A stretch of 41,629 nucleotides of DNA from a bacterium (lineage in GTDB: Bacteria; Bdellovibrionota_C; UBA2361; CALJRW01), in the NCBI GenBank assembly GCA_031385045.1, contig JANNBC010000001.1, positions 1 to 41,629 on the forward strand, in the 5' to 3' direction. The notes below the pieces were generated by a model. The model had not been told where the DNA came from. It did not search any database and was given only the letters and a program-made list of their open reading frames with translations. Position numbers and translations under genes: made by a program. Positions 1-41,629 of this stretch are shown here, one piece after another (position 1 is the stretch's first letter; every line of letters starts with the position of its first letter).

Positions 1-82
1 TAAAAACAACAAATATAGTAAAACCAACATGAATTTCCGAAAAAGTTTTTCGGAAATTCATTCTTGGGTTTACTATATTTAA
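1..82. repeat. Palindromic repeat element, copy 1 (possibly truncated by the window edge)
   Basis: Inverted repeat 11-80 with perfect core ATGAATTTCCGAAAAA-G-TTTTTCGGAAATTCAT (29-61). Bases 1-82 match 1078-1159 with 4 substitutions. Confidence 0.9.
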
Positions 83-120
83 ATTATAAATTTAAACAAT
101 ACAATCAAGAACTGTAGTAA

Positions 121-837
121 TTAATTGTTACACTTTCCTGGACTATAGGCCGGAAGCTTAATAATAAAATGATTCTCAGCTACTGATAGCGGCAGAGAGC
201 CTAAGCCCTGAACTAAATCTTTTAACGAAGTAGCCTTTTTAGCATTAGAAATATTTTTAACTAAAGCTGGGAGATCGTTTACTAAAAGTGGATTATAATA
301 CTCAATGCTTTTATTAAGATTAAGAATAGAGGTAAAATAAATCTTATCACTTGGAAAAAGATTAGGATCTAAATAATCTGAATTAGTGGATGTTGGCTTA
401 CCTGTTTTAGGATCGTTTTTAAATTGATATCTTGAAAAAACCTCAGTAAATTTAGCAGCATTCTTGTCGGCACAATAATTTTTACCTTCGGAATCAGAGC
501 AAATAAATAAGGCAAGTGGCCCCTTCGGTAATTTAGATAAATCAAATTTAAAAATTGCACTACTATCATTAGGATTAGTTGAATCTAATAAGGTCTTGGT
601 AATCACCTTATCTTCATTTAAAGCCTCTAAAGTAACAATAACTTTTGCCTTTTGTTTCTTCTCTACTCGCTCTTGAAATTCATATTTAATGGCATCAAGA
701 TCACCAAAAACACAACGTTCGTCGAGAATTATTTTCACCGTTAAAGTCTTATCTTTTAAGGCTAAGGCTTTAACCTCAGCTGATAATTCCGAACCAACAA
801 GTAACAAAAAGGCAATTAAACAAGGGATAAATTTCAT
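121..837 (-). CDS. Exported hypothetical protein (238 aa)
   Basis: Signal-peptide-like N-terminus (MKFIPCLIAFLLLVGSELSA|E), GGAG RBS upstream, several Cys (LFICSDSEGKNYC, C-terminal KCNN). No family recognised. Confidence 0.8.
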   Translation of the reverse strand: MKFIPCLIAFLLLVGSELSAEVKALALKDKTLTVKIILDERCVFGDLDAIKYEFQERVEKKQKAKVIVTLEALNEDKVITKTLLDSTNPNDSSAIFKFDLSKLPKGPLALFICSDSEGKNYCADKNAAKFTEVFSRYQFKNDPKTGKPTSTNSDYLDPNLFPSDKIYFTSILNLNKSIEYYNPLLVNDLPALVKNISNAKKATSLKDLVQGLGSLPLSVAENHFIIKLPAYSPGKCNN

Positions 838-993
838 AAGAGTGCTCCAATGTACATAGTGTAATACAAGAAGGTTATATTTAAATAAAAGCCTTTTGAT
901 TATTGTAATATTTAAGTAAACAAATTGTAAATCATCAAATATTGATTTGAGTAAAGTAATAAGGTCTTGCTTGCAAAGCCTAGTATATATAGA

Positions 994-1038
994 GAGTCCA
1001 AAAAAGGATTTCCGTTAAGGAAATTATTTTTTGGACTC
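994..1038. repeat. Inverted repeat / stem-loop (20-bp arms, 2 mismatches, 5-nt loop)
   Basis: GAGTCCAAAAAAGGATTTCC-GTTAA-GGAAATTATTTTTTGGACTC. Confidence 0.8.
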
Positions 1039-1039
1039 G

Positions 1040-1077
1040 GGCTTTTCAAACCTGGCTTTAGCCAGGTTTGAAAAGCC
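1040..1077. repeat. Perfect 18-bp inverted repeat
   Basis: GGCTTTTCAAACCTGGCT-TT-AGCCAGGTTTGAAAAGCC. Confidence 0.9.
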
Positions 1078-1159
1078 TAAAAACAACAAAGATAGTAAAA
1101 CAAACATGAATTTCCGAAAAACTTTTTCGGAAATTCATTCTTGGGTTTACTATGTTTAA
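1078..1159. repeat. Palindromic repeat element, copy 2, abutting the stop codon of the 890-aa gene
   Basis: Same core ATGAATTTCCGAAAAA-C-TTTTTCGGAAATTCAT; near-identical to 1-82. Confidence 0.9.
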
Positions 1160-3832
1160 TTACTTCTTCAGATTATCAAATTCAGATTGCAGAATTAGAT
1201 CTCCAGTATAGATACCCTCAGAGACCAGTAAATGACTTTCTACATTCGAAACTGTAATTTCCGATAAGATAAAGTTAATCACATTTTGACCAACGGCGAC
1301 AGGTAATAATTCTTGATTATCAACAACTACCCAAGAGCCATCAGCTTTTTTCACAAAATCTCCTTGCCTCACATCGACAGCTCGTTTTAAGCCAGCTTTT
1401 GTTAAGACAACATGTTTCTGACTGACGGTAATTTTTTCCGGGCCATAAGTTAATTTAATTAACCCTATTTTTTCAGGACCTTCTACTACCTTTAGAACTT
1501 CCAGTGTTTGCCCAGCTACTCCTAATAAATGATCGCCTACCTGAACATTCTCAACTAAAACTTTTTCGTTATTAGCCAAGGTAATCTTAGTACCAGGAGG
1601 GAAACATCCGTCACTGCCACGATTACAAGCACAAGTCCAACAAGCATTAGGATCGGCTGAGATCTGAGTCGAAGTAAAATTATCATTTCCATTATTACCA
1701 TTATTGATCGTAATGTTTCCAGAACTATCAACTCGAGTAATAGTGGCATTGGAATTAGTATTTCCAAAGAATAAGTCTGCGATACCGCGAAAATTTCTAA
1801 AATTAAACGCTGAATCTACCCCATCACCTGGAACACAAACTATCCGATAATCAGGACAGAACTGGTTTGTACCATTCCCACGATCGACTTGAGTTGGCAC
1901 AGGAACATTATCACATGAATTAACTTTACAAGTGATTGAACATTCCGAAGCAGTTCCATTACTGGCTCCTAGATCGCAATCCTCACCAAGATCAACTATT
2001 CCATCACCACAATATGGATCGACATTACAATCTGAGTTACAGATTGCACCAGCATTTCCTGCTTGAACACCAGAATCTAGTTTAAAGTCATCACCGTCAC
2101 ATAGCTCATCATTATTTCTAAGGCCATCACCACAATATGGAATGACTTCACATGACGGAGTACAAACTTCTCCTGTGGAGCCGGCTTGAATTCCATCTGC
2201 GGTTCCAAAGTCAGTACCATCGCACAGTTCATTTACATTCCTTAGGCCATCACCACAGTATGGGTTAATCTGACACTGAGCATTACAAAGTAAATTATTA
2301 GCACTTACTTGAAGACCTTCCTCCAGCCCAAAATCAGTCCCATCGCATAGCTCATTGTTATCTCTTACTCCATCACCGCAATATGGATCTACATTACAAT
2401 CAGAGTTACAGATTGCACCTTTAGCCCCCGCTTGAATACCTGAGTCTAGTTTAAAATCATCCCCATCACAGAGCTCATTATTATTTCTAAGATTATCTCC
2501 ACAATATGGAATTACTTCACATGTCGGGTTACAAACCTGTCCATTCAGACCTGCTTGAATTCCTTCCGCAGTTCCAAAGTCAGTTCCATCACAAAATTCA
2601 TTGGCATTTCGTTTTCCATCACCACAATATGGATTAACTTGGCACTGAGCATTACATGTCACAGCAGGACTAATCGTAGTTGCAAGAATACCGAAATCTG
2701 TGCCATCACAAAGTTCGTTAGAATCTTTAATTCCATCACCGCAATATGGATTAATTTGGCAACTGGAGTTACAAACTTCACCTAGCTTGCCAGCTTGACT
2801 GCCAGCATCTAATTTAAAATCGTTGCCATCACATAGCTCGTTATCATCTCTGACACCATCACCACAATATGGATTTACTTGGCAGCTTGAGTTACAAACT
2901 TGTCCATTAGTACCTACTTGAACTCCTTCCGCAGTTCCAAAGTCAGTACCATCGCAAAGCTCATTTAAGTTCCTTCGGCCGTCACCACAGTATGGATTAA
3001 TCTGACACTGTGCATTACAAACTTGCCCATTTAAACCAATTTGAACACCTTCATCAATTCCAAAATCAATACCATCACAAAGTTCATTGTTACCTCTGAT
3101 GCCATCACCGCAATAGGGATTGATTTCACAATTAACAGAACAGGTAGCATTAGGATGAGTAACAGAACCTAAGTTAGTAGAATCACACTCCTCAATTCCA
3201 GCTTGAATTTCGCCATCACCACAATAAGTACATTTGAATCCATTACTACGACAACCGGCAACATAGCCATTATTTCCACTGGTAATTCCATAATCACAGG
3301 ATTCATGATTAGCAGCATCAATGTAACCATCACCACAAGTAATTACTTTACAGTTATTTCTACAAACTTTTCCGGTTGGAACATCGCTTCCATCACATTC
3401 CTCCGAGGGATCGTTCACATCACCATCGCCACACTTAGTGCAATTAGGGCGACATCCCAGACGCGTTGCGGGATCATTAAAATCACAAGTTTCACCTTTT
3501 GGTAAATCAATTGTAGTTGTCCAAACTCCATCTCCACAGTATGGAAGCTTGCAATCCTTGCGGCAATTATCTGTTAAATTTGCATTGCCATCATCACACT
3601 CCTCACCAAGTAAAACGAGCCCATCTCCACAATATGAACAGGTAAAACATTCACAATGACTACAACCACAAATATTTGGATCGGAAACAATGGTTGACTC
3701 CTGACCAGGAGGACAAGAAACTTGAATCGGCGCACGATCTTGCGCTAGCAGTATAATTGGAAAAATTGTTAGAAGTAAAAGGCTACAAAGTAACCTCCCA
3801 TCTGGTATGGAAAAAACGAGTTGTCTAGACAT
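1160..3832 (-). CDS. Exported Cys-rich repeat protein (Myxococcus Cys-rich/DUF4215-like CGDG repeats) with C-terminal Hint domain, 890 aa
   Basis: Signal peptide (..PIILLA|QDR), 15 CGD(G/N) repeats (e.g. CGDGLVLLGEECDDGN), then G|CFPPGTKITLA...TVSQKHV...HLLVSEGIYTGDL Hint motifs. Confidence 0.9.
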   Translation of the reverse strand: MSRQLVFSIPDGRLLCSLLLLTIFPIILLAQDRAPIQVSCPPGQESTIVSDPNICGCSHCECFTCSYCGDGLVLLGEECDDGNANLTDNCRKDCKLPYCGDGVWTTTIDLPKGETCDFNDPATRLGCRPNCTKCGDGDVNDPSEECDGSDVPTGKVCRNNCKVITCGDGYIDAANHESCDYGITSGNNGYVAGCRSNGFKCTYCGDGEIQAGIEECDSTNLGSVTHPNATCSVNCEINPYCGDGIRGNNELCDGIDFGIDEGVQIGLNGQVCNAQCQINPYCGDGRRNLNELCDGTDFGTAEGVQVGTNGQVCNSSCQVNPYCGDGVRDDNELCDGNDFKLDAGSQAGKLGEVCNSSCQINPYCGDGIKDSNELCDGTDFGILATTISPAVTCNAQCQVNPYCGDGKRNANEFCDGTDFGTAEGIQAGLNGQVCNPTCEVIPYCGDNLRNNNELCDGDDFKLDSGIQAGAKGAICNSDCNVDPYCGDGVRDNNELCDGTDFGLEEGLQVSANNLLCNAQCQINPYCGDGLRNVNELCDGTDFGTADGIQAGSTGEVCTPSCEVIPYCGDGLRNNDELCDGDDFKLDSGVQAGNAGAICNSDCNVDPYCGDGIVDLGEDCDLGASNGTASECSITCKVNSCDNVPVPTQVDRGNGTNQFCPDYRIVCVPGDGVDSAFNFRNFRGIADLFFGNTNSNATITRVDSSGNITINNGNNGNDNFTSTQISADPNACWTCACNRGSDGCFPPGTKITLANNEKVLVENVQVGDHLLGVAGQTLEVLKVVEGPEKIGLIKLTYGPEKITVSQKHVVLTKAGLKRAVDVRQGDFVKKADGSWVVVDNQELLPVAVGQNVINFILSEITVSNVESHLLVSEGIYTGDLILQSEFDNLKK
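1163..1606 (-). other. Hint (Hedgehog/intein-like) domain of the 890-aa protein, Cys1 = Cys743
   Basis: Block A CFPPGTKI, VENVQVGD strand, block B-like VSQKH, AVDVRQGD, block F-like VINF, terminal HLLVSEGIYTGD. Confidence 0.85.
2015..3115 (-). repeat. Intragenic tandem array: 9 units of 41 aa (123 bp; one unit is 39 aa)
   Basis: Consensus YCGDGxRxxNELCDGxDFxxxxGxQxGxxGxxCNxxCxVxP; 8x41+39 = 367 aa = 1101 bp. Confidence 0.92.
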
Positions 3833-3984
3833 GACTTAACCTTAAAACGATTGACACCTGTGTATTAGGATTCAGATGGGATGAAATTAGATTCTAGAAC
3901 TCCCCAACTAGCTATTTCCAGTAATAGCTTTGCTAGAAAGCTATTCATTACAATGACTTAATAGGCATTTAGTTTATTTGAACA

Positions 3985-4022
3985 AAATCTGAGTTTACCA
4001 AATTAATGATAAACTCAGATTT
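3985..4022 (-). terminator. Putative terminator or stabilising stem-loop after the 924-aa gene
   Basis: AAATCTGAGTTTA-N12-TAAACTCAGATTT, ~45 nt past the stop codon; only a short U-tract on the minus strand. Confidence 0.5.
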
Positions 4023-4065
4023 CAACTTGCTTAATTAAAAGGACATTAACTCATTACCAAAGAAT

Positions 4066-6840
4066 TTACTGATTAATTATCTCCTGAGCAGTAAGATCCC
4101 CAGTAACAATTCCATCTGAAAGCACCATATGGTTATCTAATTGATCATCACCTTCTAAGCGGATATTTAATACTTTTTGGCTAGATTTAATCGGAAGATA
4201 TTTTACTTTGGTAACTTCTGCTTTTGTTCCATTTAAAGTTAAGAGATCTCCAGTTTTAACATCACGAGCTAGAATAACCCCATCATTAGTTTTTACTGGA
4301 TGTTTCTGAGTCACTCGAACAGATTTATCCCCCACAGCGATTTCTACAATTGCTTCAGATTCAGAAGATTCTAGAACATTCTTAACTTTAGCGATTTTAC
4401 CACTTACTGGATTTAAAACTTCTTCTCCCGCGTGTATATCTTGAATTTCTTTTTCTTCTCCATTCGCCATTAAAATTTTGGTTTCTGGCACAAAGCAACC
4501 TTCTAATCTTAAAGCTGCACAGGTCCAACAAACATTCTCTTGGAAGGCACATGTATTTTCATAAGGTACGCGCTTATTATCCTTGTTGTAATAATGAACC
4601 GTTGTATCAATCACAGTTTTATTTGTTGGATCACTCCCCCAATTGTATACAAAACCATCAACTCGGGCGATCCCTTTAGTGCCATCACCAGCTCCAAAAA
4701 ATAATTTTCCAGAACCATCATAGTCATGATTATTATTAACAAAAGCATCTTCTAATTGCTGCGTCCAACCTGCTGGCCGTAGTGCATTAGAAGTTCCACC
4801 AGTCAAATCATTAACAAGTGTTGGTTTCCATCCCCAAGCATCATTAACTGTTAGGATTTCACCATTTTGATCAACATCGATCCCTTCAATTGCTTCCAGA
4901 ATCCTTGTGCCTTCATCGATAAATTGTTGTGTGCTAAGCTTTCCATCTTTATCTAATGAATTTGTATAATACCAACCACCGTAAACTCCATTCTCACGAG
5001 AATGATAACCAAGCACACAAACTCTCATATTAAACATGGTATAATTACCCATATCTTCAACTTTACCTTGTTGATCTTCTGGATACTCCAAACCTAGGCA
5101 ACAATTGGCCTCACCGTAATACTGCTCACTTGGATCACGCCCACAAGCATCATCCTCAACTTTACATGTTGAAGAACAAGTTGCGTTTGGATTAATTGCC
5201 AGAATTTCTGGATTAATATCATTCCCATCACATTCTTCAAGCTCTGAACAAACCGTATATCCTGCACTGATCCCTCTTGAACTACAAGTGTAATCACTTA
5301 CATATTCAAGAACTCCAGCACTATTTTTAATCCAAGAACTATTTGGATGAGGCTGACCTGGACCTGCTGGTTGAACCTCACAAACGCCACTACCACGAAC
5401 TCCATCACCACAGTAATTTTTCACAATTACTTTACATTGCTGTGGATTACAAAATAGAGCACTTTCGGGAATGTTTTTAGAATTAGTATATCCAGAAAAG
5501 TCTGTCCCTTCACATTCCTCTGTTCCATTTACTAGACCATCACCACAATAAGGTGTTACTTTACATGTCTCCGGATTACAGGAAGCTAAGGGATGAACTG
5601 GACTTTTTAAATAATGACAACCATCACACTCTTCATTGCCGTTAACTGCATTATCACCACAGTAAGTTTTAACTTCCACAGTGCATTTATCGGTACATGT
5701 AATGGCACTACGCGGAAGTTCTGGATGAAGATCTAAATATGCTTGAGCAACATCATTGCCATCGCATGTCTCATCAGAGTTAGCGATCTTATCACCACAA
5801 TATTCTTCTACGATAACCTTGCAGTCGCTGGTACAGACCAAAGCATCTCGAGGAATGTTGGATTTATCTGGATTACGTTTATAAAATAAATCAAAATCAA
5901 TACCATCACACTCCTCATCTTCCGTGCAATAGCCAGTATTATTTGTGAAATCAACACAGAGTGCTGGCGTGGCAACACCATCACCACAGTATTTCTTAAC
6001 ATGTACTTCACAACTGGCAGTACAGATTAAATTTGCAAGAGGAATATTATTAGGATTTTTATAATTACCAAAATTTGTTCCTTCGCAAGTCTCGTTACTG
6101 GCTAATTGCCCATCTCCACAATATGAATTTATTTTGCAAGTAGCAGAGCAGCTCGCATTAGGATTTGTAACTGTTCCTAGATTGGTAGAATCGCACTCTT
6201 CAACTCCTGCTTGAATTTCACCATCGCCACAGTATGTACATTTAAAGCCATTACTTCGGCAACCAGCGACATACCCACTATGCCCACTTGTAATTCCATA
6301 GTCACAAGTCTCATGATTAAGATTATCGATATAACCATCTCCACATGAAACTAACTTACAATTATCTCGACAAACTTTACCGGCAGGCTTATCTGTTCCA
6401 TCACATTCTTCGGAAAGATCATTCCGAAGATTATCACCACACTTAGTACAATTGGTACGACATCCCGTACGAGTGGCAGGATCATTAAAATCACAAGTTT
6501 TACCCTTTGGTAAATCAATAGTGGAAGTCCATACTCCATCTCCACAGTATGGAAGTTTACAATCTTTACGACAGTTATCCGTTAAATTCGCATTTCCATC
6601 ATCACATTCCTCACCTTGCAAAACTAGTCCATCTCCACAATAGGAGCAGGTAAAACATTCACAGCTACTACAACCACAAATATTAGGATCGGAAACTAAA
6701 GTTGGCTTTTGTCCAGGAGGACACGAAACATTTGAGGAAATCCGATCTTGAGCAAAGAGTAATGTTGGTAAAATTGTTATGAGTAAAAGGCTACAAAGTA
6801 ACCTCCTACAAGAAACCGAAGAAATGAACTGTCTAGACAT
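4066..6840 (-). CDS. Exported Cys-rich repeat protein with C-terminal Hint domain, 924 aa; paralogue of 1160-3832
   Basis: Signal peptide (..PTLLFA|QDR), 11 CGD(G/N/K) repeats, first ~245 aa collinear with the 890-aa protein, G|CFVPETKILMA...RVTQKHPV...HMVLSDGIVTGDL. Confidence 0.9.
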   Translation of the reverse strand: MSRQFISSVSCRRLLCSLLLITILPTLLFAQDRISSNVSCPPGQKPTLVSDPNICGCSSCECFTCSYCGDGLVLQGEECDDGNANLTDNCRKDCKLPYCGDGVWTSTIDLPKGKTCDFNDPATRTGCRTNCTKCGDNLRNDLSEECDGTDKPAGKVCRDNCKLVSCGDGYIDNLNHETCDYGITSGHSGYVAGCRSNGFKCTYCGDGEIQAGVEECDSTNLGTVTNPNASCSATCKINSYCGDGQLASNETCEGTNFGNYKNPNNIPLANLICTASCEVHVKKYCGDGVATPALCVDFTNNTGYCTEDEECDGIDFDLFYKRNPDKSNIPRDALVCTSDCKVIVEEYCGDKIANSDETCDGNDVAQAYLDLHPELPRSAITCTDKCTVEVKTYCGDNAVNGNEECDGCHYLKSPVHPLASCNPETCKVTPYCGDGLVNGTEECEGTDFSGYTNSKNIPESALFCNPQQCKVIVKNYCGDGVRGSGVCEVQPAGPGQPHPNSSWIKNSAGVLEYVSDYTCSSRGISAGYTVCSELEECDGNDINPEILAINPNATCSSTCKVEDDACGRDPSEQYYGEANCCLGLEYPEDQQGKVEDMGNYTMFNMRVCVLGYHSRENGVYGGWYYTNSLDKDGKLSTQQFIDEGTRILEAIEGIDVDQNGEILTVNDAWGWKPTLVNDLTGGTSNALRPAGWTQQLEDAFVNNNHDYDGSGKLFFGAGDGTKGIARVDGFVYNWGSDPTNKTVIDTTVHYYNKDNKRVPYENTCAFQENVCWTCAALRLEGCFVPETKILMANGEEKEIQDIHAGEEVLNPVSGKIAKVKNVLESSESEAIVEIAVGDKSVRVTQKHPVKTNDGVILARDVKTGDLLTLNGTKAEVTKVKYLPIKSSQKVLNIRLEGDDQLDNHMVLSDGIVTGDLTAQEIINQ
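4069..4497 (-). other. Hint domain of the 924-aa protein, Cys1 = Cys782
   Basis: CFVPETKI, IQDIHAGE, TxxH motif TQKH, ARDVKTGD, VLNI, HMVLSDGIVTGD. Confidence 0.88.
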
Positions 6841-7007
6841 GACTTAACCTTAAATATACTGGAGCTTGAAAGTTAAGATTCAGATCTGCTTAATTAAGTT
6901 TCTTTATCGTTTTAATGGCTAGGCAACTCTCCCAATTTTATTGCAAATAACAAAATAAATATTTAATATTATTACACAATTTCGACTCTCCTCAATAATA
7001 CGGGGCA

Positions 7008-7436
7008 TCAAAAGATCTTTCCAAATAATTCTTTAGCCTTACCAAAAAGACCAGATTCACCTTTAAATATATTTAAAATTGTTCCTAACTTACCACCAAA
7101 TAACGTACTTACTAAATCAATTCCCTTATCAATAATACTTGGCTTATTAATCATATTATTGTTTTCATTGCTAGTAATTTGGTTTGATTGATTAATTGAA
7201 TTAGTTGCATTGGGACTTAACAAGCCTACTTGCTGGAATATATTTCCAACGACTTGCAGTATTATATTACTAAAGCCAGTGAGCAGATTATCCATAATTG
7301 TATGCTGGCACTGCCCAGGCATGCTTGCTGACATTGAATTTGTCATCGCTGACTGTTGTGAAACTGCACTATTAACGTTTGCTAATTCGAATTGCGATGG
7401 GACTGCCGATGTATTGATTGGTTTAATTTCTAACAT
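7008..7436 (-). CDS. Hypothetical protein (142 aa), S/N/Q-rich with amphipathic Lys/Gly/Phe-rich C-terminus
   Basis: Strong RBS (AAAGGAGAG) just upstream of the ATG; no family recognised. Confidence 0.75.
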   Translation of the reverse strand: MLEIKPINTSAVPSQFELANVNSAVSQQSAMTNSMSASMPGQCQHTIMDNLLTGFSNIILQVVGNIFQQVGLLSPNATNSINQSNQITSNENNNMINKPSIIDKGIDLVSTLFGGKLGTILNIFKGESGLFGKAKELFGKIF

Positions 7437-7565
7437 TATCTCTCCTTTGTAAAAAATATATTGGAGATGCTGCTACAAATTAGCAACACTCACTAATATT
7501 TCTTAATCGTTAAAGAAGATCCGATGTTGCTGAAAAATAATATTTATTCGAAATAATCAGGAAAA

Positions 7566-8606
7566 TTAAATTAACATTTCCCTTTCTGCCGCATTTTTAC
7601 GATACTCTTGGTAATGTTGAGAATTTTGTAAAAATAATCCAGCACCTGCTACTACTGCAGAAATTGGATCTGGCGCACGATGAACTTTAATTCCAAGCTC
7701 CTCTGAAAGACGCTTCTCTAAACCTCTTAGTAGGCTTCCACCACCAGAAAGGTTTAATCCTGTAGAGATAATATCTCCAGCCAATTCTGGAGGAGTAATC
7801 TCCAAAGTTTGTCGAATTGCAGCAATAATGCTGGATACGACTTCAGACATAGACTCCCGCATTTCTTTACTTGTTACAGTAATGCAGTGTGGAGCTCCAC
7901 TAGTTAAGCTTCGTCCCTTAACCTTCATTTCCAGAGTGTCAAAGTCAGGGTGAGCAGAACCAATTGTTAATTTAATTTTTTCAGCTGTTAATTCACCGAT
8001 TAATAGGTGACGTACACGACGTAAATAATTAATAATTGCTTCATCTATTGTATCACCACCTTGCCTTACTGATAGTGCCTGCACAACATCACCTAAACTG
8101 ATCACCGCGATATCTGTTGTCCCCCCACCGATATCTACGATCATATTTGCGGTGGCTTCATCAACTGGTAAATTTGAACCAATAGCTGCGGCCATCGCTT
8201 CATCTACTAATTGCACTTCTCTGGTTTTATTTTCGATCGAAAGACGAATGGCTCTTTTTTCAACTTCTGTAATCCCACAAGGAATTCCAACAATCACTCG
8301 AGGTTTGAAAATATTAATGGAATTATCTGTTACCTTATCAAGGTAATGGGCTAACATCATTCCTGCTACTTCAAAATCAGCAATCACCCCTGTTCTAACT
8401 GGGCGAACGACATCGACTCCAGGAGGTGTCTTACCTAACATTGCCTTGGCTTCTGCGCCAAAAGCTATTGCAACCTTCTTGTTGCCAACCTTTTTAACAG
8501 CAACGACACTTGGTTCATTTAAAATAATACCAGCATCTTTAGCATAGATTAAAGTATTAGCGGTTCCTAAATCAATGGCCAAGTCCCGAGCAACAAAACT
8601 AAACAT
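7566..8606 (-). CDS. mreB: MreB/Mbl-family actin-like rod shape-determining protein
   Basis: AIDLGTANT, NEPSVVA, GVIADF, ITEVEKRA, IVDIGGGTTDIAVISL, TPPELAGDI, SGGGSLL motifs. Confidence 0.93.
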   Translation of the reverse strand: MFSFVARDLAIDLGTANTLIYAKDAGIILNEPSVVAVKKVGNKKVAIAFGAEAKAMLGKTPPGVDVVRPVRTGVIADFEVAGMMLAHYLDKVTDNSINIFKPRVIVGIPCGITEVEKRAIRLSIENKTREVQLVDEAMAAAIGSNLPVDEATANMIVDIGGGTTDIAVISLGDVVQALSVRQGGDTIDEAIINYLRRVRHLLIGELTAEKIKLTIGSAHPDFDTLEMKVKGRSLTSGAPHCITVTSKEMRESMSEVVSSIIAAIRQTLEITPPELAGDIISTGLNLSGGGSLLRGLEKRLSEELGIKVHRAPDPISAVVAGAGLFLQNSQHYQEYRKNAAEREMLI

Positions 8607-8685
8607 GAAATAATCTATTTAAAAAAAAGGGAAAATACTGGATAATCCTTGAGGATAGCGAGTATTCTCTTAAAAATCAAACAAT

Positions 8686-9534
8686 ATGGCTAAAATTGAA
8701 ACAATTGCTGTGGTTGGTGCTGGGCAAATGGGTCTAGGAATTGCAGAGCTCTGCGCTAGCAAAAACTATCAGGTTCAACTCTTTGATAGTAATTCTCAAA
8801 TATTAAATAACGCTAAAATCCGGTTAACTGCCTCAGGTCTCAAACTAGTAGAAAAAGGTAAAATTACCTCTGTGCTTCAAGCTCAGATTATTAATAATAT
8901 TCAAACCTTTAATGATCTAAGCAAACTAAAAGATGCCGATCTGATCATTGAAGCTGTAATTGAAAGTTATGATGTTAAATCTTCCCTCTTTAAAAATCTA
9001 TCTGCCGTTGCCAAAGAATCAGCGATCTTAGCCTCTAATACTTCCTCACTATCCATTACTAGAATGGCGAACTCTTTTATTCGTCCTGATAAATTTATTG
9101 GTTTGCATTTCTTTAATCCAGCTCCAGTAATGCCACTAGTTGAAGTTATTGCTGGACTAAAAACTAGCTTAACGACGAAACAGTTAGTAATTGCTTTTGC
9201 TCAAACCTTAGAGAAAGAAGCAATCACAGCCAATGATACTCCCGGATTTATTGTAAACAGAATCTTGTGTCCAATGATTAATGAAGCCATTTTCCTTTTG
9301 GCCGAGGGTAACAATGCTCAAGAGATCGATCAGGCATTAAAACTAGGTGCGAATCACCCAATGGGGCCCTTACAATTGGCTGACTTTGTAGGACTAGATA
9401 CTTTATTAAGAATCTTAGAAATTTACCAAGAAGAATTTGGAGAAGACAAGTATCGACCTTGCCCACTACTTCGCCAATATGTTAACGCTGGATGGTTGGG
9501 ACGAAAATCTGGCAAAGGTTTTTATACTTACTAG
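8686..9534 (+). CDS. hbd: 3-hydroxybutyryl-CoA (3-hydroxyacyl-CoA) dehydrogenase
   Basis: GAGQMG Rossmann motif, IEAVIE, ASNTSSLSIT, GLHFFNPAPVM, PGFIVNR, HPMGPLQLADFVGLD, GRKSGKGFYTY. Confidence 0.9.
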   Translation: MAKIETIAVVGAGQMGLGIAELCASKNYQVQLFDSNSQILNNAKIRLTASGLKLVEKGKITSVLQAQIINNIQTFNDLSKLKDADLIIEAVIESYDVKSSLFKNLSAVAKESAILASNTSSLSITRMANSFIRPDKFIGLHFFNPAPVMPLVEVIAGLKTSLTTKQLVIAFAQTLEKEAITANDTPGFIVNRILCPMINEAIFLLAEGNNAQEIDQALKLGANHPMGPLQLADFVGLDTLLRILEIYQEEFGEDKYRPCPLLRQYVNAGWLGRKSGKGFYTY

Positions 9535-10817
9535 ACTGCGGCCTCTAGGATCTTTCTTAGTAATTCACTATTATGAGAATGACCTGTCATGTTAGCAGTA
9601 ATCTTTCCAACGATTGGCCGACCAAGAAGATAAATATCCCCGATCATATCTAAGATTTTGTGCCTAACTGGCTCATCTGGAAAACGTAACTCTGAGTTAA
9701 TAACTCCATCTTCTCCAATTAGAACAAAATTATTAAATCTTCCACCTTGAGCTAAGCCTTGCTTCTGAAGGTAATCAATGTCTTTTACAAAACCAAAAGT
9801 GCGACAGCTAGCAATTTCATTTTGATAATTTTCAAAACTATCCATTTTAAAAATGTAATGTTGCTCCCCGATTGGTTGTTGATAATTTAAGGTGTAATCA
9901 ATGATTAGTTCTTCCGCCGGTTCTAAACGAATAAAGGCTTCACCCTTACGAACTTCAATAGTTTTAGTGACCATTAATTCGGGAATAGTTGCCGACTGCT
10001 CCAAGATTCCAACTTCTTGAAAGATCTTACAGAACTCAATCGCCGAACCATCCATTACAGGAACTTCTTCATTACACTTAATTAACAGATTGGTAATACC
10101 AGCAGCATGCAAGGCGGACATTAAGTGCTCAATTGTGGAGACTTGAGAATCTGCATTCTTAATTGTTGTGGCGTAACCAGTCGTGCTGACATAATTGACA
10201 TGAGCTGGAACAGCTTGCTTACTTCCAGGGCCAGCAAAGTGAATGCCAGAATTTTCAGGAAGTGGCTCCAAGATTAGTCCTGATTTACGACCGCTATGCA
10301 CACCTACTCCATAGAGAATACTACTACCTGCTAAGGTTTTTTGCTGTCTAGATTTACCAACAAAAAAATCATTTTGAAAAACATCACTAGTAATCTGGCA
10401 GCTCTGCTCAGATAAACTTTCAATTTCTGGCAAATTTCCCAGATTAGAGTTTTTAGCTGACAAGGCTCTGTTGACTACTTGTTGAATCACTAATAAATCA
10501 AGTGGCTTTTCAATAAAATCGATTGCTCCTAATTGTGTGGCTCGGACAGCTGTAGAAATAGTTGCATGACCACTAATCATCACAACAGGTAAAAGACTAT
10601 CTAGGTTACGAATCTTCTCGAGAGTTTCCATGCCATCCATCCCTGGTAGCCAAATATCTAGGAAAACTAAAGCTGGTGATTTCTCTTTAATAATTTCTAA
10701 AGCCTGATTGCCATTATTAGCATGACAACAACTAAGGCCAAGGTCTTCTAAGACATGGCTTAATGTTTCACAAATACTTTGTTCATCATCTACAATCAGC
10801 GCTAAATTATTATCCAT
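9531..10817 (-). CDS. lpxC: Fusion: response-regulator receiver domain + UDP-3-O-acyl-N-acetylglucosamine deacetylase
   Basis: REC: IVDDE, LDIWLPGMDG, MISGH, DFIEKP. LpxC: QKTL..GVGVHSG, STIEHLMSAL, EVPVMDGSA, RTFGF, LRFPDEPVRHKILDMIGD, TGH. ATG at 10817 preferred over the TTG at 10829. Confidence 0.9.
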   Translation of the reverse strand: MDNNLALIVDDEQSICETLSHVLEDLGLSCCHANNGNQALEIIKEKSPALVFLDIWLPGMDGMETLEKIRNLDSLLPVVMISGHATISTAVRATQLGAIDFIEKPLDLLVIQQVVNRALSAKNSNLGNLPEIESLSEQSCQITSDVFQNDFFVGKSRQQKTLAGSSILYGVGVHSGRKSGLILEPLPENSGIHFAGPGSKQAVPAHVNYVSTTGYATTIKNADSQVSTIEHLMSALHAAGITNLLIKCNEEVPVMDGSAIEFCKIFQEVGILEQSATIPELMVTKTIEVRKGEAFIRLEPAEELIIDYTLNYQQPIGEQHYIFKMDSFENYQNEIASCRTFGFVKDIDYLQKQGLAQGGRFNNFVLIGEDGVINSELRFPDEPVRHKILDMIGDIYLLGRPIVGKITANMTGHSHNSELLRKILEAAV

Positions 10818-10957
10818 AGTAAATTTCAAAAAATAATTACAAAAATAGTAATTTACGGCGAGTGTGAATAATGGATTTATCCAATTTCACACCGCAAAAA
10901 TAAAATAGATAGTGTTTCATTAAAACCTTTAATAGCGACAAAGAATTTTAAGAAACA

Positions 10958-12277
10958 CTAAGCGTTACCGGTAAAAACTCGAATTGTCTCTGCCGTATTA
11001 GAAAACAATGTTGCCGCTCGATCGGGACCAACACTTACTAAAGAAATTGGACATGCAATAATCTCAGAAACTGTTGCTAAATAAAGTTTAACGGCAGCTG
11101 GAAGCTGGTGCCATTTAGTAAGAGCAGAAATATCTTCTTCCCAACCTGGTAACTCAATATATTCAGGAGTTACTAAAGCAAGATCGGCTGCTAAAGATGG
11201 AACATCATCTAACTTCTGACCATCTAAATAATAATTGATACAAACTTTAATTTTTTCCATTCCAGAAAGAACATCCAGTTTGGTCATGGCTAAAGTCTCT
11301 ACTCCATTTAAACGAACAGCACGCTTTAAGGCAAAAGTATCTAACCAGCCACAACGTCTTGGTCGTCCAGTCACAGTTCCAAACTCATGTCCCTTTTGAC
11401 GAAGCTCTTCTCCGGCCACACCATGCAATTCAGTTGGAAATGGACCTTCCCCGACACGGGTGGAATAGGCCTTAACAACACCTAAGATATTATCAATTGC
11501 TTTTGGACCAACACCACAGCCAATAGTGACTGCTCCTGCAATTGTGTTGGAAGATGTCACGTAGGGAACTGTTCCATGAATCTGATCTAGTAATGTGCCT
11601 TGAGCACCTTCAAAAACAATTTTTTGTTGATTTTTAAGGGCATGGTCTAAGATTAAGCTGACATTTCCGATGTAAGGACAAAGCTCTTTGGCGGCTAATT
11701 CAATATCACTCCAAATTTTATCAAAACTAATTTCTTCTGGATAATCTAAAACATATTTTAAAGTTTTATTAATTTTAACAATCTTTTCTTGAATTCGGGG
11801 CTTTAAGTCAGCAAGTTTAAATAATTCAGCCAAGCGAACCCCAGAGCGATCAACCCGATCTTCATAACAAGGACCAATCCCCTTGCCTGTTGTTCCAATT
11901 TTTTGATCTCCTCGACTAATTTCTCGAGCGAGATCAAGAACACGATGATAATCTAGAATTAGGTGGGAGTCCCGATCTAGGACTAATCTTTGAGGATTAA
12001 TTTTATATCCAGCGGCTTGCAAGCCAGTAACTTCCCCTGTAAAAATCTTGGGATCAACCACACATCCTGCGCCAATTAAGCAACAACAATTTTCCCGTAA
12101 AATGCCTGATGGAATTAGATTAAGTTTGGTTGTCTTTCCTTCCACAACAATTGTGTGACCAGCATTGTTACCACCATGAAAACGAACAACATAATCAGCA
12201 GCAGAAGTTAAGTAGTCAACTAGTTTACCCTTACCTTCGTCACCCCACTGACATCCAACAACTACTAGTGAAGACAT
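10958..12277 (-). CDS. purA: Adenylosuccinate synthetase
   Basis: QWGDEGKGK, GGNNAGHT, GTTGKGIGPCYED, FEGAQG, EFGTVTGRPRRCGW, TKLDVL. Confidence 0.98.
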   Translation of the reverse strand: MSSLVVVGCQWGDEGKGKLVDYLTSAADYVVRFHGGNNAGHTIVVEGKTTKLNLIPSGILRENCCCLIGAGCVVDPKIFTGEVTGLQAAGYKINPQRLVLDRDSHLILDYHRVLDLAREISRGDQKIGTTGKGIGPCYEDRVDRSGVRLAELFKLADLKPRIQEKIVKINKTLKYVLDYPEEISFDKIWSDIELAAKELCPYIGNVSLILDHALKNQQKIVFEGAQGTLLDQIHGTVPYVTSSNTIAGAVTIGCGVGPKAIDNILGVVKAYSTRVGEGPFPTELHGVAGEELRQKGHEFGTVTGRPRRCGWLDTFALKRAVRLNGVETLAMTKLDVLSGMEKIKVCINYYLDGQKLDDVPSLAADLALVTPEYIELPGWEEDISALTKWHQLPAAVKLYLATVSEIIACPISLVSVGPDRAATLFSNTAETIRVFTGNA

Positions 12278-12316
12278 TAATCTTTACCAAAAATAAAATG
12301 ATTTTATCTCTTAGCT

Positions 12317-13201
12317 TTAGGCCTTAGCCCGAAAAGCGAACTCCCATTTATTAGCATTATTTACAATTAAACCCAATGGTTCCCCATTAAATTGATAAAT
12401 AATTGGCGAATTTGCGGGATCTAAATCCTGTGTGAAATCAACTAAGGCTTGAGGCAAACCATTTTGTAGTTTTAAGGCAAGATCCTCAGTAACAGCTATC
12501 AAGCTAGCATCGGGAAAAAGCAAAGTCCAAGGGAAAATATCTTGATTTTCTAGAGTATCAATTTCCTTCGCTTCCTTAATAAAAAAGGGCAAAGATGCTT
12601 CTCTCCGCAAACTTGCAATTGTCCCTCCAGAACCAAGCATTTCACCTAATTCGCGAGCTATCGAGCGAATATATGTACCAACTGTTGATTTGATTTCAAA
12701 ACTTAAAAGATTCTCCGCAATCAAGTTGTACTTAAAACTTTTAATATCAATTTGTCGGGGCTTTAACTCAACAACTTTTCCCTCGCGAGCTAACTTATAT
12801 GCTCTTTGGCCATTAACTTTTAGTGCACTATAGCTTGGTGGCATTTGAGAAATAAGACCAGAAAATTTGGAATTAATAACTTCTGTAATTTGAGATAAGC
12901 TCGGCAAGTTATCACTTTGAGAGACTATCTCCCCTTCAAGATCATCGGTTGTAGTTTGAATACCAAATTGAATTGTACCAGAGTAAATCTTATCATTTTT
13001 CTCAACATAAGAAGCAAGTCTAGTTGCTCTTCCTGTTAAACAAACGAGTAAACCAGTAGCTAATGGATCTAGCGTTCCACAATGACCAATCTTTTCTAGG
13101 GATAGCTTTCTTTTAATTTCTAGAATTGCTTTCTGAGAAGTAATCTTTAGTTTTTTATCTAATAAAATCACACCCGCCGAAGCATGACCGACTACAGACA
13201 T
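12317..13201 (-). CDS. truB: tRNA pseudouridine(55) synthase
   Basis: KIGHCGTLDPLATGLL, QMPPSYSALKVNGQRAYKLAREG, GTYIRS; operon context. Confidence 0.96.
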   Translation of the reverse strand: MSVVGHASAGVILLDKKLKITSQKAILEIKRKLSLEKIGHCGTLDPLATGLLVCLTGRATRLASYVEKNDKIYSGTIQFGIQTTTDDLEGEIVSQSDNLPSLSQITEVINSKFSGLISQMPPSYSALKVNGQRAYKLAREGKVVELKPRQIDIKSFKYNLIAENLLSFEIKSTVGTYIRSIARELGEMLGSGGTIASLRREASLPFFIKEAKEIDTLENQDIFPWTLLFPDASLIAVTEDLALKLQNGLPQALVDFTQDLDPANSPIIYQFNGEPLGLIVNNANKWEFAFRAKA

Positions 13202-14178
13202 TTCTTTGCTCGCAACTCACTCTCAACACCGGCAATTAGTCCTTCGATAAATTCTGGCAATTCACGTTTCCATTTAATTCCTGATGCCTGGGCATGTCCA
13301 CCGCCACCAAGTGGTTGAGCAATTTGATTAACATCGATTGGATCAATTGATCTCATACTTGCTTTCCAGACCCCCTGATCAAGGCGAATCGTAGCAGAAA
13401 CTTTTACGCCATTGATATTACGGAAGACATCTTTAACATGATGAAGTTCATCATAGCTAACTTGCAACTCTTCCATCCAGTTTTCAGGAATAACTAAATA
13501 GGCAAATTGATTGTTAAATAAAAGATTAACATGTTCAATCATTCGAGACTGTAATTTAAGAATAGCGAGAGACTTTTCTTGAAAAAGTTTTTGACTCATT
13601 CCTTGCAGATCTGCCCCTGATTCAATCAGTGCAGCAACAGTCAGAAACGTTTCCGAGTTAACTCCTTTATATTGCAATGACCCAGTATCGGAGTAGATGC
13701 CAGTAAGTAAAAGATTAGCAATCGGCAAATCAATTACGACACCCAAGGCTTGGATTAATTTATAAATCATCTCCGAGCAAGAAGAAGTATTCTGAACTAA
13801 ATTACAAGTACCAAAATATTCATTAGAGACATGGTGATCGATGTTTAAATCTACTCCACGAGTATTTAAGATTTCCGCGTAACTCTTACCAAGGCGAGCG
13901 ATCCCTGAAGAATCGGTCGTAATTACGAAAGCGTCCTGCAAATCAGGCATACTTATTTCAATTGTATCAATTAGTGGTAGAAACTTTAAATCACCAACTA
14001 TGCCAGAGGCATTAAGGGTAACTACTTTTTTATTTAATTTTTTTAAGGCAGATGAAAGTGCCAAGCTCGATCCATAAGCATCAGGATCAGGGCTTTCATG
14101 GCTAATCACAACAAAGTTGGAGGATGATAAGATTAATTTGGCAACTTCTTGATAAGAACTACTCTTCGTTTGGCTCAT
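13192..14178 (-). CDS. nrnA: DHH/DHHA1 phosphoesterase (NrnA-like oligoribonuclease/pAp phosphatase)
   Basis: HESPDPDAYGS, IDHH, SDTG, GGGGHAQASG; typical position between rbfA and truB. ATG at 14178 preferred. Confidence 0.88.
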   Translation of the reverse strand: MSQTKSSSYQEVAKLILSSSNFVVISHESPDPDAYGSSLALSSALKKLNKKVVTLNASGIVGDLKFLPLIDTIEISMPDLQDAFVITTDSSGIARLGKSYAEILNTRGVDLNIDHHVSNEYFGTCNLVQNTSSCSEMIYKLIQALGVVIDLPIANLLLTGIYSDTGSLQYKGVNSETFLTVAALIESGADLQGMSQKLFQEKSLAILKLQSRMIEHVNLLFNNQFAYLVIPENWMEELQVSYDELHHVKDVFRNINGVKVSATIRLDQGVWKASMRSIDPIDVNQIAQPLGGGGHAQASGIKWKRELPEFIEGLIAGVESELRAKKCL

Positions 14179-14536
14179 CGTTATTCCCTTCTTTTTCTTT
14201 ATCCGCAACTTTATTCATTAGTTGCTCTACTTCAGACATAGTTTCTAAAGTATTATCATGAAAGAATCTTAAATTAGGGACAACTCTTAATGATAATTTC
14301 TTACCAAGGATATTACGCAAACGACCTTTAGCAGCGATAAGTCCATCAGCTACTTCTTGATGACGATTATCACCGAAAACACTCCAGTAGATATTAGCCT
14401 CGCGCAAATCAGAACTGATTGTAGCCCCAGTTAAAGAAACCATCTTTAATCGCGGATCCACTGAAGCAATGATTTCCATTGCCAAAATCTCTCTAACTTG
14501 TTCTGCTACTCGATATGCTCTGGGAGTTTTTGTCAT
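14159..14536 (-). CDS. rbfA: 30S ribosome-binding factor A
   Basis: RAYRVAEQVR, DPRL, SSDLREA, LRVVPNLRFFHD; follows infB. Confidence 0.95.
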   Translation of the reverse strand: MTKTPRAYRVAEQVREILAMEIIASVDPRLKMVSLTGATISSDLREANIYWSVFGDNRHQEVADGLIAAKGRLRNILGKKLSLRVVPNLRFFHDNTLETMSEVEQLMNKVADKEKEGNNDEPNEE

Positions 14537-14542
14537 ACTACT

Positions 14543-17185
14543 TTACGCTAATGTTCTTTGAACTTCCTTAACTCGGAAAACTTCAATCACATCACCAACT
14601 TTGATATCATTATAACCTTCAATGGCCATACCGCACTCATAACCTGAAGCGACTTCTTTAACATCATCTTTGAAACGTCGTAGAGTTTTCATGTTGCCTT
14701 CGTAAATTACGATACTATCACGAAGTAAACGAACACGAGCTCCTCTTTCCACTTTCCCATCAGTTACGTAGCAACCAGCAATCACGCCAGCTTTTGGTAC
14801 AGAAAAAGTATCTCGAACCTCTGCCCGAGCTAAATTAACTTCCTGTTTCTCAGGAGATAACAAGCCCGACATAGCTTTTTTAACATCATCAATTAGCTCA
14901 TAAATTACTCGGTAGAAACGCACCTCGATACCATGATTTTCGGCTTGTTGCATTGCTCGTGGCTCACCGCGAACGTTAAAGCCAACAATGATTGTTTTAG
15001 ATGCTAGTGCTAACTGAATATCAGATTCACTAACACCACCAACCGCAGAGTGTAAGATTTTAACTTTTACTTCTTCTGTGGATAAGCTTTCTAATGATTG
15101 ACGAACAGCTTCTAAAGAACCATGAACATCAGCTTTGACAATTACACGTAACTCCTCAAAAGCGGCACTCGCTGCCTGACGTGTAAACTCTTCTAAGCTA
15201 ATTGGTCCACCAGCTAACTCTAAGTGTAAGCGGTCTCTTTGTTTGATTGCTCGGAAGTTAGCGACTTCTTTTGCTTTCATTTCAGATTCCATTACTATGA
15301 AATCGTCTCCTGCTGCAGGGGTTTCGTTAAAACCAGTAATCTCCACTGGAGTAGAAGGAATTGCTGTTTTAATCGGCTTACGAGCATGATCCATCATCGA
15401 ACGAACTCGACCAGTTCCAGCACCAACTAAGAAGAAATCACCTGTATTTAAAGTACCAGCCTGAATCAAAACAGTGGCGACAGTTCCACGACCTTGCTCT
15501 TGTTTAACTTCAATCACAGTACCTTTAACACGACATTCTGGATTAGCTTTTAGTTCCTGAACTTCGGCAACCAACATGATACTTTCTAGCAGATCATCCA
15601 TCCCAGTTCCGACCTTAGCCGAGACAGGTATAAACATAGTGTCTCCACCCCAATCTTCTGGCTGCAGACCACGTTCAGCTAATTGTGATTTGATTTTCTC
15701 AGGATTAGCTTCTGGCTTATCCATTTTATTCATCGCAACAATGATTGGAACTTTCGCTGCTTTTGCGTGATTCAAGGCTTCTAATGTTTGTGGCATTACA
15801 CCATCATCAGCAGCAACTACTAGAATAACAATATCAGTTAAGTTAGCTCCGCGAGAACGCATTTCAGTAAAGGCGGCGTGACCGGGAGTATCGATGAAAG
15901 TAACAATCTTTTTACTTGGAGTCGTAACTTGATAAGCACCAATATGCTGAGTAATTCCACCATGCTCTTTGGCAACAACAGAAGATTTTCTTAAGTAATC
16001 TAAAAGCGAAGTCTTACCATGATCAACGTGACCCATAACGGTCACAACTGGAGCACGAGGCACTTGCTTCTCAGGATCATCAATCCCTTCAATCTTAATT
16101 AGATCTGACTCATCAAATCCAGAAAACTCTAGTGAGAAATCAAATTCAGAAGCAACGATTGTCGCAGTATCTTGATCAATTGGCTGATTAATAGTTGCCA
16201 TAACTCCCAGTTCCATTAACTTACCAATTACTTGGCCAGTTTTTAGACTCATTTGTCCAGCAAGATCACCCACCGTAATGTACTCCCCCGGCATTCGAAT
16301 TACACGTTTAGAAGCCTTGGTAGCATTAGCGACAACACCATTTCCTTCAAAACCAAAATCATGTCGGTCATCACTTCTAGAATTTTTAGATTTACGTCGC
16401 TTAGTTTCATAATCAACTAAGTCTCCACGAGAGAATTCGACAACTTTGGATTTTTTGTTAGCACCACGACGCTTATCAGAATCATCAGATTCCTCAATTC
16501 CTGTAAAATCTACAATTTTAAATCCACCAATTTTTTTAACTCCACGACGAAGATCTTTAGTGTCCTTAACTTCCCGCTCAGGCTTGGTAACTTTAGAAAC
16601 TAATTCCATTTTACCCAAAACCTTTGGGCCACTAGACGGTTGGTGAGCACGAGGAACAGAAAAATCAATTGTCGATAACTGTTCAACTTCAGCTTCCGCA
16701 ACTACTGGTCTAATTTCCTGCTCAGCTTCCTGTTCTGACTGCTCAGCTTTTTCTTCGGCGATAGTATCTGCGCTTAAGAATAAATCATTGGCTTCAGCAA
16801 TACTGTCAGCTTTAGTTAATGGTGCTTCTGGTTCAATTTTGAATTCAATAGCTACTTCACTAGCAGCTTCTTCTTGGTCAACAACTGCCGTTCTACGACG
16901 ACGAATAATGTTACCTTGGCGACGCTCAATTAACGCGCTTTTTTCACCAGTCTCAGAATCAATATTAACTTGGACGGTTTTCTCTGCTTGCGAAGTATCA
17001 ACAGCATCGGCACCATCAAGCCCACCTCGTAAAAACGATCGGCGGATTTGGGTTGTTTCTTCATCGGATAAAGAATTAGAGTGAGACTTAATCCCAAGGA
17101 TACCCAATTGCTGTGCTCGCACAACGACACTCTTATTATCGAGGCCTAATTCTTTTGCTAGTTCGTAAATTCTAATCTTACTCAT
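14543..17185 (-). CDS. infB: Translation initiation factor IF-2
   Basis: RIYELAKEL N-terminus, MGHVDHGKT, GGITQHIGAY, DTPGH, NKMD, RRFKDDVKEV. Confidence 0.99.
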   Translation of the reverse strand: MSKIRIYELAKELGLDNKSVVVRAQQLGILGIKSHSNSLSDEETTQIRRSFLRGGLDGADAVDTSQAEKTVQVNIDSETGEKSALIERRQGNIIRRRRTAVVDQEEAASEVAIEFKIEPEAPLTKADSIAEANDLFLSADTIAEEKAEQSEQEAEQEIRPVVAEAEVEQLSTIDFSVPRAHQPSSGPKVLGKMELVSKVTKPEREVKDTKDLRRGVKKIGGFKIVDFTGIEESDDSDKRRGANKKSKVVEFSRGDLVDYETKRRKSKNSRSDDRHDFGFEGNGVVANATKASKRVIRMPGEYITVGDLAGQMSLKTGQVIGKLMELGVMATINQPIDQDTATIVASEFDFSLEFSGFDESDLIKIEGIDDPEKQVPRAPVVTVMGHVDHGKTSLLDYLRKSSVVAKEHGGITQHIGAYQVTTPSKKIVTFIDTPGHAAFTEMRSRGANLTDIVILVVAADDGVMPQTLEALNHAKAAKVPIIVAMNKMDKPEANPEKIKSQLAERGLQPEDWGGDTMFIPVSAKVGTGMDDLLESIMLVAEVQELKANPECRVKGTVIEVKQEQGRGTVATVLIQAGTLNTGDFFLVGAGTGRVRSMMDHARKPIKTAIPSTPVEITGFNETPAAGDDFIVMESEMKAKEVANFRAIKQRDRLHLELAGGPISLEEFTRQAASAAFEELRVIVKADVHGSLEAVRQSLESLSTEEVKVKILHSAVGGVSESDIQLALASKTIIVGFNVRGEPRAMQQAENHGIEVRFYRVIYELIDDVKKAMSGLLSPEKQEVNLARAEVRDTFSVPKAGVIAGCYVTDGKVERGARVRLLRDSIVIYEGNMKTLRRFKDDVKEVASGYECGMAIEGYNDIKVGDVIEVFRVKEVQRTLA

Positions 17186-17281
17186 TCGTAATACATTCTA
17201 AAAAGGGCCGGTTGCTAAATGAAAAATTGCCAGTTGGTAGTTTTATTGCTCATAACAATCACTATGCTCCATCTGCTTCAA

Positions 17282-17560
17282 TCATTTATCCTGCAACTCT
17301 CCCAAAACATGGTCTAAAACTTTATTCAGATTAGCATAATCAATTACCTGCTCTGAACTAAGCCGAAAAGCTCGTCGCCAAATTTTCACCTGACGAGCTT
17401 GCTCAATAATATCATTCCTAGCCTGTAAGTAGGCTCCCCTTCCCGGCAATTTATGCTGAGAATCCCAGACTAGAACATCTTGCACCATCACAAAACGCAG
17501 TAAAGACTGGGCTTCATGTCTAGTTCTACAAACTAGACATTGACGTAAAGGCTTACTCAC
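17282..17560 (-). CDS. ylxR: YlxR/DUF448 family RNA-binding protein
   Basis: PLRQCLVCR, LLRFV, PGRGAY motifs; GTG start overlaps the nusA stop (TAGTG). Confidence 0.88.
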   Translation of the reverse strand: MSKPLRQCLVCRTRHEAQSLLRFVMVQDVLVWDSQHKLPGRGAYLQARNDIIEQARQVKIWRRAFRLSSEQVIDYANLNKVLDHVLGELQDK

Positions 17561-19029
17561 TAATTAGCTTCTTGTCGGCTAGAGAAAAAACTATTTACAG
17601 CAGTCTTAACAATCTCAATTTCTTCTTCAGTTAAAACTGATAATTCATTCAAAACATTTTCATCAATTACTGCTAACTGTTGAATATTGCGAATGCCAGA
17701 CTCTAATAACTTATTCTTCAAATCTGGTAGTAAGTATAATGACTCCAAGTCACTAGTAATTGTTGTATCTTCAACTGCAGGAGTTATCTCGACAAGGTCA
17801 GCAATCTCTTGGGCACCTTTAATCGCGCTCTCGGCACTTTCGGCATCAAAACCATCAACTTCCATTAACTCTTCCACTGATAAGTTAGCGATTTCGGCAA
17901 CATTGCGATAACCAGCCTGATAAAGTAACTCAGCATGAGTAAATTGGATATTAGGGATTGCTTCTAACTGTTGACGACTACGCTTCGCCTCATCTTCCGC
18001 AACGCTCACGCTACGAACATCGATCTGCCATCCTGTTAACTTACAAGCTAATTTAACATTTTGACCACCACGACCAATCGCATAAGATAACTGATCATCA
18101 GGAACAATTACTTGCATTGAGTGTTGATCTTCATTTAATAGAACACGGCTAACTTCTGCTGGAGAAAGTGAACGAGCTACGAAAGATGGAGCATCTCCAG
18201 ACCAGGGAATAATGTCGATCTTCTCACCACGCAATTCTTGAACGATAGCATGAACTCGAGAACCTTTAATACCAACACAAGCACCAACTGGATCTAAATT
18301 ATGATCAGTAGAATAAACTGACATTTTTGCCCGAACCCCTGGATCACGAGCAGCTCCTTTAATTTCGATCGTTCCTTCTTGGATCTCCGGAACTTCCTCA
18401 CGGAATAACTTAATTAAAAAATCTGGATGACTTCTAGTTAAAATAATCTGAGGTCCTCTTCTTGTTGGATCAACATCCAAAATCATACTACGAACGCGAT
18501 CCCCTTGGCGATATTTCTCACGCGGGATTTGCTCTCGTTTTGGCACAATCGCTTCAGTTCGTCCAAGGTTAACGATTAAGTCACCACGGTCATAACGCTG
18601 AACAATACCATTAACCAAGTCGCCTTTAGAGTTTTTGAATTCTTCAAAGATTGCTCCGCGCTCCGCATTACGAACTTTCTGAACAATAACTTGTTTCGCC
18701 GTTTGAGCAGCAATTCGACCAAGGACATCAGTGTCTAGCTTCTTACCAAGCTCATCACCAACCATCGCATCTGGATCATACTCTTTGCGGGCATCAGCAA
18801 CAGAAATCTGAGTCGCTTGATCTTCTACTTGATCAACAACAATTTTAAATTGCAATAACTCAATAATTCCAGTTTCTTCATCAAACTGGGTTTCTAAATT
18901 TAAGTTATGTCCGTAATGTTTACGTGCAGCGGACAACATTGCTGATTCGATAGCTTCTACTAGGACTGCTTTATCAATCCCTTTATCGCGACCGATTTGA
19001 TTTAAGATAGCATTAAGATCAAATGACAT
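17560..19029 (-). CDS. nusA: Transcription termination/antitermination factor NusA with acidic C-terminal extension
   Basis: GRIAAQTAKQVI, S1 and KH domains (DPVGACVG, ELRGEKIDII, AIGRGGQNVKLA). Confidence 0.98.
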   Translation of the reverse strand: MSFDLNAILNQIGRDKGIDKAVLVEAIESAMLSAARKHYGHNLNLETQFDEETGIIELLQFKIVVDQVEDQATQISVADARKEYDPDAMVGDELGKKLDTDVLGRIAAQTAKQVIVQKVRNAERGAIFEEFKNSKGDLVNGIVQRYDRGDLIVNLGRTEAIVPKREQIPREKYRQGDRVRSMILDVDPTRRGPQIILTRSHPDFLIKLFREEVPEIQEGTIEIKGAARDPGVRAKMSVYSTDHNLDPVGACVGIKGSRVHAIVQELRGEKIDIIPWSGDAPSFVARSLSPAEVSRVLLNEDQHSMQVIVPDDQLSYAIGRGGQNVKLACKLTGWQIDVRSVSVAEDEAKRSRQQLEAIPNIQFTHAELLYQAGYRNVAEIANLSVEELMEVDGFDAESAESAIKGAQEIADLVEITPAVEDTTITSDLESLYLLPDLKNKLLESGIRNIQQLAVIDENVLNELSVLTEEEIEIVKTAVNSFFSSRQEAN

Positions 19030-19053
19030 AGTATTACCAATAATAATTATCTG

Positions 19054-19509
19054 TTAAAATTTGAAATCAACCTTAGCTGATTTCACATCATTAATTTCAA
19101 AACTGATTAACTCGGAAGTGACTTCTTCCTGAATTTTTCCAATTGAGGACTCAAAATTTTTCAGGACACCGACTAGTGGTTTTCCAGCATAGGGACCAAA
19201 CTTCAAGCTGATCTTAATACGTTCACCTACGGCACCCTCAAAATGTTCTGCTTTCTTTAGCTTTCTTTCAATCCCTGGACTAGAAACTTCTAGACCTTGA
19301 TTCTCAAAAAAAGAAACTAGAGACTCATGCCTCTTAATCAAGCGGTGAATATGCGCGCATTCGTCTAAATTAATTGGACCATCTGGCTTAGTTACAAAAA
19401 CCTGAACAGTTGCAGTCCGTGTCGGTGAAAACTCCAACTCGTACAACTTGGAACCATGTCCGATCACAATTTCTTCAACAATTTTAGTAACTTCTGCTTT
19501 GCTTAGCAT
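19054..19509 (-). CDS. rimP: Ribosome maturation factor RimP
   Basis: INLDEC, LEVSSPGIERKL; first gene of the nusA-infB operon. Confidence 0.92.
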   Translation of the reverse strand: MLSKAEVTKIVEEIVIGHGSKLYELEFSPTRTATVQVFVTKPDGPINLDECAHIHRLIKRHESLVSFFENQGLEVSSPGIERKLKKAEHFEGAVGERIKISLKFGPYAGKPLVGVLKNFESSIGKIQEEVTSELISFEINDVKSAKVDFKF

Positions 19510-19697
19510 ACACCCCTTAACTTCCCTCTTCGCAGTCGAGCAAGTTTACACAATAACAAGTTGTAAAAATCTTGCAGTTAACTTTAGAATCAAAGCACCA
19601 CAAACCTTGAAGAGGATGATTTTATAGCAAATATATAGAATTAATTCAAATCAAAATCTGCTGCTATAATTCACCCTAAATTTCGATACTCAAGATT

Positions 19698-19795
19698 AAA
19701 AAATTGAGGGGTTTAACGACTAAAAGTAGACCTTCCCTCCTCTTCCTTAAAGCTTATATATTAATACCCAATAAACTAAAAAAATTGAGGGGTTT
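19698..19795. promoter_or_regulatory. Two identical 17-bp direct repeats in a divergent intergenic region; putative transcription-factor sites
   Basis: AAAAAATTGAGGGGTTT at 19698-19714 and 19779-19795. Confidence 0.5.
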
Positions 19796-19928
19796 TTCGT
19801 ATTTTCGTAAATAAAATTGATTAAGAAAATGGCAAGTGATAAGTTTGTCTCCTCCAAATCCTTATGGGAGAAAACACCAACAACTTAGCTCTAAGCTGTT
19901 TTCTGAGTCTTGTTTATAATTCTGCCTT

Positions 19929-22160
19929 ATGATTAATCAATTAACCCGCCAGATTACGTTTTCCGCGATATTAATCATATTAAGTGCTTTTGACTGCTTG
20001 GCGATTGATTTTTTAGTTCCTGCTAATAAATTAGCTCCAAAAGCTTGGAATCCAGTAACAGAAGAATGGAGCAATGAAACAATCAAGGGATATGCCGAAA
20101 CCCAAACTACTGCTCAAGTTGTTGAGATTCAAAACCTTGAGGAGATTAACGATTCAAATTTAAAATTAATTCTTTGTTTACACACCCAAGTTCTTAAATT
20201 AACTCCTAGTGATACCTTCTATGCTTTCACCGAGTTTAATACTTGGAATACCACATACCATCCTACTACCCTACCAGATGGTTCTCCAATGCCTGTTGCC
20301 TCTTCCACACAAGATTCAATTCAAGCAATTAATGCCAACATCTTAAGCGTCTCAACTCCGTCAACTTCGGAAGCACTTTGTCCAAACATTGGAGATGATA
20401 AATATCTTGGTTTGCAAGTAGTCTTCACAAAAATTAACCCTAACCTCAATGCCTATCTGCTTTATGGTGGGAAACTTTCAAAAGTTGGATCGAGCCTACC
20501 AACTGGACTATTAACAGCTACTGTTCCTGCAGATAAAAGTTCCTCATTTATTAACGGATTATCAGAGAACTTTAATACAGCGGTAGTTGGGTCTGAAGGA
20601 TTAAAATTTGTTCCATTTGGAAACATTTCTTTAGAGCCAGGAATTCAGCTAACAAAATCTGTCACTCTACCAGAAGGCCAATGTGGAGTTGATGATCTGG
20701 AAGAATTATCTGTAGTTAGTAATACCAATGTTAAATTCTGTTTTAAAGTGACTAATACAGCCAAGGCACCATTGCTAAATGTAAATTTAAATGATGATAC
20801 ACTAGTTGTTAATCTAAGTGATTCATTAGTCGGATTAACAGATCAAGATGCTGATGGCCAAGCTGATGATTTAGCAATTGGTTCTTGGGCGACAGCAGAA
20901 TATTCCTACACAATTAATGAATCACTAGAAAACAGTGCCACGGCTTCTGGTAGTGCTATCAATAGTCAAGACCAAAGTGCTGTTAGAATTTCTATTTGTG
21001 GAAATGAAGTTGTTGAGGCTGGAGAAGAATGTGACACGCTAAATGGTTGTACTGCTAATTGTACTTTTGAAGATCTATGCGGAAATCAAGAAATCGATCC
21101 AGGCGAAGATTGTGATAGCACCGAGGGATGTAACAGTAATTGCCAGTTTGCGGTTTGTGGAAATGGCATTGTCGAGGAAGACGCTGGTGAGCAATGTGAT
21201 CACGGGAAAGAACAGACTGAATGCTCGAGTGATGAACCTGATTGTTTTGAAAACCAAAAACTATCAGAAGCCCCACCAGTTGAACTAGCATGTAGCGATA
21301 CTTGTCTTTTAGAAATTTGTGGTAACGGCATCTTAGATTCCGGCGAAGAATGCGATGATAGCAATCAAGTCAACGGAGATAATTGTAGCGCCTCTTGTCT
21401 GCAAGAAGTCTGCGGTAATGGAGTTCTAGATTACAATGAAGAATGTGACTATGGAGACACCCTAAATGGCGATGGCTGTAGTAGTTTCTGTCGACTCGAA
21501 GTCTGTGGCAATGGAATCGTCGATCTCACAGAGCAATGTGACGACGGAAATGCAACCTTAAAAGATGGTTGTAGCAATATCTGTCAGCTAGAAGAAGATT
21601 GTCAGGATGGTAAATGTGCCCCAACAATTGAAATCTTTAATTGTGTTGATGAGAATGGTCAGCAGAATAATCTTGACCGCTGTCAAGGTTGTGGAGGTGA
21701 CGGACTAAGTTGTATTTCATGCGTCTCTAAAAGTAATATTGAAGACCAATTAAAAATGGATGGTGCCTCAAAGCAACTGGCCATCTTAATTAAAAACCTA
21801 AATAACAATATCTTAAAACGCTCCATCACTGATAAGCTTAAAAAAGACATTCTGGAATCAAATCTAAAAGTTGAAGATTTATATCTAACAAGCTGGTCCC
21901 TATCTTGGTCATTACCAATGATTACCAAAGCCTGTAGCTCAGTGTTTTGTACTACTGAGGATCTCTCTGGGCTAGCGACACTCTACAAAAGTAAGCTCTT
22001 AGAATTAGTTCAAGAAGCAAGAAAATCATCCCGAATCTTTAAGCGATTAACTGGCAAGAAGAAATCAGCTCAAAAATTCTTATCCGCAGTAAATGAACAA
22101 TACGATTCTGGTATTCAGACTGCGGGTAATGTTACTACAGCAACAAGTGTCTGTTTTTAA
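19929..22160 (+). CDS. Exported Cys-rich repeat protein (DUF4215-like) with a DUF11-like Ig domain and an uncharacterised C-terminal module, 743 aa
   Basis: Signal peptide, PGIQLTKSV...FCFKVTNT...LLNVNLNDD...NSATASG (DUF11-like), repeated CGNG..D.GEECDDGN...DGCS..C, then [13 protein letters not shown] and a helical tail. Confidence 0.85.
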
Positions 22161-22345
22161 TTAATGTACAATCGCTTTGGTAAGCGATAAAACTCGATTT
22201 CCTCGAGAAAGATAATATGCTAAAAATTGCCTTACGTTAGCTTGAACGCAAGCACAATTCACAGTCAGATAATGCTAGAACTCTGAGCAATAATGGCTAG
22301 TGATTTTAGATCTATTTTAAAAACTTAGTATTTATAATTAATATC

Positions 22346-23521
22346 ATGAAAAGCATTGCCGATTTAAACTTAAAAGATAAAATTGTTCTAGTTCGTGCGG
22401 ACTTTAATGTACCGCTAGATGCTGACTTACATGTCACTAATAATAAACGGATTAGAGAATTCATTCCTACTCTTAAATTTATTCAAGAAAAAGGCGGCAA
22501 GCCCGTGTTAATGTCTCACCTGGGTCGGCCAGACGGGAAACCTTCAGCCAAGTATTCACTTAAATCAATTATTTCTGAATTGGAGAAATTATCTGGAGCA
22601 AAAGTAATCTTTACTGAAGATTGCATCGCTGAAAGCAATCGAGAATTGGCAAACAACTTAAAATCTGGTGAGCTCTTATTGTTAGAAAACTTACGCTTCC
22701 ACGCTGCAGAGCAAGAAGGCTGTGAAAGCTTTGCTAAAAAAATTGCCCAGATTGGAGATGTCTATATTAATGATGCTTTTGGTACAGCACACCGAGCAGA
22801 TGCCTCAATGTTTGCCGTTGCTAAATTATTTACAGACAAAGCCCCCGGCCTATTAATGCAAAAAGAGTTAGACTACTTTAGTAAAGCATTAGAAAAGCCA
22901 GAGCGCCCACTTTGCGTAGTACTAGGCGGAGCTAAGGTATCTAGTAAACTTCCTGTGCTGGTTAACCTAGCCTCTAAAGCAGATCATTTAATTATTGGTG
23001 GCGCAATGGCCAATACTTTCTTAGCCCAACAGGGATTAGAAGTTGGCAAGTCTTTACATGAAAAAGAAATGTTTCCGGAGATTGTCAAACTGCAAGAGTT
23101 ACTCAAAAAAAATTCTTGCCAATTACACTTGCCAGTTGATTTTCGCCTAGGAGAATCATTTGATAAACCCGGAACAGGCCAAGTTGCTCTGGCTGAAGAA
23201 TTACCAACTAATCTTTCCGCCCTTGATATTGGACCAAAATCTTCAGAAATTTTTGCTAAAGTATTAAAAGAATCAAAAACTATCGTTTGGAATGGTCCGA
23301 TGGGAGCATTTGAAAATCCTGACTTTGCCACAGGAACTCTAGATCTAACAAAAGCAATTGCTGAGGCCTCTGGACTTAGCGTAGTTGGTGGAGGCGACAC
23401 AGTTGCTGCGGTGGAGCAAATGGGACTTGAAGCCTCCTTTGACTTCTTATCAACTGGTGGTGGTGCATTCTTAACACTAATGGAAGGTGTTGCGCTTCCA
23501 GGAATTGAAGCTTTAAAATAA
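22346..23521 (+). CDS. pgk: Phosphoglycerate kinase
   Basis: VRADFNVP, MSHLGRP, LLENLRF, NDAFGTAHR, GGAKVSSK, WNGPMGAFE, GGGDT, STGGGA. Confidence 0.99.
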   Translation: MKSIADLNLKDKIVLVRADFNVPLDADLHVTNNKRIREFIPTLKFIQEKGGKPVLMSHLGRPDGKPSAKYSLKSIISELEKLSGAKVIFTEDCIAESNRELANNLKSGELLLLENLRFHAAEQEGCESFAKKIAQIGDVYINDAFGTAHRADASMFAVAKLFTDKAPGLLMQKELDYFSKALEKPERPLCVVLGGAKVSSKLPVLVNLASKADHLIIGGAMANTFLAQQGLEVGKSLHEKEMFPEIVKLQELLKKNSCQLHLPVDFRLGESFDKPGTGQVALAEELPTNLSALDIGPKSSEIFAKVLKESKTIVWNGPMGAFENPDFATGTLDLTKAIAEASGLSVVGGGDTVAAVEQMGLEASFDFLSTGGGAFLTLMEGVALPGIEALK

Positions 23522-23530
23522 ATTAGAGTA

Positions 23531-24184
23531 ATGGGAGGAATTCCTTTTTTTGCTTCCCTGCTCTCGCTGATTTATTTAGCAATAATTAATCCGCTATTTT
23601 TAGTCGCCTTGATTGACAAGCATGCAATCTACAATTTTATGTGGTTTGTTGCTGGGCTACTTTTAGGAATCTGGTTCGCGGGGATTTTTATTCGTGGCTA
23701 TCTTTCCGTTTTTATCCATGAGCTAAAACACTCCGCGCTCTCTAACCTTGTTGGTAATAAATTTGTTGCCTTTAAAATCCGTAGGGCGCACGGACATTTT
23801 AAGTATAAGTATACCAAGGAAACAGCCAAGTTTAATGCCATTATCTCTCTGGCTCCTTATTTCTTTCCAATAATCACTATCCCAGGAATTGGTCTAGTCT
23901 TTGTTGCCTATCAAACAGCAAATTATTTTCCACTTCTATTATTAGGATTTTTCTTTGGTAATGATCTACTACTGTCCTATCGCGACATTGGAGAACATCA
24001 ATCAGATCTGACAGAAATTAACGGTGGATACTATGTGGGACTAGCCTACGTTTTAGCAATGAATACAGTAATTACAACGATCCTGCTGGCCTGGGTCTTA
24101 CAAAGAAAACAAGGCTTAAATTTTTTACTTTTCGAACATCTAAAACTTTGGAGTTGGCTAACAGGTTATAGCTGGAACTCTTAG
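23531..24184 (+). CDS. Membrane HExxH protein, probable M50B-like zinc metallopeptidase
   Basis: Several hydrophobic segments, IHELKH motif, LAPYFFP, QSDL (candidate third-ligand Asp). Confidence 0.65.
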   Translation: MGGIPFFASLLSLIYLAIINPLFLVALIDKHAIYNFMWFVAGLLLGIWFAGIFIRGYLSVFIHELKHSALSNLVGNKFVAFKIRRAHGHFKYKYTKETAKFNAIISLAPYFFPIITIPGIGLVFVAYQTANYFPLLLLGFFFGNDLLLSYRDIGEHQSDLTEINGGYYVGLAYVLAMNTVITTILLAWVLQRKQGLNFLLFEHLKLWSWLTGYSWNS

Positions 24185-24203
24185 TTTATTGCTATCTATC
24201 AGT

Positions 24204-25178
24204 TTACTTCTTCTCCTCTGTTGAAGTAGCAGGCACTACCGATGTTTTATCCTTTAACATTTTATCTAAAGTAAAGGCAGTTAAAGCATCAACTTCATAC
24301 TTGCTTAACTCAAAGTAAAAGGGAAACTGCGCCGCTTTAAGAAAATATTTCTCAACATCTTTCTCGGCAACTTTTTGCTTAATTGGTCCTTTGATTAAAT
24401 AATTTTGCTTAGCACCTTTTAGCATTAGATCGTAGCTAACTACAGTAGCAGCTTGCTCCCAACCTGCTGGAGCAACCTTTAAGGGGATCTCGCTATAGGC
24501 AATCTCTGTTAGCTTATTAACAAAGCCTTGTAATTCCTTCCGATCTACTTCTTTATTTTCAGGAATAGTTGCAAAACCTAAGATTCCATCTGACTGTTCC
24601 AAAACTATATCTTTAAATTCGACTAGCTCTAATTCTTTAGGCTGAATTTTTAAGACATCAGCACTAAACCAAGAGGTCGTACTTGGACTAAGCTCTGCCG
24701 CCTGATAGTCAACAATATAAGTATTATCACTTCCATTAACTCGGGCATAAAGCTTTTTAAATGTTGGGGAACTTCCAAGAAAAATAACTTCCTCTCCATC
24801 CTCTGAAACAAGCGTTAACTTTTTCTCAAAACCCGTAACACCTGTTTTTAATTTTTTGGCAGCAGACAAACTAGTAGCAACAGGACTTGTCGCCTTAAGC
24901 GCCTGCAGATCATGTAATAATTGATCAATCTTTAAGGAATCTGCCGGAAAATTTTCAGCAGAGGGCATAAGCCAACCATCTGCTGTTTTTTCTAATTCTA
25001 AGCTCTTATCTGGCTGCTCAATTTTAATTTTCTTAACTGCCTCAGGTACAATTTTTACAAACTGACTAGAAGTTGAATCAACCTGCAAGATTGACGCACT
25101 AGAATTCTTAAAGCAAAGAATTGCTCCCTGAACTACTAAAAGAATTAGCAAGACTTTTGTTATTGGTAATTTAGTCAT
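24204..25178 (-). CDS. DUF4340-domain protein
   Basis: N-terminal membrane anchor, W..P..ENFPAD..KIDQLL, LG..PTF..LYAR pattern; usual position after gldG-like genes. Confidence 0.75.
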   Translation of the reverse strand: MTKLPITKVLLILLVVQGAILCFKNSSASILQVDSTSSQFVKIVPEAVKKIKIEQPDKSLELEKTADGWLMPSAENFPADSLKIDQLLHDLQALKATSPVATSLSAAKKLKTGVTGFEKKLTLVSEDGEEVIFLGSSPTFKKLYARVNGSDNTYIVDYQAAELSPSTTSWFSADVLKIQPKELELVEFKDIVLEQSDGILGFATIPENKEVDRKELQGFVNKLTEIAYSEIPLKVAPAGWEQAATVVSYDLMLKGAKQNYLIKGPIKQKVAEKDVEKYFLKAAQFPFYFELSKYEVDALTAFTLDKMLKDKTSVVPATSTEEKK

Positions 25179-28064
25179 TTAGTTAGACTCCGATTGAAGA
25201 TAAAATTTCTTTTGCCAAATACTTTTTCTACTAGCTTTAATTTTTAACCCCACCCCAATTGCTATCAATAAGACTAGCGCAAAAACATAATTAAAATATT
25301 CCCAAAACATTTTCTGTCCAGCTGACATGGGATCAAGTGTTCTAGCAAAATTACTTCTTCCACGAATCTCTACTAATGCCGGATCTTCCAAAGAGGTATC
25401 AATGGCATTCTGCATTAAGGTAATGGAATTAGTGTAACGTGTACTCCCAGACATCGAAGACATCTGTAGGGTCTGATCTGCTAAAAATTCATTAGAACCC
25501 AAAATGATAATTCGAGCAGAGCTTGGTGATTTTTCAATCAAAGCTGAGAATTTATCAAGTGGAGCCGGCTTTGGTGCATCAGGCTTGTTAGGGTCCACTG
25601 CCGCAGGTTGCTCCTTAAGAAAGTCTAATGGCTTTCCTTTAAAATAAGACTCAAAAGTTCCCTGTACTGTTGCTCCAATTGGATAAGAACGAAGTTCCGG
25701 CATTTGCTCAAAACCTAACTCTGGATATCTTTGATAATCAGGGTTGGGATTAAACTTTTGCAACAACCAAGACTTGTCACTACTTTTTAGGAATTCATGA
25801 ACTTCCCGATCTTTATTTAAGTCAGGATTAATTTCTAAAGCTGATGGCCAATTAAGCGTAACCTGAGAGATGCCACTTAGGAAAAGATTCTCTTTAGCTA
25901 ATCCCTCACCACGGACATCAACAAATGGTGGATAATTATGTAGCTGAATTTCTTCCACTAGATAGCCTCCGACATCGCGCTTAACAGGAGCAGGAAAAGG
26001 CTCATTTCGCTCATCCAGCACAACACCTTCTTTAAAAGTAATGCCATATGACTTTAGCCAATCTTCCATGCCTGATTTAACATTTTCCATCATGATGCCA
26101 CCAGGACTTGCCTGTGTTTGATAAGGAGAAGTAGAAAGAATTATGGTTCCTCCTCGCATCAGAAAGTTATCTAAATTAAATAAAGATTTTTGCGATAAAT
26201 CTTTTGGAGCTAATAAGAGCAACAGATCTATTTCTTCCGAAACTGGGACTTCTAATTCGATATTTCGAATATTGTGATTGGCAGAGAGGCTTTCATAAAG
26301 AAAATTAAACTGCTTACCAGTATCTTGTTGATAAGGATTAGCTGGCTGGGCAGGCTTAGGCATCACTAACCCAACAGTTTTAAGAAAACCAGGAGTAAGT
26401 CTTTTAAACGCGGCATCAAGCGCCTTCTGCAAGCCTTCAGAATTCAGTTCTTCTGGTAATCCAACATTAATTGGCAAATCCGAATTTTCTAAAATCAAAT
26501 AAAAATAAAATTGATTTTGATCAAAGAGACTGGCAACCATCGGTTGTAATCCGTATTTCTCTAAGACTTCCTTAGCGACTGCCCCACCATCAGCTAAGGG
26601 ATCAATCACTTGGTAATCAAATTTATCAGAAGATTTCACTTTAGTTTCTTCTAACTTAGCCAAGGTAGTTGCCTTAAAAGCCTCAAGTGATTTCGGTAAA
26701 CGCGATGAAATATAAGCCTTCATCACAACTTTCTCTTTTAAGTTAGCAAAGATACTTTCCACATCTTGAAATCCGTAAAGTACTTTTTTGACTGCCCGAC
26801 TTAAATCGTATTCTAAATTTTTAAGCTTTACATCGACCCCAGTATCTCCTACCGGATTAACTTCGATTAAGTTTCTAAAGTTTAATGTTTCAAATTTATC
26901 CCCATACTGCACTACTAAATCAAAATAGGCACTGACTAAGGAAGCTTGATAGCGATCACTCACCTGAAGAGGCACAGGTTTAACATTAAAACGACGACCA
27001 ACTTCTTCTTCTAACTCTGGATTATCTTTAGGATCAATTAACTCCGCATTCACTTTTCCATTTCCAGCATTTTGATAGGCCTCTAAGGTATCTTTAATTT
27101 GCGGAATTAAGGGCATTAAAAGTGGATGGGTTGTATTACTAATATAAGCTCTAATTAGTAATGGTTCCTTAACTTGAGCTAGTAAGTTTTTAGTAGAATC
27201 TGAAAGTGTGTGAATATGACCAGTTGTTAAATCTGCTCGAATAGAACGAATATCGTTTACCCAAAAATTAGCAATTAAAAGATTAGCAATGATTAACACG
27301 ACTACCAAACGAAACTGAAAGTTCTTAGCTTTAGCTTGTTGCGACCACTTTACTTTAGTAAGTGCAAAGACATTTAAGATCAAAAATATCGCTGTTAAAC
27401 TTAAGTAATAATAAAGATCTTTAATCTCAATTACTCCGCGACTGATGGAATCAAAGTGATCACTAGTACTTAAGATCGCTAAAAATTCGGCGAATGAAGT
27501 AGAGAATAAAGAAGTTAAACTTGTCTGGCCAATTAAATAAAATACCAAACAAGTTAAAATACTAATGATTAAGCTAACAATCTGATTTTCAGAACGAGAG
27601 CTAACAAACAAGCCAATCGCGATATAGGCTGCTGCTAAGAAAAAAGAACCAAAGTATGCACCAATCACTGGACCCCAATCCAACTCACCGAGGTTAGCAA
27701 CCATCACTGGCAAACTAAAGGTTAGGACTAAGCCACAAGCTACTAGTACTAGGCAAGCGAAAAACTTCCCCGCGACCAACTCCCAGATGCGAACTGGAGC
27801 TGTTAATAAGAACTCCAATGTACCCATCTTTTTTTCTTCACTCCACATCTTCATGGTAATTGCTGATACTAGAAACAACAGGAGTAGTGGCAAAGAATGA
27901 AACAGTGGTCTCAAGTCAGCAATGTTCCGAGCAAAGAACTTATCCACCCAGAAAAAGTTATAGAGAGAGACAACCACAAACGTACCTAAGAAAATATAGG
28001 CAATTGGGGAAGAGAAAAATGAGAAAAATTCTTTTTGAGCAATTTTTAAAACGCGACTTAACAT
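25179..28064 (-). CDS. GldF-like ABC-2 permease fused to a GldG-like auxiliary periplasmic domain
   Basis: IAQKEFFSFFSSPIAYIFL, WSEEKKMGTLEFLLTAP, DLTTGHIHTLSDST, LEYDLSRAV, N.IDTSLEDPALVEIRGR, C-terminal TM helix. Confidence 0.88.
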   Translation of the reverse strand: MLSRVLKIAQKEFFSFFSSPIAYIFLGTFVVVSLYNFFWVDKFFARNIADLRPLFHSLPLLLLFLVSAITMKMWSEEKKMGTLEFLLTAPVRIWELVAGKFFACLVLVACGLVLTFSLPVMVANLGELDWGPVIGAYFGSFFLAAAYIAIGLFVSSRSENQIVSLIISILTCLVFYLIGQTSLTSLFSTSFAEFLAILSTSDHFDSISRGVIEIKDLYYYLSLTAIFLILNVFALTKVKWSQQAKAKNFQFRLVVVLIIANLLIANFWVNDIRSIRADLTTGHIHTLSDSTKNLLAQVKEPLLIRAYISNTTHPLLMPLIPQIKDTLEAYQNAGNGKVNAELIDPKDNPELEEEVGRRFNVKPVPLQVSDRYQASLVSAYFDLVVQYGDKFETLNFRNLIEVNPVGDTGVDVKLKNLEYDLSRAVKKVLYGFQDVESIFANLKEKVVMKAYISSRLPKSLEAFKATTLAKLEETKVKSSDKFDYQVIDPLADGGAVAKEVLEKYGLQPMVASLFDQNQFYFYLILENSDLPINVGLPEELNSEGLQKALDAAFKRLTPGFLKTVGLVMPKPAQPANPYQQDTGKQFNFLYESLSANHNIRNIELEVPVSEEIDLLLLLAPKDLSQKSLFNLDNFLMRGGTIILSTSPYQTQASPGGIMMENVKSGMEDWLKSYGITFKEGVVLDERNEPFPAPVKRDVGGYLVEEIQLHNYPPFVDVRGEGLAKENLFLSGISQVTLNWPSALEINPDLNKDREVHEFLKSSDKSWLLQKFNPNPDYQRYPELGFEQMPELRSYPIGATVQGTFESYFKGKPLDFLKEQPAAVDPNKPDAPKPAPLDKFSALIEKSPSSARIIILGSNEFLADQTLQMSSMSGSTRYTNSITLMQNAIDTSLEDPALVEIRGRSNFARTLDPMSAGQKMFWEYFNYVFALVLLIAIGVGLKIKASRKSIWQKKFYLQSESN

Positions 28065-28078
28065 ATCAATAATTTAAT

Positions 28079-29002
28079 TTAGTTGTGATTTAAAGAACGA
28101 AACACGCTATCAAGACTCTGCTCCCGAGGAGTCAGAGTATAAAGTCTCCAACCAGAAGATAACACTCGATTAGAAATATCCGCTAATAAGGAATGATCCG
28201 TTCCAGACTGTGGAGTAAGTAAATAACTATAAATACTACTTTCCTTATTTAGCAATCGAACACTTTGCACTCCAGACATTTTAGCAAACTGCGCCTCCAC
28301 TTCTCGCTCTGGACGATCAACGCTAAGAATAATTCCACCTGAAGATTTAATCTCATCCATTGTGGAATCTAAAACTAACTTCCCTTGTTGAATAATTAAG
28401 ACTCGGTCACAAACAGCTTCAACTTCTTGCATGATGTGAGTGGATAAAATGATTGTGGAATCAACCGCCAAATCTTTAATCAGATGACGCATCTCTTGAA
28501 TCTGAGAAGGATCCAAGCCGTTTGTTGGTTCATCTAAAATTAGAATTTCAGGCTCATGTAAAATCGCCTGTGCCACTCCGACTCGTTGCTTAAAACCTTT
28601 AGATAAAGTTTCAATTTTATTTAAGGCTTTTGACTGCAAATTAGTTCGCTTCACAGCTTTAGAAATCTTAGCAACACGATCTTCGGGATTAATTCCGCGC
28701 AAATCTGCGACATATTCTAAGTAATCCAGAATAGTCATCTCTGGATATAGCGGAACGTTCTCTGGTAGATAACCAATTTTTTCTTGAATAGTGATTAAAT
28801 CATCCGCGATATCTAGTCCTTTAATTTTAACTTCTCCAGAGCACTGCTCTAGATAGCCTGTTAGAACTTTCATGATTGTTGTCTTACCAGCACCATTATG
28901 TCCTAATAATCCAACAATTTCGCCCTTTTTAATTTCAAAACTAACCTGATCAATCGCGGTAAAATCACCATACCTGCGGACTAAATTAGTAACTTTTATC
29001 AT
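28079..29002 (-). CDS. GldA-like ABC transporter ATP-binding protein
   Basis: Walker A GHNGAGKTT, GYLPE, LSKGFKQRVG, ILDEPTNGLDP, STH. ATG at 29002 (MIKV) preferred. Confidence 0.92.
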   Translation of the reverse strand: MIKVTNLVRRYGDFTAIDQVSFEIKKGEIVGLLGHNGAGKTTIMKVLTGYLEQCSGEVKIKGLDIADDLITIQEKIGYLPENVPLYPEMTILDYLEYVADLRGINPEDRVAKISKAVKRTNLQSKALNKIETLSKGFKQRVGVAQAILHEPEILILDEPTNGLDPSQIQEMRHLIKDLAVDSTIILSTHIMQEVEAVCDRVLIIQQGKLVLDSTMDEIKSSGGIILSVDRPEREVEAQFAKMSGVQSVRLLNKESSIYSYLLTPQSGTDHSLLADISNRVLSSGWRLYTLTPREQSLDSVFRSLNHN

Positions 29003-29062
29003 AGCTTTGCGTTGTAAACGGTAAATCAAGCTGGATTTTATACAAATCTCTAGAATCGGCAA

Positions 29063-29115
29063 GTCCGTCTTCGCTAAAGCTTACGACGCGACAGGTTCCG
29101 TCTTCGCTAGGAGCT
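29063..29115. repeat. Tandem REP-like units
   Basis: TCCGTCTTCGCTA at 29064-29076 and 29097-29109, each followed by a short ...AGCT. Confidence 0.55.
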
Positions 29116-29276
29116 ATGAAGTGATAAATGCTCTCCTAACCAAGACTTCCCTGATACCATTAAAAACAGGAAAAACAGATTTTTAAGTTGAGTGAAACTA
29201 ACACAGCATTTTGAACCCAGTTGTTTTTCTGATTCCCCGACTTCCCTGAGAATTGAAATGATGGTTTTTCTCACAG

Positions 29277-29336
29277 GTCCACCGACGCTGAAGCTTTGGT
29301 GGACTGCGGAGTCAGAGCCTTACTGGCTCTGACTCC
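29277..29336. repeat. Two adjacent GC-rich hairpins upstream of ilvC
   Basis: GTCCACCGA-CGCTGAAGCT-TTGGTGGAC (29277-29304) and perfect GGAGTCAGAGCC-TTACT-GGCTCTGACTCC (29308-29336), followed at once by TTGACT (-35-like). Confidence 0.7.
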
Positions 29337-29396
29337 TTGACTTACAACCCAAATAGGGTCATTTTATTGGTCTAATTTTAACTATATAACTAAACA

Positions 29397-30422
29397 ATGA
29401 ACGCCAAAGTTTATACTGATTCCGAATGTAATTTAGACATTTTAAAAAACAAAACCTGTGCCGTAATCGGTTTTGGATCTCAAGGGCATGCCCACGCTCT
29501 AAACTTAAAAGAAAGTGGAATCAAAGTAATAATTGGACTTTACACAGGTAGCAAATCTATTGAGTCCGCAAAAAACAAAGGATTTGAAGTAATGACTACT
29601 GCTGAAGCAGTAAAACTTGCTGACGTTATTTTTGTAGCAACTCCTGATACTAAGATTGCTGCCATCTTTAATTCCGATATCAAAGAAAACCTAAGTGCTG
29701 GAAAAACTTTACTTTTTAGTCATGGATTTGCTGTTCATTACAAAACAATTGAAATCCCTGCGAATGTTAACGTGATCATGGTAGCGCCAAAAGGTCCAGG
29801 ACATATCGTTCGTCGTCAGTATGTTAATGGTCAAGGTATCCCTGCCCTAATTGCTGTTGAGCAAAATGCTACAGGAGATGCTAAAGAAATTGCATTATCA
29901 TGGGCCAAGGGAATTGGTTGTTCTCGTGCGGGAGTTATTGAAACAAGCTTTAAAGAAGAAACTGAAACAGATCTTTTTGGTGAGCAAGCTGTACTTTGCG
30001 GTGGAGCATCTGCCTTAGTTCAAGCTGGATTTGATACTCTTGTAGAAGCTGGATACCAACCAGAGATGGCCTACTTCGAATGTCTACATGAATTAAAATT
30101 AATTGTTGATTTAATGTATGAGTCTGGAATTTCTGGAATGCGCTTTTCAATCTCTGATACTGCTAAATATGGTGATGTAACTGTAGGTCCAAAAATTGTA
30201 ACTGCTGAAACTAAAAAAGCCATGAAAGCAGTTTTAACCCGCATCCAAAATGGTGAGTTTGCTAAAGAATGGATTGAAGAAAACAACACTGGTTGCAAAA
30301 ACTTTAATGCCCTACTTGCTGCTGGCGAAGAACACCCGATTGAAGCAGTTGGTCAGAAATTACGCCCATTAATGCCTTGGTTTGAGAAGAAAAACCTTAA
30401 AGGTAGCCAGGCAGATTATTAA
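29397..30422 (+). CDS. ilvC: Ketol-acid reductoisomerase (class I)
   Basis: [57 protein letters not shown]. Confidence 0.98.
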
Positions 30423-30450
30423 GAATCAAACCTTAATAACTAACTAAAAC

Positions 30451-30480
30451 AAAAAAACAGGCTAAAATGCCTGTTTTTTT
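30451..30480 (+). terminator. Rho-independent terminator after ilvC (could act in both directions)
   Basis: AAAAAAACAGGC-TAAAAT-GCCTGTTTTTTT. Confidence 0.85.
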
Positions 30481-30549
30481 GTATCAAATTTAAAGGGAAA
30501 GACATTAAGGATTTGCTTAGCAATAAGAAATCACTATATTTTTCCACTT

Positions 30550-30861
30550 ATGGTAGCTTACAATCCTGATAATCATCGACTCTATTCACTGGCATCGGCA
30601 GTAAGAAAAAAATCTACCGTACAGACTGAGATTACCAGAAGCGGAACACAATTAAGAATCAAAACAAGTGAAGTTGATTTTAAATTATCTCCTAGACCCT
30701 ACCATCAAGTATCACTAAATGTTCGCATGGCTCCGGCCACAGCTTTTACTAGTCTGGAAGTTTTAAATAGTTTGCTCCTAGAGACTCTCCTACAGTTAGC
30801 ACGAAAAGCCGGCATTCAAACAGAAGATCCTCGCGCACAATTTAAAGTTAAGAGCAAATAA
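30550..30861 (+). CDS. Hypothetical protein (103 aa)
   Basis: ATG-started ORF filling the gap between the ilvC terminator and amt; no clear RBS or motif. Confidence 0.5.
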   Translation: MVAYNPDNHRLYSLASAVRKKSTVQTEITRSGTQLRIKTSEVDFKLSPRPYHQVSLNVRMAPATAFTSLEVLNSLLLETLLQLARKAGIQTEDPRAQFKVKSK

Positions 30862-30918
30862 GTAGTTATTCCAAATCAAACAACTTTAGCTCTTAAGAGA
30901 CATTAGTTTTGGAACTTA

Positions 30919-32220
30919 CTATATTTTTTCACCATGCTGACTCAGATCTAGTCCCTCAAGTTCCTGCTCAGAAGTAACACGCATTGGAATAATTAAATCT
31001 GTAATTTTATACAAAGCAAGAGAACCAAAAAAAGCAAAAAAACTTACTCCAACTAAGGCCAGCAAATGATTAATAAATGTTTGTGTTTGACCATAGATTA
31101 AACCAACCTTAGCCGCAAAAACTCCAGTTAAGATCATCCCCACCATTCCTCCAACTCCATGACATGGAAAAACATCAAGTGTGTCATCAACCCCAGATTT
31201 AGTAGTCCAGTTTACTGCATAATTAGAAATAATACTGGCAACGACTCCAATAAAGATTGATTGTCCAACGGTGACAAATCCTGCCGCTGGGGTAATTGCT
31301 ACAAGTCCCACAACTGCTCCAATACACGCACCAAGCGCTGATAATTTACGGCCAAGAATTCCATCTAAAAATAACCAGGCTAACATTGCCGCGGCAGAAG
31401 CTGTGTTCGTGGTTAAGAAGGCCGAGGCTGCTGTTTCATTAGCGCCTAAGGCTGACCCAGCATTAAAACCAAACCAACCAAACCATAACATTCCAGTTCC
31501 TAACATCACAAAAGGAATATTGGCTGGGGTATGAGTTTTTCCTTTAGCATGCTCCTGTCTGCTCCCCAGAAAAATTGCCCCGGCTAAAGCAGCAAGCCCA
31601 GCAGACATATGCACTACTGTACCGCCAGCGAAATCAAGTACGCCCAACTTAAATAAGAAACCTTCCGGATGCCATGTCCAATGAGCTAAGGGACAATAAA
31701 TAAAAATACTAAAGAGACACATAAATAAAAGATAGGCAGAGAAGCGAACTCGTTCGGCAAAAGAACCAGTAATTAATGCTGGAGTAATGATGGCAAATTT
31801 AAGTTGAAACAAAGCAAATAAGGTTAATGGCATTGTGCTACCAATATTAGGATGACTGGCTCCCCCAACTCCGTTAAACATGAAAAATGTTCTTGGATCA
31901 CCAATCCAGCCGCCTAAAGAATCACCAAAGGCTAAACTAAAGCCAACAACTACCCACAGAATGCTAATCACCCCCATGGCCACAAAACTTTGCAACATTG
32001 TGGAAATGATATTTTTACGGTTAACCATCCCACCGTAAAAAAAGGAGAGGCCAGGAGTCATCAAAAGAACTAGAGCAGTAGCAGTTAGCATCCAAGCGAC
32101 GTCACCCTTATCAACTTCTGGACCTATCAACTGCGGAGCATGTTGTTGATAGAATGCACCATAGAGTGCTACAGCAATTAACACCACAAAAGCCAAAACC
32201 ATCCTTTTCTTCATGCTCAT
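30919..32220 (-). CDS. amtB: Ammonium transporter (Amt family)
   Basis: AWMLTATALVLLMTPGL, FQLKFAIITPAL, DFAGGTVVH, WFGWFGFNAGS, GLVAITPAAG, DDTLDVFPCHG, GLDLSQHGE. ATG at 32220 preferred (AGGA upstream). Confidence 0.96.
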   Translation of the reverse strand: MSMKKRMVLAFVVLIAVALYGAFYQQHAPQLIGPEVDKGDVAWMLTATALVLLMTPGLSFFYGGMVNRKNIISTMLQSFVAMGVISILWVVVGFSLAFGDSLGGWIGDPRTFFMFNGVGGASHPNIGSTMPLTLFALFQLKFAIITPALITGSFAERVRFSAYLLFMCLFSIFIYCPLAHWTWHPEGFLFKLGVLDFAGGTVVHMSAGLAALAGAIFLGSRQEHAKGKTHTPANIPFVMLGTGMLWFGWFGFNAGSALGANETAASAFLTTNTASAAAMLAWLFLDGILGRKLSALGACIGAVVGLVAITPAAGFVTVGQSIFIGVVASIISNYAVNWTTKSGVDDTLDVFPCHGVGGMVGMILTGVFAAKVGLIYGQTQTFINHLLALVGVSFFAFFGSLALYKITDLIIPMRVTSEQELEGLDLSQHGEKI

Positions 32221-32332
32221 ATTAAATCCTATTAACACCCAACTAGATAAAGTAAATATAATATACTCTATGCTTATTAGTATATAAATTAATTTAATTG
32301 AGCAATATTTTAGAGTAAATCTAGATTTTGAG

Positions 32333-33895
32333 TTAAGCTAACAGGACTTGTTCAAAACTAAGTTTTGAAAAGAATCGCCCCTTAAATTGACGAATAGATT
32401 TATCAGTAACCTCAGCAGCTGCGTATTCTTTAGCTGCAAGAATTGCCAAATCAATCTTCTCTAACTCCCTAGAAAAGCAAGCGGCACATGACAGATCTGT
32501 TTGGTTACGTTGGAAAAATATTTGACTGGCCGATTTTAGATCCTCTAGCCTAGTACTAAAACCAGCAAAAGCAACAGGTCCATGAGTTAATATCTCAGCT
32601 AAATTATCAAGCGCCCCTTGAAAACCAACTAACTGCAAAGTTAAATGCATCTGCTTTAAAACCTGATTCCCTGCTTCTGGATTTTTATCCTCGGCAGCTT
32701 TTCTTAACTCAGCAATTTGTGATTCAATTTGCTTTTTAAAAGTGAGATAAGGCCGAGCTTCTACCTGAGATAACTGACGATCATTTAATCCTAAACTAGT
32801 AAGATAGTTCGTAATCTCAGTGTTAGTTTGCGCCGGATCAAGCTTCCGAGTTCCATCCGTAAAAGCGCGCAAAGCCTTCGCTGGGAAAGGATTTCTAGCA
32901 AGATTTTTTTCAGCATTAGCAAAAATATCAGCATGAATTGTTTTATACTTAAGTAGCGCTAGACGATCTTCTAGATTAGCAGTGGTAATTTTAGTAATTG
33001 ATTTTAATCTTCTAGAGAATTTATCAAGTGCAGCATGTAAACGTGCCCAAGTAGCACTACTATTTGGACGCCCAGTGCGATCCGCAACTTGCTGAGATTT
33101 GATTACTTGATCACGACCAAGGATTTTAGATAGTAATAAAACATGTTTTAACTGCTCACCAACTTTTGTAGAAACGATGCTAGCAAAGTCTTTGACACAA
33201 ACCTTTTCTGCCTCGTCTAACTGCCCCCATTCACCAACCTGAGCTCTAAGTTCAATAACCTCCCGCCCAATCCCGGTGAGTGCGACAATCTCTTTGGAAT
33301 GATGAGTCTCTTCATGTAAGGTCTTACGATGTGCTCCGGCAATACTGCTAAAACGCATGGCAATTTTATGTTCAGCGTTTACTTCTCCTCGAAAGTAAAC
33401 AAGTGAACCAATTAACCCAGGACTAGCCTCGGCGAGTCTTTGTAATTCCTCAGTCTGCTGAGTGATAACTTGAATCCGATTATTTGTTCCTGGAACTGGA
33501 GTTAGAGCCAGAAAGACAGTTCTTAACTGACTAGTAATTTCTTGATTAAGTACAAAGCTACGATCTTGTGGATTAATGATTCCAAAATTTTTAAGTAACT
33601 CATTAGAAATCTTTTCTGGGTCTAACTTAATCTGACTGACTGAAAGTCCTGCTAAGGTTGCTTTTTCATCTAAAGCTATTTGACCAGACTCACGATCTAA
33701 CTTTACTGGCAAAAGACAATTTTTAAACTTAGAAAAACTAGTAAAAAAAAGTTTATACTGAGAGTTAGAAATCTTAGACCAAAGTTCTTGGAAATCTTTA
33801 CGAGACATTCCCTCTTTCTGCAAACCTTCTAAGGTTAAATAACTTGTGGGGATCTCTTTTTGTGGATTGGTAATACTTGCAACAACTAGTTTCAT
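32333..33895 (-). CDS. Hypothetical protein (520 aa), predicted helical and cytoplasmic
   Basis: Long uninterrupted ORF in AT-rich DNA; no recognised motif, signal peptide or TM segment. Confidence 0.8.
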   Translation of the reverse strand: MKLVVASITNPQKEIPTSYLTLEGLQKEGMSRKDFQELWSKISNSQYKLFFTSFSKFKNCLLPVKLDRESGQIALDEKATLAGLSVSQIKLDPEKISNELLKNFGIINPQDRSFVLNQEITSQLRTVFLALTPVPGTNNRIQVITQQTEELQRLAEASPGLIGSLVYFRGEVNAEHKIAMRFSSIAGAHRKTLHEETHHSKEIVALTGIGREVIELRAQVGEWGQLDEAEKVCVKDFASIVSTKVGEQLKHVLLLSKILGRDQVIKSQQVADRTGRPNSSATWARLHAALDKFSRRLKSITKITTANLEDRLALLKYKTIHADIFANAEKNLARNPFPAKALRAFTDGTRKLDPAQTNTEITNYLTSLGLNDRQLSQVEARPYLTFKKQIESQIAELRKAAEDKNPEAGNQVLKQMHLTLQLVGFQGALDNLAEILTHGPVAFAGFSTRLEDLKSASQIFFQRNQTDLSCAACFSRELEKIDLAILAAKEYAAAEVTDKSIRQFKGRFFSKLSFEQVLLA

Positions 33896-34060
33896 GGGAA
33901 GGATTATGACTAATTTTTAAATGGTAATCAAATCTGAAGATCTTTTACTATTTACCAGCTACAAGACTAACCTTTCCTTCCTTTATTTGATAATCAAGCT
34001 CTGGAAAGAAGATATTACTGCAATTAAGTATCTTATATTAGGAAATGTAACTAATATTTA

Positions 34061-37000
34061 CTAATAGTTAAGATTACTCTGTAACCACTTCTCCATTTCA
34101 GCCAAAGTCTTACCTTTCCGTTTAGCTAAATCAGCAACCTGATCCTTAGATATTTGCCCTAAACCAAAATACTTAGCTTCTGGATTCATAAAATACAGTC
34201 CAGAGACAGAAGATGCTGGCATCATCGCATAGTGCTCTGTTAAACCCATCCCAGTATGCTTAGTAGCTTCAATTAATTTAAAAATTGTTTCCTTCTCAGT
34301 GTGATCTGGACAAGCTGGATATCCCGCCGCTGGACGAATGCCCACGTACTCCTCTTTAATTAACTGTCTAGTTGTTAACATTTCATCTTCGGCATAGCCC
34401 CAGTAGTCCTTGCGAACGATAGCATGTAAACATTCGGCAAAAGCCTCGGCTAATCTATCGGCGATTGCTTGCGCCATAATCACAGAATAGTCATCACTCT
34501 CGGCTTTAAACTTAGTAATTAATAATTCTAAATTAATTCCAGTTGTGACAGCAAATGCTCCGATATAATTGTTAATTCCCGAATCTTTAGGAGCAATATA
34601 ATCAGAAAGTGCTAAGTTTGACTGCCCTTCTCCTTTCTTTAACTGCTGACGAAGTGTGTGGAGAACGGCAATAACTTCCGTTCGTGAATCATCAGCATAG
34701 ACTTCAATGTCATCATCATTAATCGAATTAGCTGGAAACAAACCAATCACCCCATTGGCTTGGGGAATCCCAGACGATATCATCTGGGCTAACATTGCCT
34801 TAGCATCTTTATAAATCTCGCGTGCTTGCTTACCGTAAGTTGGAGAATTAAGAATATCAGGATAACGTCCCTTTAATTCCCAAGTACTAAAGAATGGTGT
34901 CCAGTCGATATACTCAATTAATTGCTCTAAAGGAAAATTCTTAAATGTATATACTCCTAATTTATTGGGAGTATGGGGCTTAAACTCGGACCAATCAATT
35001 TGAAATTTATTTTTTCGAGCATCTTCGATCTTAAAATACTGTTTAATATCATCACGACCTTCATAATCAGAACGTAACTTTTCATATTCCTTCTTAGTCT
35101 GAGCAACAAAAGCATCCTTGTTCTCCGGCATTAATAAATTACTAAGGACTGGGACAGCTTTAGAAGCATCTTTTACGTGAATACAAGGGCCAGAATAATG
35201 GGGCTCAATTTTAATCGCAGTATGTTTTTTAGAAGTAGTTGCTCCTCCAATTAATAAGGGAACTTTATAATCACTACTCTCTAAAAGCTTGGCAAAATAA
35301 ACCATCTCATCAAGTGACGGCGTAATTAAACCACTAAGCCCAATCACATCAACCTTTAAATCCTTAGCAGCCTTTAGAATCTTCTCTGGTGGCACCATGA
35401 CTCCCATATCGTGAATCTCATAGTTGTTACAAGCAAGCACTACACCCACAATATTCTTTCCAATATCATGGACATCACCCTTTACTGTCGCCATTAAAAT
35501 CTTACCATTATTCTTAGCATCACCTTCTTGCTTCTCGGCGTCCATAAATGGAATTAAGTAAGCAACCGCTTTCTTCATCACGCGAGCACTTTTTACAACT
35601 TGGGGTAAAAACATTTTACCTGATCCAAAAAGATCACCAACAACATTCATCCCTTCCATCAAAGGACCTTCAATGACATCGAGCGGACGAGTGGCAAGCT
35701 TGCGAGCTTCCTCCACATCTTCATCAATATAATCAGCCAAACCTTTAATCAGTGCATGGGTCAGGCGTGCGTTTACATCCAAATTACGCCAATCGATATT
35801 AGCCTTAACATTAGTCGTATCAATTTCTCTAAAACTTTCCGCCAAAGTAATTAGGTTTTCCGTTGCATCAGAATGACGATTAAACAAAACATCTTCAATT
35901 TTTAATAGTAATTCAGCATCAATTTCTTCATAGTTAGGAAGTTGCCCGGCATTAACAATTGCCATATCAAGCCCGGCATTAATGGCATGAAACAAAAAGA
36001 TCGAGTGCATCGCTTCACGCACATAATTATTTCCCCGAAAAGAAAAAGAAATATTACTCACCCCACCACTAACCTTAGCCTTTGGCAGGTGATCTTTAAT
36101 CCAACGAATGGTTTCAATAAAATCAACGGCATAATTATTATGCTCCTCCATTCCCGTAGCGACAGTTAAGATATTCGGATCAAAAATAATATCTTCTGCT
36201 GGAAACTTAACTTCTTCTACTAAAATCTTATAAGCTCGCTGACAAATGGCAATTTTCTTCTCTAAACTATCTGCTTGTCCATTTTCATCAAACGCCATTA
36301 CCACCACAGCAGCACCATATTGCCTAACTTTTTCTGCCTGCTCACGGAATTTCTGTTCGCCTTCTTTCATGCTAATCGAGTTAACAATTGCCTTGCCTTG
36401 AACTGCTTGCAATCCAGCCTCAATCACTGACCAGCGAGAAGAATCGATCATAAAAGGCACTCGAGAAATCTCCGGCTCAACGGCTAGTAAATTTAAGAAG
36501 TGAACCATCTCCCATTCCGAATCAAGCAAGCCTTCATCGAAATTAATATCTAAAATCTGAGCTCCATTTTCTACTTGCTCTCTAGCAACGTCCACAGCGG
36601 CTTCATAATCTTTCTTTTGAATTAATTTTTTGAATTTGGCAGAACCAGTAATGTTATTGCGCTCTCCGATATTTACAAAGTTACTAACTGTATTAATGAC
36701 CAACGGCTCTAATCCAGAGAGTTGCAACCCGGGACGTTTTTGTGGGACTGGCCGAGGCGCGCAGGTCTTGGTCCTTTCAGCTAACAAGCGAATATGTTCA
36801 GCCGTAGTTCCACAGCAGCCACCCACTAAATTAATTAAACCTTTATTAAAAAACGGCTCAAGTTCTAACATAAACTCCCGAGGAGTCTGATCGTATTCAG
36901 CTAACTCATTAGGAAGTCCAGCATTAGGATGAATACTAACATGCACTTCTGCCATCCTAGAGAGTTCGCTCAAGTAAGGAAGTAATTGCTCTGCACCCAA

Positions 37001-37744
37001 GGCACAATTTAGACCAATACTAAGTAAGTTCCGGGCATGTGAAACAGAAATCCAAAAAGCCTCGGCGGTTTGTCCACTTAAAGTTCTGCCGCTTAAATCC
37101 GTAATTGTACCAGAGATCATTAAAGGCAATTCGATGCCAGAAGTTTTACAAAATTCACTATGAGCAAAGATTGCTGCCTTAGCATTAAGCGTATCGAAAA
37201 TAGTCTCAATCATTAATAGATCTACCCCACCTTCGGCTAAGGCTTTAATAGACCAGGTATAGTCATCTACTAATTGCTGAAAATTAACATTACGAAATGC
37301 TGGGTTATTAACATCAGGAGAAATGGAAGCAGTCCGATTAGTGGGGCCTAACAATCCATAAACATATCTTGGTTGATCAGGAGTTTTCTCAGAATATTTA
37401 TCAGCTAAATCTCTAGCAATCTTAGCCCCGGCAATATTTAGATCATAAACTAAATCCTTCTCAAACTTATAATCGCTCTGAGAGATTAGATTAGAATTAA
37501 AAGTATTAGTCTGAATAAAATCAGCGCCAGCTTCTAAGTATGCTCCAAATATTTCGGAGATAACTTGAGGATGTGTCAGATTTAATAAATCATTATTACC
37601 CTTAACGGAACAACAATGATTTTTAAATTTACTACCAGCATACTCCTGCTCATTTAATTGATATTTTTGAATAGCAGTCCCAGCAGGTCCATCAAGAACG
37701 TAGATCCTTTTAGCAAGTAACTTCTGAAATGATTTAAGATTCAA
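34061..37744 (-). CDS. metH: Cobalamin-dependent methionine synthase
   Basis: Hcy-binding (GLNCALG, GGCCGTT), pterin-binding (IGER.N.TGS), B12-binding DVHDIGKN / SGLITPS, activation domain [17 protein letters not shown] start. Confidence 0.98.
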
Positions 37745-37746
37745 AG

Positions 37747-38772
37747 TTATCCTTCAATATAGGCACATAGTAACTTAAGCGCCCCGTCCAAATCTTTAGG
37801 ATGAACACATTCCGTTACGGTATGAATATTTCTAGTTGGAATACTTAAAGCTCCAGTCTTAACACCGGCACGAGATTTTTGAATTGAAGCAGTATTGGTT
37901 CCACCACGTGGTAAGATTTCTAACTGAAAAGGAATTTTCTTTTTCTTTGCTAAATCTTTAAATTCATCAACAAAACGCCTGTCGCAAATTACTGAACCAT
38001 CAAGAATCTTAATACAAACCCCATGCCCTAACTTGGATACTTGCTTATAATCGGCAACACCAAATGGCGCATCACCAATAGTAGTATCAAGTGCAATTCC
38101 TAAATCCGGAGCAATTCCATACGCAGCAGCCTGTGCCCCACGAAGACCAACTTCTTCTTGAACCGTAAAAGCCATGTAAACATCAAACTTCGGCTTTTTA
38201 ATTTTCTGAAGCATCCGAATTCCTAGCCAAACGCAACAGCGATTGTCCAAACACTTTCCAGAAACGATATCACCAATATGCTTAAAGTCTTGCTTTAAAG
38301 TAACCATGTCACCTATTTCGACAAGCTGCTTAACTTTATTCCCTGGTAATCCTAAATCTATATAGAACTCACTGAGCTCAGGAACTTTTCGTCCATCTTC
38401 TGGTGAAGAAATATGAAGTGGAACAATCCCTGGATTTAATAAACCAATAACTTCTCCCTTCTTAGTATGAACAGTAACTTCACGAGCGAAAAGATTGCGT
38501 GTATCAAATCCACCGACATTAATAATTCTCAAAAACCCACGATCATCAATATGATTTACATAAAATCCAATTTCATCCATGTGAGCATCAACCATCAACT
38601 TCTTAGGATTTTTAACTGACTTAGGAGCTTTGATCACGGCGATATAATTCCCCATAGCATCTTCATAAAGCTGATCCACGCAATCCTTCACTTCAGCCTT
38701 AATAATTTTCCGAATGTTCTCTTCATTTCCAGAGACACCAGCAGCTTCCGAAAGTTTCTTTAACAATTTCAT
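37747..38772 (-). CDS. M42-family (TET-like) aminopeptidase
   Basis: [37 protein letters not shown]. Confidence 0.92.
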
Positions 38773-38836
38773 AATAGTAACTTTTTAAAAATAGTTTTTA
38801 AGTGAGCAAATTTCCAAATAACTTTAAGCTAGGGAA

Positions 38837-39535
38837 TTATTTTTTTACTGTAGAAGCATCGCGTAAACAGGACAAGAGGCCCTGATACTTGATAATCAGC
38901 TCTTCTGCTAAACTCACAGCTTCGAGATGAAGCTTACAACTGTTTAGGATTTGAGGGAAGTTAGAAGCTGCCTTTAAGGATTCAATCTGCCGCAGAGTAA
39001 TTAGGAAATCCTGTTTCTCTGTTGGAGTTAAATTTTTAAAGATCTCTTGCTCTTCTTTATTAAAAATCTGAAAACTATCCTGCATTACAACAGGCTTGAT
39101 TTGAACAGATTTTTTTGTTTCAGGATGATCTAAAAGAGCAAATAAAACTAATATCAAGATAGCTAATAATCCAAAAAGCACAAAGACTATCCCTGGAACA
39201 ATTCTTTTGCCGTCAAACTTTTCCACCAATTCACTTAGAAGCTCGGTACTAAAACTCAAATCCTGCTTTAATGTCTGATTAGAATAATTTTGATAAAAAG
39301 GTCGCCATGGGGCCTGCTCATTAGCGGGATAGAGTCCCAGCTCCAGATCATGCTTATTACGCTGTGCTGGATCAATTAAGGTCTCAAATGCCAACTTTAA
39401 GCGTTCAATCTTTTTGATTTTTCGCGCACTTAAGCCGAAGAATAGATAACTTTTAATCTTTTTCTCAAAACGATTTTTCAACTCCTCAGGTGTGGCTTTG
39501 GTCGAAACTCCCAATTTATGGTAATAGTTGTCCAT
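38837..39535 (-). CDS. J-domain-like membrane protein lacking the HPD motif
   Basis: DNYYHKLGVSTKATPEELK ... AFETLIDPAQRNKHD match J-domain helices; single TM segment (IVPGIVFVLFGLLAILILVLFALL). Confidence 0.7.
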   Translation of the reverse strand: MDNYYHKLGVSTKATPEELKNRFEKKIKSYLFFGLSARKIKKIERLKLAFETLIDPAQRNKHDLELGLYPANEQAPWRPFYQNYSNQTLKQDLSFSTELLSELVEKFDGKRIVPGIVFVLFGLLAILILVLFALLDHPETKKSVQIKPVVMQDSFQIFNKEEQEIFKNLTPTEKQDFLITLRQIESLKAASNFPQILNSCKLHLEAVSLAEELIIKYQGLLSCLRDASTVKK

Positions 39536-39660
39536 TTTACAGCAAATAAAATCTAAACTAAGTTTAGAGGATATAAGCTAATCATGCTAGATAAATAATT
39601 CGTTTAAAAATGGATGTTTTTATTTCTGTCACGCTTTAAAATATACTAATATTTTCTCTG

Positions 39661-41370
39661 ATGAAGAAAAACTTACTACTCGCAGGACTAATCTTCCTCT
39701 TATCCTGCTTGGCCTATATCCCTCTTGCCGCAATCGGAGTTCAAGAAAGCGATGGCGCTGAGATGGCCTACCAAGCGCTTTCCTCTGGAGTCCTCCACCC
39801 ACCAGGATTTCCACTATATTCATTGATTTCAATTTATCTAGTAAAGCTCTTCCCAAACAATCCTTATCAAACGCTAGCAGTATTCTCGGCCATTTGTCAG
39901 GCACTAGCAGGCAGCTTCTTATTCTTAACCGCTAAGATCTTCTTAAAATCTTCTTGGGTGTCTATTGCCATTGCTTCGTGTTGGTTATTTTTCCCAGCAA
40001 CATATCGCTCCGCAACTGACTGCGAGGTCTTTGCTCTAAATAATCTGCTAATAATGATTAGCTGTTTCTGTGCCCTAAAAATATTACATCAACAATCAAA
40101 GCTGATTTTATTTCTTGGTATTTTTACTGGCTTCTCTTGGTCTAACCACCAAATGTCAATTTTCTTTGCGCCTTTAATTTTCGTTGCAGTTTATTCTACA
40201 AAAAGTTGGTCGCAAGCTTTTAAATTTATCTTTGGACTAACCCTGGGATTATCCCCACATCTTTACCTAATTTCTAAGATCTATCTTCCCGATCCAAATT
40301 TATTTTTTCCCTTAGCTAATTTTTCAGACCTGATTAAATATCTGACCAGAGCTTACTATGGAACTTTTAACCTAACCCATGTAAGTGAATCAGAGGACAT
40401 TAGTTATCTCTGGCACCTTCTAAAACTAATTACTTTCTACGCACCACTGGCATTAATTAGTAGCTTGGTACTGATAATTCGCTTTAAAAAATATAAATTA
40501 GTTGCCCTTGGTATTTTACTAAGTGTTGCCGGAAATCTTTGGTTTGCCTCCAAATTAATCTATCCCAATGAAGTACTAGTCCATGGCGAATTGCTGATGC
40601 GTTTCTATCCAGGGATATTACTCTCGCTCCTGCTATCACTGCCAATCCTAGTTAAAGAATTAGCTTCCAGACGTTCCGAATATTGGATCTTATTTATTCT
40701 AATTATGATTCCAGTTGGCTGGAATTTTCCAACAAAAGTCAGTGCTGCTGATGCCCGACATGATCGCCTTGCAGAGCTAGAAATAAAAATGATCCTGGAA
40801 GAACTCCCAGCAAAAGCAATTTTTATTTCTAATCTAGATCGCCAAACAATGGGCATCCCCTACTATCAAGAAGTTTTAAAGACTAACAAAGCAATTGAAG
40901 TTGTTATTCAAGGCTCCATAGGTAATCCAAAATATAAGCGACTACTAAGTGAGAGAATTTTCGGCGAACGCGATCCGCAATTTTATGATTTTCCATCATT
41001 TCTAGAGTTAGCTCTTAAGCGTGAGAAGAAAGTCTTTATCTTATCAGGTGAAATTCCGGAAAAGTTTGCCATCCTTCCCTTTAAACATACTTGGCAAATT
41101 GCCACCGCTGAGACAACTATTGAAATCCCAGAATTAACTACCAACTTACTTGATAATTGCAGTAAGCTTCCTGTAAAATATCTAAATATTTCTAACAATC
41201 GTCACAATTCTCAAATCATTGTCCAAGGTGCTTTTCTTTCTGGATGGCGTTGGCTGGCACAACATCCAATGCAATTTCCTCAAAAGAAACTAGCTAAAAC
41301 TATTATCCGCTTATACGAAGAGAAAAAATACTCCGAAGTTCAAGAACTCTGCCAAAAGCTCCTGAATTGA
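39661..41370 (+). CDS. DUF2723 / TMEM260-like GT-C glycosyltransferase-family membrane protein
   Basis: SDGAEM..ALSSGVLHPPGFPLY signature, EVFALN, SNH, multiple TM helices. Confidence 0.82.
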   Translation: MKKNLLLAGLIFLLSCLAYIPLAAIGVQESDGAEMAYQALSSGVLHPPGFPLYSLISIYLVKLFPNNPYQTLAVFSAICQALAGSFLFLTAKIFLKSSWVSIAIASCWLFFPATYRSATDCEVFALNNLLIMISCFCALKILHQQSKLILFLGIFTGFSWSNHQMSIFFAPLIFVAVYSTKSWSQAFKFIFGLTLGLSPHLYLISKIYLPDPNLFFPLANFSDLIKYLTRAYYGTFNLTHVSESEDISYLWHLLKLITFYAPLALISSLVLIIRFKKYKLVALGILLSVAGNLWFASKLIYPNEVLVHGELLMRFYPGILLSLLLSLPILVKELASRRSEYWILFILIMIPVGWNFPTKVSAADARHDRLAELEIKMILEELPAKAIFISNLDRQTMGIPYYQEVLKTNKAIEVVIQGSIGNPKYKRLLSERIFGERDPQFYDFPSFLELALKREKKVFILSGEIPEKFAILPFKHTWQIATAETTIEIPELTTNLLDNCSKLPVKYLNISNNRHNSQIIVQGAFLSGWRWLAQHPMQFPQKKLAKTIIRLYEEKKYSEVQELCQKLLN

Positions 41371-41395
41371 CTTCAAATTATTAGTATTTTATATT
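41367..41395 (+). promoter_or_regulatory. Sigma70-type promoter for tRNA-His
   Basis: TTGACT (41367-41372), 17-nt spacer, TATATT (41390-41395), ~22 nt upstream of the tRNA. Confidence 0.65.
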
Positions 41396-41417
41396 AGTTA
41401 ACTTCAAAATAACTAAT

Positions 41418-41494
41418 GGTGGTTGTAGCTCAGTTGGTAGAGCTCTTGATTGTGATTCAAGTTGTCGCGGGTTCGAGCCCCGTCATCCACCCCA
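41418..41494 (+). tRNA. tRNA-His (GTG)
   Basis: G-1 at 41418, D-arm GCTC-AGTTGGTA-GAGC, anticodon arm CTTGA-TTGTGAT-TCAAG, T-arm GCGGG-TTCGAGC-CCCGT, discriminator C, encoded CCA. Confidence 0.96.
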
Positions 41495-41496
41495 CC

Positions 41497-41550
41497 CGTC
41501 TCTATTAATTTTGAGGTTTCCCTGCGGGAACCTTCAAAATTAATAGGACG
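41497..41550. repeat. Long hairpin immediately 3' of tRNA-His
   Basis: CTATTAATTTTGAGGTTTCCC-TGC-GGGAACCTTCAAAATTAATAG (21-bp arms, 2 mismatches), extended by CGTC/GACG. Confidence 0.75.
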
Positions 41551-41556
41551 CGGTGG

Positions 41557-41593
41557 CCACGGCGAAGTTAGCCAAAGGCTAACGTAGACGGGC
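41557..41593. repeat. REP-like element related to the units at 29063-29115
   Basis: Minus strand reads GCCCGTCTACGTTAGCC-TTT-GGCTAACTTCGCCGTGG; shares the CCGTCTWCG-hairpin-CTT layout. Confidence 0.5.
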
Positions 41594-41629
41594 AAATCCA
41601 CTCTTCTAAATAGAACTCAATTCATATTA

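Follow-up and report, generated by a model that had tools for sequence, protein, structure and literature searches.

A Hint domain ending in Gly-Asp and a linked partner gene as a possible two-component system for attaching exported proteins

The window, a stretch of 41,629 nucleotides, contains the genes of two cysteine-rich precursor proteins, P0002 and P0001, and a smaller third gene, referred to here as the partner gene (Table 1). The original prediction described the precursors as exported proteins with a terminal Hint domain, which was borne out by their hydrophobic N-termini, their CGD repeats and a fold model. However, it treated the two proteins as self-sufficient and overlooked the conserved partner gene, which lies just outside the interval it covered and tells more about the locus than any other feature.

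Table 1. Features of the locus within the window.
Feature	Position	Strand	Description
Precursor 1 (P0002)	4066..6840	-	924 aa; signal peptide, 11 Cys-rich repeats, variable domain of ~220 aa, terminal Hint
Precursor 2 (P0001)	1160..3832	-	890 aa; signal peptide, 15 Cys-rich repeats, variable domain of ~100 aa, terminal Hint
Precursor 1 Cys-rich repeat region	5161..6639	-	residues ~68-560
Precursor 2 Cys-rich repeat region	1913..3631	-	residues ~68-640
Precursor 1 Hint domain	4069..4497	-	Cys1 is C782 (codon 4495-4497); His847 in block B
Precursor 2 Hint domain	1163..1606	-	Cys1 is C743 (codon 1604-1606); His807 in block B
Precursor 1 Gly914-Asp915	4096..4101	-	His-Asn position; followed by 9-residue tail
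Precursor 2 Gly877-Asp878	1199..1204	-	His-Asn position; followed by 12-residue tail, predicted helical
Partner gene	121..837	-	238 aa; hydrophobic signal-like N-terminal segment, beta-sandwich model
Partner motif Cys42-x-x-Gly45-Asp46-x-Asp48	694..714	-
Partner Ser214	196..198	-	most conserved non-cysteine partner residue (149/150)
Palindromic repeat	1016..1160	.	found genome-wide; between precursor 2 and partner

The passengers, which precede the Hint domains, contain 65 (P0002) and 73 (P0001) cysteines, and each Hint domain contains one. The CGD[G/N/K] repeats, 11 in P0002 and 15 in P0001, matched DUF4215 and TIGR02232 in a profile search, with the DUF4215 score of P0002 (26.8 bits) falling just short of the required 27. 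In each protein a strongly hydrophobic 19-residue segment occurs at the N-terminus alone (1.9 in P0002, 2.3 in P0001), and the signal peptide calls rest on this hydrophobicity heuristic. The predicted lack of a TM segment or lipobox agrees with our results: the best later segment scored 0.9 in P0002 and 1.3 in P0001, and a pattern scan of both proteins found no lipobox. P0002 and P0001 are 80% identical over the first 244 aa and 34% identical in the Hint domain. The last passenger domain of P0002 resembles another paralogue in the same genome, where similar Cys-rich passengers also terminate in two other, non-Hint domains. Passengers are unrelated among family members, some having dockerin domains and others pilin-like N-termini; judged from these sequences, the passengers of the Gly-Asp Hint are swappable.

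Structure prediction supported the proposed Hint fold. The AlphaFold model of the P0001 Hint domain (pLDDT 92) matched 2lwy with a Z score of 18.8 (rmsd 1.6, 130 residues aligned), 6tmm with 18.8 and Hedgehog 1at0 with 17.6. An A-type BIL, 2lwy, is the closest solved structure by sequence (E 8e-15) as well as by fold. The profile search gave a mixed outcome: Vint passed its cut-off on P0002, but the other Pfam Hint matches were weak, and Hint_2 matched neither P0002 nor P0001 in the Pfam scan. From Cys1 to the end there are 143 aa in P0002 and 148 aa in P0001. Cys1 and block B are intact as described, block B being TQKH in P0002 (844-847) and SQKH in P0001 (804-807). Asp148 of the model aligns with the last residue of the inteins 6riz (125), 2imz (440) and 1dq3 (454), which places Gly-Asp at the His-Asn position. 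Since Gly-Asp stands instead of His-Asn and is followed by Leu at +1 rather than by a nucleophile, canonical splicing is excluded, as had been claimed. The tails are close to the expected 10 residues, and that of P0001 was modelled as confident helices (model residues 149-159) that continue the domain. The payload is N-terminal to the Hint domain, as in Hedgehog, in accordance with the original prediction.

Two further paralogues in the same genome carry the Gly-Asp ending. Among 75 non-redundant family members, where kin are not independent (as in every family, linkage and neighbourhood count in this study), the terminal Gly and Asp are each found in 74, a conservation that is circular for the up to 26 input sequences found by a Gly-Asp-containing pattern. 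This conservation, the 34% identity of the two Hint domains and the two similar paralogues indicate that the altered terminus is not due to chance, and the earlier view that it reflects selection instead of decay was upheld. The block-B His is present in 74 of 74 members and position 1 is Cys in 71 of 73 and Ser in two. Block F has Asn, not Asp, in 73 of 75. After the Asp, none of the 75 members has Cys, Ser or Thr at +1; the tail is 9-34 aa long and contains a conserved hydrophobic-x-x-Gln-x-x-Leu pattern, with the Gln four residues past the Asp in 71 of 75. On the passenger side of the junction, Gly occupies -1 in 65 of 73 members and Arg is found in 60 of 65. The junction motif reported for the two precursors is indeed common to both, but its Arg is at -4 in P0002 and at -5 in P0001. 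In the counterpart of P0002 from the same genus, the passenger is missing, as are the Gly and Arg of the junction. The invariant Hint Glu (position 45/46) lines up with the Gly-x-Glu that ordinary inteins such as VMA and PRP8 also have, so that its equivalence to Asp46, the general base of Hedgehog, is uncertain. No match to the window Hint was identified among the plasmids or phages searched.

Linkage of Hint and partner was surveyed in 124 genomes of the phylum, with E<1e-30 defining a strong Hint match. All 41 strong matches, from 23 genomes, had a partner within 6.5 kb, and in 34 of them it lay on the same strand, no more than 600 bp downstream; none of the eight weaker matches had a nearby partner. 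All 23 Hint-bearing genomes also carry the partner. This linkage is not circular, because the partner profile was built from a protein search without gene context. In addition, distances among the Hints correlate with those among their partners (r 0.59 over 47 pairs; 0 of 2000 permutations), and His-Asn Hints of the same phylum have no partner nearby. The modules duplicate as units. For example, the source genome has four Hints and three partners, G030 has seven of each, and L069 contains two tandem modules with one partner each. A single partner follows two Hint genes in the window, in G041 and in G030. Nine of 25 metagenome loci contained a partner; many of the other 16 are short contigs, and L056, L062, L067 and L075 show no partner despite 4 kb on both sides. 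The pilin-like fusion group among these loci is mostly without a partner. TadE/TadG-type genes neighbour the module in 15 of the 37 related loci inspected, concentrated in two families; none are near the window locus, and the association does not hold for the source genome. The neighbourhoods of linked modules vary and include loci without pilus genes.

The partner could not be assigned to a described family. No Pfam match exceeded its cut-off in the window copy or in the 39 of 150 members scanned, and no NCBIfam family was common to two of the 150. No clear match came out of the fold searches (best E 0.016 with Foldseek, best Z 4.7 with VIA), the comparison with the Atlas gave no usable match, and weak resemblances of the model to beta-sandwich, pilin and C2 folds were judged untrustworthy. 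The partner shows no homology to the Hint (probability 0.2%), and one partner queried against plasmids had no match. Ser214 occurs in 40 of 44 Hint-linked partners in an alignment read by eye. In the model, a predicted helix begins at Asp46 and one precedes Ser214; thus, both residues may be structural. Judging from the alignment, none of the partner's residues is indispensable as a nucleophile. Lys125 was considered as an isopeptide acceptor, a role weakened by its presence, also read by eye, in 34 of 44 Hint-linked partners and in 9 of 11 orphans, which does not track Hint linkage. A role as immunity protein was rejected because the partner stays a single family while the passengers differ. 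No description of the partner or of the Hint-partner module was found in a literature search that covered few subscription papers.

Partners without a Hint nearby accounted for 14 of 52 partner matches, and three of these orphans adjoin TadE genes. Of the 44 full-length partners linked to a Hint, 37 retained both the Cys-x-x-Gly-Asp motif and Ser214, against 4 of 11 evaluable orphans, a contrast read by eye in a small sample in which three of the 14 orphans are fragments and four of the 11 evaluable ones (two intact, two degenerate) lack upstream DNA. Hint-less partners thus appear to lose the motif and Ser214 often; Cys113 and Cys122 were kept in 11 of 11. Four related long-tailed Gly-Asp Hints form their own clade (support 100/99), on a long branch within weakly supported forks of the tree. 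No partner was found within 6 kb on each side of L109-L111 or in genome G006, and in these sequences the long conserved tail and the partner behave as if they were alternatives.

Several known systems share features with the window family. C-type BILs, reportedly described by Dori-Bachash in 2009, are said to be found in secreted proteins of predatory bacteria and to have a terminal Hint that cleaves N-terminally in vitro; in Bd2400 of Bdellovibrio bacteriovorus, PPS-1 is reportedly directly upstream. The window family is similar in that a same-genus relative of the source genome is labelled Bdellovibrionota. Beyond a short Cys/Arg motif, 27 family members had no shared upstream domain. Protein searches aimed at Bd2400 returned no named Bdellovibrio protein, and the published qPCR primer matched no genome contig.

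An uncharacterised bacterial subgroup with a C-terminal “Hint-like” domain, noted earlier by Dassa and Pietrokovski, includes STIAU_1829, MXAN_6253, plu1731, MED297_11140 and two more proteins (Bürglin 2008, PMC2362128). We lean towards regarding C-type BILs and this subgroup as the same thing. The Gly-Asp-x-x-x-Gln ending is not new, as it is visible in the Bürglin 2008 alignment (additional file 16, PMC2362128). Of the possible refutations named in the original prediction, prior characterisation of this Hint subtype thus applies by half: to the ending, but not to the chemistry, of which no study was found. By eye, the published alignment shares with the window family the terminal Hint, signal peptides, Gly-Asp in 6/6 aligned sequences, a Gln at the fourth position past the Asp, a Gly-x-Glu following block A and Asn in block F. 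However, the subgroup has a conserved upstream domain with two conserved Cys, and a longer tail with Leu-Pro-x-x-Trp in 5/6, whereas the window family has unrelated passengers, short tails in the window, the junction Arg and Gly, and a partner gene. Neither a partner nor chemistry is mentioned for the subgroup in the portion of PMC2362128 that was available. The look-alikes of the subgroup are the four long-tailed Hints described above, whose separate clade (100/99), with no partner seen, comes from a tree composed without the published sequences.

As in Hedgehog Hog, a signal peptide is followed in the window proteins by the payload, a Gly|Cys-Phe junction and a terminal Hint without His-Asn (PMC9163320, in part), but their tails of 9-12 aa leave no sterol-recognition region in cis, and a separate partner gene is present instead. 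As far as the available accounts describe them, A-type BILs keep a terminal His-Asn and B-type BILs have a terminal Cys/Ser/Thr not preceded by His-Asn, and the window Hints have neither; both types are similar to the window family in having variable surface-protein hosts. Vint proteins, in the source available, have VWA and Vwaint upstream and no signal peptide, unlike the precursors, which have no VWA match and do have a signal peptide. Unlike PT-HINT polymorphic toxins, the family has no toxin domain C-terminal to the Hint (tails of 9-34 aa in 75 members). For TadE/F/G minor-pilin tips, the available part of the Kil system description (PMC12075869) includes no Hint or partner.

We give about an even chance to a module of two proteins, with the partner helping to resolve the Hint thioester and transfer to an acceptor being likelier than hydrolysis. 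The signal-like N-termini and cysteine content suggest that precursor and partner would be exported and disulfide-folded. Formation of a thioester by Cys1 and the block-B His is established Hint chemistry, and the conserved residues suggest that here it would involve the last Gly of the passenger. Because Gly-Asp replaces His-Asn and no Cys, Ser or Thr follows, branch resolution is absent and the passenger is predicted to be cut at Gly|Cys without splicing. By analogy, the partner may act in trans as the Hedgehog sterol-recognition region does in cis, putatively binding the Hint and passing the activated passenger to a cell-envelope acceptor. It would thereby be the likely determinant of whether the cleaved-off protein escapes or becomes fixed at the surface. 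The Cys-x-x-Gly-Asp motif and Ser214 are a candidate site for presenting the nucleophile, which could be a bound envelope molecule, a protein or Ser214 itself. The neighbourhoods of relatives, rather than the window locus, suggest that the passenger would become covalently attached at the surface and, in some lineages, probably at the pilus tip. The Hint would thus be a portable C-terminal attachment tag for interchangeable passengers. In its full form this reading is tentative: two-component protein ligation, in which the Gly-Asp Hint tag would activate whatever passenger is fused to it and an exported transfer protein would attach that passenger to the envelope or pilus tip. Equally tentative is the suggestion that the acyl group is taken or steered via the Asp/Ser site of a partner with an undescribed fold. 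It is likewise only possible that this is Hedgehog-style ligation with acceptor recognition on a separate gene, an analogue of sortase in Gram-negative, probably predatory, bacteria.

Cleavage alone is a possible but doubtful explanation: the Hint would serve as an export or sorting tag that can be removed, its thioester would be lost to hydrolysis, and the partner would bind it as a chaperone, receptor or timer without supplying an acceptor. The gene linkage fits this equally well, as do the absence of an obligatory nucleophile in the partner and the service of one partner to two Hint genes. Similar passengers with two non-Hint terminal domains would be expected of interchangeable sorting tags, and the available descriptions of BIL domains include N-terminal cleavage without ligation. 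However, plain hydrolysis would require neither a conserved polar partner site that decays in orphans nor the conservation of Arg and Gly in the passenger next to the cut. It is unlikely that the partner has no action on the Hint at all, both being co-regulated parts of a surface or pilus-tip cassette in which the Hint works alone. The orphan partners, including those beside TadE genes, and the metagenome Hint loci without a partner are in favor of this, but the linkage in 41 of 41 matches extends across unrelated passengers and neighbourhoods, some without pilus genes, and duplication per module and motif loss in orphans also argue against it.

Atypical splicing, in which the terminal Asp cyclises and the amine of the freed tail attacks the thioester, joining tail to passenger, is very unlikely. 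There is a reported case of an intein that terminates in Asp, the tail pattern is conserved, and A-type BILs are described, in the accounts available, as splicing without a +1 nucleophile. However, the penultimate His is missing (Gly in 74/75), block F has Asn instead of Asp, the modelled tail helices continue the Hint domain, and the partner would be left unexplained.

To our knowledge, the host role of bacterial intein-like domains has been an open question since they were first described. Here a non-splicing Hint is paired with a small, conserved partner that is predicted to be soluble. If the partner directs transfer, the module would be a new route for covalent display of surface proteins, a bacterial model for the origin of Hedgehog ligation and possibly a ligation tool. 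A partner that does no more than trigger hydrolysis would still make this the first partner-controlled Hint, as far as the literature search goes.

Promoter-like sites were not more frequent than in shuffled sequence. The palindromic repeat upstream of the partner gene is probably outside the Hint-partner system and could affect read-through.

The two precursors encoded in the window, P0002 (precursor 1) and P0001 (precursor 2), each start with a hydrophobic stretch resembling a signal peptide, and a simple scan found neither a lipobox nor a later membrane span in either. DUF4215/TIGR02232-type Cys-rich repeats follow, 11 in P0002 and 15 in P0001, and each protein ends in a domain of 143-148 amino acids, which opens with Gly|Cys-Phe and has an intact block-B His. 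Hint family profiles match both precursors weakly; the modelled Hint domain has a pLDDT of 92 and reaches Z scores of up to 18.8 against solved Hints, and in the aligned ranges of this structure comparison the Asp of Gly-Asp coincides with the residue that ends several inteins. The original prediction of two exported Cys-rich proteins with a terminal Hint thus held for the ORFs, signal-like start, repeats, fold and block-B His, but not for the junction spacing, which differs by one residue between the two. The precursors are 80% identical across their first 244 amino acids and 34% identical within the Hint. Passengers are interchangeable, as this difference and the dockerin domains and lipoprotein-like or pilin-like starts of other members show.

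Features of the window and of related loci (L numbers)
Feature	Position	Strand	Description
Partner gene	121-837	-	Homologous gene downstream of the window Hints
~145-bp repeat	1016-1160 and 1-82		Two perfect hairpins; flanks partner gene on both sides
Precursor 2 (P0001)	1160-3832	-	Long ORF, 890 aa
Precursor 1 (P0002)	4066-6840	-	Long ORF, 924 aa
Asn/Gln/Ser-rich ORF	7008-7436	-	142 aa, between mreB-like gene and precursor 1
Apparent fusion	9531-10829	-	Response-regulator receiver and LpxC-like domain, from translation
Cys-rich repeat protein	19929-22160	+	Signal-like start; ends in ~165-aa domain without Pfam match
Passenger-less Hint	L054:6135-6824	-	Same-genus genome, P0002's position; 229 aa: signal peptide, low-complexity linker, Hint
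Hints with Ser at position 1	L011:1495-1968, L016:1480-1977		No preceding Gly; block-B His, Gly-Asp and intact partner kept
Pilin-like Hint fusions	L049:7642-9396, L104:2270-4045		Pilin-like pattern by eye, no Pfam match
Tailed Gly-Asp Hint locus	L109:878-6567		Pseudoalteromonas xiamenensis NZ_CP072135.1; PKD-domain gene, then Hint gene
Exported protein family	L002:4750-11946	-	Common ~330-aa C-terminal region
Exported protein family	L038:3752-5626, L039:3761-5608, L043:2905-5037, L046:4360-6426		As above

Four such Hints occur in the source genome (2.83 Mb), a same-genus relative of which carries the label Bdellovibrionota. The family set held 75 non-redundant members, reduced from 82. Conserved in it are the residues of the first step, Gly-Asp at the end with a Gln four positions further on, the junction Arg and Gly, and the short tail; up to 26 inputs were found by a pattern containing Gly-Asp, and the 41 phylum matches were picked by profile. 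This conservation reflects selection of the altered terminus, not decay, as had been proposed. Comparison of the invariant Hint Glu gave no tie to the general base of Hedgehog.

In 124 genomes of the phylum, a partner lies no more than 6.5 kb from every one of the 41 strong Hint matches, directly downstream in 34, and none of the eight weaker matches has one nearby. Conversely, a Hint is found close to 38 of the 52 partner matches. The modules also duplicate as units, and in the source genome a homologous gene for about 240-270 amino acids follows each of three Hint loci. Metagenome loci count against the linkage: only 9 of 25 show the partner (two are near-identical and one repeats a genome included in the counts above), and although many of the 16 partnerless loci are short, four with full flanks have none.

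The partner profile retrieved 328 clusters at 50% identity (E<=0.001). No Pfam family passed the cut-off in the 39 of 150 members scanned, and no NCBIfam family was common to two of the 150. The partner was modelled confidently (pLDDT 90) as a beta-sandwich with helices, for which fold searches gave no clear structural match. Four Cys, Gly45, Asp46 (148/150), Asp48, Lys125, Asp164, Tyr167, Ser214 (149/150) and Pro229 are conserved. A rough heuristic assigns 35 of the 150 N-termini a long extension with a hydrophobic anchor; 101 are short and signal-peptide-like, and 14 are doubtful starts.

The Gly-Asp ending itself is already in print: in Bürglin 2008 (PMC2362128), the Hint of all six sequences of additional file 16 ends in Gly-Asp and the same Gln follows; the text treats them as a further subgroup, one that Dassa and Pietrokovski had noticed before. 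These sequences share an upstream domain, and most have a longer conserved tail, whereas the window family has a short tail. Four look-alikes of the subgroup form their own clade (100/99), and no partner was found within 6 kb on either side of three of them (L109-L111) or in the genome of the fourth (G006). The C-type BIL of Bdellovibrio is a further candidate relative. The L109 locus, with its PKD-domain gene followed by a tailed Gly-Asp Hint gene, resembles the reported layout of Bd2400; its three annotated ORFs are perhaps a single gene that has been interrupted. As far as the accessible literature goes, with its incomplete coverage of the closest prior work, this kind of Hint is chemically unstudied. 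The Hint-plus-partner module is real, and neither its short-tailed, partner-linked Hint form nor the partner family was found described in a search that did not reach the two most relevant papers. Established in architecture, fold, residues and gene linkage, the module is directly testable as put forward here.

By established Hint chemistry (PMC9163320 among its sources), Cys1 (the first Hint residue) and the block-B His form a thioester at the passenger Gly, which needs resolving from outside when His-Asn and a +1 nucleophile are lacking. Cys1 and the block-B His would make the predicted thioester here, and since His-Asn and the +1 nucleophile are lacking, it would be resolved from outside. 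We give an even chance to the partner binding the Hint and supplying in trans what the Hedgehog recognition region gives in cis, so that the passenger would be transferred to an acceptor. The L054 counterpart counts against this reading: its Hint is 73% identical to that of P0002, its passenger is absent and its junction is degenerate. Alternatively, the thioester may be hydrolysed while the partner serves as a chaperone or a trigger, a reading we consider less likely. Canonical splicing is ruled out, as originally claimed, because the ending is Gly-Asp and Cys, Ser or Thr follows the Asp in none of the 75 members; atypical splicing of the tail is very improbable.

That the partner does not interact directly with the Hint we consider doubtful, though not to the same degree as tail splicing. 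A partner lies in the locus of 51 of 67 Hint ORFs, and over 47 pairs taken from this set Hint and partner distances correlate (r 0.59), though kinship alone would give some of that. By eye, 37 of 44 full-length linked partners keep both Cys-x-x-Gly-Asp and Ser214 intact, versus 4 of 11 orphans (partners without a Hint neighbour), with four linked and three orphan fragments left out and four of the 11 orphans having no upstream DNA. That no partner residue is universal among linked copies counts against the favoured reading.

In 15 of 37 loci examined, the module has TadE/TadG-type genes as neighbours, and most of these loci come from two families; the window has none, and the TadE genes of its genome are on other contigs. 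Gly-Asp Hints fused to pilin-like N-termini occur in type IV or Tad minor-pilin clusters (L056, L058, L061-L064, L066, L067, L070, L049 and L104), and most of the pilin-like fusions that have N-methyl pilin genes at their flanks lack a partner. The common region of the exported protein family contains an EF-hand-like stretch, with no Pfam match there; the family adjoins the C7 Hint gene and four orphan partners, three in TadE clusters. Two further terminal domains also close Cys-rich passengers of the source genome, which suggests that several C-terminal tags, the Hint among them, are used as alternatives. The ~165-aa domain, possibly an undescribed C-terminal sorting domain, also forms the C-terminus of four more proteins in this genome that look exported (C53, C25, C2, C55), one directly downstream of the C55 partner. 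The ~145-bp repeat is REP- or MITE-like, with some ten close copies, plus further partial ones, elsewhere in the genome; one hairpin scores also as a two-way terminator. The 142-aa ORF, which has no Pfam match, is kept at the same place in a same-genus genome.

Follow-up and report, generated by a model that had tools for sequence, protein, structure and literature searches.

The only lpxC gene in the genome carrying the analyzed stretch (G000; completeness, 94.9%) encodes an NtrX-type receiver (REC) domain and the deacetylase LpxC, the enzyme of the committed step in the synthesis of outer-membrane lipid A, in one polypeptide. Both the phosphorylation site and the catalytic site are intact, the genome has one co-conserved NtrY-type kinase, on contig C8, and intermediates of this architecture are found in relatives. 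The fusion is real, ancient, and conserved; it is fixed across the phylum of this bacterium and also occurs in other phyla. These sequence features favor, with a probability of about 0.6, a model in which the C8 kinase controls LpxC post-translationally, by acting directly on catalysis, with the phosphorylated protein as the ON form. The whole stretch of 41,629 nt is referred to below as the window, and its relevant features are as follows.

9531..10817, minus strand: REC-LpxC fusion gene (428 aa), the sole lpxC of the genome
10446..10817, minus strand: NtrX-type receiver, residues 1-124, with D10/D11/E12, D54 (10656-10658), S82, F101, and K104
10344..10445, minus strand: linker, approximately residues 125-158, variable and of low confidence at 127-137, followed by a partly conserved, ordered part
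9546..10343, minus strand: LpxC deacetylase domain, with E230, H231, T340, H386, K387, D390, and H413 intact
10841..10920, strand not assigned: copy of a dispersed, hairpin-forming repeat, lying in the interval from purA to the fusion gene
10958..12277, minus strand: purA, the usual upstream neighbor of the fusion gene in the phylum (40/50 loci)

The fusion gene is a single stop-free frame encoding REC, a linker of about 34 aa, and an intact LpxC. The open reading frame extends over 9531..10829 when read from the first TTG and gives 428 aa from the ATG at 10817, the same length as the database gene call (P0001). The first-pass annotation had described a REC domain with canonical residues, a linker, and LpxC in one frame, and all the motifs it named were present. 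It had also left the junction to be confirmed by reads. A single contig of X1, a run that may be the source, covered the stretch. The linker and the junction were also spanned by contigs from a second study (runs X2, X3, and X4, the last two of which may represent the same data). Across the linker, the X2-X4 contigs differed from the window at one base, at 10350, which was read as synonymous. Misassembly was ruled out by these junction-spanning contigs, and strain-specific read-through was ruled out by the frame that REC and LpxC share in nearly all genomes of the phylum (92/96). When 8400-12600 was scanned, promoter and terminator hits were at chance level (11 found against 11.5 expected, and 3 against 3.7, respectively). 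The upstream gene purA is taken as genomic context of the fusion only. Further copies of the hairpin-forming repeat were found on contigs C8, C12, C26, and C55, with two copies on C55.

Pfam Response_reg (PF00072) matched residues 7-115 (E 1.4e-29). Among 104 NCBIfam matches, the best receiver family was NtrX (NF051870; residues 7-124, 115.8 bits), followed by AtoC (89.9 bits). The residue set of a phosphorylatable receiver is complete, comprising the acidic pocket (D10-D11-E12), the acceptor Asp (D54 in LDIWLPGMDG), Ser/Thr (S82 in MISGH), the aromatic switch (F101), and Lys (K104 in FIEKP). In a receiver tree, the domain grouped with NtrX-type receivers, apart from the other receivers of the genome (support 0.866). 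The family match and the tree agree with the NtrX-like signature that had been noted from the motifs. The monophyly of the fused receivers was weakly supported (0.665). The protein lacked AAA+ and Fis-type HTH domains and scored 115.8 against the whole-protein NtrX cut-off of 600; it is derived from NtrX and is not an NtrX member. The best solved receiver structures were 4d6x and, at full length, 5m7n.

The remainder of the protein matched Pfam LpxC (PF03331) at residues 159-424 (E 1.2e-87; 294.3 against a cut-off of 27; model positions 1-267 of 268) and TIGR00325 lpxC (259.4 bits; cut-off, 187.25). The zinc and catalytic motifs regarded as intact in the first-pass annotation, EHLMSAL (230), HKILD (386), and TGH (411), were all found, and the seven LpxC residues listed above align with the zinc and catalytic residues of Pseudomonas aeruginosa LpxC. 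The question raised there of whether this is the only lpxC was answered in the affirmative. Since the gene is the sole lpxC in a genome that also contains lpxA, lpxI, lpxB, lpxK, and kdtA, the LpxC domain is likely to be enzymatically active on UDP-3-O-acyl-GlcNAc. Other fusions are common in the lineage, for example an LpxB-ABC transporter fusion in the same genome.

An AlphaFold2 model based on an alignment of 86 sequences (pLDDT 89.6, pTM 0.75) consists of a receiver fold, a poorly predicted segment at 127-137, to which pLDDT values below 50 were confined, a distal linker that is ordered, and an LpxC domain with the fold of Aquifex LpxC (TM 0.95, rmsd 1.5). The distal linker is partly conserved, with the family consensus NPxVFxxQxLxG. 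In a complex prediction, the receiver (1-126) and the linker plus LpxC (138-428) gave a score of 0.01 against a mark of 0.32, which counts neither for nor against a contact between them. Sixteen LpxC positions are common to two- and three-domain fusions and rare in 53 stand-alone LpxCs, K247, R360, and M410 being examples of such residues; these positions may form an interface, and shared ancestry alone could also explain them.

These features bear on whether phosphorylation would change the turnover number of LpxC or its amount or place. The receiver might serve as a degron or as a membrane handle for the kinase or a protease adaptor, and LpxC is indeed controlled by proteolysis in Escherichia coli and by membrane localization in Neisseria (PMC12444477). 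The linker, flexible and variable in one part, would allow such a role. Of 31 genomes searched with a LapB zinc-ribbon model, one gave a match and G000 did not, so that another route of LpxC control could be needed here; the model also matched Gram-positive controls and is a weak test. On the other hand, the distal linker is conserved and ordered, the 16 fusion-marking positions fit a surface adapted to the receiver (or shared ancestry), and the C-termini of the fused proteins are variable, with no common degron-like end. We consider control through degradation or localization unlikely, and direct control of catalysis was retained as the preferred reading.

The distribution of the fusion was surveyed in 96 genomes of the phylum with a completeness of at least 85%. 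LpxC was found in 95 genomes and a matching REC in 94, and comparison of coordinates and frame lengths placed both in the same open frame in 92. In the four exceptions, the halves were on separate contigs (G058 and G035), the in-frame receiver was partial at a contig start (G041), or neither domain was found (G034). Direct reading of the loci identified both domains in 29/30 loci of one sample and 19/20 of another, the remaining two being cut by contig ends, and all 120 best homologues among the matches listed carried both domains. Close homologues are publicly labeled as Bdellovibrionales, Deltaproteobacteria, Dadabacteria, or Proteobacteria bacterium. Two-domain fusions outside the phylum came from Nitrospirota and from unclassified deltaproteobacterial genomes. 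For the G102 phylum, judged by frame length alone, the best LpxC match lay in frames of 411-488 aa in 9 and of 736-837 aa in 3 of 58 matched genomes. The distribution in the order of G100 was patchy, with LpxC in frames of 410-532 aa in 16/31 genomes. G099 and G177, the two genomes checked, have a stand-alone lpxC and carry the fusion in addition, as a second copy. Among Atlas clusters, those containing REC together with LpxC were commonest in Myxococcota and Binatota, which is taken as a lead only. A plasmid search gave no REC-LpxC fusion among the matches listed, and the sole record covering 80% of the query was an LpxC-FabZ locus.

Residues were counted in 336 non-identical fused proteins, close kin included (209 with a short and 127 with a long spacer). 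Fusions with frame breaks that were taken as probable sequence errors (L040, L047, and L049) were excluded from these counts. D54, S/T82, and K104 were kept in 333, 336, and 335 proteins, respectively. E230, H231, H386, K387, D390, and H413 were invariant in all 321 proteins with a complete LpxC domain, and T340, the Thr of the RTFG motif, was T or S. Asp was missing in P0264 (replaced by N), P0268, and P0324, indicating that the phospho-switch can be lost. Comparison with a genome of the same genus gave synonymous to non-synonymous codon differences of 51:11 for REC, 119:12 for LpxC, and 8:10 for the linker, and thus purifying selection acts on both REC and LpxC as judged from the codons.

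Neither HisKA nor HATPase_c was matched in the 29 of 33 ORFs of the window that were scanned, in accordance with the first-pass annotation, which had seen no histidine kinase in the window and had predicted an orphan NtrY-like kinase elsewhere. A single one was found, at C8:37043-39262 on the minus strand, with NtrY_N, HAMP, HisKA, and HATPase_c domains. The gene order there is ruvB, a DUF4390 gene, and the kinase, with no regulator adjoining. Kinases encoded directly upstream of fusions in other genomes matched the C8 kinase at 344-386 bits, against at most 83 bits for the next kinase of this genome. An NtrY-type kinase was matched in 95/96 genomes of the phylum. Kinase loci were read in 50 of the 95 genomes, with flanks of about 1.5 kb that were in some cases cut by contig ends; Pfam HATPase_c was run on the G000 kinase only. 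The H-box HE(I/V)KNPLTP was present in 50/50 loci, ruvB was upstream in 47/50, a four-sequence DUF4390 profile matched in 23/50, and no receiver ORF lay within these flanks in any of the 50.

Kinase and fusion genes are adjacent in L032, L044, L047, L048, and L049. In L032, from outside the phylum, the order is ruvA-ruvB-kinase-REC-lpxC, with 17 bp between kinase and fusion, and a separate LpxC tree grouped L032 with this phylum (0.997). This gene order and grouping suggest that an ancestral operon was split and that the kinase was left at ruvB. Because the genes are unlinked in this phylum, the pairing of kinase and fusion rests on ancestry and elimination. As for elimination, no free NtrX was detected in the genomes of the phylum: the second-best receivers scored at most 89.8 bits against at least 94.9 bits for the fused ones, and the same query scored 106-113 bits against true NtrX proteins in three outside genomes. 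The second match of G000, the only second match classified, was closer to AtoC than to NtrX.

Relatives carry arrangements that may correspond to stages in the origin of the fusion. A stand-alone lpxC is directly upstream of the kinase gene in L255, and lpxC and an ntrX-type gene are 3 kb apart in Desulfacinum (L046); lpxC near such regulator genes has also been noted in Syntrophobacter (PMC3333781). In L044 and L048, the kinase is followed by a three-domain REC-AAA+-LpxC protein of 720-770 aa. In the class of G098, LpxC lay in frames of 620-783 aa in 29 of 40 matched genomes, stood alone in 9, and was short in 2. Walker A was kept in 108 of 111 three-domain proteins, GAFTGA was found in none (0/111), Walker B was degenerate, and an HTH-like remnant preceded LpxC. 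With GAFTGA absent and Walker B degenerate, these proteins should not activate sigma-54. REC-HTH_8-LpxC forms were represented by two single database proteins (P0258 and P0251).

A fast IQ-TREE tree of the LpxC domain alone (75 sequences, SH-aLRT support, rooted on stand-alone LpxC) placed all fused forms in one clade (97.3), which included two stand-alone proteins. A sub-clade (99.5) contained this phylum, the three-domain forms, and L032. Shorter forms were nested among three-domain ones (P0264, 100; P0258, 100; P0251, 90.9; P0262, 90.7), a pattern suggesting that the AAA+ region was lost repeatedly. The placement of the form of this phylum, inside or beside the three-domain clade, had a support of 61. 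Given this low support and the fast single-domain tree, it is the NtrX type of the receiver that suggests the direction of change. The sequences suggest that a full-length NtrX was fused to LpxC and that its middle domains then decayed and disappeared. The first-pass annotation had attributed the fusion to loss of the AAA+/HTH part of an adjacent ntrX-like gene. The NtrX origin and the loss of AAA+/HTH are borne out, whereas a recent event beside ntrX in this genome does not agree with a fusion that is phylum-wide and present in other phyla.

Such a history could also have yielded a passive fusion of operon neighbors, in which the receiver persists because it aids folding, acts as a phosphate sink, or serves a different partner, and LpxC works constitutively or is translated on its own. 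Besides the frequency of fusions in the lineage, the few members without Asp and the position of the stand-alone protein P0305, and possibly P0335, inside the fused clade or at its base would be in line with this explanation. However, the phylum has retained the complete phosphorylation site, together with an intact kinase, after the loss of the DNA-binding output, and there is no other NtrX-like receiver for the kinase to serve. As for separate translation, no in-frame ATG or GTG was found between codons 118 and 162 but only TTG, at 119 and 129; Met occurs in the linker of only 47/120 homologues, and an internal start is not conserved. The native start of the fusion gene itself has no clear ribosome-binding site, so that this sign says little about an internal start. 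We regard a passive fusion as very improbable. With DNA binding gone, LpxC is the sole output left to the conserved receiver and kinase, as the preferred reading of phosphorylation control assumes.

The circuit that the fusion would have replaced may be preserved in Desulfovibrio and Halodesulfovibrio, where the same type of NtrY/NtrX pair would activate lpxC transcription from a sigma-54 promoter. For Desulfovibrio DVU2934, encoded in an operon with the kinase DVU2931, lpxC is the single target (PMC3333781), and in the D. alaskensis kinase mutant Dde_3000, lpxC alone was raised, the regulator being a predicted sigma-54 activator (PMC4045070). The Halodesulfovibrio locus (L042) has the order DUF4390 gene, kinase, another gene, and regulator, and GAFTGA and HTH of the regulator are intact. 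The reported DVU2934-type site was found upstream of Halodesulfovibrio lpxC with three mismatches, a match also obtained in 13/200 shuffles; a second near-copy of the site alongside it and a sigma-54-type promoter were both read by eye.

The activating sign of the proposed switch is probable and is borrowed from this ancestral activator and from Bordetella, in which it is the phospho-form of the regulator that is required and a DUF4390 protein restrains the phosphatase activity of the kinase (PMC13001219). It is uncertain because NtrYX lowers lpxC transcripts in Rhodobacter and Caulobacter (PMC7240162, PMC12444477). Phosphorylation might instead inhibit LpxC, or the unphosphorylated receiver might be needed, so that the kinase would act as a brake on lipid A synthesis. 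Loss of NtrYX in R. sphaeroides raised lpxC mRNA 8.8-fold and increased LPS (PMC7240162), and loss of the D. alaskensis kinase likewise raised lpxC. The Rhodobacter effect on lpxC is, however, described as indirect (PMC7240162), and for the D. alaskensis sigma-54 activator the authors concluded that the kinase lowers its activity (PMC4045070), which fits phosphatase action on an activating phospho-form. Together with the need for the phospho-form in Bordetella, these points make the opposite sign improbable, although less so than a passive fusion.

In the activating model, the NtrY-type membrane kinase/phosphatase encoded at C8:37043-39262 would set the phosphorylation state of D54, and the fusion protein would be a response regulator with the enzyme LpxC as its output, its phosphorylated form being ON. 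We infer the kinase-REC pairing, the regulation of LpxC by allostery in preference to stability, its sign, and the signal sensed from the lines of evidence given above. On a wider scale, we put forward at even odds that several poorly studied Gram-negative lineages govern lipid A homeostasis by a phospho-switch in which NtrY, a kinase/phosphatase sensing the periplasm and partnered by the DUF4390 protein, acts directly on LpxC by phosphorylating it. Such a circuit would have arisen when a transcription factor became fused to the protein encoded by its only target gene; loss of the ATPase and DNA-binding regions would have followed, in more than one instance.

If true, this would add a mode of LpxC control to proteolysis, MurA binding, and transcription, and would indicate envelope or LPS status as the long-sought ancestral NtrY signal. 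The fusion reduces two questions, how bacteria other than enterobacteria and pseudomonads restrain LpxC (PMC12444477) and what NtrY senses, to a two-protein problem in vitro. The living intermediates would record a shift from transcriptional to post-translational control of one step. The architecture has been hidden because public annotations name the fusion proteins simply LpxC or NtrX. Literature searches on the fusion or its parts returned no published description of a REC-LpxC fusion among the matches listed. A review from 2025 on the regulation of lipid A deals with proteolysis, MurA, Ght, and control of transcription by NtrYX and ChvGI; its text does not contain the words 'fusion' or 'fused', and the sections consulted describe no phosphorylation control of LpxC (PMC12444477). 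In the passage concerned, a preprint (bioRxiv 10.1101/2021.11.05.467447) mentions the Desulfovibrio operon alone. The parts and the receiver-enzyme logic are known, and LpxC as such an output is not described in the literature searched.

Among known systems, Desulfovibrio DVU2931/DVU2934 and Dde_3000/Dde_3003 resemble the fusion system in kinase type (NtrY_N-HAMP-PAS-HisKA-HATPase after a DUF4390 gene), receiver type, and the step controlled. The Halodesulfovibrio regulator of L042 was the best match of that genome to the fusion receiver (54% identity), and operon layout and site make it a putative ortholog of DVU2934. The Desulfovibrio regulator is a transcriptional one, with HTH and a GAFTGA-bearing AAA+ domain; the fusion protein lacks these two domains, and its receiver is attached to LpxC instead. 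Alphaproteobacterial NtrY/NtrX and Bordetella PlrP/PlrS/PlrR share the NtrX-type receiver, the NtrY_N kinase, and the DUF4390 neighbor, and envelope genes including lpxC respond to NtrYX (PMC7240162). In contrast to the fusion, which has no DNA-binding domain, these regulators bind DNA and have broad regulons, and their control of lpxC is indirect. At the protein level, LpxC is controlled by FtsH/LapB/YejM in E. coli, through activation by MurA in P. aeruginosa, and by Ght in Neisseria (PMC12444477), that is, at the same node but via proteolysis or a separate binding partner. Bifunctional LpxC-FabZ (NF009667) has a C-terminal enzyme partner, whereas the partner here is N-terminal and regulatory; the fusion protein scored 200.7 bits against the NF009667 cut-off of 465 and has no FabA-like domain, and fabZ is a separate gene adjoining lpxA on contig C6. 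CheB, PleD/WspR, and RpfG combine an N-terminal receiver with a catalytic domain in one chain, and their outputs are signaling enzymes. REC-LpxC has the one-polypeptide layout of such enzyme-output response regulators, with a putative dependence of catalysis on phosphorylation, and differs from them in having as output an essential biosynthetic enzyme, the one that commits the cell to envelope synthesis.

Among the 96 genomes of the phylum with at least 85% completeness, G041 (85% complete) was the only one in which the NtrY-type kinase, the candidate partner of the receiver in the REC-LpxC fusion, was not found. The fusion from this genome (L149, G041:C20:1-1137) was the most diverged in the phylum, with SQG in the receiver where SGH is expected and an LpxC branch length of 1.55. 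This divergence may reflect relaxed selection following kinase loss, or the missing kinase may be due to an assembly gap. The NtrY-type kinases of L224 (G059) and L225 (G045) were shortened to 476 and 614 aa, respectively, with the H-box retained; some of the sensor or PAS portion seems to have been lost from them.

Outside the phylum, a distinct REC-LpxC clade with variable gene neighborhoods included the Nitrospirota loci L034–L039 and the genomes G099 and G177. The occurrence of REC-LpxC as a second copy alongside a stand-alone lpxC in G099 and G177 suggests horizontal spread of this clade.

Another in-frame fusion was encoded next to lpxK and kdtA in the genome of the window (G000):

G000:C54:148856-151843 (L271:5857-8844), minus strand: LpxB fused to an MsbA-like ABC transporter (LpxB, ABC_membrane, and ABC_tran; 995 aa)

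By frame length, with the partner domain identified in G000 only, 8 of the 61 genomes from the phylum carried LpxB in frames of 915–1091 aa, and one further genome carried it in a 715-aa frame.

The window also contained the following features:

1160-3832, minus strand: large cysteine-rich protein with DUF4215 repeats and a terminal Hint/Vint domain
4066-6840, minus strand: large cysteine-rich protein with DUF4215 repeats and a terminal Hint/Vint domain
19929-22160, plus strand: large cysteine-rich protein with DUF4215 repeats
10841-10920: dispersed intergenic repeat (about 45–80 bp) upstream of the fusion gene, with copies on C8, C12, C26, and C55 (two)

The Hint/Vint domains at the C-terminal ends of the first two suggest that these are self-cleaving surface proteins. 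The repeat was REP-like or terminator-like in character, and its minus strand was computed to fold into a hairpin (−16.6 kcal/mol, z −2.9).

Residues 358–364 of the fusion were GGRFNNF, whereas the corresponding segment in Pseudomonas aeruginosa LpxC is GGSVENA; the Arg was common to most fused LpxCs. Because this segment of LpxC lines the acyl-chain passage, the LpxC of the fusion may differ from the P. aeruginosa enzyme in substrate preference or gating.
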